DNA of 56,963 bases, filler included, from Dugesia japonica (Eukaryota), in assembly GCA_001938525.1 (NCBI GenBank). It is 5 parts of 5 records of this genome, joined end to end, with 100 filler letters (N's around TTAATTAATTAA, not from the genome) between each part and the next. Parts side by side here need not be neighbours in the genome. Positions count along the whole stretch, not along the records: positions 27,902 to 44,011 come from MQRL01546115.1; 4 more parts are not named here. The stretch is one strand, 5' to 3'. This document shows positions 1 through 56,963 of this stretch, piece by piece (position 1 is the stretch's first letter; each line of letters starts with the position of its first letter). The notes beneath the pieces were generated by a model, which saw only the letters and a list, made by a program, of their open reading frames with translations, did no database searches and was not told the DNA's origin. The position numbers were made by a program, and so were the translations under genes.

Positions 1-1871
1 TTTATTATGTAAATATCACAAAGACTCCCCTCTTTGATTATTTTTGATAGATATATTTTAACATGTAAATATCACATAGACTTCCCTCTTTGAAGTTTTT
101 TTGATAGATATATTTTCATAAATGCAACTCAGAAGCATTACAGCTGCAACACACATACACTGAAAATCACAAGTCTGAGAATTTTTAAAACTCAATATAG
201 CCAGCATTTTGATTTTTTAATGCAACTCAGTTACAACTCAGATGCAGCACACATACATTAAAAATCACATGTCTGGGAATTTTTATTGACATTTTAAATG
301 CAAAGGGTAAACTGCTCAGATGCAACACACATACACTGAAAATTACATGCCTATGAATTTTAGACTGCCTCATACCTTGCAAAATATCAAGTCTGTCCGT
401 TCCAATGCTAAATATAGTGGCTCACAAGTTAAATATATTGGCTCCCTATTCAAAATATCAAGACTGCTCATACCATGCAAAATTTGAAGACTCTGATATC
501 TTGTATTAATATCTTGTAATAATATCTTAAAAAATATCAAGACTGCCCATAACCTGCATAAAGTTCTTGTAAAATTATCTTAAAAAATATCAAATCTGCT
601 AGTGACATGCATAAATATCTTAAAAAATATCAAGATTGCATATCTTATGCAAAATATAGACTCTGCATGCAAAATATCAAGACTACACCATCTCTTACAT
701 AAAAAACTAATTTAATTAAATTAAATTTAATTTAGTTATAATAAAAGATTTTTCCCCATTGCAATGAAAAATTTCTTTTTTTTGAATTTCCCGCCAAAAT
801 AATAATTTTGAATCTAACGCCAAAATAATTTTTTTTGAATTTCTTGTCAAAAAGATTTTTTTTTAAATTTCCCGCCAAAAAAGTTTTCAAAAATATCAAG
901 ACTCCCCTCTTCTCCAGTTGAAAATTTTACAAAACAACACTTCCCCGATCAAAATACCGAAAAAATAACCAAAAATACATCAAAACCTCAAAAATGATAT
1001 TACTTTCATTAAATTCATCACATTAAGCAATATACAGTATTTTTTACCAAATTAATTATTTCAAAAATTTATGACGTCATAACGACCCGACAGAAAAATT
1101 TCAAAAAAATCTTATAAAATCTAATAATTAATTCTCTTTCCACACATGCCAACCTCTACCTCACGAAAATTTTTTTTAACATCTTTACTACTTACAAAAT
1201 CAACCAATCAAAAAGTAGCCCTTAAAATAAAAAACAAAGCACATTCGACAACCATCATCTTCACCATCACATNACCTCTCCNACAAGCCATCAAACAACA
1301 AATTCCACCAACAACATAAAAACTACAACCAAAACAAAAACCACCCACGATAACTCATATTTTGTGACCGTGTGCCACTACCCTTGTGGTGAAAACCATC
1401 CATCCAAACTCATAAGACCTTTAGACAATATATAGACCAAATTTTTGTCCGACCAGAAATAAATCTTCAAAATCCAAAAAAAATTATCTCCAAGATCTCC
1501 AGCTACTCCTCCTCGTTTTTTTCAGTCTTTGACACACACACACACAACCACAACTTGACCTACACTTTTTTAAAAGCACCTTAACAACCCAAACATAAAG
1601 AAAATTTAAAATTTAAAAATACACACACACCTTCAGGATAAAAAAAACTAATCAGATCAAAAAAAGTTTGATCCGATCAAAAATGTTTTGATCTTAAAAA
1701 TCTTAGGAAAATAAATCGATCACAAAAATCATGGTTAAAAAAACGCAGCTTAAGCGTAATGTGTTTCTGAGCCCCCCGGGAGGGGAGGGGGCTCGATAAG
1801 TGCTTAAAAATAATTGTGCCCGAATTTTGGCTCATTTACAAATTGTGCCCGTGTGCCACTATCTATCTACT
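1..1871 (-). mobile_element. Probable Maverick/Polinton-like terminal region with nested tandem repeats
   Basis: Ends in ACTATCTATCTACT (revcomp AGTAGATAGATAGT), the same 14-mer that starts the segment at 14340. Internal repeats: ~56-bp dimer (7-118), ~95-bp trimer (121-360), many AAAATATCAAGACT units (380-905). No polB or integrase seen, so the family is inferred. Confidence 0.45.
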
Positions 1872-1929
1872 CCAATTAACCAAAATATTGATTAACTGTA
1901 ATAAGATTAATTTTTTAAATAAATCAGAT

Positions 1930-2350
1930 ACTATAAGCAAGCACATAGTTTCATCTGTAGCGCAAAAAACTTGACATTATTGGAAAATTTAAAAATAAAA
2001 ACAGCTACGTCAATATCTGAAAAATATGACCTCGGAATTTCTACAATGTATGATATTAAATGATCTTCTGAAACTGTTTTTAGTAAAATCACTAATTTAA
2101 ATCAATCAAAAATGCTGACAAAGAAAGTCTTTTAAAGCATCATCAAGTGTAGATCTAGAGACGCTATTTATTATTGGTTCGCACAAAAGCAATAGCTTGG
2201 AATACCTATTGCCGGACCACTTATTTGTCAAAGGCTTTGTATTTTAATGAAAAACTAAATGACTTTCCAAACTTTAACGCTAGAATCGGTTGGCTAAATA
2301 ATTATAAATAAACATGAGATCCACTGCTTTCAAATTCAGAGCGAATCTTT
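1930..2350 (+). pseudogene. pogo/Tigger transposase N-terminal (CENP-B-type HTH) remnant
   Basis: Frameshifted translation ...SISEKYDLGISTMYDIK...WFAQKQ*LGIPIAGPLICQ(K)ALYFNEKLNDFPNFNARIGWLNNYK...HEIHCFQIQSES fits the pogo/Jerky DNA-binding region. Confidence 0.8.
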
Positions 2351-2503
2351 AAATTATCTCAGGTGTGAACTTTTACACCTTAAAGTAAACAATGAATTTT
2401 CATTGTGTCTAACGGTGGCGATTTTCAAACATTATTAATAAACGAAGTAATTTTCAAGCATTACGCTCTGAGCATAACTATTACTAGCCTTGCATGAGTC
2501 TTA

Positions 2504-3080
2504 TCGGGTAACATAACAAAAATGAGAATTAAAATAAGATTAAATTTTATTTTATACAATCTACAAAAATATAGTAGTGTTAATCAATGATATTTTCCTT
2601 CTTTTTATCCACTACTTCCTCCCAACGTTTGACTAAATTTTCAATACCGAACTTAAAGAAAGTTTCGGGTTTCATACCAATAAACTCCTTGGCAGCGGTT
2701 TTGATAACATTGATTTTTCGTCAGCTAAAATGTGTGTCAATTAATGAAACAGGTGATAATCGAATGCTGCGGCGTCAAATGAGTAAGATGGTTGTAGCAT
2801 GACTTCTTAGCCAAACTCTTTGATCCTCTCTTGTGTCGCATTTGCAGTGTGAGGCCTCGCATTGTTTTGGTGGAAGTTAATCTCTTTTTTATTAATCAAA
2901 CGGGGTGTTTGTTAAGCCATGCATTATAAAGTTTATGCAATTGTCGACAATAAATATTTGCAGTAATGGCCTTATTGCTAAGAAGAATTTCAAAATGAAT
3001 GACACCATTAATCTTTTACCAAATAGAGAGCATAGCTTTCATATCATATCAGTAATCATATCAGCAGAGAATGTCAAGGA
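2504..3080 (-). mobile_element. mariner transposon 3' remnant
   Basis: Minus strand HQNNARPHTA (degenerate HDNARPH) and KPETFFKFGIENLVKRWEEVVD; TA followed by TIR-like TCGGGTAACATAAC at 2502. Confidence 0.85.
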
Positions 3081-3900
3081 CTAAAACGAAGTTAGGTAAA
3101 TTACGAACCATATGAAAAGGGAATGAAAAGAAGCACGTATGCTGAGAAGGTACAAGAAAGTATCTTCAATAAAAAAGATCGATATAACAGATATAGACAG
3201 GTAAATACCATAAAAGAGGAAAGTAGCCAGAACGAAGAAGTAGTAGAAGCGACGGAACGAAAGATTGGTTACCCAAAAGAGAGAGATTTGAAAGTAGAAG
3301 AGGTGGTCGGAGCCATATACTAAAATGTATGGTGGCATAATATTTTCGGGCGTTGAGAAATGGGAAGAGGCAAAGAGAGTAGGTGAGAAATTTTTTAATT
3401 TATTACGGAGAAAGACATCCATAGGAGAAGTATGAGAGGAGTGACAGTTGAATATAACAGATTCCAAGGAATATCAAGTGTTGGTATACAAGTCGAGGGG
3501 AAAAGATGCAATGTTTGTTAGATACGGGAGCAGAAATGAATATTATGAACGAATGAGGCTGAGAGAAACAAGGGAGGAAACAGATAGAAAAGAGAGAATT
3601 AAAATTGCGCTTCGTAAATAATAGCATGTTGGAGACAAGATGAAAGGTATTCATGGAAGTAAGAATTGGTTGGAGAACAAACCAAGTAGCCTTTATAATA
3701 TGTAAAATTGTATTCCCAAAGATAATTGTCGTTACGGAGTTTTTAAATATGTTTGGACTGAGGATAATCAATAAAAAAGGAATTATCAAGGAAGATAACT
3801 ACATTTGTAATATAGAGGCAAACTTTGGCAGAAAGCGAACATCGCCATCGATTGGGGAAGAGATTTGCGGTTAAGGGAAGTTTGTATAGGAAGTTTGAAA
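3081..3900 (+). mobile_element. Ty3/Gypsy gag-protease fragment (degraded)
   Basis: MQCLLDTGAEMNIM aspartic protease motif at ~3506-3548; purine-rich gag-like upstream sequence; multiple stops. Confidence 0.8.
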
Positions 3901-3939
3901 TTATATAGACAGCCAATGAATCTAGAAAATTTCTAGGAA

Positions 3940-4922
3940 AATTCTTCGATCAACAACAGCGGATGAAATAAATGTTTGTCTAAAGTACTTTAATCTTGGC
4001 GACACCAATAAACGTTAAACTTAACTACAGATATGCATGTCCATCTGCAAAATAATCGACCAGCTGAGATATTTTCACATCAATTACTGGAAATTTGGAA
4101 AGGAAATGCGTCGATTTATTTTATTTCAGAACGAATTTCATTGCATCATCACTTCTTCAATTGATTGACGTCAAATGAAAAATTGGTTTAAAAGTATTTT
4201 CCAATATTCAAACCAATTATCAGAATCACGAACGTATGTGTGAACGAACTATTCTTGCGGGCAGGAACAAAGACTTCTACGAACTTAATAATATTATTCA
4301 GCCTAACATTCAAAGCGAGACAGTCACATACCAGTCCGTTGATATGGTTCTAGAAGTAGATGAAAAGAAAAACTATTATTTATCCAACAAAATTTCTGAA
4401 TACACCAATCTCTCAAGGACTCCCCTGCATGCACTGCAATTGAAAATCTGCGTGCTAATTATCATGTTACGAAATAACAACCAACCAAATCTTTGCAACG
4501 GCACGCGGCTTGCAGTTAAAAAGTTAATGAGCAAAGTCCTAGAACCAGCAACTATGATAGAACCTTTTAAAGGTGAAAATTCCATCATTCCTCACATTCC
4601 TATGTTCCAATGGATATACCATTTCAATTTAAGAGATTGCAATTCTTAATTCAATTTACGTTGGCAATCATCAAGAAATCTCAGGGCCAATCTTCAGAAT
4701 TATGAAGTTTAGATCTAGACAAATTGCTTTTCACATGGCAAATTGTATGTTGCATGTTCTAGAGTTAGCAAACCAGGCAATCTTTGCATCTGCACAGATA
4801 GTGGAACAACACAAAATATTGTAAACACACAAACATTGTGAAATTAAACATCAGAAACCTGCGCTTTCTATTTTCCATTTAACCAGACTGACCCACAGCA
4901 ATGTGTGACCGAGTACAGCTAG
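3940..4922 (+). mobile_element. Helitron 3' end with decayed PIF1-type helicase
   Basis: IIMLRNNNQPNLCNGTRL, PFQFKRLQF, KSQGQS and FSHGKLYVACSRV helicase motifs; subterminal hairpin CACA-GCAA-TGTG (~4894-4905); CTAG 3' terminus at 4919-4922 followed by T. Confidence 0.93.
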
Positions 4923-5427
4923 TTGTTAATGAAATTGTTAATAACATTGTTTAAACTAATAAGCACCAAACATGTTTTACAAAAAGTCGAAGAAACAGGA
5001 AGAAGAAATAAAGCGATTCAATAAAATTAAACAAGCAAATCAATTTACATATTTTCTAATAAATAAACACAATAATATAGTATGTGAATGTTAATTCTAA
5101 TATGTATTCTAGAATACATTCTAATAAACAGTTATACATATACAGACTGTTTAGGCGCCAGTGGCATATCATTTGTTAGATATTTTTATAAGCAAATTGA
5201 GATTGAATTTGCCTACTTAATAAGCCATTTTGTTATTTATACCGATTTTCTAAAATTTTCTCAATAATTTTATTTTTTAGAGAAAAGTTTTCTAAAATAA
5301 ATTTAAAACAGTAACCATTTCAACACAGCCTAACAAAAGTACTATGATTTTAATATTTTATTTATTAGATAACATCAAATACATTGTTCGTCGTTTAAAA
5401 TAATGTAAGAAATTTAGTTATTGAAAA

Positions 5428-5752
5428 TTAATTAATAATTTCACTAACCGAAGGAGAGCATACTTTTCTTTTGTTTTCAAAATTGTCAAATTCCGACATT
5501 TGATTATTTATTGCTATCATTTTTGTTTGAATTCTATCAAATAAATCAACGACAATATCATTTATATTAAATTTTCGTTTGCTTTCCACGAAATTACAAT
5601 TGAATTGAGGAAGGATCTCATCAATATGCTCGCCACTTAATTTACAAAGAGCTAATGTTGCACGCGAATAATTTAAAAGACTTTTGATTTCAGTGTTAAA
5701 TTTTTCTTTCATTTTCAAATAATAATCTATGTTTATTTGACTATCTTCAATA
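5428..5752 (-). CDS. CCDC151: CCDC151/ODAD3-like gene, downstream (possibly terminal) exon
   Basis: 47-nt GT-AG intron (5753-5799) joins in frame (TG|T = Cys). Continues IEDSQINIDYYLKMKEKFNTEIKSLL...LCKLSGEHIDEIL, matching the ODAD3 K.S.EH motif. Stop at 5428-5430 with AATAAA ~65 nt further; an alternative donor at 5463 is possible. Confidence 0.65.
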
Positions 5753-5799
5753 CTAAATTAAAATTAACAAACCGTTTCCATAAGAAATGAATACATTAC

Positions 5800-6101
5800 C
5801 AAGCCACTTTCGTTTCATTATCATATGTATTAAAATTATACTTATGTATAAATCTTTCTTTCTCTTTGCTATAATTAATAGATTGCTTTTCGAAATCATC
5901 AATCATGTTTCTTAAATGTGTTTCCATGTTATTTTGATTTTTAAAACGTTGAACAGCTTCTTTTATGTTTAAAACACCAGAAATATCTTGAAATTGTCGG
6001 TATATATCTTCGTATTTAATTATTTTAATTTGAAATCCATCGTTTATTTGAATATTTGCTAAAAAGTCATCATTAACTTGAACAGTTGAATCACGGGTTT
6101 C
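5800..6101 (-). CDS. CCDC151: CCDC151/ODAD3-like outer dynein arm docking complex subunit, internal exon (302 nt)
   Basis: AG acceptor at 6103-6102 and GT donor at 5799-5798. Open frame ETRDST...KIIKYEDIYRQFQDISGVLNIKEAVQRFKNQNNMETHL...EKERF...TYDNETKVA, missed by the ORF track. Fits the recalled ODAD3 pattern E..F..I...TG.....V.RF..Q.....L...EK......Y..E. Confidence 0.65.
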
Positions 6102-6199
6102 CTTTTATAAAATAATACTTTTAATCAGAATAATAAAAATATCATTGAAATTCAAAACCTTATACAATTAGAGAAACATTAATTAATTAAAGTTTTAAC

Positions 6200-6244
6200 C
6201 GTAGTTCTTAACACAGATTCAACTGTTTCAAAATTATTTTCTTT
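6200..6244 (-). CDS. Possible upstream exon piece of the CCDC151-like gene
   Basis: KENNFETVESVLRTT|GTTAAA phase-0 donor is frame-compatible with the exon at 6101; 5' boundary unclear because of an in-frame TAA just upstream. Confidence 0.35.
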
Positions 6245-6479
6245 GAGCAATTATCTCGTCAAAAAGATGAAATTAGTAAATACATCGAAAACCAATGTTA
6301 GAAATGTTTAAGTGAGAATATTTAATTCTAAATTTTAAATTAAACAGAATTTTAATTTGTTTGAATTAATATTAAGTGGTGGAGATAGTTTGTATTTGTG
6401 AGTAAATTTTTATAGAATCAAATTGTGACTTCGATTCTTCGATGAGTACTCCAAACTCACCTGACATACTGATTTACAG

Positions 6480-6760
6480 AATATACAATTTAGTATACAG
6501 TTTGATAAGTTGTCAGTACGAGACAAAGAGACTTTACTGATTAAAGTAAAGTACGATCTATTAAGCAAAAGAAAGTCTATGAAGAAAAGGAGAAAGAATT
6601 TTTCAAGAATTAAAAAAGGTAATAATATTCCAATGAAAAATATTATTTCATGTGCAACAGATGTAGCACAAAACATGTTAGGTTGTAAAGCTGGTGTAAT
6701 AGCGAGTTTAAAAGAGAAATTACAATTTTTTTTAATATTTATTGTTTTATTCATGGAAAG
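6480..6760 (+). pseudogene. hAT (Buster/Charlie/ZBED8-like) transposase fragment
   Basis: IQFDKLSVRDKETLL (cf. QLDEST..D...LL) and NIPMKNIISCATDVAQNMLGCKAGVIASLK (cf. CATDGA..M.G...G). Confidence 0.75.
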
Positions 6761-6838
6761 ATTCTTGAAAAAAGCTTAATGACAGGCTTTCTTTTAGACT
6801 GTCATATGAGAGATTACTTCTTTTATTAATATTATTAT

Positions 6839-8466
6839 TGTTGAGGTGAAACAACTGGTACGGAAAATAAAAATGACATTAAGCGGACTCTAAATTCTAA
6901 ATATTGTCATAAGAAAAGAAAAACGAAGAACCCCGACAAAAGAAAGGCTAAGTTCAGTTAAAGAAGGTAATAATTGAAAGAAAAACCAAGATTATGAAGT
7001 TAAAACCTACGAAATAACCCGAAGAACCTGAGATTACAGCAGAAAAACAACTTAGAATTAAGAAAGCCAAAGAAGAAAAGAAGTAATAAAAGCCTATAAA
7101 AAAAACAAGGAAAATAATAAATAACAACCAAGTAATTAGTCATTAGGACGCAATACGGAAATATTATTGAATTAATATTGAAAGAAGAAGAAAGTAAATT
7201 AAAAGAATTAATTATTGGAAGAAAATGACAAAATTAAATCAATATTGAAATAGAAGAAAAATGGACGTGAAATTAATATTTAAGAAGAAAAAAAAATAAA
7301 TTATTTATTTAAATAAAATAAATATGAATTAAAATGATTTATTTAAAAGAAAAAAATTAAATATTTTTACAAAAATTCAAAAAATGGAGGTTTTCTATCA
7401 AATTAAAATCAGCAATTAAGAAAATTATAGTCAAGAAAAAATCCGAAATTTCAAAAATCCAAGTTAAAAAATCATAGCAAAACTAAGAAAGAAGATACAA
7501 TGGTTTGAAGATTNACCAATGGAGCTCCAATAATTTTGGAATTCCAAAATTTTAACCAATAAGGAGAACTCATGTGACAATCAAGATAATAAGAACGTTA
7601 GAAGAATCGTACAACTTCCAGTAACCAATAGAAAGAACGGAGGTGCAAGGAAAAATTGGTATAAATACCATTTTAATTTTAGAAGTAAAAACAGTCAAAA
7701 TATTTTTTTGCAATCAAAAACGTTTTACTCATCAAACTTTTAGTTTTGGATCGAAACTTATCGCAAGAGGTAATCATTCTTTTTTTTAAAAAAAGTGTGT
7801 TTCGCAAAGGTTTGCAACCCCAAAACTTATGGAAGGAGGATTTTCCGTCACTCTGTGTGCTTGCTTTGGATCGATACGCGACTCATGTAAGTTCGGATTA
7901 TTATATCATTTTAAAATTTTACTGTACCCAATTTAACAATATAAGTTTCATTAACAAAGTTTTGTATTATTAATTAGTTACCTAATTTTTTACGAAGTAA
8001 TCATTTCGTAATTAAATTATCAAGGGTAATAAGTGTTTAATAAGTGATTAAAAAATTTTCCAAACCCGCCATTTTGAGTAATTCTATTTAAAAGTAATTC
8101 TGAGTAAACTATTGAGTAATTCCTCTTGTAATATCAACAAACCCGTAAAAGTTGTTATTAATTAAGATTGAACCAGATTATAAAATAAAGACTAATAAAC
8201 GCCGCACAAAGTGGACAAATAATGAATCAAGGAGTAATAAGAAAACGACAAGTAAGAATTAAGAATTTCTTGAGAATCAAGCGAGTATCATGAAGTATGA
8301 ACCCAAACCAAAGAAATGCGAGTCTGTACTTGGATTCCGAGTCAACAGCTCCATTCCGAAGATTTGGATTTTTGGGGATTCCAGATTAAATCCTTCAGGG
8401 GATTTTATTAGACCGACCATCCTAGACTTAATTACAAGAAATCAGCCCACCTAGATAAAACCCCAA

Positions 8467-8468
<2 letters not shown>
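6839..8468 (+). mobile_element. Probable long solo LTR (~1.63 kb) in an (ATT)n microsatellite
   Basis: TGTTGAGGT...ACCCCAACA termini (TG..CA, 8/9 inverted match), TTAT on both sides, TATTTAAA at ~8086 and AATAAA at ~8183 and ~8194. Confidence 0.6.
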
Positions 8469-8512
<44 letters not shown>

Positions 8513-8562
8513 NNNNNNNNNNNNNNNNNNNNNNNNNNNNNNNNNNNNNNNNNNNNNNNNNN

Positions 8563-9540
8563 AAAATGTTGATTCTCGTCTGGTTGATTATAATGATGTA
8601 GTTTATAGTAATTTGATCAATCAGATTGAGAATCTAATGAAGAAAATCATCCCAGATATGATAAAATTTGGATTTCAAAAATATATAGAGTAAGGATTTT
8701 AATTTTTTAATTAGAAAATCAGTTAAGGAAGTTTTGAATGAAACTAATGTTTGCGCTGATGGACTGAGNNNNNNNNNNNNNNNNNNNNNNNNNNNNNNNN
8801 NAGTTGTTTCAATCCCGGCAATTTCTGATGCAGAAGTCGAAATCCACAACGAAATTCAGTCAAATACTGAAGGTATTATGAAATTCTCTAATATAATAAA
8901 ATTTTTTATTAATTTCAAAAGTAATAATAAATGTAATGATGAAGATAAAATATCTAAGGTCACTACTAGTAGGATGAATGGACCTTCTACTAATTTTAAC
9001 TATATTTTTCGAATACTCACAAAAGGTGAGAAAAGAAAACTTTTTGAATCTTTTCCAAATTTTTTAACATTAATTAAAATGAAAGAGTCTTTTCATAAAT
9101 ATTAGACAATTAATAATGAAATTAAAAAATTTTACAATGTAAATGATTATATTAAAACTAATAACTTACATCATCTGTTTTATAGAAATTTTAATTTTTG
9201 TGTAACAATAAAAATTTCTGAAAGTTCTAAGACTAGTAAGCCAAAAATTTTTAAAAATATTTACCTTCTCGAAAATAAAATTATTGAAATAAATTGTGCA
9301 ATAATTTTGTTTTTGTTTCACAATCTATTAAGAGATTTTAATTTTCTTTGTTGAGTGAATTAGCTTCAACTATAATAATTCAAAACCCACAGCATAAATC
9401 AAATAAAATTAAAAAAATTCTTAAATCTTTAATTGAAAGTGGTTAATCACCAGAATTTTGAATGAAATCAAATATAATAAATTTGAGAATGACAACTTCG
9501 CTTATTTTGATTTATTAGATAAATCACCTTTATTCAAAGA
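8563..9540 (+). mobile_element. Possible Penelope-like element 5' ORF remnant
   Basis: Decayed frame ...IYLLENKIIEINCAI...DFNFLC... resembles PLE N-terminal regions; flanked by (ATT)n on both sides. Weak. Confidence 0.35.
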
Positions 9541-9552
9541 ATTATTATTATT

Positions 9553-10120
9553 ATAGAGGGATAGTGGCTGGCATAGCCACCTGTGTGCGAACCCCCCCAC
9601 AGATTAGTGATGTAATTAGTGCGATTATCTGAAATTTGATAGTTAATCTATGATGTAATTACATAATCGGTAATTTAATCCATCAATTAAATTTATTATG
9701 CAATTTTTAATTGGAATTATTTTTTACAATAATTTTTTGGCGGTAAAAATTTTTCAATGATTTTAGTTGGCAAAACTTTTTTCCTGTGGTTTTAGTTGAC
9801 AATATTTTTTCTAATGTATTTAGTTGGGAAAATTTTTTATAGGCTTTTTTTNNNNNNNNNNNNNNNNNNNNNNNNNNNNNNNNNNNNNNNNNNNNNNNNN
9901 NNNNNNNNNNNNNNNNNNNNNNNNNNNNNNNNNNNNNNNNNNNNNNNNNNNNNNNNNNNNNNNNNNNNNNNTAGAATTTTTTCCCTGTGTATTTACTGGC
10001 AATATTTTTTATAGGCTTTTTAAGTGGCAATATTTTTTAAGGCATGTTAGGAGGGATAATTTTTTATGGGAGTTTTTTTTATAGAAATTCGGGCATGTTG
10101 TTTAAATAATATGGAAAATT
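9553..10120 (+). mobile_element. Degenerate copy of the Maverick-like terminal repeat family
   Basis: ATAGAGGGATAGTGGCTGGCATAGCCAC shares GATAGTGGC with the 1871 end and CATAGCCA with the 14340 end; TTGGC(G/A) repeats resemble the revcomp of 780-880. Confidence 0.35.
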
Positions 10121-10220
10121 NNNNNNNNNNNNNNNNNNNNNNNNNNNNNNNNNNNNNNNNNNNNTTAATTAATTAANNNNNNNNNNNNNNNNNNNNNNNN
10201 NNNNNNNNNNNNNNNNNNNN
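10121..10220. other. Artificial contig spacer (44N-TTAATTAATTAA-44N)
   Basis: Identical 100-bp structure with a six-frame stop linker at 10121-10220, 18554-18653, 27802-27901 and 44012-44111. Confidence 0.97.
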
Positions 10221-10289
10221 TCAGTCTTTTTATCGAAATCAATATTATTACCAACCAAATTTTCTTGAATAAGCTTGAATAACGAATGA

Positions 10290-10600
10290 ATTTGTATCCA
10301 TTGAATAAGCCTCTTACTTACAAAAGATATGTTGACGATGTTTTCCTTATTTTTGGTAATTGTTAACATGTTTTGCCTTTCCAGAGTTTTATGAATTCGT
10401 TACATCCTAATATTAGATTTACTGTAGAGGAAGAAAGAAATGGTAATTTGCCTTTTTTGATATTTTAATAGAAAGGAAATCAACACATTATGAGACTGAA
10501 ATCTACAGAAAGAAAACTAATACTGGCTTGTATGTTACCCTAAATAGCTTTTGTGATCCTGCTTATAAAAGGAACATGATAAAGGGCTTAGTATTTCGTT
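10290..10600 (+). mobile_element. Penelope-like element reverse transcriptase fragment
   Basis: NKPLTYKRYVDDVFLIF...FMNSLHPNIRFTVEEERNGNLPF(L)DILI...EIYRKKTNTGLYV...YKRNMIKGLVFR: PLE RT YVDD and thumb motifs. Confidence 0.93.
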
Positions 10601-11339
10601 TTGTTAATTTTTGTGTGTGGAAAAAATATATTTTTATTATCTTTATGCTTTAATTTAACTTTTTAAAATAAACTTTCTAAATTCATTAAATATTATTTTC
10701 AAATATATATTTCAATATATTCATCAAAATATTATTTTTCTCATTTTTATATTTTTTAGGTTTTGATAGTTTTAAAAATTTTGTAAATTTTTATATAAAT
10801 TTAAATACAGTTGAAATATAGTAAGAAAATTTTGTTTAAATAAATTTGAATAAAAGTTCAAATTTGAGTTAAATTAACTATCAATTGGATTTTCATTGGT
10901 TTTGAAATGTTCTAAATAAATTTACTAAATTTTTTGAAATCATTAATTAAATTTTTTAAATTGAATTTTAAATCAACTGTCAATTGTATATTGGCTGAAT
11001 CAGATATTTTTTTAACAAGTTAGTTAAACTTTGCTCGAATCAACTTGGTTGAAAGATTTAATTAAATTAATTATCAGCAGTACATTACTGGTTTAAATAT
11101 TTTAAAAATTAACTGAATTTTGAGGTATTGCTTGCGAATAAAATTATATAAATTTTTGAAGTATGAATTTGTTCTGATGCTAAATTATGCATTCTAAGAA
11201 GTCAATATTTATTTCTAAATCTCTAATTCTTTTTTCCATCCTATTTAATCTGCATAATTTTACTAATTCTAATTTAAAGAAAATTAATAACTTAATTATA
11301 TGTAACTCAGCTCTTTACTTGGAATCATACTTATAATTA

Positions 11340-12240
11340 TTGGGTTGTCCGGAAAGTCCAAGTCGATTTGTAATTAAAATTCAAATATAACATTTAAAAT
11401 TCAAAACAAATTTATTAAACTACTTAATAGACAATTTTATTCCACAACAGTTTTTTATATTTGACGCAACTAAAAGATTTCATCCTTCCAGAATTTATAA
11501 AGTTTTTAGGCAAAAGAATTAAGATAATTTTTTATATCGACCAAAGAGCTAAAGGTTTTGCCATTAAAGAAATTTTCTAAAGACATAAATAAGTAGAAAT
11601 ATGCGTGGGCAATGTTTGCTGAATAAAACGAATGGGCCAACACTTACCTATTGAGCTCCGAACGATTTTTTCTAGCATCTAAAAGTAAATGAGAGCGAGA
11701 TTTGTCCTGATGAAACACGACCTTCTTTCGATGGCATAGTGCTGGACGTTGACGTTCAATTTTCTAATTTCTAGCAATAATTTTCGGAATTTATCGTCTT
11801 TTAGTTGATTGAATCTCAGAAAACCAAATTCCTTGTCAGTACCACCAGACACAGAGCATAACTTAATTTAAACGAAGACCGGCTTTTGGGGTGGTTAATG
11901 TCGATTCGATTTGCTTTCCCCAGAATCTTTTCCCCTGAAAACTATTATAAATGATCCATTTCTCATATTTTGTTACTACGTGCTTTAAAAATGNTATTGT
12001 CTCGCTGCGTTTGTAGAGTGAGTCGCATATGTTAAAGAAATCCACCAAGTTCTTTTCACACAAGTCGTTTGAAATTCATATATCTAAACAGTTATACACC
12101 CAAACTTCAATAAATGCTCATGAGTGATTATTTTCGGTATATTTAATTATTCTGCTAATTCACGTGTCGTATGGTGTAGGTTATTGTCTACAAAAGTTTT
12201 GATTCGATAGTCATTAGTGGTGTTAGGTCGAACTGCATTA
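11340..12240 (-). mobile_element. mariner (DD34D) element, 5'-truncated and decayed
   Basis: TA then TTGGGTTGTCCGGAAAGT TIR at 11340; ICDSLYKR...FLKHVVTKYEKWIIYN...TTPKAGL and VVFHQDK transposase motifs. Confidence 0.9.
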
Positions 12241-14339
12241 TAAACCAATTCAACTATTTTATATTTATTTTCTGGGTTTGACGGATAAAAATTTGGAAAT
12301 GCTTCAGAAATTCATTTNAAAAGGTTCTGATAATTCTATTGATTGATAATAATGTTCCTATCCATTTAAAACAATACTTAGTGCTTTAATTATTTCATCA
12401 AAAACCACTCTGCTTGGTTTATTTAAAATAGTTGAAACATCTTATATTCTCAATTTCCATAGATAATCAACATAAAATCTAATTTTTCCAGTTGTGTTGT
12501 AAATTTATTTATTTATTCAAATGAATTAAATACGGCTGCATTAACCCTCACCATTTCATTTTTAATTTTTTTAATTTTATTTTTAATTATTTTCTTATTT
12601 TTTTTAATAAATTAGTTTCATTTAAAATATCGTTTTTAATTTATCTTTTTCATTTATTATTTCATTTTTAGTTTTATTTGTTTCAATAGCAAATTCCTTT
12701 TTATATTTATTTATTTCAATTTTTAATATATGAATTTGATAATATATCACAAATGCTTGCATTAAAAGGTTATTCCAACCATTTTNNNNNNNNNNNNNNN
12801 NTAAAAAAATCTTCAACTTTAATTAGTGGTAATTCGTATGAATGAAAATAATAAGCGGAGCTTCCTTTGGAATAGGATTTTTTTAACGATGATAAATATA
12901 AAGCAACTCTATGACTTCCTTTTTGATTTTAATTTTGATAATTTAATATTAACTTTGAACAATGATAAAATTTTACTATTCATTAAAACATAAAAATGCG
13001 GCAATGATAAAAATAATGAAATATCATATAAATCAAAATTTGTTTTTGTATTAATTCCAAATGTTTTTAAAAAATCATATATTGAAATGTTATCCATTTA
13101 CACTAAGAGCTCTTTATAAAAAATGCCTTTATCATGGTTAAAAAATGAAGATAAAAAGGGTAGAAAACGACGAGCTCGCTTATACGAAACAAAGAAACAA
13201 AAAATAAAGAAATTTCTTAAATTAAACAATGATTTAAACCAGGAGTGAGCAATATTTTTAATCAACGGGCCTATTTAAATTTTAAAATTTTTCGGCGGGC
13301 CGCTTATAAAGTAACACATATTAATAATTTACAAAACTTTATTTATAATAAACATTAGAATAAAAAAATAACAAAACCACAATAATCCAAATTCATAATT
13401 TATATTTGGTCCAAATGAATTTAAATCAAATGGAATGGAAAATTTTCTTTGAAATTCCCTTTTTTAATTTAAATTTTTTGCTTAAATACTTGTTGAATAT
13501 TTTAAGGAAATTAATTTATTTATATTATTAAAATCATTTTCCATTTTTAATGTTTAGTTTAATTATATAATTTCTTATATTTTTCGTTTGATATAAGTTT
13601 AAATGATTGTCATTTTTTTAATACTTATAAGATTTGTTTATCTAAATTATTATGCCCAGCGTTTTTGCTGCTATAAATTTAGTTAATTCTATAAAAAGCA
13701 ATATTGGATTTGTTTTCCCCTTTATTTTAAAACCATCACACAATTTAATATCGCTATTATNATCGCTATTATCATCGCTATTATCGCTATTAAATCACAG
13801 CTCCTTTTTAAATTTTTTTTCTGAACTTACAAAAGGTTTTCAACTGGTTTTTAAATTTTCTGAAAGCTCATCCATTAGATTCACGGGTTTGTTTATATTT
13901 CTTCCGGTGTGTGGTCTTAATGGAGAATCTTCTGATGTTGTTATTGACTTTTTAGATGGTTCCGGTGTTGGGGATGGTGGCGGATTGTTTGGTGGAAAAA
14001 ATAGAAAAGTAGTTAATTTTAGTTTTGTTTTTTTATTTAGTTTTTTTTCCTTTTTTGTTTTGATTTTTTTAAAATTTCTGATATAGACGATGATAAATTT
14101 ATTTTTGGTGGAGGCAATGGAATTTTTGTTTCTCGCTGAAGCGATGGTAAATTGGTTTCTAGTAAGGACAAAAGAGCTGTTGGTGGTGAAAGATCATAAT
14201 CAGATTTTAGTTAATTTTTTTAAAAATATGATATTATATAATATATAATAATATATAACTAATTAGTAAAATCAAATTGTGTTTTATTATGTAACAATAT
14301 TTTTTTATTATCTATTTCTCCTATTTTCCCTAATGTATT

Positions 14340-15300
14340 AGTAGATAGATAGTAGCGCACATAGCCAGCACACATTCAGTACCCCACATAATTTTTCCAA
14401 TACCCGAAGACACACATTGTTGTGTATTACGTAATGTATTACATAGTGGCTATGAATGTATAGGATTTAGTCGACGAATAAATTACGTAACTTTGCTCGT
14501 ATTTTGAAAAGTTTACCAAATTATCAGGTTTTTAATGGACAAATTTGTGTGTATTACATAACTTTTGCTCAAATTTTTGAATAGTTTACCGAAATTTTTA
14601 AATTTTTGGACTATTTGATAGGGTGATTCTTCAAGAACGCTGATTATTGGATGATTTTCGGCAATAATTTCCTCGGGTTGGTATGTNTGGGAGGAATTGT
14701 TTACGGAAATTCGTGGGAAATAGACGAATTTGTTTAAATAATTCAAATAATTAAATTTTCTATCGGAATTTTGGCAAACAACCCATAATTTGAAAAATTT
14801 TTGAAAAAAAATTTTTGTCGAGATTTTTACATCAATCGATTCAGAATGACGTCGGAATCATTTCTAGCTAAAAATAATTTATTTGAAAAATATTTTGTTC
14901 TTGAATTTAATTATTAACTAGTCTTTTTGATAGAGAATTTTCCGCTGATCATGACTGACTTAGTAAAAAATCGCCAAATTCTGTTGGTTGCTAAGGAAGT
15001 TAAGGAAAACATGTGATTTTTCGATATTTTTTGAAAATATTTATTCTCTAATCGTAACGAAACAAACATTATTCAATAGAAAATGTTTCACTGATCAAGA
15101 AAATCATCACCTAAAATCGCCAAACTCAATTTTGACTGAGAAAAATTGAAAAAACATGGTCAAAAATCCCAAGGTTGCTTTAGCGACACAAATAAAAAAT
15201 TATGCTTTCTAATTTTCATCCAAATTTAATGATCTAAGTAGTATTTGATAGAGAATGTTACACTGATCAAGATTATATACGGTAAAACTGTACATTCTTT
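14340..15300 (+). mobile_element. Probable Maverick/Polinton-like terminal region (second copy)
   Basis: Starts AGTAGATAGATAGTAGCGCACA, identical over 14 nt to the revcomp end at 1871; contains three GATAGAGAAT...CTGATCA repeats. Confidence 0.45.
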
Positions 15301-18300
15301 AATTACTTTTGACACAATTTCTCTCAAATTTTCCATCTATTCATTTTTCAAATAATTTATGACTTTTTTCGTGCCTGCGTGCACCAATAAATTATGCACT
15401 TCTTTTACAAATTACATTTTATTTTCTGGCAAGATCCATATTTTGCCGTTTTTTGTTTTTATTATATCTCCTATTAATCGAAACGTTTTGCATGTTCCAT
15501 TTTTTATATCATTCTTTATCTGTTCAATTTCTTCTATCTTGTTTTGCCATTTATATGTATCTGAACCTGATATACCATTAATTGTTCTTGTTTTTATTTT
15601 TTCTTCGTTTAGATTCTCATGATCTGTTAAGGATTGTACACACTTACTATAATTCATTCTCGACAGCATATCTGCATTTGTATGTTTTGCACCTTGTTTA
15701 AATTCCAATACCATATCTAGATTACTAAGAAAATTCACTCAAGTCTGAAATTGCGGAGTAATTGGCTTGTTTGTCTTTTTCATAAATGTTATCGCCTTGT
15801 GATCTGTTCTCACCAAAAATCCTTTTTTATACAAATAATGTTTAAATTGGTTACAAAAATAGTAAATAGCCAATAATTCTTTCCTTGTTATACAATATCC
15901 TCTTTCAACAACATTGTATGTAATCCATATGCAATGACTTGTTCTACACCTCTTTCATCTATTTGCGATAAAACTGCTCCGATGGCATCAAAACTCACGT
16001 CTGTATCTAGTACAAACATCTTTAAGATATCTGGAAAACTCAATATCGGTGCTTTTCTTTATGTCTCTTTCAGTTCATTGAAAGCTTTATCACAATTTTC
16101 AGACCACACCAGTTTTGTATTATTACTTCCACATAGCTCTTCCAAGCTTCTAGCTTTCTTTGAGTAATTTTTAATAAACCGTCTAAAGTAATTGCATATT
16201 CACAAAAGGCTCCTCAAGTTCTACACACATTTAGGTCTTCCGAATTTTTTTTATCGCTTCAACTTTTGTTAGATCTGTTCAAATTACATTCTTGTGTATC
16301 AATCCAGATTCTTGAATTCTTTTAAAAACTTGGTCTAAAATTCTAAAGTGCTGCTCTAAATTATCTGAAAATACCAATATATCATCCACGTATACCATTG
16401 TTTCTCTCAATCGTCCCAATACTTTTGTCATTAATTCTTGAAACGTTTCAGGTGCTGCAGCTATACCAAAAGACATTCTTGTGAAAACATACTATCCATT
16501 TTTCGCAGAAAATGCTGTTTTCTCTTGTGAATCTGTATGTATCGGAACGTGATGGTATGCATTACCCAAATCAGCAGTACTAAAATATTTTGCACCACTC
16601 AAATTGTCTAGTATTTCCTCTACATTAGGCATCGGAAACCTGTTTTTCTGTGATTGCATTCAGTTTTGTAAAATCCAGACATAATCTCACGAATTTCATT
16701 TATTTATTTCCAAACACATATTAACGGAGTGTTCCAATGCGAATTACACTTCCTAATACTGTATTGTCTAACAAATTTGTGATAGCTTCATCTATCTTAT
16801 TCTTTAAATGCATTTGTTATCTCCATGGTTTTGCATTTATTGGTTCTCCATTTGTGATTATTTGATATTCTGCCATTGTTGTTCTGCCAATATCCCAGTT
16901 GTGTGCCACGAATATTCTTTTATGAATCATTATAACTTTCTCTAAATTCTCATTTGGCTTATTAGTTAATATTTTTATTGCTCTGTTTTATCTCTTTTCA
17001 TCCATACTTTCTTCTATATTACAAAGATACATTTCATTATTCTCACATTTAATCTCTCTCAGCAGTTGGAATCCAAACTATTTCTGTAATTTGATTCTTC
17101 TTAATAGATCTTGATTTATCTGGTTCACGAAAATGAATTTAACTGTTTCGCTTTTATTTTCGAATTCCACTTCTGCCTTTATCGTACCTACGATTTCAAG
17201 TGGACTATTATTAGCACTTCTTAAATTGTCTTCACTTTTTAATATATTGACTTTTCTAAATCTTTCCAAAATTCTCAAACTCATCACATTAACGCTTGCT
17301 TCAAAGTCTAACAAGCAATCAACTTTTACGCCTTGTATTTCGACCGTTATACTTGGTCTATCTTACATCTTGTCATAACTTATCTCTTGTCGCTTTATTT
17401 TTACTATCGTCAGAATTGCACTCTCATCTTCACTATTTATATCATTGATTATCTCTGGTTGACCTCTTATCGATTCTTTCTTTACAAACTTGTAAACATT
17501 TTATTTTAAATTATTGTACTCATCTACTCGTTTATCTTCGTTTCTTTTATTTATATAAGTATTCGGTCGGAGCTTGGCCATTTGAGTATTCATCTTGATA
17601 AATATTTGATACTTCACTTCAATAGTGGACTTTGTCTTCTCTACATGTATAATCTCTTCCATTTTCCTCAATTGAATTAAGGTGACTTCCATTCCTTTTT
17701 GTGTAATTATTTTTATTGTTTGAATAATATCTTTGTTTGCCATTTCCGAATTCTTTTCTGACCTGTTTACTTTTGTTATGATAACTAAACTGTCTGTACA
17801 TATTTATGTAACAGTTCTTTGTGTTACGTCCTTTCTTGTTGCATCTTGAGAAACTAACTTTAGTACAGTCTCTTATCAAGTTTTGTTCAGATTCACAAGC
17901 ATAGCACTTTATTTTTCTTTCTTGACAATTTCTGGTTACATGACCTATTTTGTTACAGGTCCAACACTTTATTTCTCGTCTTTCGTTGTTTCTGTTCTGT
18001 CGCATTCTTACATTTTGACTCTTGTTGAAATTTGTTTGTTCTGGGTTTCGGCGAACTGCATCTCTGTATTTACGAACTACATTTATTTCTTCAGTTCTTA
18101 CTTCGTCTTTTATGTCTTCCCACTCTTTTATTGCTTTAAATATATCTTTTACCTTTTCTCTCTTTCCTGATTTGATCCTTTGTTTAATCTTTCTGTCATT
18201 GAAACTATTTATTATTAACTTCTTTGTTAAATCATCTTTGTTCTATTTATGAGCTATTAACTTCTCTACCAATCTTTCAATCTTCTTTTTATAGATATTT

Positions 18301-18553
18301 ATATGCTCTCCATTCCTTCGATAATTTAGAGCTTCCTCCATAACTTTAAGCATTGTTGATGGCCTAAATAAACCCCTTCTGAATCCTTTTTCAAATCCAA
18401 ATGCTTCGTCTTTATTTTCATAGATTTCCCGTAAATCTTTGTCTATGAAACCATTTGCAACCAAACTCCTATGTCCTTTCTTTATTACGTACAGATTATT
18501 ATTATACAGATAGAATTTTCGACCTCATCGCCCATTTTGACAATTCCAGGAAT
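15300..18553 (-). mobile_element. Ty3/Gypsy retrotransposon, decayed gag-PR-RT-RH, 3'-truncated
   Basis: PBS-like TGGGCGATGAGG (18534-18523), CWTCNKIGHVTRNC knuckle, CLLDFEAS protease remnant, SFGIAAAPETFQ and YVDD RT, TDVS and ELLAI RNase H; many stops. Confidence 0.95.
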
Positions 18554-18653
18554 NNNNNNNNNNNNNNNNNNNNNNNNNNNNNNNNNNNNNNNNNNNNTTA
18601 ATTAATTAANNNNNNNNNNNNNNNNNNNNNNNNNNNNNNNNNNNNNNNNNNNN
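18554..18653. other. Artificial contig spacer
   Basis: 44N + TTAATTAATTAA (18598-18609) + 44N. Confidence 0.97.
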
Positions 18654-20975
18654 CATTGATTGCCTTTAATCTTCAGAGTAATTAGGCTCTTGTCAATCGC
18701 ATTTCCTTTTTAATTTGTCTTCCAAATATTGGTTTAATATTACAAATGTCATTTTGTATTGACGTCTTTGTTTGCAAGTGCATATATTCAATTTTATCGG
18801 TTTCCTGGCCTTCCAGCAGTTACAAATTTCTCAGTTGTGCTTTTCATTTTCAAATTTGTGTAACACTCTTCTACCCTATGTCCATAATTTCCGCATCGTT
18901 TACACCTCACATCTTGATATAACTTTTTAATATGGCCTACCTTTCCACAATCAAGGCATTTTGTTAGTTTTTTATCTAAAGAAACTCGACTTATATGTTC
19001 TATTGGTAAACAGAAAAAAACTTTTAAAAATATCTATATATACAATAATTTTTCAAAAAATGTTTTATCAAATTTATTTAAAAGTATAATTCTAAAATTC
19101 TTTATTAAAAAAACTATAAATTTTAACAAAAATATTTGATTGTTTAAATATCTCAATTTAAATAAAAATCAANNNNNNNNNNNNNNNNNNNNNNNNNNNN
19201 NNNNNNNNNNNNNNNNNNNNNNNNNNNNNNNNNNNNNNNNNNNNNNNNNNNNNNNNNNNNNNNNNNNNNNNNNNNNNNNNNNNNNNNNNNNNNNNNNNNN
19301 NNNNNNNNNNNNNNNNNNNGCGTGTATTGTTAAACCTTTCACCAATTATGTCGAGGTGTACACCACACTTTGAGCTCCTTTCCCGAAGAAGACAGTAACA
19401 AATCTGGCAACAGTAAACTAAACCCTTGGGAAATAATATTGACTCCAATCAGATAAGGAGCGCTTGAGAGAATTGGCTTATTTACACAATAAATATTACC
19501 ACAAATTGAAAACTGGATCTTCTTTAAGAAATTGTATTTCACAACAATAATTTGCAAATTTTTATTTATAAAATTTTATTCTTTAATCAAATAACACTCT
19601 CTTTTTTTAGAGATTTATTGGTATTACACTACTCCACCACGGAATAAATCTATAAAAATTTAACTTTAACAATTTCTGAGTTCTTAAACTAAAATTGATA
19701 CAGTATTTATACTGATTTTTCAGCGATCAAATACACACAAACACATTCAGAGAAAAATATAACAATACGCGCCATCATTATTTTGGATTTTCCAAAACTC
19801 CACTGATTACTATATAAATTTAGCAACACATAAACATAAGGAAGAAATTTCATTTGGTAAATACATTTGGATTTCCAAATAATCTTTCACACACATGAAC
19901 TTTAAATTCATTTACATGTTGATTTTTATTNAAATTGAGATATTTAAACAATCAAATATTTTTGTTAAAATTTATTTTTTTTATTAATATAGAATTTTAG
20001 AATTATACTTTAAAAAAACTTAATAAAATATTTTTTGAAAAGTATTGTATATTCAGATATTTTTTTTAAAAAAAATTTCCTCTGTTTACCAACAGTTCTT
20101 TTTTATGACAAGTCCAACACTGTCACTTTTGTCTGAAAATTTGCTTTAATATGATCAATCTTATGACATAGTCAGCAGTCAAATTTTCATTTATCCTTCC
20201 TTTGATTTACATGTTTCTCACTGTATAATTGAATATATGTGATTGTTTACGAAGAGATCAATACAAACGTAGATATGATATGAGGAAGTATAAGAAAGTA
20301 ATTTCGGAAGACAGTAACATAGGTTCACTAGCGAAGGAGAGAATGGGAGCCATTTAGTATTAAATTAAGTCAAAATCATTGGGGTAAAAAATTGAGATGT
20401 ATTAAACAAGCTTTACAGGTTTCTGATAAATTTGGCTTGTAACTTTGACATAACTTTCGTATCAACTTGATCTTTGCTTATTTCTACTCAATCTACTTTG
20501 TTCAATTTCTTCCATGTTGTTTTATTGCCACATAATCATCTCGTTTTCAACGTTTTCGTTATCTGAACAATATACTAACACCATTTTGTCCTCTGTAAAA
20601 TCTTTATTTGTAAATAATCTTTTTACTAGATCTTTTACATTTTTAAAATAAACTTTAATCTCTTCATTTCAACGCCTGTAGTCAATCAAAATTTGAAAAT
20701 CTTTGATAACATCATTCTCTTTCTCAAATGCCATACTTAAACGAGCCTGAAATATTTTAACTTATTCGAACGTCTTTACGTATTCTTCCAACAAATCGTC
20801 ATCTTAAAAATAAGAGACTAATCGTTGCTGTTGTTTTATCTGAAAAATGTTTTTATCATCAAAATATAACTTACAACGCTTTATGAATGTTACAATAACA
20901 ATATCATGTCCTCCACAGAACACATTTGATAATAAACTATATGTAATTTAATCGGTATTTACCGCTACCACATTT
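18654..20975 (-). mobile_element. Ty3/Gypsy gag fragment interrupted by a TIR element
   Basis: PBS-like TGGTAGCGG at ~20970; knuckles CWTCHKKEH, CLDCGKVGH and CKRCGNYGH....C; gag resembles the element at 44434. Confidence 0.85.
19001..20094. mobile_element. Non-autonomous Ginger-like DNA transposon (long TIRs, 4-bp TSD)
   Basis: TIRs of at least 170 bp (19001-19172 vs 19919-20094), termini T(A)TTGGTAAACAG / CTGTTTACCAACA, GTTC TSD at 18997-19000 and 20095-20098. Superfamily inferred from the TGT..ACA ends and 4-bp TSD. Confidence 0.75.
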
Positions 20976-21859
20976 TCTAAAGATAATTTATTTTCCAAAT
21001 GACAACAATTAATTTTACATATATTTGTATTTTATATTTAAACCATAACTATATATTATAAAATATTCTAAAATAGAAACAAAAAATGAATTGAATAAAT
21101 GTTATTTAATTTTTATTTGTTGAATTTTTTTAATAATTATTTATTTCCTTATACCATAGAAAACCATAGAAAAAAATAGAAAATCATTAAAACTTAGATA
21201 ATTTATCTAGTACCCCTTTACCATCATTAAAACTATATAAAAATCTTAATATTCTTATAAAATTATTTTAATAACTGTATAATACACTTGTTGGGATTCT
21301 AAGCTTTTGGTGTTCAATTTAATTCTTCTTTTCCATTAAATAAAACCATCGCTGTTTGTGATATAAGTCTAAGGGGTAACATAGAATATGTAAGTATTTG
21401 TGAAGCTTCTGTGCCATACCCTTTTTTCTCTGGTTTAGTTATATTGCATTTTACTCTCGGTCGATGTTTTTGGACAACACTCACTGTTAGTTGGGTTTTG
21501 AAAACTCATCGAATCATTAACATCAGAATTCAAATTCATAACAAAGATTTATAATTATAAAAAACNATAATATCATTAATTGTTTAAACAAACAAATTTA
21601 AAAATTCATATTCGAAAACGGAAAATATCAAATATTTAATTTTTTTTTTTATTATATTTAAATTATATTTGATTTTAAAGAAATATATTAAATAAACATC
21701 TTTTATTCATTTTATTTTATATTTTAAAAAATTCTTAAATATTAGTAATTTAAATTATAGTTTATTTTCTTGATACAATTTTAAATATACTTTTGATTTT
21801 ACTAAATTCTGTTTTCAAAGATAAAAACTTTTAAATCTGTTCTTTTAAAAAACTATCTT

Positions 21860-23300
21860 ATATTTCACATTTTTAAGAATTTTTTTGATCTTCTCTAAGT
21901 TTCTTTCGAGAATTTTCCGTTTGTATCTTCAAGGATGTAACGTCTGTAATGAATCTTTCTCTTAATCTTGTCTTTTGGTTAATATTTCTTCCTCGTGTTC
22001 TTTGTGCACTCTTTGAGTATTGGTTTCATACCATTTTCCTCTGCTCATTCCCTTCCCAAATACGATTTCAACAGGGCTTTTTTCGATAGTTTTCTGTTTT
22101 GTAGAATTTAAAGTAAATTCTATCTCAGACAATACTTCCAACCAATCTGAAGTTTTCCTTTCTTTAAGCTTTGCAATAATCATATCCCCCAGAGTTCTAA
22201 ACTGCCTCTCGATTTGCCCATTTGTGTTATGATGATATTGACTCGAAAACCTGATGGTAATGCCATGTTTAACAGCAAAATCTTTCATTAATTTTGACTC
22301 AAATGCTTTTCCACAATCAACTCAAATTTCTCTCGGACACCCGACCTTTAATATCCACTTCTCTAATATTAATTTCCGTATGGTATCTTCATATTGTCTT
22401 GTCATTCCTATCAAGGCTATATACTTACTACATTGGTCTATTATACGGAGAACATAATTTTTCTGACCTCTCGTCTCCGGCAGTGGTCCACACACATCTA
22501 TAAATAACATTTCAAAGATTTCGGCTAGCTGCGCCTTTTATGTTTCTTCCTTTGTTTTTGTTGTCAACACTTAGCTTTCTGTTTTCCTTGTTTTTAATTT
22601 TCCATTTTTGGGATCTTCGTGTGACCTTAGACATTGTGCACATATACCGCATTCATTCCTTGTCAAAATATTCGCATTTGTATGAAGCTATCCTTTTCTA
22701 TATTCCAATTTTATATCTAAACTGCTCAAATAATTAATCCAGGTTTGGAACTGTGATGTAATCGGCTTCTTGGTATTTAGCATAAAAGTGATGGCTTTAT
22801 TGTCTGTTCTGAGAATAAATCTTTTCCCATATAAGTATTCTTGGAAATGAATACAAAAGTAGTAAATTGCGAGCAATTCTTTTCGTGTAGTACAATATTC
22901 TTTCTCATGACTCGTCATTGCGTGTGACCCATATGCAACTACTCTTTCTTGCCCATTGTTGTCTTTTTGAGATAGTACTGACCCAATCGTATCGAAACTT
23001 GCATCCATGTCCAATATAAATCCTCTATTTATATCTGGAAAAGATAATATTGTAGACATCATTAGTGCTTCTTTCATTCCATTAAAAACTTCTTCTAATT
23101 TATTCGCCCATTCAATTTTCTTGTTACTTGGCCCACTACACGGCTGTTCCAGTAATCTAGCTTTCTTTGAATAATGTTTTATAAACTTCCGATAGTAATT
23201 GCAAATTCCCAAAAAGCTTCTCATTTTCTTAACGCATTTTCGTTTACCGAAGTTCTTAATTGCTTCTATTTTAGTTGAATCTGTTTTATTTTAATCTGTT
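21860..23300 (-). mobile_element. Ty3/Gypsy RT-thumb/RNase H/integrase fragment
   Basis: MRSFLGICNYYRKFI, LDMDASFD, ELLAI, RTDNKA, FIDVCGPLP and YHHNTNGQIER motifs. Confidence 0.95.
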
Positions 23301-25579
23301 GTTATGGGGCGCCTATAGGGTTTAACAGGGTTGTATTGGGTTTTATATAGTTTTATTGATGTTTTATAGAATTTAATAAGGTTACAATACTACTTTAAGG
23401 TTATTTATACGATTTTATAGTGTATCATATGGTTTCTGCGTGGTGTTTATATAGTTTTATAGGGTATTACAGCGCTTAATTGGGGTTTTATAGAGTTTCT
23501 ATTGTATTTGCAATCGATTAACCTAAACAAATGTGTTAAGCTTAACACGTATTAAACCCTATACATACAGAAATTAAATACATACACACAAGAAACCAAT
23601 ACACACATAATAAAAGCCTCACACTTAATAAAACTTCATACAATCAAACGCAATACTTTCAATTTATTTAATAATTTCATGATACAAGACCATTAAACTT
23701 GTAAGGTTCAACTTCAATAAAATGCGAAAAATTAATTTTCAACTGTTTATTCATCAAACTTTTCGAAAAATTTCTTTTTCTTCTTATAAAAACTCTTGAA
23801 ACATTAATGATCCCAGAAATTAAATTTCAAAATTTCAAAAATTTAATCTAATTATACTTTAAAATCAGCCAAACCAAATTATTAATATTTAAACAATCTA
23901 ATTTTCTAAATTATTATAATTTGAATCTTAAATAAATTTTTAAATAAATCATTAAAAACAATGGCCTTTAAAAAATTAAAAAATATTCCTAAATACAAAT
24001 TTCCACAAAATCCATTACCTCCAATACTCTCATTATTACATATATCAAGAAAATCTAATAAAGATGTAACAAAAAAAAGGCAATTCAAGACAAATGTGTG
24101 TAAAACAAAGACAATGCGACATGAATGCAAGTAAACAAAAGTTTTATATGGTTTCTATACAGTCTTACAGGATTTTATAGGATTTTATAAAGTTTTTATA
24201 GAGTTTGTTTTACAGTATCTTTATGCTTTTAAAAGTTTTTTAGAGTATTATTAAATTGTGTGTTGTTAAAGAATTTAATGGAATATCTATGAAGGTTTTA
24301 TAAAGTTTTTATACGGTCTAATTGTGTTTCTCTAATTTTTATAGGGTACCTATAACGTTTATGTGGTCTTAGATGTCTATGAAACTTTACAAAACAATTA
24401 CGTAAAAGTCTATAAAATATTTTAAAACTGCAAAAAAGTCAAAAATTGTTTTTAATAACTTTAATAGATGTCTATATAATTTTTGAAAAGTTGCGTAGAT
24501 ATCGGTAAAATGTTTCATAAATTTACTAGATATAAATAACAGTTTCATAGAGTCTCATACAGTTCATTCCTTAAACCAGATACATTCAATAAACCAATAC
24601 ACTCATTAAACCTTATATATTCATTACAATGAATACAGATAAGAACCTAATACTTTCAATACACTCATTGGTAAAAATTGAGCAATGATGCTCAAGTCTG
24701 TCCAAGGACATTAGAACTTTACTCATATTCGGATAACTTATTTGATTCATCAAAAAATACAACGATGTCAATGTAAATTACATATAAGTCACAAAAAATA
24801 ACTTTAAAGTTCTTCAAGGTTTTCAGATTCCCACGTAACACATAGGGAAAATAATTCAAAAATTACTTAGAAGTCCCAAAAATTACATATAGATCAATAC
24901 AAATTACATAGAAGTCAATACAAAACACACAAAAGACATTCAAAATTTCTTTCTGATGTTGTTTAATTATTTCAATTTCTATACATGTGCATCACAAATG
25001 TAAAATAAATGTCGCATGTAAAATATTTTCATAAAATTTTTAAAATAAATTTTATTTATTTTCAACTTATAAGGTAATTTATTCACATTTTTATCTAAGT
25101 TTAGAATTTATATGCCGAATATCACTCTCTTTATTCGTCAACTTGATTTAAAAACATGTTAGAGATATCCGCCATTACATTGCAATTACAATGATATTAA
25201 GTTTGATACAGTTTGAATAAAAAATTATTCGAAAAATCTATTTTTATCAGCTTTTTTAAAAGTTCTTTGTTTTTTGTTTAATGATTCTCTCGTAAAGAAT
25301 GCATTTAATGGTATCCATCATTTAGACAAATTATATGTAGTTTTTAATTTTCTATTCAATGATATCACATTTAAATTGAAATGTTAAAAAATGGAGGCTC
25401 GACAAGGTTTTCAAACCTTAAAATTTTAAATCTACAATAATTCGTTGCAAATACTTGGATTAAAATTTTGATTTGATAGAAATGTTTCTCAACCTTTTAC
25501 AGGTCCAACGATAATAAAGTTGTTTCGAGAACTATAACCATACCTTATTAAATACAAATTTAAAATTGATATATTTCAG

Positions 25580-25700
25580 GTGGTTCACTGCGATCATTTA
25601 GATCCACTATGGATTGATAAGTCGTCCACTGCATTTTTAGCCATAAGTACTTTTGGCAATGTATAGACGGTTTTTAATTCTCTTCCCAATGATGGTAGTT
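25580..25700 (+). pseudogene. Possible Mutator-like transposase fragment
   Basis: After a TTTCAG acceptor: VVHCDHLDPLWIDKSSTAFLAI..., reminiscent of the C.H..L...W....S.A...L segment of MULE-type transposases. Short and weak. Confidence 0.2.
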
Positions 25701-27801
25701 TCAAGTCGAAAAATTAGAACCCTCAACTGTAGTATCAAATCATTGGTTTTATCGATAACACCGTTAGAAAAAAACTTGTATTTATATTAAATTTATTTAT
25801 ATTTTACTTTTAATTGTCTATCAAATAGCACAGGTTTTTAAAATGTATGTTTAAAATTGGAAGTTTTGTGGCATTTTTAAAACAATTTTAAAAAATATAT
25901 TTTTAATAATCTTTTACGAATAAGTCTGATTAAAGTTTAAACAATGCCATTGTGTTTATCATTTTATTAGTTATCCAGGAATATCAATTTTGTTGACAAA
26001 ATATGTTTCTAGCTGGACTTTTACATATTTAATATATATGTACATAGTGAAGAAAACATTTTGCGATAAAAGTTTATGAGACAATTCTATCTTACTTTGT
26101 AATCTTCTATCTAAATCTGAAAACCAAATTTCTAGATCACTTCATCGGTGGGTTAGATTAGAGTGAAGAAAATATATTTTCGACGAAACAATGTAAAGGT
26201 AGTTTTTGTGCAGATTCAAATATTGCTAATATATTTTAGTATAAATTATTATTTCATTATAGTTATAACCATGATCATTATAGTGTTCCGTTCTGAATAC
26301 CCTTTATCACGAGAACAAAGTATGCTGTGGCAAAGGTCCTTTAGACAATGAATAGTCAGTTTTTAATCCGAGTTCAAATGGTACTAAAAATCAAGTCCAT
26401 AGGTTTAAAAATCGAGGTTAAATGAGTTTTAAATTTAAAATATTTAACAACTTTTTACTGTTACGCTTGACTGAACCATCGACTGCATCATGAAATACAT
26501 TATGCTATTCGGCATCCAACGATATCATGACCAAAGCTGTACGATAATTTTTGGTCGTGAAAAATAAGTACCAAAATTTAAATCTTCCAAGCAAGTTAAT
26601 CAAAGTCCAAAGTACAAATTTTTTTGGTTATTTGTGTGGATCAATCAAAAGTTTGACACCACTTTTTCGGCTGGTGAGAGTAGTGCCTTGCGCTACTATA
26701 TCCACACTTATAGCGCTATTAGTTTTTTGGTTATCATAATAAACGTGATCATCTTGTGTCATGTTTTGAGCGCACGTCTTCATCAATATAGACAAGGTAT
26801 GCTAAGGTAGTATACCACTTGTAGATAATTTCTTTTGATAAAATATCATCTTTTCTGCTTGGTCATTTATTCACTATTATTCTCTCCTAAAATTCTTTAT
26901 GTTTTTTCATTGTATTGCAACGATAGGATCAAAACTAGAATATATGTCTTAAACTAACTCATTTCGCAGATCTGTAAAACATGACCGGTTCCGTTGAGAT
27001 CTCTATATTTAGTCCCTAAGACATGTTTTTCGTTACCTCCACCCATTCCAATCTTTTGTTATTCGGAACGTGTCAATAATTATTAAATTATTTAAATCTT
27101 ATGAAATTTATTTAAGTTTAAAAATAAATGTTATGAAAAATGACCATTTTATTTAAGATATTTTTTAAAATATAAAAGACTTACGAAATATTTCAAAGTG
27201 TCATTTTCTTCATGATACGTGATGTAAATAAAATAAAGAAATTCTAATGATTTTTTACATATTTTAAACTTTTTCTTTAATTATTTAAATGACTAACTTT
27301 ACATATCACAATTGTTGCGTATTTTATTTTTGTTTTGATAAACTATATAATTTTCAATATTTACTTTATTTATATAATTTATAATTAAGGAATATAAATT
27401 TAGTAATACTTTCGATATTAAAAAATGAATTAATGTTCGTAGCTTTTTCTTTGCTTTTTTGAATAATAAATAAATTTTAATGAATTTTATTCTACTTTTA
27501 TAATTGAAAATTTTCTTTATTAGAAATTCGAACATTATAAATGACATTTTCACAATGAATTTTCCATGCAATATTGACAATATGGGTTTTGAATCTATCA
27601 GTCAAAAGGAAGAAAATCCAACTAAAATAAGTCAATGTAAGTAAAAGTTTTACTAAAATTTTACTAGTAATGCAGAACGATTCGTTGTAGTAAATAAACT
27701 TAATAAAGAGCTAATACTTTCTGATAAATGATTTATTCAATATTAAAAGTGTCCGTTATTAAGCAGATTTGTAAAATGAAATGATTTAAAGTTAATTTTT
27801 T

Positions 27802-27901
27802 NNNNNNNNNNNNNNNNNNNNNNNNNNNNNNNNNNNNNNNNNNNNTTAATTAATTAANNNNNNNNNNNNNNNNNNNNNNNNNNNNNNNNNNNNNNNNNNN
27901 N
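27802..27901. other. Artificial contig spacer
   Basis: 44N + TTAATTAATTAA (27846-27857) + 44N. Confidence 0.97.
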
Positions 27902-28275
27902 TCGGTGGAAATGGTCATCGATAAATTATTTAATATTTCAACCAAGCGTTGATTTTTTTTAATTAAATTAAATTTTAAAAAAACTGATGAGATTCAATTA
28001 AATTTTGATGATATTGCTACTCCATTTAATTGGGTTGATTCAGAGGTTTGATTTGACTATTAAGTATAGATGTCGGATGACATTGATTAATCAAGGTGGG
28101 CATTAAACTTTTATAGCAAGATATAAAAATGAAATTTTCTTTCAAAGAATATTTTAATTCTCAATTGCAAAAAAAGAATCAAATTAAAATTTTTCAAATG
28201 CAATCCTCGAAAATGTTATGGATATAATTTTTATTTTTTAATCATTTTACAAAACAATTTACATTAATAATAATA

Positions 28276-28310
<35 letters not shown>

Positions 28311-28669
28311 NNNNNNNNNNNNNNNNNNNNNNNNNNNNNNNNNNNNNNNNNNNNNNNNNNNNNNNNNNNNNNNNNNNNNNNNNNNNNNNNNNNNNNNNNN
28401 NNNNNNNNNNNNNNNNNNNNNNNNNNNNNNNNNNNNNNNNNNNNNNNNNNNNNNNNNNNNNNNNNNNNNNNNNNNNNNNNNNNNNNNNNNTTGTAAAACT
28501 ATGTCCTGGTAGTAGCAATATTAAATATAATTATAATTTTAATATAAATAATATCAAAATAAAATTAATTACTTCTAATTCAATTTATCAATTAAAATAT
28601 TAGTTGCAAAATTAATATAAGACCGAATCTTGTTCTTGGGTAAACACGCTATATATAGATATAGAAAGT

Positions 28670-28706
28670 CAATTCCTGACGAAGACTCGGTCAAAATATC
28701 GAATTG
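28670..28706 (+). ncRNA. Minimal type I hammerhead ribozyme relic (Penelope-type), G12 mutated
   Basis: Stem I CAATTC/GAATTG, core CTGACGA(A), stem II GAC-tcg-GTC, AAAA in place of GAAA, palindromic ATAT helix III and UC cleavage site at 28699-28700. Confidence 0.7.
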
Positions 28707-28791
28707 TTATCAAATATCAATAAAAAAACAAAAATTTTGATCGAAGCTTTTATTTTTAATGAATATATATATATATATATATATAAATATA

Positions 28792-29599
28792 GCGTGTTTC
28801 CACAAAAGTAGGATCCGGTCTTATATTAATTTTGCAACTAGAAAACGTAATAGGGCTTATTTTCTTGTCTTTTAAATCCTAAAGCAAGACTTCTTTGTTT
28901 TTATTATTTATCTAAATGTACAGTAATAATCCAAATCAGTATTTCTCAAGCTTTGTATTAATAGTTTACAAACGCTTTAGATTTAATAATATTTTTTTTC
29001 ACCATAATTTTCAAAATGATTACAATATTTTATTTGTTCCAAGAAAATATAAAACATAATTGAAAGTGAGAAGTTACTTTGTTTTTAAATCGGAATATTC
29101 AGGTATTTGCATTTACAATCATCATTAAGAATATTGATATGAATTTTCAAGTAGATTTGTTTGTATTTGTTATCTCAGGATAGTAATTTTATCTCATATT
29201 ACTCAATACATATTTATACTGTTTTAAAGCTTTTCAAAGATATGCAAAAATATGTATTTAAAATAATGTTTATTTTNNNNNNNNNNNNNNNNNNNNNNNN
29301 NNNNNNNNNNNNNNNNNNNNNNNNNNNNNNNNNATTATAAAAGTAAATAATTTTATGCAGCTAAAATAATTTATGTTTTTATAGAATATTTAATAAAAAA
29401 AAACAAAATGAGATAATTGATAAAACTATTATATACCCTTTTGATATATTATATTTTTATATTAGGGTATTTTTTTACCTGGGTATGGCTAGTGTACTTT
29501 TTTATTATCAGGGTAGGCCTTATATTAAAAAATACTGAAAAGTCTTAAATACATGCTACGTTTTATTTTCGGATAGGCCTTATTTTTGGGAAAACACGA
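28792..29599. mobile_element. Tc1/pogo-type MITE with TA target duplication
   Basis: TA|GCGTGTTTCCACAAAAGTAGG...CCTTATTTTTGGGAAAACACGA|TA inverted ends. A further inverted end lies at 28601-28649 and a related end at ~55826. Confidence 0.6.
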
Positions 29600-30050
29600 T
29601 ATCAATAAAAGTCCCCGCTATAAAGGGTCGTACTAAAACACTTACTTTCGCGTTATCAAAAAGAATAATTTTACATAAAATAATTTCTAACGTTACGTAA
29701 AATGGAGAAAAATTTGTAGACTTTCACAAATGCGCTCTCATCAAAATAAGCTCATGGGTATTAGTGGATAATACAAGAATACATTATGTAGATTTCGTAA
29801 ACAAAATAATATTTTTATTGCAGGATATGTTTCAAAATATATCTTGCCTTATTGTCGTATGTTAAATCATGTAGAAAATATTTTTTCAAAAGTTAACATA
29901 TATGTAAAATCTGCTTTACCGATAAATCAATATAATGATCCTATAGTTGAAATTGAAAATTTAATTTCNAAAGCGTTGAATAAATTTTCTCAAGATTTTC
30001 GTATCAATTATTTAATCAATATGATTAATACTATTTTACAATCTATTTAA
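29600..30050 (+). pseudogene. IS630/Tc1-type DDE transposase fragment
   Basis: VLVDNTRIH and LPYCRMLNHVENIFSKV (cf. DNARIH, LPPYSP.LNPIE..FSK.K). Confidence 0.75.
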
Positions 30051-30412
30051 ATTAAATTATTGTTTAGGGTTTAAATATATTAAATTCGTTTTAAACAACA
30101 ATTACTTTTTTGAAATAAAATATTATTTGTTGTTAAAAACTAATTTATTTATTGACAGATCAATGGTTTTTAAAGAATTAATTTTTTAAAATTTATTTAA
30201 ATATATTCAAAAAATTAAAATATTAAATTTTTTAATTGGATATTTGAAAAAACAAATTAATTTAATATTCTATGCAAGAGATTGGTGAAACGTATTACTT
30301 CTAGCTTTATTATTAATACAAGAAACAGTAACAAAAGTTTTATTGTTATCAAAAGTAATTTTAACAATATTTTTTATCTATAATATTTGAAAAAAGATTT
30401 TTCATGATTATA

Positions 30413-31467
30413 CAGTGTGTTCGGTGAGGAATGCACAGGAGTTTGAAGTTAGCTTCTTTGAGTCATTATAAGCAAAAAATGTCTTATAAACATGNGTTCG
30501 ATTATCAACCATTTACAAGATATTGAGGATCAAAGTAAGACAAAGACAAACATTGTATATACAATATTTATGAATTTACAACTTTTCAATGTGACCTCCT
30601 TCAACTTTCTCACAAAGTTTCACACGATTCAACAGTTCTTTCTACCAATTGTTGTTTTCAATGTTTCAAACGCTGCAAAAATCCCCTCGATCAATTCCTC
30701 TTTATTTTTGGGTTTCCAATTTCTTAAGCTTTGGATTTTCTGTGGCCCCACATGAAGAAGTCTAATGGATTAAGATCTTGGCAGTCACTCCATTCCAATC
30801 CAACGTCTTTGAAAGTGCACATCCAAAGAATTTGTCACCACCTTAGCTCGTTAGGATGAACATCCATCTTGCATGAACCACATTTTCCTTCTTATAATAA
30901 GTGGAACATTTTCAAGTAATAGTGGAAACTCCAATTGCAGAAATTGTTGGTAAATATTGCTGTTTAGATAACCACAAAAGACGTGAGGCCCGATTCAAAA
31001 TATCATATTAACATACTCTTGATTGGAAAATTGAAATGGCATTGTGTCTAATCTATAATATTCAAATGATAATAAAATATTCAAATATTAAAATATTTTA
31101 ATTATTAATAAAAATTTACCTAATTTTAAAATGGTGCGACAATAATAATTTTGTATATGGAATATTAAAATAAGAACTTGTCTTTTAATAGTTGGAATAT
31201 TAATAAATATTAAATAAATACAACGTTTAATAAATATTAAATAAATACANNNNNNNNNNNNNNNNNNNNNNNNNNNNNNNNNNNNNNNNNNNNNNNNNNT
31301 TAATAAATATTAAATAAATACAACGTTTAATAAATATTAAATAAATATAATTATTAATAAATAATTATTTGATCATCAATATCTTGTAAATGGTTGATAA
31401 TTGGACCAATGTTTTNCTTATAATGGCACAAGGAAGCTAACTTCAAAGTCCTGTGCATTCCTACCTG
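30413..31467 (-). mobile_element. maT/DD37D-type Tc1-mariner element, internally deleted
   Basis: TA-flanked ~100-120 bp TIRs (30413-30533 vs 31369-31467); minus strand LLENVPLIIRRKMWFMQDG...RWIG...LNPLDFFMWG. Confidence 0.85.
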
Positions 31468-31809
31468 TATAACCATGGTGGCCAAACTGCGGCTCTTCTG
31501 TGTCTATAATCCGGCTCTAACCAAAGTCGGGAAAATATTACCAGGCTGGTAAAAATTTAGTTTAAAAGATTTAATACAATAACTGGATCTACCAGTAAAT
31601 ATTGAAAATTTTCTGAGTATTTTTAATGTACATAAAATTTTATAATATGCAAATATGTACATATTTTTTTAAATAAATTATAAAAATGAATTTTAAATAA
31701 TAAACAATTAAGACATTTGTTTAATTGCCGCTCTAGAAATTCTGTTTTAAGAATTTTCAGCTCTTGTCGGCTAAAATTCAGACAAAATATTGACAATCCA
31801 TTCAAATGT

Positions 31810-32160
31810 GCTTAACAAGGGTAAACTGTGACGGCGTCTATTTCTTGTCAACATCTAGAAAGCTTACATGAAACACTGATAACTGAACACCGATGCTAGT
31901 CAAGAGAGAAGGAATTATTCTTCATCAAGATAAAAGTCACTCAATTATAAATCAGAGGTTTGGGTTAAGACCTTAAACAGCACTCACCTTATAGCCCTGA
32001 TATCGCTCTTTCGAACTATCATTTCTTTCTTTCACTCTAGTATTTCCTTAGAAGTAAACAATTTGATGATCTGGATGCCGTCTAAAGCACCCGATCGAAA
32101 TACATAATAAATTTACAAAAACCAATTACGAAATAATACTATATANTATCAAATAAAATA
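31810..32160 (+). mobile_element. mariner transposase 3' fragment
   Basis: GIILHQDK and HSPYSPDIALSNYHFFLSL motifs. Confidence 0.85.
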
Positions 32161-32645
32161 AATTTAATTTATGATCAGTATGACTAATAATTAATAATTA
32201 ATAACTTTAAATAAAACAATTTATTTAATTATTTAAATGTTTAATTGGTATTAGTTATTAATTAAAATTTATTAATATTTGATTAATTACAATTAATTAT
32301 TATATTAATAAAGAACACAATATTCGACTATTAAAATAAAAACATTGATTTTAATTTAAGAAAAAGATGCATAAAAATTTTTCGAATTTCATTAGTTGTT
32401 TTTCTCAAATTTTGAAATAGTTTAGTTTGTTTATATTATCATAGGGGGTGCATAATCTTTATTTCTAAATGACATTATTATTGTTGAAGAAATTGTCGAT
32501 AGGGATAGAATTTGATAATTATAGATAACAGAGTTTTTTAGACTTATTTCTATAATTTATCTAATCAAATATGTATTGCAAAATTTTAAATAAAATAACT
32601 GTTTGAACGATTAGATTTAAACTAATATTTTTTTTTCTTTTCTAG

Positions 32646-32675
32646 GTTCAGGCATGGCCGATATGGCAAGTACGT
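32646..32675 (+). CDS. Netrin, probable 30-nt micro-exon (linker before the C345C domain)
   Basis: Strong TTTTTTTCTTTTCTAG acceptor and GTAAGT donor, phase 1-1; encodes xSGMADMAST and joins in frame to the next exon (T|CG = Ser). Confidence 0.7.
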
Positions 32676-32966
32676 GTAAGTTATTTGTAATTTGGTTGTT
32701 TTTATTTTATTGAAAATTCTGAAATTGAAATAACACGCATATTTTTATGAGACAAAAGTCGGGGATTTCATTAATTATTGAAAATAAGTAGATGGGTACA
32801 TCAATAAAATTGTAATTTTCAGAAAATTTGATTTTGTAAATTTTTCAATGTTTTTCAATAAGAAATAAAAAATCCCAAAATTTTAAACAAACTTAAAAAT
32901 TGTTTTGTACAAATAAGTAAATTTGTTTAGCAATTTAATTCGAAAAACGTTTTATATAATAACTTA

Positions 32967-32967
32967 C

Positions 32968-33039
<72 letters not shown>

Positions 33040-33126
33040 ATTNNNNNNNNNNNNNNNNNNNNNNNNNNNNNNNNNNNNNNNNNNNNNNNNNNNNNNATTA
33101 TTATAATTATTATTATTATTATTATA

Positions 33127-33168
<42 letters not shown>
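32967..33168. repeat. (AAT)n/(ATT)n microsatellite with strand switch
   Basis: An (AAT)n run turns directly into (ATT)n; similar arrays lie at 8469-8512, 28264-28310 and 44261-44433. Confidence 0.95.
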
Positions 33169-33170
<2 letters not shown>

Positions 33171-34706
33171 AATGTTTCATTTTTCTTCGAAATCAAAATT
33201 AGACTTTAATTGCCATAATTATGATTTCCATTATTCTAGTGGAAATAATCTACGTTATTCTTAATTAAGTTTGCTTTTTTATATTTTAACAAAAATCATT
33301 AGATTTTTCTTCCCGGGCAAAATAAATGAAAATTGTTAAATTCATATTTCAATATTAATTTTATAATAAAATAACAAATAAAAAATAATTCAGAAATAAA
33401 AAAAAATTAACAATCAATGTCATTATTTCGTGGCATTTTTATCAAATTTGTTACAGAAAACTTTGTCATTTACATTTGTATTTCGTTACAAAAACGTAAT
33501 TACTCTTTGTAAACAAATATCAATGATGTATTATTATGTGTTCATCAAAATTAATTTAATTGATAAATACAATTGAAATTTTTCTCGTTATTAACTACCA
33601 CATGTTTACAACTGAACTTAATTTTTTTTTTAAAAAAAAAATCTGTTTTAAATATTTATAAATATATTTTTAATTATAAGCGGTCCAGCGAATTTTTTTT
33701 TCCAATGAAAATCCAATATTTTACTGCTAGCAAGAAAAACCACTTGGAAATATTTAATGCATACCCTATTAATTAATAACAGAAATCATTCAATTTTTAT
33801 CTACAGAAATTTGGTAATCACATAAAGAATAGCATTTCTGTTATTTAATTAAATGAAAAATAGATAACAGATTTTTTGAAAAAAAAATAAATAAAATTTT
33901 TGGATAAATTCAACTATAAATAATTAGAGATTTTTATTGGTTGAAAATATTTATTTCTGATACTACTATCAACTACTAGAATTATTAAGTAAAATATGGA
34001 AAGGAAATATTTTTTAAAATGATAATCATTTTAAATTCTGGGAATCAAGTCAATTTAATTGTTTGTATATTCTAAATACATTCATAAAATATATTTTAAT
34101 AGATTTCAGTTATTATAAAGTACATTAGTAATCATACTATTCTCTATAACTATCTCTATGATTATGAGAAAATTTAGTAAATGAAGCTGTACAAGTTTTT
34201 CCGCTAAAATTAAATAACGATTTTGTCATTTAATAAAGTTAAATTAATTTAAGTATTTTAACTTTTTAATTTAATAATTTTTTTGTAATTTATTTTTCAT
34301 TAAAGTAATTATTCTTATTATATTATAATTTAATTATTATATTATGTTATCTCTTCAAATTATAATGATTAATAATAATAACAATTAATACAAAATAATA
34401 ATAATAANNNNNNNNNNNNNNNNNNNNNNNNNNNNNNNNNNNNNNNNNNNNNNNNNNNNNNNNNNNNNNNNNNNNNNNNNNNNNNNNNNNNNNNNNNNNN
34501 NNNNNNNNACTACAAATAAAATACTCAAATTAAAAAAATATAGGAAATATAAAAATATATAATAAATACTTTAAAATACCAAAATGTATTAAGAAATATA
34601 AAATATTAATATAAGAAATACTATAATGTACTATGGAAAATAAATAAATTTATTTAAACTTCATCGTTATTGTTAGTTTAAAGATCATATGAATGTTATT
34701 TTCTAG

Positions 34707-34778
34707 CGCCAGCTTGCAAAAAATGTAACGAAAAAAGAAAACGAATTATATTCAAAAAGTTTTGTCGGCGAAAATCGG
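34707..34778 (+). CDS. netrin: Netrin exon, start of the NTR/C345C domain
   Basis: TTTTCTAG acceptor, GTTGGT donor, phase 1-1; PACKKCNEKRKRIIFKKFCRRKS matches the netrin C..C......I..KK.C motif. Confidence 0.85.
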
Positions 34779-34829
34779 GTTGGTTACATTTTTTATTGTA
34801 AAACTATTTACTTTAATTTTAATAATTAA

Positions 34830-35225
34830 TTAGATGACATCCGTCCAAAACGATGGTTTGAACATGAAATTATAGTAGTCTAAAAATCTATAATGATCTG
34901 AAAAAATAAACTAAATATTAAGGATAAAACAAATAAACTGAAAACAATTTATTTTTTATTCAATATTTCTTTAATATTAACATTTGTAAATTTCTAAAAT
35001 ACAAAGTTTTTCATTGTTTCCTAAATAAAATTTTTCAATTATTCTTAACTTAATATGTGGTTGTTGACTAAACTGGTGTTCTTGATAGATTACATGAGAA
35101 ATGCACTTTGATATTTAATTTAATTTCAACGAATTTATTAATTAAACTTCGTGTTACGTTATATTTTAACTCGGCCGTTACAGACAAGTTTATATGCATA
35201 CATACAGACGTTGCAAGTTATATAC
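34830..35225 (-). mobile_element. Non-autonomous Helitron-like repeat, copy 1 (in the last netrin intron)
   Basis: (C/T)TAG plus hairpin-like CCGTC..GATGG at the left end; clearly homologous to 38139-38470 and 42069-42110. Confidence 0.6.
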
Positions 35226-35940
35226 TGGCTTCACAAATGACTGGTCATCCATTTGTATATTTATTAGGAAAGCGACTCCTATCCAAATTTTTAAAGCATC
35301 AAGGTTTTTCTAATTTCCCGATTATCATTAGCATTCCTTTGTTCGAGCCTGACATATTGCAGAAGAAAAGGAGTGTGATACACAGTTTACTTTTCTTATC
35401 GCATACACATTTATTACTTTTAAATATCATTGTTTTATTAATTCATAAAAGAGAGCACTGTCATCAGCATTGTAATTACTATCTTCACTATATTCATTCA
35501 GAAATGACAAAAGAGTGTTCTCTTTTCTTTGTTCGGTGTATTTAGTGAAGCTGATTCACTATAGATTGCGTTAAATATTATTATATGTCTAGATTTAAAA
35601 GAATTGAGAAACCCAGCACTTCCAGTAAACTTTGAGTAGTCGAGATCTTAAGCAAATTGTGTCTGGACTTAAAACAAATTTCATTTTAGAAAAATTTTAC
35701 TTATAAAAAAAATTCTTTAAAAAAATTCTACTATATGAAATCTTAATTTAGGATGTAGAAATCCTTTATTTATATATACACGTGATGCAAAAAAAACATT
35801 TAAGTCTATAGTAAGCTCCAGTATGTTCTATTTAGTAGAGCACAAAAATCTGGAATGTATGTGAAAATAAAGTTTAATAATAAAATATTTTCATTGGAGA
35901 TGTATTAGATTTATTTTAACTATGTTTTAAATTCTTTTAG

Positions 35941-36449
35941 TATTTCGAGCGACTGTCCAATCAAAAGAAACTCATGGTAATATGATTAGATACGAACTAA
36001 AAATCGAGGAAATCTGGAGAGTTGATAAAAAAGTCTGGGAGTTTCTTCCAAGTGAAGTTCCTGCAGTTCACACTTATCCAGCCTGGATTAATTCTGAAGA
36101 TGTTAGATGTAACTGTCCAAAAGTGTCTCTTGGTCATAGTTATTTGATATTAACAAGAGCGAAATATTATATTTATCGAACAAATAAAGAATTATTTATC
36201 GATAGTCGAAGTGTCATGCTGCCATGGCATAATTCATGGGAAAGACGATTAAAGAAATTTCAAAAACGAGAACAACGCGGAAAATGTAAACAATTTTTTA
36301 AGAAGAAACTGAAAATAATCGAAAAAAATAAAACCGATCATTCAATTCAAACAAATGTAAAATCAAGTCAAGAAAAGGGTCCAGATTATGAAAAATTACA
36401 TGATAATAAATACAATCCAAATTACGGCTATTATGGGACTCATAAATGA
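35941..36449 (+). CDS. netrin: Netrin terminal exon (NTR/C345C domain plus C-terminal tail)
   Basis: TTCTTTTAG acceptor; VFRATVQSKE...CNCPKVSLGHSYLIL...IDSRSVMLPWHNSWERRLKKFQKREQRGKC matches the netrin C-terminus (CKCPK...W...W.RRL.KFQ.RE..GKC); TGA at 36447-36449, AATAAA at ~36468. Confidence 0.93.
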
Positions 36450-38138
36450 AACTTTTCATGATTAGAAAATAAATATTGATAAAACAAAAAATATATGAAA
36501 ATACAAATCAATATTAAAAAAAAAAGTTTTACTTTACAACATATGATTCAAATATTTGCATACCTCATTTTTGTTACAACTGTCATGATTTTATTTTAAA
36601 ATTGACTTAAAATGCTTCAAATTAGTTTTATGAATGATATCTCGTGGGTTTTAATACACAATTTATTATTTAGACAAAAAGAAGTAATTTATTAAAATCA
36701 AATTTGTTGTTTTGTTTTGTTTTTTTTGTTCTCCTTAAATCTCAATTCTGACAACCAAAATATCGGAAATATCGGACATCTACCATTTTGATATTTGTTT
36801 CATTGATATTGGATTGGTTTGTTGTTTTGTTGAATGTGGAAAATTTGCATTTCTTATTTATTTATTTTTTAATTTTTAATGAATATTGAATGAGATTTAT
36901 TTATTGGACAGCATTTCAGAGTAGATCATAGAATAGATATTATTATGTAGATTGGAAATTGAAACAAGAAAAAAATTGTTATTGGGTTTTTCATTAGATA
37001 GAAATTTCAATAATCATATTTTGTTAAAATCAATGTTAATGTGTGTTTGTAATTGTTTATATTGTTATTATTAATATAATTTAAATTATTTCATTAAAAT
37101 AAATATTTTTTTTCAAGTAAATACTTTATTGATCAATTCAAATTCGATACTTTTATTTATTATTAAAATTTGAGTTATTATTATTATTGAATTCATTTAA
37201 AACGATCGATGGTTACGTTAAACAATTATTCTCNNNNNNNNNNNNNNNNNNNNNNNNNNNNNNNNNNNNNNNNNNNNNNNNNNNNNNNNNNNNNNNNNTA
37301 TTAATTTTAAAAGTAATTGTATTTCTTAGAGACTAGTTTCCAAAAGATTTTTCGAATCAGTTCATTATAAGTTTATTAATTATTATTATCTTATGTGCCG
37401 TATTATTTTTTACATATTAAGCCTTTATACAGCAATGTAAATTTAGATTGAATGAAACTACATTGAGACCAATTTAACCGTCATCTCATCATCAGGATTA
37501 TTGCGTCTTTCTTGCGAATTCTACACTTGTTCTTCATAAACTAATCTCATATTTAGTTCATGTTCTTGAAGCTTTACACAGATGGATTTTTTAGTTTTTC
37601 TAGCTGCAATATTAGATTGTTGATTTGCTTTTCCTAGCACTGAGTTTTAATTAACCAGATATCCAAATGGTTATTACACAATTAGTTTTCATATTTCGAT
37701 CAGTCAAACATTGCGTAATCTCTGACCAGCCAATAAAATCTTACCTTCAGAAATGTCAAACCTTGTGGTAACGTATTGAGTTAGCGGCTCTATAAGAGGG
37801 ATATCGAACTAAATAAGTTCCTTAAGAATTCATCAAAGCCTAGAATATCTAGTTGGATCTAGTATACGGTCCTATGTATGAGTGTGTACAGCTTCTATTG
37901 TTCCGTTTACTAACTTGAACAGAATGAAATTCTACTTAGGCCATCTTTTTCCTTACCAGGTGTCAAGATCACTGCTTCTTCTTAACAAAGTTTCTTAACA
38001 AACTAATATAAGGTTCCGTTCTTATGTTTTTAAAACTTAAGGTAAATCAAATTACGACTTTTCTTTCTGCTATTTACAGTGACCAATTATTTTATTATTC
38101 CACAAATTTATTTTATAAATAATTAAATTATTTTATAG

Positions 38139-41100
38139 CTAGGTATCACTCATCTAAGATGACAGTTTGTAAATGAGATTTTAGTAGTCTAACAATTTCA
38201 TAACGGTCTTAAAAAATATACTAAACTTTAAGAATTAAAAAAATAAAATTATTTTTAATTCAATAATTCAATAATACAACATTTTGGAAATTTCTAAAAT
38301 ACAAAGTTACTCATTGTTTTCTTAAATTCTCCTAATTAAATTTTCAATTATTCTTAATTTACTTACGTTGTTGTGTTGATATATTGGTTTTGTTGATAGA
38401 TTACTTGAGAAATGCATTTTGATATTCAACATGTCACTTTCAATGATTAAATTATTAATTAAGCTGTTTGTTGTTACGTAATTTATTTAACAAATACTAT
38501 GTTAGTTTTACTTTAAAATGATGTTGGTTTACAATTTTTCCACGTTGTATTCTCTTTTTTCTTCAAAAGAGCATAGTTCAATTTAAAAATAATTTTTACT
38601 GTTACTTTACTGTTAGATTCTAAAATCTATATAATTAAAAGATACGATTAATAGTTAAGTAAAAATATATATTTCATAACAATCAATATTAAAACAAAGT
38701 TTTAATATTTTTTGGTTTTTTAATTTCAATATAAATTGAAATTAATTTCAATATATATCACATCCCTCTCTTTGATCATCTGAACTTTTGGTTCGGATTC
38801 CTGGTAGTCCGCATTGGGTAGCGCATGTCGTTTGATCTTCTTCCTCTTATTTATTTCGCTCATTGATTTATAGCTCTGTGTCTTAGGGAATCTTTTTGAT
38901 TTGATTGTAGTTTCTTTGTATTATATCATTCCCGTTTTTTAAAATAAAAGTCCATTTATCTTTTATTTCTTTACCTACAAACGGTTCAATGTATCTTTGT
39001 TTAAGAGCTCCATTTTCTTGTCATTTGATCATAACCTTGTCTCCTAACACGATCTCCTTGCTCCATCGATTTCTGTTGTAATTCTCTTGTGTCTTAATAT
39101 TTTGATATTCAATATTGTCTCGAACTTTATTATGTATTATCTTTATTTTTTTGCTTCATGTTTTCTAAGTATTTTTCCTAATTTGGTTTGTCTTTGTTAG
39201 TGTTTGCGATATTCCATATGTCAATTTTCGATCTTCTTCCAAACAGGATTTCATATGCTGAATATCTGGTTGTTTTCTGTATTGTATATTGAATGCCGTA
39301 TTCTACTATAGGTAGTGTATGTCTTCCATAACTGCGCTTATCATGGGCTTCACTGTTTATAATAGTCTTTCTACCAACCCGTCGCATTGAGGGTAGTATG
39401 GTGACGTAAATGTCTTCCGTATTCCTAATATTCNACAATATACCCGGAAAAATCCAGAGCAAAAATTACTTCCTCTATCTGAATGGATTCTCTCTGGTAT
39501 TCCAAATTTGGCTATCCAATGTACCCATAGAGAATCACAAATGACTTCCGAAGTTGTTATTCTTAGTGGAATCAAACTTATATATTTTGAAAAATAGTCT
39601 ATTACACCCAGGATATATTTGGATCCTTCCTTAGTTTGTTTGAATGGTCCTGTAATATCTATTTCTATAATCTGAAATGGTTCGTATCCAGTGATGTTTT
39701 GAAATGGTGCTATAATCCTTCATTTTTGGATACTTGTTGTCGTTACATGGATTACATTTAGCAATTATATTTTGCACATCTTTTGATAATGAGGGCCAGT
39801 AATAAGACTTCTGCAGTTTTTTTCCTTCCAAAGTTACCCAACAATTTATGGTATTTCCATATAATTCCGGCATTATGGTTCGGCACTACCAGAAAGTAGT
39901 CATTTTTTTTCTCCAAATATAGAAGTTTTTCTCTTTTTTCTCAGTATATTTGTGCTTCGCTTGTCTCTTTGGTTTGTTTTATCTTGTTGTACTCTTCCTT
40001 TAAACTTTAAGTATTAATTTGATTTTTGGATCATTTTCATGTTACCATTCGTTATTATCATTTTGGATTTTGTTCAAAACCTTTTCTTAGTGGGATGATT
40101 CTGTTCCTCTATTTGATTCTATAGGATATACTTTAACGTTTCGCTTCTTTTCAGGCTCAATATGTTTGATCATGCATTGTTCGCAGTCTTGTAGTCTAGA
40201 TAGAACATCCGCATTTATGTGTTCTTTACCTTTTCAAAATTCTACTATCATGTCGAATACTTCTAGCTCTGCTTTCCAAATACAATACTGTGATGTATTC
40301 GGACTATCCCAGTTGAGCATCCGTTTTAACGCCCAATGGTCTGTTCGCACCACGAATTGCTTACCAATTAGGTAATGTTTCAACTTCATAACAAACGTAT
40401 AAATAGCTAATAATTCTTTCATATTAATTCAATATTGTTTCTGGCTTATTGATAAGGCTTTTGAGGCGTAATAAAGAACCTTTTCTGTTCCATTTTGTAT
40501 TTGTGACAATACAGCACTAATAGCATTATGTGATGCGTCGGTATCCAAAATGTATTTACCATATTTTATTGGTATCGCTAATATTGGTTGTTTTGTAAGT
40601 CTCTCTCTGAGTCCTCTATCCAAGTAAATCTATTTTATTTTCGCAGCATGCCACTGAGTGGTTTTGATATTAACGCATACTCTTTAATAAACCGTCTGTA
40701 GTAGTTACAGAATCTAAGATATTTTTTCTGTTATACTAATTGTTTCGTTTTGAATCTCTTCGTTGTCCTCTGGTTCTGTAATGCTGATTGAATAATATTC
40801 ACTTGTGTTCTCATCATTTTGCTATACAACCTTAATTTATTGTTTTCTTGGCAAAATCGCGCCATGTGTCTTTCTTTTCCAAATTTGAAACATTTCTTAT
40901 TGCTTTGCTCTCCTTTTTTCCATAGGTTATACGCTCGTTTATTTTCTTGGTTTAGTTCCTTGTTTGGATAAGCTCTTTTCGGGTTTTTATATGCTTTCAA
41001 TTTTTCTATTTCTCTCCTTAGTTTCTCTATTTCTAATATTAAGGCTTTAATCGTGTCTTTCTCGTACCTCATGTTGAAAATTAAATTTTCTTCTTTGTCA

Positions 41101-42128
41101 TTAAGTTTCTCATCTTTAATAGCTTCCATAGCCTCGTCTAGCATTTTAGGCTTAAACAGTTCTAATACTACTGTCATTCGCCTGTTAATCAGTCCATTCA
41201 TAAATGCCTTAACTAGAATTTTTTCCTTCATTTCATTAATACTAAGAAATATCATTCGCAGTTTCTTGGCGTAATCTTTTACAGATTTGCTCTTTTCCTG
41301 TCTTATCTTAAAAGACGGCCATAGTCAAACTTATCTTTGACTTTTTGACTTTGCATAGGTTTATTAAAAATTTTTCGTAGCTTTCCATGGTTTGTTTAGA
41401 TTCTTCAAATTTTGGATCGCATCTAATTTCTCTTATGAGATCTTCGTCATAGTATTTTTAGAAAATTTCCTTCTTTTCGCTTTCAGTGATGCCAGAATCA
41501 TCAAATAGTTTTACTAATTCTTTCACTGTATTTAGGTCCTCTTTGATCGTTATAAGGTTCTTCCTATTTTTCTTGAAGACGAACATTTTAGATTCCCGTT
41601 CCTTAAATATGAACTTTTGTATGATTGCGTGCTGCTCACGTGACGCCATGTTAGATTCTAAATTAAAAGATATAATTAAAAGATACGATTAGTAGTTAAG
41701 TAAATATATATTTTATAACAATCAATATTATAACAAAGTTTTAATAGTTTTTGGTTTTTTAATTTTTTAATTTCAATATAAATTGAAATTAATTTCAATA
41801 AATTAATTAATTTCAATTTATATCAAATAAATACATTTTTATAATTCGATCCAAAAATTTATTATTACATTTTTTATAAAAAATAACTGTCAATTTTTAA
41901 ATTTAATTTATTTTTGTGTTACTAAGACTCTATTTATTTAAAAAGACTAATAATTATATTATTATTTTATACAAATTAATTAAATTTGTATGAAACTAAT
42001 GGTCATTTAAACTTTAAGTTCATGCTTCTTTAACTTATTTGTACTTCAAAATAATTTAAATAACCTTAATAACTCAAGCGTTACAGACAAATTCACATAC
42101 ACACAGGCGTAGGGAATAAATGTAAAGA
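38139..42128 (-). mobile_element. Non-autonomous Helitron-like repeat, copy 2, split by a Gypsy insertion
   Basis: CTAG at 38139, homology to 34830-35225 on both sides of the LTR element, and a minus-strand 5' end A|TCTTTACATTTATTCCC at 42128. Confidence 0.55.
38611..41827 (-). mobile_element. Ty3/Gypsy LTR retrotransposon, both LTRs, PR-RT deleted
   Basis: LTRs 41649-41827 (5') and 38611-38762 (3'), PBS TGGCGTCACG, PPT AAGAGAGGGA; gag with knuckle remnant abuts RT-thumb/RNase H (YYRRFIKEYA, LDTDASH) at ~40725; integrase IHSDRGSNF and SPYYPQCDGLVER. Confidence 0.93.
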
Positions 42129-42347
42129 TTCATTTAATAATGGATTTATTCGTAAATCTTTCATTTTATTAGAATGTCGAATTTGACTTATTTCAAATGC
42201 TTGTTTATTAAAATAATATTTTTCTTTTAGTAAATGATTGTATTATTGTAATATTATTTTGGTATTCATTGTTTTTTGTATAATGCTTTCACCTGCAACT
42301 TATTCACTGTAGCAGAAAACTGGTTTGTTGGTTACTTCACTACATTT

Positions 42348-42665
42348 AATGGTTATACTAGCCAAAATTAATGCATTAACTAGAGCGAAACGTGAAGAAA
42401 GGCAAAGAGTTTTTCAAATTTGCCTCAAAAAACGCAAGAAATGTTTATCCCGAAACCAAGTTTTTTTGATGGTTTCAATCAAGATGCCAAAGATTGGATG
42501 CACACAACAAAAGATTTTACAACATTCAATCAAATGGAATTTGCTTGCGCGTTAGATATGCTTTTAAGAGGTGGTGCGAAACAGTTGTGGGAAGAATTTA
42601 CCTATTCAAATCGATTTCGCTACCAATTAAGAGATCGAAAAATAGTTTATGGAAACCTTTACTAA
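42348..42665 (+). pseudogene. Retrotransposon gag N-terminal fragment
   Basis: IPKPSFFDGFNQDAKDWM...ALDMLLRGGAKQLWEE fits the P..FDG......W...L.G.A..W capsid N-terminal pattern; frameshifted. Confidence 0.65.
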
Positions 42666-42914
42666 GGTTGGGGTCCCACCTGAGTTCGATAAAGAAAAGT
42701 GTGGCTGGGGAAAAAACAGCGCTCAGGGGAACTCTTTCAAGAATTTAACCTAACGCCCCTAGGTTAGGTATTCAGCATATTGCAGTTGACCTCTCTCTTA
42801 ATGGGAGGAGCGCGCCCATAGGCCTTTAAATTTGGGTTCACTCTTTTCCCTGTTCCCACGGCTTCATCAAAGATTAGAACGAATTGAACAATAAAAATTT
42901 ATTTTAAATGAAAA

Positions 42915-43297
42915 TTAGATAAGATCCAAAGCGCCCGGATCTAACCACTGGGCTGGATCGGTCGTCAAAAAGTTGAACGCCGCCGAATGATCATTGACAT
43001 ACCCTTGTACCCATGTAAGGTTTCCTAGTTGGCGGGAAAGGTCGGATATATATTGTTTGAGGAAATCGATTTTCTTCTGCAATAGCATTTTATTTTCATT
43101 TTCTAACGCCTTTGTCTGCACTGCCAAGTCATTCTGCTTTTTCACAATCTGATCAAGTTTTTTGATCAGACGATCTCGCTGGTATAAATGCTTAATCAAT
43201 GCTCTATCCGCTTTCTGCTTTAAGTGGCGCTCTAAGAGTAGACGGCGCATTATGCGATGGCACCTTAGCAGACTGTTTGGAAAATTAATGCGTGTCA
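42915..43297 (-). CDS. Unknown coiled-coil protein, terminal-exon-like cassette B
   Basis: CTTCTTTTAG|TG acceptor (phase 1), ~127 open codons with a heptad-rich core, TAA, then AATAAA at 42903-42898; visibly more GC-rich than its surroundings. Confidence 0.55.
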
Positions 43298-43414
43298 CTA
43301 AAAGAAGATATATCATTAAATTATTTCTGTAAAACAGACAAAAGATAATCAAGTGAATAATTCAGAAGGAAGAATGTAGGTATAACAAAACGTTTATTTG
43401 TAAATTTACAAGCA

Positions 43415-43773
43415 TCAAGGACGCGAGGTCTGGTTACCCTTGTCGACCATTAATGGTTCGAGGGGCATAGCAGCTTTTAATCGATAGACGTCTTGTACCA
43501 ATTTGTTTTCGCGGTCTTAGTAGGACCGAATCATCTCAGTAAAAGATTCTAGCTGGGTCTTCAAGACCCTTTCTTGCCTATGAGATGCCTCGGCTTCAGA
43601 CTTGAAGGTAATGCATTTCTTATTGTATNGGCTCACCTTACTGTTCGCGGTGGCAATCTCCGCCTCCCAGCGTCGCTTTGCCAGGCGATAGAGGTCCCAA
43701 GTAATTTCTAGGTCCTCGCTGGTGTCTCTTATTTTCTTAGTAAGAGCTGAAGGACGGTTCAGAGAGGAATGCA
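43415..43773 (-). pseudogene. Unknown coiled-coil protein, terminal-exon-like cassette A (one internal stop)
   Basis: ATATTTTAG|TG acceptor (phase 1); the frame continues past TAA at 43519-43517 as DRENKLVQDVYRLKAAMPLEPLMVDKGNQTSRP* (TGA 43417-43415); AATAAA at 43398-43393. Confidence 0.5.
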
Positions 43774-44011
43774 CTAAAATATTAACGGTTAATGACAGGT
43801 ATTATCATTGAGGTTACGACAGAACTCAGACCCCTTTTTATTAATTTGTTGCATTGACAGAAACTCAAACATTCTTATGGTAACGATAAAAGAAATTCCC
43901 CTTTAGTAAAATAATGAATCAATTCTACACAAATTAATACTAACTAGAAACACATATGTATTTATCAATTCAAACATAAAATAATGAAAACACTATTAGT
44001 TAGTGGCCGCG

Positions 44012-44111
44012 NNNNNNNNNNNNNNNNNNNNNNNNNNNNNNNNNNNNNNNNNNNNTTAATTAATTAANNNNNNNNNNNNNNNNNNNNNNNNNNNNNNNNN
44101 NNNNNNNNNNN
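44012..44111. other. Artificial contig spacer
   Basis: 44N + TTAATTAATTAA (44056-44067) + 44N. Confidence 0.97.
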
Positions 44112-44260
44112 TTAAAACTGTATGTTGCATAACAGGTCAATGTTTGTTTGCTGATTGAGGTATGTTGATTGCTCAAATCATAATTGCATATGTATTTATT
44201 CCTCCTTTTTAGATTGTCATATTAATAAATATTATGGTTATGAAACAGACTTCTAACAAC

Positions 44261-44324
<64 letters not shown>

Positions 44325-44374
44325 NNNNNNNNNNNNNNNNNNNNNNNNNNNNNNNNNNNNNNNNNNNNNNNNNN

Positions 44375-44433
<59 letters not shown>

Positions 44434-47400
44434 TGTGAGGATTAATTAAATTTAGGAATTTTTAAATTTTGTTTAAATATTTTTCTTCAGTTTTTTTTGG
44501 TGTATTAAATTAGAAAAGTTAATCTTCGTCAAAAAGGTTTTATCGGTAATTATTTGATTTTGGAATTTTGGCAAGAATTCCTGTTATTATTAGTAAATAT
44601 TTATGATAAAATTAGATTGTTTTTTACCAGAGGTATGTATACTTCACATGGTGGCAGCGGTTAATAATGACACATTGCAGAGAAATTGTTACCGAGAAAC
44701 TTTAGTAGAGATGGAGAATAGGAAATATTTATAAAACAGTGCGAGTTGTATTTTGCAACTTAAGGGATTAATTCCCAAGAGATTAGTAAAAGCTAGTAAC
44801 GTGTTTATTAGACACTGATTTGATAGAAAAATATTTAAATACGGCAGATAGAGCAACGGGTTTTCAAGAACGTTTACGACTGGCTTTTCACAAGGAAAAT
44901 AATATTTTAGAAGAACTGAAGAGTTTATTAACATTCAGACGAGGAAAACTAGAGTTAAATACATTCATCAAAAAAGCAGAGACTCTAGTAGAAAATATTT
45001 TTGCACACAAAGATTTGACAAAAGAAGCGTTGTTAGCTAAAATTCTAGTGAGTGCATCTGAGAGTAATACTTTATCAAGAGAAGTAGTACTCAGAAAACA
45101 ATTTACGATAACAGAAATTAAGGAAACTTTGGGTTAATTAGATAAAATAAAAGGAAGAAAAGACCATATTGATGCGATAAGAAGTCAGACAACAAGATTG
45201 AATAAGGATTAGCATAAACCAGTAAATCCACAAATAAAGAGACAGGAGCAACTTCGGAGATCAGAAAGAACCGTTGAATGTTGGGGATTTCACAAGAAAA
45301 GCCATATGAAGGTACAGTGTCCTGGAGGAGAATCTATAGTCATCAATTTGAGTAGGAGGTTTATAAAAAATCAAGGAGGAAGATGTTTCGGTTGCGGTGA
45401 TTTGGACCATATTAGAAATGAATGCTCAAAGTTGAAATGTTTCCATTGTGGTAGAGTAAGTCATAAAGCAAAAAGATGCCGAGAAGTTGGGGAAAGTGAT
45501 CGAATAGAGTTTAAAACTGAAGAGAGACGAGAACAAAAAAATTTGGATATTTTAATACAGTTCAAGCGATAGATGAAGGAGAGCAAGATGAGGACAGGTT
45601 AGAAGAAAATTGTTCAGAGTCATTGCACCAAATGGGAGGGCTCCACCAAGAGAAGAGTTGCTAAGGGTCGATTATTAGTAAATACAGATAAGGAGGATCC
45701 TCAAAGTGTGGAGACATGAGAAAATAGAGAAAAGGTTTGCGAAAAAGTGTATAGGTTTTTGAAGAAGGATATGTTTCAATTGGAATGTAATGTAGAATGG
45801 TTGGGTGTGTTGTTAAGAGAACAAGAAATAGAGATTAGATTTGATAGATTACAGGGTAGACAGAGTGTGATGATAACTATCGACGGAGTTGAGTTAGAAT
45901 GCCTTTTGGACATTGGAATCAGCGAAAAATGTTTGGAGAGATGGCCAGAAACAAGAGTAATACCTAGTGAGATGAAATTGCATTGTGCTAATGGTAGTGG
46001 TTTGGTTATCAAAGGGAAAGTACGATTCTAGGTGTAATTAGGTGAGAGCCAATCGTGAATGGAATTTATAGTAGCAGAAAATGTGTTTCCAAATATTATT
46101 GTAGGGATAAATTTCCAACGTATTTTTGGATTTCAGTTACGTAGGGAAAAAGAGTTATCTAGAGAGATAAGAAATAGAGAATTAGTAGAAAATATTGAAG
46201 CAAGATTTCACAAAGAAGCTACAGAAAGTGACAGATGGGAGTGAGTAAAAAATTAGATTGAAATGCGGGATGACAGTTGTTTACAGGTAATTTGTAGATG
46301 GCAGATAAATGCTTCTATAGCGTCAAAATGAGATCTGGGATGCACTCACATTGTGAAGCATGGAATTGTGACAAAATGTGAGGCAATAAATGTAAAACCG
46401 TATAGAATTTGGATGCATCTAGAGAATCACATGGAAGAGACAATTCAAAACTTGGTGGAAAACAATATCATTCAGAAATGTAATTCACCGTGGAATGCAT
46501 CATTAATTTGCATATGGCATAAGGAGAAGAAAGATGGACGACTTTGTCTAGATTTTAGAAGGCTTAACGTAATTACAGAAAGACAAGCATTTCCGAGGCC
46601 TAATGTAGATGGGATGTTAGATGCATTACATGGAAATGTGAATTTCAGCTCAATCGACTTAGGTAANGCATACTACCAAGTTGAACTAGAAAAAGACTTG
46701 CACGAAAAAACGGCCTTTTCGACAAAACATGGGTAGTATTGTTTCACACAAATGCCTTTTAAGATAGCAGCTGCTCCGAGAAATTTTCAGGAGATGATGG
46801 GAAAAGTAATAAATAATATCAATGGAGCGATGATTTATCTCGACAATATACTAATTTTCTCTAAAGACAAGGAAAGTCATTACGCTCGAGTGGAGGAGGT
46901 ATTGAGACGGATAATCAATGCTGGACTGAGAATTAATCCGGAAAAATTTGAATTTTTAAAACGAGAAAATAAAATTTTGGGTCACATCGTAAGTGCAGAG
47001 GGGATAAGAACTGATCCGGCAAAGTTAAAAGCTATCAAAGAATTTTTTAGGCCGAATTGTGTAAAAAAGATGCGCAGTTTTCTTGGGATTTGTAATTATT
47101 ACAGAAAATTTATTAATAATTATGCGGCGAAAGCGAGAAAGTTGGAGCAGTTATGTAGTGGTCCCAGTAATACAAAATTATTATGGAATGATGAATTAGA
47201 CCTAATCTTTTAAGGTTTAAAAAGGGTACTAACTTCAGCACCTTTACTGGCATTCCCTGATTTAGAAAAAACGTTTCCATTGTACACGGATGCTAGTTTT
47301 GAGACCATAGGATCAGTATTATCTCAGACGGATGATAACAATAGAGAAAGGGTTATTGTGTATGGATCGCACCCAATGACTAACCATGAAAAAGATTATT

Positions 47401-48916
47401 GCACGAGAAAAGAATTATTGGAAGTGTACTATTTCTAAAATTTGTTTAAGCATTATCTTTATGAGAAGCAATTTCGATTGCGAACAGATCATAAGTCAAT
47501 CACTTTTATGTTGGGAACAAAGAAGCCAATTACACCACAATTTCAGACTTAGGTGAACTATTTGAGTAGCCTAAACATAGAGTTATTATATAAAAAGAAG
47601 AATTACACAGTAATGCAGGTTTTATGTCCAGACCTAAGTGTAATAACTGCACACAATTTAATTTGTTCCATAAAGGAGCGATGAACTAAAAGATTAAAAC
47701 AAGGATTCTGCAGGAAGTGGTCCCAATGGAGGAAACAGATAAAATGAAATAAAATGAGGAAAGGTACAGAAATGAAGTGATGAGAATGCATAAAATGTTA
47801 TGTCATGTGGGAGTCAAAAAATCGTCAGAATACATTAGAAGACAAAGACAAAAGATTAAATGGGAAGATAAAAATAAGGAGGTAATCCAGGGATGTGAGC
47901 ATTGTGGAAGGACAAAGATATGGACAGTTAGAACAAAAGAAAAAGTGCTAAGAGCTGAACCTAGCAGCCTAGAAGAAATTCTGTGGGTGGTTATTTGTTG
48001 ACCGTGGATATAAACTTTGGGAAGAAAAAAATACATTTTGGGGATGGTGTATCAGTACACTAAATATACAGTATTAATAGCCTTGCCTTAAATGACTATT
48101 AGACTGTTAAAAGTTTAATGGTTTTAATCTAATCGACAGTACAGAAGGTGATACAAAACCAATGGATTCTTAAGTGGGGTTGTCTAAGGTGGTTGAGGGA
48201 AAATTGCGGACAGATATTTGAGTCTAAGGTTATGAAAGAATTTACGATGGATTTGGGAATGAAATTGCTAATATCAAGTCCATAACATCACAATACAAAC
48301 GGACAGATAGAAAGTCAATTCAGAACGGTGAGAGAATGGATAAACACAACGCTGCGCGAGAGAGGCACATCGGACAGGGCTGAAATTCTTCCAGAAGTGG
48401 AGTTTGCGATGAACGCTACTAAACAAAAAAGTACGCAATTTGAGCCCTGGAAAACTTATGTTTGGGAAATGGATTAGTCACGAAGTTATTATAGATTCAA
48501 GAGTTAATTCTTGAGACAATTTCAGATAGGAGAATGTGTGCTAATGAAAAGTAAATGGGGGAAAAAAAACAACGAAAAATATGTTGGACCATGTCTAGTG
48601 GTAGACAAACTGCATGAAAGAAGATATATTCTACAAGATAGTGAAGGCAGGAGAATAGAGAGAAATGTAGAAACAATCAAAAAAATTCTTAAAAGAGAGG
48701 GATGTGAGGATTAATTACATTTAGGAATTTTTAGATTTTGTTTTAATATTTTTATTCAGTTTTTTTGATGTGTTACATTTGAAAAGCTAATCGTCGCCAA
48801 AAAGGTTTTATCGGTAATTATTTGATTTTGAAATTTTGGTAAGAATCCCTGTTATTATTAATAAATATTTATGATAAAAGAAGATTGTTTTTTACAAGAG
48901 GTATGTATGCCTCACA
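44434..48916 (+). mobile_element. Near full-length Ty3/Gypsy LTR retrotransposon (decayed)
   Basis: LTRs 44434-44648 and 48703-48916 (TGT..ACA), ATAAT TSD within (AAT)n, PBS TGGTGGCAGCGG, PPT AAAAGAGAGGGA; order gag(CCHC)-PR(LLDIG)-RT(YLDN)-RH(YTDAS)-IN(HHCC, NTNGQIE); many stops. Confidence 0.97.
44649..44660 (+). promoter_or_regulatory. Primer-binding site, probably tRNA-Leu
   Basis: TGGTGGCAGCGG directly after the 5' LTR is complementary to the CCGCUGCCACCA 3' end of eukaryotic tRNA-Leu. Confidence 0.75.
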
Positions 48917-49039
48917 ATAATAATAATAATAATAATAATTAAAAAATTAAATATTTTCAAAATTACAAAAATAAACTAATTCGTAGATAAAAAAGTATCA
49001 AAAAATGGTTTCTTTTTAAAATTTTTATTAAAGTAACAA

Positions 49040-49540
49040 AAACTTATATATATTGATTTGATCATATTGCGCCTTCTAAATATTTCTCTAAANAATCTTT
49101 TCTTAAAATTTTGAACCGATCTGATGTTTTTTCAGCGACAGAATATCGTAACCTTTTCATTATTTGAAATCTATTCTTCAAAAAGGTTGATATTTTTGTG
49201 ATTAAACTTTCCAAACCTATTTCGCTAAAAAAATATTTTCACTTCTTCTAAAGTCGCATGGGATTTACTTTCAATTTCTTTTAATAATAGATCCCCCATT
49301 TTTTCATTCAAAGTTTTCTTTCTGTATTCACCAATTTTTTCTGTGGAAATTGAGTCTGTTATGTTATATCTATTAAAAAAATGTTGATTTTTTAAAAAAG
49401 TTAATTAATTTAAAGTTTACCTGTAAATAATTTTTTTTAAGAAGCCGAAATTCACATTTAGAATTTCGCTGATAGACTTCAAATCTCTGACATCTTCATG
49501 TGTTTCTATTATCCATTTTTCGTGTACAACAGAAATTCTG
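49040..49540 (-). pseudogene. IS630/Tc1-like transposase N-terminal remnant with a short intron
   Basis: ...LKSISEILNVNFGFLKKIIY|RYNITDSISTEKIGEYRRKTLNEKMGDLLLKEIESKSHATLEEV...ISTFLKNR...KRLRY: HTH/winged-helix pattern; GTAAAC donor at ~49420. Confidence 0.55.
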
Positions 49541-49724
49541 TTAAAATGAAATAAATATCAAGTAAAAATAGAAAAATTACTTTAAATGAATATTTTGCTG
49601 ATGGATATTTTAAATGGATATTTCTGTTGAATCAGAACTCAAGCTTGAAATATTTTCAAAATATATTTTTATATCTTTTAAAAATTTTAATAAAAAACGA
49701 ATTTCCAAACTCTTGGTAAATTTT

Positions 49725-50225
49725 TAATAAAAATATGTGTATTTATGTGTGTGTTTGCTGTGTGTTGGATTATTTTTTGTTTTCTTTTTACATTTCTGTA
49801 TTATAAGTACCTATTAAACGTTTAGTAAGTTTTAAATGAATTTAAATTTATTTTACTTATATTATAGGCAGCCAATCATATTACAATAAATTATTATCAG
49901 GTGAAATTTATAATGTAGTTATAAATTTACTAAACGTTTTACAGTGTGAAAGCAAGTCCTAAACTTTTAGTAAGTTTTCAATGACTATTAGACTGCTAAA
50001 AGTTTAATGATTTTAATCTAATCCTTAATAAAAATGTGTGTATTTATGTGTGCTTGTTGAATGTTATATTTTCTATAATATACGCACTTATTAAATTCTC
50101 AGAAAGTTTTTATGCATATAAATTTATTTTATTTATATTATAGACAGCCAATGAGAATACAATAAATTATTATAAGGTTAGTATTTTCATGCAAATTTAT
50201 TACACTTACTAAACTTTCTTTAGTG
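49725..50225. repeat. Diverged ~300-bp tandem duplication
   Basis: TAATAAAAAT(A/G)TGTGTATTTATGTGTG...CAGCCAAT...ACAATAAATTATTAT...TTACTAAAC occurs from 49725 and again from 50026. Confidence 0.8.
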
Positions 50226-50342
50226 TAATAATATTTTTAAATAAAACATTTAAAAAAATATAAAATAATTTTTGTTTTCAAAACTTAATATTAAAAATAT
50301 ATTAAATTAAATATTTAAATCAATATTAAAATCTCGAATATT

Positions 50343-51253
50343 ATGAGAAATTCTGAAAATCGACTACCCAGTATCATTATTGATAAAAAAATAAATAAAA
50401 GAAATGAAAAATTCAACTACCCAAATTGGAATTCTTTACTTAATGTGCCAAGAAATATTCGTTCAGAAGCTGAAATCCAATATGATGAATTAGAAAAATT
50501 GAGAAACAATGCATGGAAATCGAGAATTAAATTGTATAAATCAGACAATATTTTATTTACTCGTTGTAAACCAGTAAACGGTTTATCGAAAGATTTATTT
50601 TTGAAACGATTTCTCACTTTCCGCCCGATCAGTAATTACGGAAAGAAAAATTGCCATAATATGCTTACAGAAATTTGTGATAAACTCCATCCGGAAAATG
50701 TATTAAATAATCCTCTGTTAGAATCAATTGATAAATTGGATACAATATGTTGTATTGTTACAACGATTGAGTGGTTTGGTGAAATTAATTTATGGTTTTC
50801 AGATAACTCGCTTATTCTATGGAATAATTTAGCTGATTGTTTACTATTGAATAGTCATGATATCGTTACAGAGGCCAGCATTACAATTGCATTCTTGATG
50901 TATAAATTACCAAATCAAAATCCGAAAACAATAATGAAAATTCTCGAAAATTTCATTTTATTAACTAATCATTGTTGTAAAGAATTTGATGATTATTTAT
51001 ATGAGAATAGGAAGACACCGGAATTATTCGAAATTTCAGACGAACAACTAATTATTACAGATTCAAATCCATTAAAATTGACAAATACTGATTTTTATCT
51101 AGTTAGTGTCTTGGTTTACAGTTGCGCATTTCTCATCAATTATAATTTTAATAGTGAAATATTATGCCACTTTGTAGACTGTTATATCGATATGTCTGAA
51201 ATGTGTAGAAACATTTACTTGGATATTTTTATGGCAAGCNTTGGAAAATTAAG
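50343..51253 (+). CDS. Hypothetical host protein, probable first coding exon (~303 aa)
   Basis: Longest intact ORF in the window (322 codons to the stop at 51311), ATG start, likely AG|GTTTGT donor at 51253/51254; helical, Leu/Cys-rich, no TE motifs; family not recognised. Confidence 0.7.
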
Positions 51254-51337
51254 GTTTGTTATTTTATATATTCGTAACATAATTTTCAATTACCATTCAT
51301 ATATTTTATGATAAAATAATAATAATAATAGTAAAAT

Positions 51338-51445
51338 CGGTTACATGACATTTAAACACGCGATAGATAATCACACGACACTTTAACACACGATATTTAA
51401 ACAGACTGACATATAATCACAGTGACAAATTAATACACAACACTT
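51338..51445. repeat. Short tandem CAC(A)CGACA(T)TTAA repeats, transposon-TIR-like
   Basis: About six degenerate 15-17 nt units starting GGTTACATGACATTTAAACACGCGA; typical of repeat-structured TIRs; no partner end found. Confidence 0.45.
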
Positions 51446-51569
51446 AAACTATACAGAAAAACACCAAACGCATTACGAGTGAAGCAATTCTTTTAATGAC
51501 CAAATTGAAAAATTTGAATTTGTTACCGTTTTGTTAAATCATAATGGCTAAATAATTTATATTTAAAAT

Positions 51570-52010
51570 GGATACTGCAAATTTAAATGCGAGAAATATA
51601 ATTAAGAATTTAAACAAAAAAGAAATTTACGTGATCATAAAATCAGATGCTATAAACAAAAAATAGAATTTACATGTACTAAATGTGATAAGAAATTTAA
51701 AAGATTAACTACACAAACAAGTCATACTGGTTCCGAAAATTGTAATAAGAATATTAAAGAATTAAGTTCTAAAGAAGCTAAAAAATTTAAATGTCTTGAT
51801 TATGATAAGAAATTCACAAAATTAAGAGCACAAAAAATCATGTTGATGGAAAAATATATATTCCTAAAGAAGTAAAAGAATTAAAATGTGAAATATGTAA
51901 TAAAAAATTTAATGGACCAGTAGATTATCAAAATCATATAATAGGTAAAGATTATTTAAATAAACAAAAATTAATAGATCTTAATTCAAAATTAAATATT
52001 AAAGAATGAG
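51570..52010 (+). pseudogene. Decayed multi-C2H2 (matrin/U1-type) zinc-finger ORF
   Basis: FTCTKCDKKFKRLTTQTSH, FKCLDYDKKF and LKCEICNKKFNGPVDYQNHIIGK; frameshifted. Confidence 0.65.
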
Positions 52011-53779
52011 ATGAATATTTATTAGAATATAGGAATAAAAAGTAAATTTATTAAATAAATATGAAATTACAAGTATCATGAAAAACTAGGTATTTTATGA
52101 GCGGTAAGCCGCCCCGTGATTAAAAAATGCGTATAGAAAAAATCGCTTGCAGAATTTTATTTTTGAATTAATGTTTTTATGCATAGTTATACTTTTAAAA
52201 AAGAAAAGGTAAAACGATACATACTTATCGTCGACGTGGCATGCAAATGAGGTTTGCTAAAAGGGTTCCCAAAAAACACCCGCCTTTTAGCCACCTCATT
52301 TTTGTCTTATTCGTTCGTTTACTCAAGACTTGCTCAAGGTATCTTGATTTGCTCGAAATTAGTGCCTTCCACCTGCTCTTTTTCTTCCTGTTGTTCAACG
52401 GACTTCATTGCAATAGAAAGACTTGAGAAATATTTTATGTTGGCAATTCCAGATCAAATGAAATACACCTGGAAAGTAAAAGATATATTGAACAAAAAGC
52501 CAAGAATTGGCAAAATCACCGACTATTTAATCTACAAAAATTAGATTTATACTTAATGATGTATCTGGTTATTTCTTTTTGTTTGTTTGTGTGCATTTGT
52601 ATTTTATGGTTAAAAGTAAACTTAAATTGTATAGATGTATTACGTAAAACTGATTATACAATACTTAGCAAATATTTTGTTCACATTAATCGTATTATGA
52701 ACACAACCATTTTTCGGTCCCCTGGTGTTCATAAAGGACAGGATAGACTGTATTAATAAATTTTAAAAGCTATATAAAAATTCCAATTTTTGAAATAATT
52801 TGAATAATATCGAGTATCACGTACAAACAAACGAACATACATCCCTGGTCATTTTCTGAATTACTTTGATGAAATCGTTTAAATTATTTAAAATTTTTAA
52901 TCGTTAATAAATTTTGAACAAAATAATTATAAATCTGTATTATTAATTTTGATGTTTAAAACTTAAAATTTTGAGCATTATTTTCAAAATTTATAGATGT
53001 TGTATTTTCATGTTTTAAATTACCTGCTTTCATAAATTTTTCTTGTTCTTTTTTAAATAATTTTCATTGAAATATTTAAAATTTTTAAAGTTATCATCAT
53101 TGAAGTTAATCATTTTTAAATACTTTCTTGGTCATTTTCTGAAAAAGTTATTCAGAATAACTTTCATTAAGTTTTTCAATTTTTTTAAACTTCAATAAAT
53201 TTTCAAATAAACAAAGATATTACTTTCAGATTTCAATGTTTGTTTCTGAATATATTTCTTCAGTAGGTGGGTCATTTTTAAATTTATCTTTTTTTATAGT
53301 AAATCAATAATTATTCCAGAAAATGATGATAATAAATATTTCTTTTGGTGTTTATTAAAATCTGTTGAACTAACAGAAAATACTGAATTAAAATCATTTT
53401 AAGAAGATTAATTTAATTCAATTAATTATCCTTTTTCATTGGATTATATTAAAAAATTTTAATAAGAATGAAAACATTAAATTAAATGTATTTTCTGTAG
53501 ATAAGTTCTAAACAATTAAACCTATAGTAAGAGAACATTTCCATTGGTAAGTCATGGAGATTCATTCAATTCATTATACAAATAAATTTTATTATGAGGA
53601 TAATGACACACAAGAAAACGAAATCAAAACCCATTGTGTATTGTGCACTTATGTAAGTACTTTTGTAAATAAAAGTAAAAATAACGCATTCACATGTTTG
53701 AATTGTTTAATTAANNNNNNNNNNNNNNNNNNNNNNNAGTGCAAATATAAGTATTGTTCCATTGGCCCATCCATACTGA

Positions 53780-54335
53780 AATAAATAGATGTCCAAAATG
53801 CGTGAAGAAGTAGCGTAGAACTTTTAGGGATATGCGATTATAATATGAAAAAGATTACGCGATTAATTCGAGAAAACTGGAAAAAACTATGTAGTAGCCA
53901 AGATAATACAAAATTATTTTAGTAGTTTGATCTAACGGAGATCTACGAAGACTTTTGGATTTGTAAAAAGTGTTCATTATAGACATAGACCAGTGTTAAC
54001 ACGATTGGGGAAGTGCTATTCCAGAAAGATAACGATAAGAAAGCAAGGGCTATTGTATACGGATCGGAGTACTGTAAAACTAGAAAGGAGATGGTGGTAG
54101 TGTTTTATTTTTGTCTGCATTTTAAATACTACTTATACGGGAGGCGTTTCAGCTTTCATCTTAATGCTAAAATCTAACAAGCTGGTAACGAGTCAATCTC
54201 AAACTTGGATTAATTTCCTAAGTAGTTTCGACATAAATCTAGAACATAAGAAGAGTACAGTACACAAAAACGGTGACATAACGAACAAACTAGAGAACGA
54301 TAAGTGTTCGCAGTGCCAAATGGAACGCAGGGAGC
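53780..54335 (+). mobile_element. Ty3/Gypsy RNase H fragment
   Basis: YCKTRKEMVVVFYFCLHFKYYLYGRRF and TSQSQTWINFLSSFDINLEH motifs, matching the other Gypsy copies in the window. Confidence 0.85.
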
Positions 54336-55914
54336 TTATTGTTGGATTATTTCACTAAGGGATTCAACAACCATGTCTTCATGGAGATTTTATTAGATAA
54401 TCTGTCCTCTATTCAAAATCAAATTTTTATCATTCACTAATTCATTGTATTTTAGGAACATCTCGTAAAATTATGATAATTTTAAACCTTACAACTAGAT
54501 TTGATAGTAAATTAACCGTGCATATCAATAAATATTGCTTAGAAAAATAATTTTGCTAAATATTTATCTATTTTTCATAAATATACAAATTTAACATTAG
54601 TAATTATTTGAATGAACTGTAAAATGAAAAGGAATATCCCAATGTTTCAATTAAAAATAAAAGTTGAATTTGAATACTTACTGTATATTTTTATGTTGAT
54701 TGAGTGACATTAGCTTAAATGTTATAAGATGGTTAATTATCTTAGTTATATTTTAAATTGATATTTTATTATATCTTTCTGACTTTTAGGTGCATACTAT
54801 GATCATAAAAATTGGTAGTGTTTTTTGTGAATATTTAATAGAAATTTTGTCAGTACCAAATGTTCCGTTGGCTTAGTGCTGACAACAAAAATGATTGTTA
54901 ATTATTAATTACGAGTAGCTTAATTAATTGTTTTCAAAAAGATTTATCGTTTTACGTCACTATGNTTTTGTTAGGAACTAAGTGGATATTATTATATTGT
55001 TATCATTTGAGAACTATAATTCTCATAAAAATGGAATGAATTAGTAATCGAAATTATAAATTATACCGAGTGGTGTATGCACTCATGAAAATAACAAAAA
55101 CCACTGTAAATAACCTAAAACAGGCTGTTCAATAATAATTGACCATGCATGTTAGATGAATCTGTTACATTCATCTTAGCATTAAAAAAGGAACATTTTT
55201 CATTCTAAGATTTATTCAAGAAAACAACAAAAAACCACCAACTATCAATTTGTTTTTTTAAACAAATTTTTAAAACTAGCTAACATTTTTACTTAATTCT
55301 GACCGAAGTTAATTTAAAATATTCAATAAAACAATAACTTTGAAAAATTAATCATTTTACAAATTTTAATATTTAACAAAATATTTTCAATTAAATTTCG
55401 AAAATTAACCATTTTACAAAGTTCAATAATTAAAAAATATTTTCAATTAAATTTTTAAACTTTATTACACGAAGTTAATTTATTTATTTATCAAATATTT
55501 TCGTTAACAACTTCGGTCGAACATCAAAAAGGTTAACGATCTTAAAACATACTTACAGGTTATTATTGAAGTGATTCACGTGAAGATTCATTGTATTAAC
55601 TATGATTAGTTAAAATTTTTAATTAAAAAAGAATATTTAATAAATCAAGTTATTTTTGAAAAAATTTCAAATCAATTTCTATAGTAAAATCAAAATATGA
55701 TAATTTTCATTAAAAATTTCATTCAAAAAAGATATAATAAAGATTGCGTTAATCATCAGCAAAACCATTATATAAATTAAAATCAAAGTTTTATGCTATT
55801 AAAATATGTTATAATGCTTCTGCTACCGTGTTTCTCCTAATAAAAGGACAATATATAATAAATTTGAAATGCCAATTTATAAGCCCCATCCACATATATA
55901 CTATTTATATAATT

Positions 55915-56963
55915 TTAAAATATTTTTAAATTGGGGCAATTCAAAATATAGAATCCATTTTTGCGTTTATTCAAAATATATAATATTGTTGTTGAAATTG
56001 ATCCAAGTGATCTAATTATACAAGTATTTAATTTTACGTTAAAGTTTGGCTTTGCTGGTTTTACTTTATTTTTAAGTAGATCATATTTTTCTAAGCAGTT
56101 TTTGTTAGACTCTTCAAATTTCTTTCTGGAGTCTATTGGGTATTTTACACCAATTATATACATCGTCTTTTTTCCAAATTAGTCATTGTAGTATCCACTC
56201 ATTCACTTGAATCTGAAATATATTTGTTTACTCTATTGACCTCAACAATCGCATTTGGGGTTTTGAGTTTAGTGACAATAACGTCAAGACAAGCTTTTAT
56301 TTTCAGTAAAACAGCTCCGACATTTCCAAGTATTGATAGAAAGCTTGTAGTTACTTTGAGATTACTTGAGAAAGTTGAGGTTACTTTTGTAAATCATTTT
56401 ATTAATAATTAGGCTCATTTGAATAGCTGCGAATAACAAGTTGCTCACTTTGCTATTTTTCCATTTTCAGCGTATGAATCAAAGAGTACATTGTGTATGA
56501 TATTTGAAAGTTCTTTACGGGATGTATAAGTAACAACATATGTTCCTCTTGTCTTGTTTGTCATACAAATGACTATTTCTTTATTATTAACATTTACAAT
56601 ATTTCTGTATCATGAATCCTTTTGAAAATTTTATTGCAGTTCTTATTTGCTGAAAGTGCGTTTTCTTTGAATTTGAGTTTTCCCCCATTTATCCCTTCGA
56701 GACATTCATATAGAAATGGGTTTAGTTTATTTATTCTTGTACCTGCTGCAAGACATAAGAAGTCTATATTGATTTTATTTGTTTACATCAGAAATTCAAA
56801 CTTTTCAAATTTTGTACCAGATAAATATGAAACAAAAATATATGTAGGACCATAAAAGCATTTTGCCATTAAAAATCAATGTATCCTAGATGGAGTGTAA
56901 ATAAACAAAGAATAAAACCCTTTAAATTGATATTATTTAATTATATTCGCAATTGAAACTTTT
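55915..56963 (-). mobile_element. Non-LTR retrotransposon 3' remnant with restriction-like endonuclease (R2/NeSL/R5-type)
   Basis: WKCRSCFTENKSLS (CCHC remnant), then YIIGVKYPIDSRKKFEES...EKYDLL...VKLNTCIIRSLGS (cf. IID V..P......F......KY..L......IVGSLG). Confidence 0.7.

What the first reader, a model, noticed from the sequence alone, without database searches (positions are those of the whole stretch)
42898..43843. Antisense array of phase-1 'acceptor-ORF-stop-AATAAA' cassettes beside a gag fragment: a possible virus-like alternative-terminal-exon unit
Seen: two consecutive minus-strand cassettes (43773-43415 and 43297-42915) each start at a T-rich AG|TG acceptor in the same phase, encode a ~120-aa coiled-coil protein and have AATAAA within ~20 nt of the stop. 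Another AATAAA (43843-43838) sits just upstream of cassette A, suggesting a further cassette cut off by the contig end. The DNA looks more GC-rich than the host and lies antisense to a gag fragment (42348-42665). Inference: one upstream leader exon ending in A would create ATG (A|TG) for either cassette, so one promoter could make several accessory proteins by alternative splicing and polyadenylation, as in adenovirus late units. This could be an accessory module of a large LTR element such as the giant planarian retroelements. A flatworm spliced leader ending in ATG would be out of frame here (ATG-TGC...TGA and ATG-TGA).
Basis: partly seen in the sequence, partly recalled or inferred. Interest (0 to 1): 0.8.

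Follow-up and report, generated by a model that had tools for sequence, protein, structure and literature searches.

The report
Spliced accessory cassettes opposite retrotransposon gag
Two small protein-coding cassettes, each starting at a splice-acceptor-like site and ending at a poly(A) signal, lie in tandem opposite a broken gag gene in a very abundant repeat; they are likely accessory genes of a retrotransposon that one shared leader exon would switch between, but this copy is damaged and no spliced RNA was seen.

Summary
The anatomy is real, with corrections. Cassette B is open (127 codons). Cassette A is broken in this copy by an in-frame stop at codon 86. The upstream AATAAA shows no sign of a third cassette. 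Both cassettes belong to a high-copy family (about 1,900 contigs laid per DNA run). Divergent relatives stop aligning at or just beyond both AG acceptors, keep a poly(A) hexamer behind B, and keep the A-B order. Differences shared among relatives are mostly silent (7 of 10); differences private to this copy are not (3 of 14). The gag stub is the first quarter of a 394-aa stand-alone Gag, so it is not Burro-like. Best reading: antisense accessory genes of a Ty3/gypsy element, used as alternative last exons of one leader. That step is inferred: four RNA runs gave no junction and almost no cassette reads, no leader or LTR is in the contig, and linkage to gag is unproven. The ingredients are known (plant Retand antisense ORFs, HBZ, BLV AS1/AS2, split start codon of springer env); I did not find the combination in print. 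The scan noted similar split-start arrays earlier on other DNA of this genome.

The parts
42328..42663 (+). Gag stub: residues 4-110 of a 394-aa CCHC Gag; frameshifted, with a stop, and cut off
   Evidence: 75% identity over 71 aa to P0001, E 2e-27; three tblastn pieces in two frames; RNA reads of relatives run on unlike the window behind 42611 and 42662
42665..42851 (.). Conserved non-coding block between gag stub and cassette B; hairpin 42749-42768; purine tract on the minus strand at 42851-42841 followed by TG
   Evidence: Highest summed contig depth of the stretch laid (42780-42821); 19 and 17 contigs diverge at 42851; RNA reads on both strands at 42688-42760; no Rfam family; folding z -0.47 and -0.12
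42898..42903 (-). Poly(A) hexamer of cassette B, 11 nt after its stop
   Evidence: loose ends of relatives that diverge at 42913 (7 contigs in X1, 2 in X8) also hold the hexamer within about 10 nt (table 7)
42915..43297 (-). Cassette B: open frame, 127 codons with the split start; basic N-terminal third, one predicted helix (7-111), acidic tail; no membrane segment
   Evidence: no homologue
43298..43315 (-). Acceptor-like site of B (pyrimidine tract, AG at 43299-43298)
   Evidence: 11 of 15 pyrimidines; relatives stop aligning at 43303 (2 contigs, X13) and 43306 (one locus seen in X1 and X4)
43314..43316 (-). In-frame ATG six codons upstream of the acceptor of B (rival start)
   Evidence: lies beyond the point where the divergent relatives above stop aligning
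43393..43398 (-). Poly(A) hexamer of cassette A, 16 nt after its stop and 95 nt before the acceptor of B; T-rich sequence follows
   Evidence: its conservation was not shown in the listed rows
43415..43773 (-). Cassette A: 119 codons with the split start, broken in this copy by a stop at 43519-43517; no in-frame Met before codon 81; predicted helices 9-46, 50-83, 87-101
   Evidence: most relatives carry another letter at 43519 (612 of 678 depth in X1, 749 of 911 in X4, 50 of 50 in X8); 6 of 8 shared differences silent
43774..43791 (-). Acceptor-like site of A (AG at 43775-43774)
   Evidence: Relatives stop aligning at 43775-43776: 4 of 32 listed pieces, loose ends in 4 contigs (X8) and 3 contigs (X13), T-rich on the minus strand; summed depth falls about 16-fold in the next bin
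43837..43842 (-). Upstream AATAAA; probably incidental
   Evidence: Not kept in register by relatives; no long frame upstream; AATAAA occurs 3.5 times per kb on this strand
44012..44111 (.). Artificial N spacer: the contig ends here, so leader, promoter and LTR cannot be seen

Best explanation
The stretch is a damaged piece of a high-copy repeat family that holds two protein-coding cassettes, which are likely antisense accessory genes of a Ty3/gypsy LTR retrotransposon and would be used as alternative last exons of one shared leader. Shown: tandem cassettes, many relatives, likeness ending at the acceptors, a kept poly(A) hexamer behind B, mostly silent differences among relatives, and a broken gag on the opposite strand. 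Inferred: this copy lost pol by an internal deletion; an antisense promoter in or near the missing 3' LTR drives a short leader whose last base is A; splicing to 43773 or to 43297 completes ATG; each product ends at its own poly(A) site. Internal acceptors and poly(A) signals are harmless to the genomic RNA only on the opposite strand, which would explain the orientation. The proteins are predicted soluble coiled coils; B, with its basic front and leucine-rich helix, most likely acts as a nuclear dimeric regulator of the element's own expression, in the manner of HBZ or APH-2 (weakest step, about 0.25).
For: Family: 1951, 1896, 360 and 196 contigs laid in X1, X4, X8, X13; 30 of 30 bins covered in three runs, 24 of 30 in X13. 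Acceptors: alignment ends and loose ends at 43775-43776 and 43303-43306, with the AG inside the aligned part. Order: one divergent locus (52 differences in 272 nt, seen in X1 and X4) has B, then 148 unlike letters, then the end of A (tables 5 and 8). Coding: 7 of 10 shared differences silent, none at codon position 2, against 0.29 expected (binomial p 0.009); 3 of 14 private differences silent (Fisher p 0.035). Small indels: 2 of 9 rows fall in the frames, which fill 742 of 1231 nt. A has no Met before codon 81 and an in-frame stop 10 codons upstream, so it needs a spliced or non-AUG start. TG follows only 34 of 673 pyrimidine-rich YAG sites in the window. Precedents.
Against: No joint in four RNA runs (8, 211, 151, 231 reads laid; 6-26% of each run read; 85% likeness); B had almost no reads, A a few at 43603-43724. 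Reads over A and over gag have opposite strand bias; under the usual stranded convention the reads over A come from the plus strand, so they are not A's mRNA. RNA-guess contigs in X13 cross the acceptor of B unspliced (records 11, 12; may be DNA). The silent-site test rests on 24 of the 40 listed rows out of 573, on a cut at 0.75 that I chose, and 8 of the 10 shared rows are in A, so B is barely tested. Invariance of AG|TG could not be read (533 rows hidden). 14 joints, several inside the frames, show many decayed copies. B has an upstream ATG in this copy. No contig was laid across the gag/block junction, so linkage is adjacency only. A shared leader with its own ATG and any last base would fit the phases as well as a split ATG.
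Confidence: 0.45

Rival explanations
1. Real accessory genes of the element, but independent ones: each has its own promoter and own 5' exon or start (B could start at the ATG at 43316), so there is no choice between last exons.
For: In-frame ATG upstream of B; A and B share no sequence; maize Grande's antisense gene is cited as transcribed from its own promoter (title in the reference list of PMC11963269); no junction seen.
Against: The spacer from the stop of A to the acceptor of B is 117 nt and must hold a poly(A) site, leaving little room for a promoter, exon and intron; divergent relatives stop aligning at 43303-43306, before that ATG; both acceptors have the same phase and the same TG.
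Confidence: 0.17
2. The cassettes are sense-strand 3' genes of an element that reads on the minus strand (purine tract at 42851-42841, LTR starting with TG at 42840), or lie inside a long LTR; the gag stub is a separate insertion or an inversion joined head to head.
For: Family likeness begins exactly at the purine tract (19 and 17 contigs diverge at 42851) and depth is highest just beyond it; relatives of gag and of the block each run on unlike the window at the junction; the window is a patchwork of nested elements; an earlier AI note places a micro-gene row in a presumed solo LTR (e1-9268182, unchecked).
Against: A kept AATAAA behind an internal sense gene would cut the genomic RNA short of the 3' LTR (inference); gag and the block have similar RNA depth, about 45-70; gag stub plus 3' region is the usual form of an internal deletion (general knowledge).
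Confidence: 0.2
3. A small operon resolved by spliced-leader trans-splicing: cleavage behind A frees the acceptor of B about 95 nt downstream.
For: Spacing fits the 300-bp limit used for flatworm operons, and S. mediterranea has trans-splicing (PMC12582326, passages).
Against: The leader's AUG gives 4 codons (A) and 0 codons (B) before a stop; re-initiation could rescue B at Met17 but A only at Met81, while the front of A is among the most widely kept parts of the family.
Confidence: 0.08
4. Chance frames and motifs in AT-rich repeat debris, or exons of an ordinary host gene.
For: A is broken here; no homologue, family or fold match; almost no RNA reads; AATAAA is common.
Against: 0 of 5000 shuffles give two cassettes; silent-site excess; GC step at the frame borders; about 1,900 contigs per run.
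Confidence: 0.05

Closest known systems
Plant Retand / Grande / RIRE2 antisense ORFs (PMC11963269; abstract and passages read)
   Same: Ty3/gypsy elements with extra ORFs antisense to gag-pol, often more than one, some with Smc-type helical domains, proposed regulators.
   Different: Plant lineage; ORFs mostly over 600 bp with TRP28; the passages read give no shared leader, split start or poly(A) site per ORF. Here about 120 aa, no TRP28, likely an animal host.
Deltaretrovirus antisense units: HTLV-1 hbz, APH-2/3/4, BLV AS1/AS2 (PMC10186651, passages; PMC5457497, passages)
   Same: Spliced antisense transcripts from the 3' LTR; helical regulators; BLV makes two spliced antisense RNAs and uses alternative polyadenylation.
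   Different: One protein gene per virus (hbz) or probably non-coding (BLV); no bZIP match here; here two unrelated coding cassettes in tandem; not a retrovirus of vertebrates.
Drosophila errantivirus env, springer subclade (bioRxiv 10.1101/2023.08.03.551782, passages)
   Same: Start codon completed by splicing in a gypsy-type element.
   Different: There AU|G, one sense-strand Env-F gene; here A|TG inferred, two antisense soluble proteins with no signal or membrane segment.
CERV of C. elegans Cer1 (PMC10309623, passages)
   Same: Lineage-specific accessory protein of an animal Ty3/gypsy element made from a spliced mRNA; needed for export of the genomic RNA.
   Different: Large, sense strand, single gene; no sequence match was sought or found.
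Burro / GYPSM1 giant planarian elements (PMC6431247, passages)
   Same: Very abundant gypsy-like elements with accessory ORFs, probably the same kind of host.
   Different: Gag is fused into a 4,873-aa polyprotein; the Gag relative here is 394 aa; the word antisense does not occur in that paper's main text.
Adenovirus major late unit (recalled, no call)
   Same: Logic only: one leader, several acceptors, several poly(A) sites.
   Different: DNA virus; each late ORF has its own complete start codon; no homology.

Membership tests
Ty3/gypsy LTR retrotransposon | Gag with capsid region and CCHC knuckles | tested here: met
   Stub is 75% identical to P0001, which has CCHC knuckles (Pfam E 0.001-0.005, below curated cut-offs; nucleocapsid hits in PDB)
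Ty3/gypsy LTR retrotransposon | pol in the order PR-RT-RH-IN | not testable with these tools
   No pol in this copy; no genome held; no related locus in viral or metagenome collections. The gypsy label rests on the Gag type and on the neighbours.
Ty3/gypsy LTR retrotransposon | Paired LTRs, primer site, polypurine tract | tested here: inconclusive
   No repeat of the region elsewhere in the window; contig ends at 44011; one purine tract on the minus strand
Ty3/gypsy LTR retrotransposon | Dispersed, many copies | tested here: met
   About 1,900 contigs per DNA run, half under 90% alike
Burro / GYPSM1 | Gag fused at the front of a ~4,900-aa polyprotein | tested here: not met
   Only relative among proteins of 157-2000 aa is 394 aa, with a second 394-aa cluster member; proteins over 2000 aa were not searched
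Retand-type antisense ORFs | [quoted passage not shown] | tested here: inconclusive
   Antisense to the adjacent gag stub; pol and LTR missing; linkage not shown
Retand-type antisense ORFs | TRP28 domain | tested here: not met
   No such Pfam hit at E up to 5
Deltaretrovirus antisense gene (hbz type) | Spliced antisense RNA from the 3' LTR | tested here: inconclusive
   No joints in 4 RNA runs with almost no cover of the cassettes
Deltaretrovirus antisense gene (hbz type) | bZIP domain | tested here: not met
   Only weak generic coiled-coil families, all far below cut-off
Springer-type env with split start codon | Start codon completed by the splice | tested here: inconclusive
   TG follows both acceptors and A has no other early Met; donor not seen
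Springer-type env with split start codon | Env-F glycoprotein with signal peptide and membrane anchor | tested here: not met
   About 120 aa; highest 19-residue hydropathy 0.62 (A) and 0.24 (B)
Spliced-leader operon of flatworms | Same-strand genes within 300 bp | tested here: met
   117-nt spacer (criterion)
Spliced-leader operon of flatworms | Leader AUG or own AUG gives the protein | tested here: not met
   Leader AUG out of frame for both; A's first Met is codon 81
Adenovirus-type late unit | One leader joined to several acceptors with separate poly(A) sites | tested here: inconclusive
   DNA pattern fits; no junction or 3' end seen; feature recalled, no call

The most novel reading that the evidence does not exclude
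An animal LTR retrotransposon family runs a second, antisense transcription unit built like a viral late unit: one leader ending in A, a row of unrelated small genes that have no start codon until spliced, and a poly(A) site behind each. Splice choice then licenses and selects the protein, read-through and unspliced RNA stay untranslatable, and new cassettes can be added as modules. Similar rows noted on other DNA of this genome would make it a general design of these elements.
Probability: 0.33. Interest if true: 0.75.

Novelty: new variant of a known kind. Interest (0 to 1): 0.52.

Why it matters
If true, it shows retrovirus-like or DNA-virus-like gene regulation in an invertebrate retrotransposon, with a set of small regulators that gene finders miss because they have no ATG in the DNA. 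It would give a testable handle on how very abundant elements persist under piRNA control and become active in particular tissues (tissue-specific activation of gypsy-type elements in planarians: PMC8532177, passages). One RACE or long-read experiment decides it. This copy itself is a fossil.

Tried and rejected
No genome is held, so full copies, LTRs and the leader could not be looked up. The look-up of sequencing runs listed no holder on record as RNA; that blank is no evidence on expression. Homologue searches for B found none (26 candidates, 70-224 aa only; one hit, E 7e-5, a 742-aa repeat protein with 9 stretches, rejected as a repeat artefact) and none for A (3 candidates, 64-207 aa only). 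Related loci: none; motif scan of viral contigs: none (the pattern was too strict to match even the window's own form). ESM Atlas gave no answer. Fold searches: no match for B in viral models or A in PDB; single long helices carry little signal. Rfam: two chance hits, E 0.65 and 9.1; I weighed pistol, twister, hammerhead and HDV-like layouts for the block by eye (recalled consensus) and none fitted. No tRNA. Rejected: third cassette upstream; Burro membership; env; paralogy of A and B. The genome paper that named Burro is not held, so its text and supplements, which may annotate these ORFs, were not seen; repeat libraries such as Repbase were not searchable. Searches for the combination in print; none showed it in the listings. 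PMC13524379, PMC12801592 and PMC11410931 (term look-ups) held nothing relevant. Earlier-findings look-ups by sequence and by relatives were empty. No complex prediction was run.

Full report
1. The observation. On the minus strand, TAG|TG stands at 43773 and at 43297, and in both places one added base puts TG in frame with a long reading frame. B is open for 127 codons to a stop at 42917-42915; AATAAA follows 11 nt later. The frames are 48% and 43% GC, the 117-nt spacer 24%, the window 27%. The pattern is beyond chance as far as shuffles can say: it occurs twice in the window, both times here, and 0 of 5000 local shuffles gave two on one strand. The pattern was defined after the fact, and A passes only with a pyrimidine cut-off of 9 in 15. 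The upstream hexamer is at 43842-43837; nothing upstream looks like a gene (longest open stretch 37 codons, 29% GC). The contig ends at an artificial spacer at 44012.

2. The gag stub. The plus-strand frame matches one protein among 7 candidates, P0001, at 75% identity. P0001 is a 394-aa Gag with CCHC knuckles, in a cluster of 3 unnamed members. The window holds residues 4-110, in shifting frames and with a stop, and breaks off at 42663. RNA reads of relatives go on differently there. So this copy is a decayed, truncated piece. Burro elements carry Gag at the front of a 4,873-aa polyprotein (PMC6431247, passages), so the link to them is not supported, though proteins over 2000 aa were not searched. 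The host is organism A; earlier AI notes call the genome planarian or flatworm-like, which I did not check.

3. The family. With no genome held, I laid contigs of four runs on 42780-44010. 1951, 1896, 360 and 196 contigs were laid, about half under 90% alike, covering 30, 30, 30 and 24 of 30 bins. X8 is a second organism. Contig depth is no copy number, but this is plainly an abundant, diverse family. At the stop in A most relatives carry another letter (612 of 678 depth in X1), so the break is private to this copy. At the acceptor of A, 4 of 32 listed pieces end at 43775-43776 (two with long unaligned remainders, two near their own ends), loose ends begin there in 4 contigs of X8 and 3 of X13 and are T-rich on the minus strand, and summed depth drops from 4210 to 240 (X1) and 3827 to 246 (X4) in the next bin; two listed pieces cross the site. 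At the acceptor of B, loose ends begin at 43303 in 2 contigs, and one divergent locus seen in X1 and X4 aligns over 43035-43306, has 148 unlike letters, and rejoins in A. Behind B, relatives that diverge at 42913 still hold the hexamer within about 10 nt (7 and 2 contigs). Depth in the A-B spacer is not clearly lower than in parts of the frames, so that border is weaker. The upstream hexamer is not kept. Only 24 of 856 loose-end rows and 40 of 573 substitution rows were shown, so invariance of AG|TG was not read directly.

4. Coding. Of the 40 listed substitutions 25 lie in the frames; I left out the break site and classed 24. Where under three quarters of relatives differ from the window, 7 of 10 are silent and none is at codon position 2 (0.29 expected, p 0.009). 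Where nearly all differ, which marks changes private to this copy, 3 of 14 are silent and 7 are at position 2 (Fisher p 0.035). This is the signature of a selected gene family and a dead copy. Eight of the ten shared sites are in A, so B is thinly tested, and the cut was my choice. Two of 9 small-indel rows lie in the frames, each in one contig; 14 larger joints show decayed copies.

5. The proteins. Both are predicted helical from single sequences (mean pLDDT 86, pTM 0.42-0.45), without hydrophobic segments; B has a basic front and an acidic tail. They do not match each other, Pfam above cut-off, protein collections or fold libraries. Function is therefore inferred from context only.

6. RNA. 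Four raw RNA runs gave 8, 211, 151 and 231 reads at 85% likeness, nearly all on gag and on 42688-42760. B was almost bare, A had a few reads, and there were no joints; 47 loose-end rows were hidden. The expressed relatives are mostly under 90% alike, so their cassettes may have escaped the threshold. Strand bias over A is opposite to that over gag; under the usual convention the reads over A are plus-strand RNA. The splicing model is neither shown nor refuted.

7. Mechanism. A has no Met before codon 81 and a stop 10 codons upstream of its acceptor, so it needs a start from elsewhere. Both cassettes begin in the same phase with TG, which follows only 34 of 673 comparable sites. The spacer is too short to hold a poly(A) site plus a promoter, exon and intron with ease. 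One upstream leader serving both acceptors is the simplest account, with A|TG the simplest start, though a leader with its own ATG would also fit. Kept poly(A) signals and acceptors inside an element are tolerable only opposite to the genomic RNA, which agrees with gag on the other strand. Against that, likeness in the family begins at a purine tract that could mark an LTR of a minus-strand element, and I could not test the gag junction. I give the full model 0.45: real genes of a mobile family about 0.9, working acceptors about 0.75, same element as gag and antisense about 0.65. A spliced-leader operon is unlikely because the leader's AUG (PMC12582326, passages) is out of frame for both.

8. 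What is known. Antisense extra ORFs are a mark of plant Retand, Grande and RIRE2 elements. Spliced antisense units from the 3' LTR, with alternative polyadenylation in BLV, are known in deltaretroviruses. A spliced accessory regulator is known for Cer1. I did not find the combination, a row of start-less last exons each with its own poly(A) site, in the listings; the paper that named Burro, its supplements and repeat libraries were out of reach. The scan has noted split-start and micro-gene rows on other DNA of this genome; these are unchecked AI notes and no independent support, and sequence look-ups did not tie them to this family.

9. Verdict. A real and coherent feature in a dead copy: new variant of a known kind, interest 0.52. 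The bold reading, a viral-late-unit design on the antisense strand of an animal retrotransposon, has probability about 0.33 and would deserve 0.75.

Noticed in passing
42665-42851: Conserved non-coding block with a hairpin (42749-42768) whose C-rich loop could pair with the G-run at 42726-42729; covered by RNA reads on both strands; no Rfam match. Could be a cis-acting RNA element of the family.
   Followed up: partly
42851-42840, minus strand: Purine tract followed by TG at the exact point where relatives diverge; would mark an LTR start in the opposite orientation.
   Followed up: partly
42306, minus strand: A third pyrimidine-rich CAG|TG just upstream of the gag start; with a split start it gives only 13 codons. 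It could also be read as a donor after an A.
   Followed up: partly
43444-43424 and 42932-42918, minus strand: A ends with a stretch resembling an LC8 dynein light chain site (DKGNQT) and B with one resembling a CtBP site (ALDLI); both motifs are recalled, imperfect and untested.
   Followed up: no
42383-42626: RNA reads over gag have a 3:1 strand bias opposite to that over cassette A; under the usual convention most gag-region RNA would be antisense.
   Followed up: partly
whole window: The window joins several small contigs by N spacers and is mostly decayed Ty3/gypsy elements (for example 44500-48900 plus, 38700-41800 minus, 15400-18500 and 21900-23300 minus).
   Followed up: partly
35931-36449, plus: Exon of a host gene with a netrin-type NTR module (Pfam E 9e-12).
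   Followed up: no
4179-4649, plus: Pif1 helicase 2B fragment (Pfam E 5e-9), probably a Helitron-type remnant.
   Followed up: no
50319-51311, plus: 330-codon open frame with no Pfam match.
   Followed up: no
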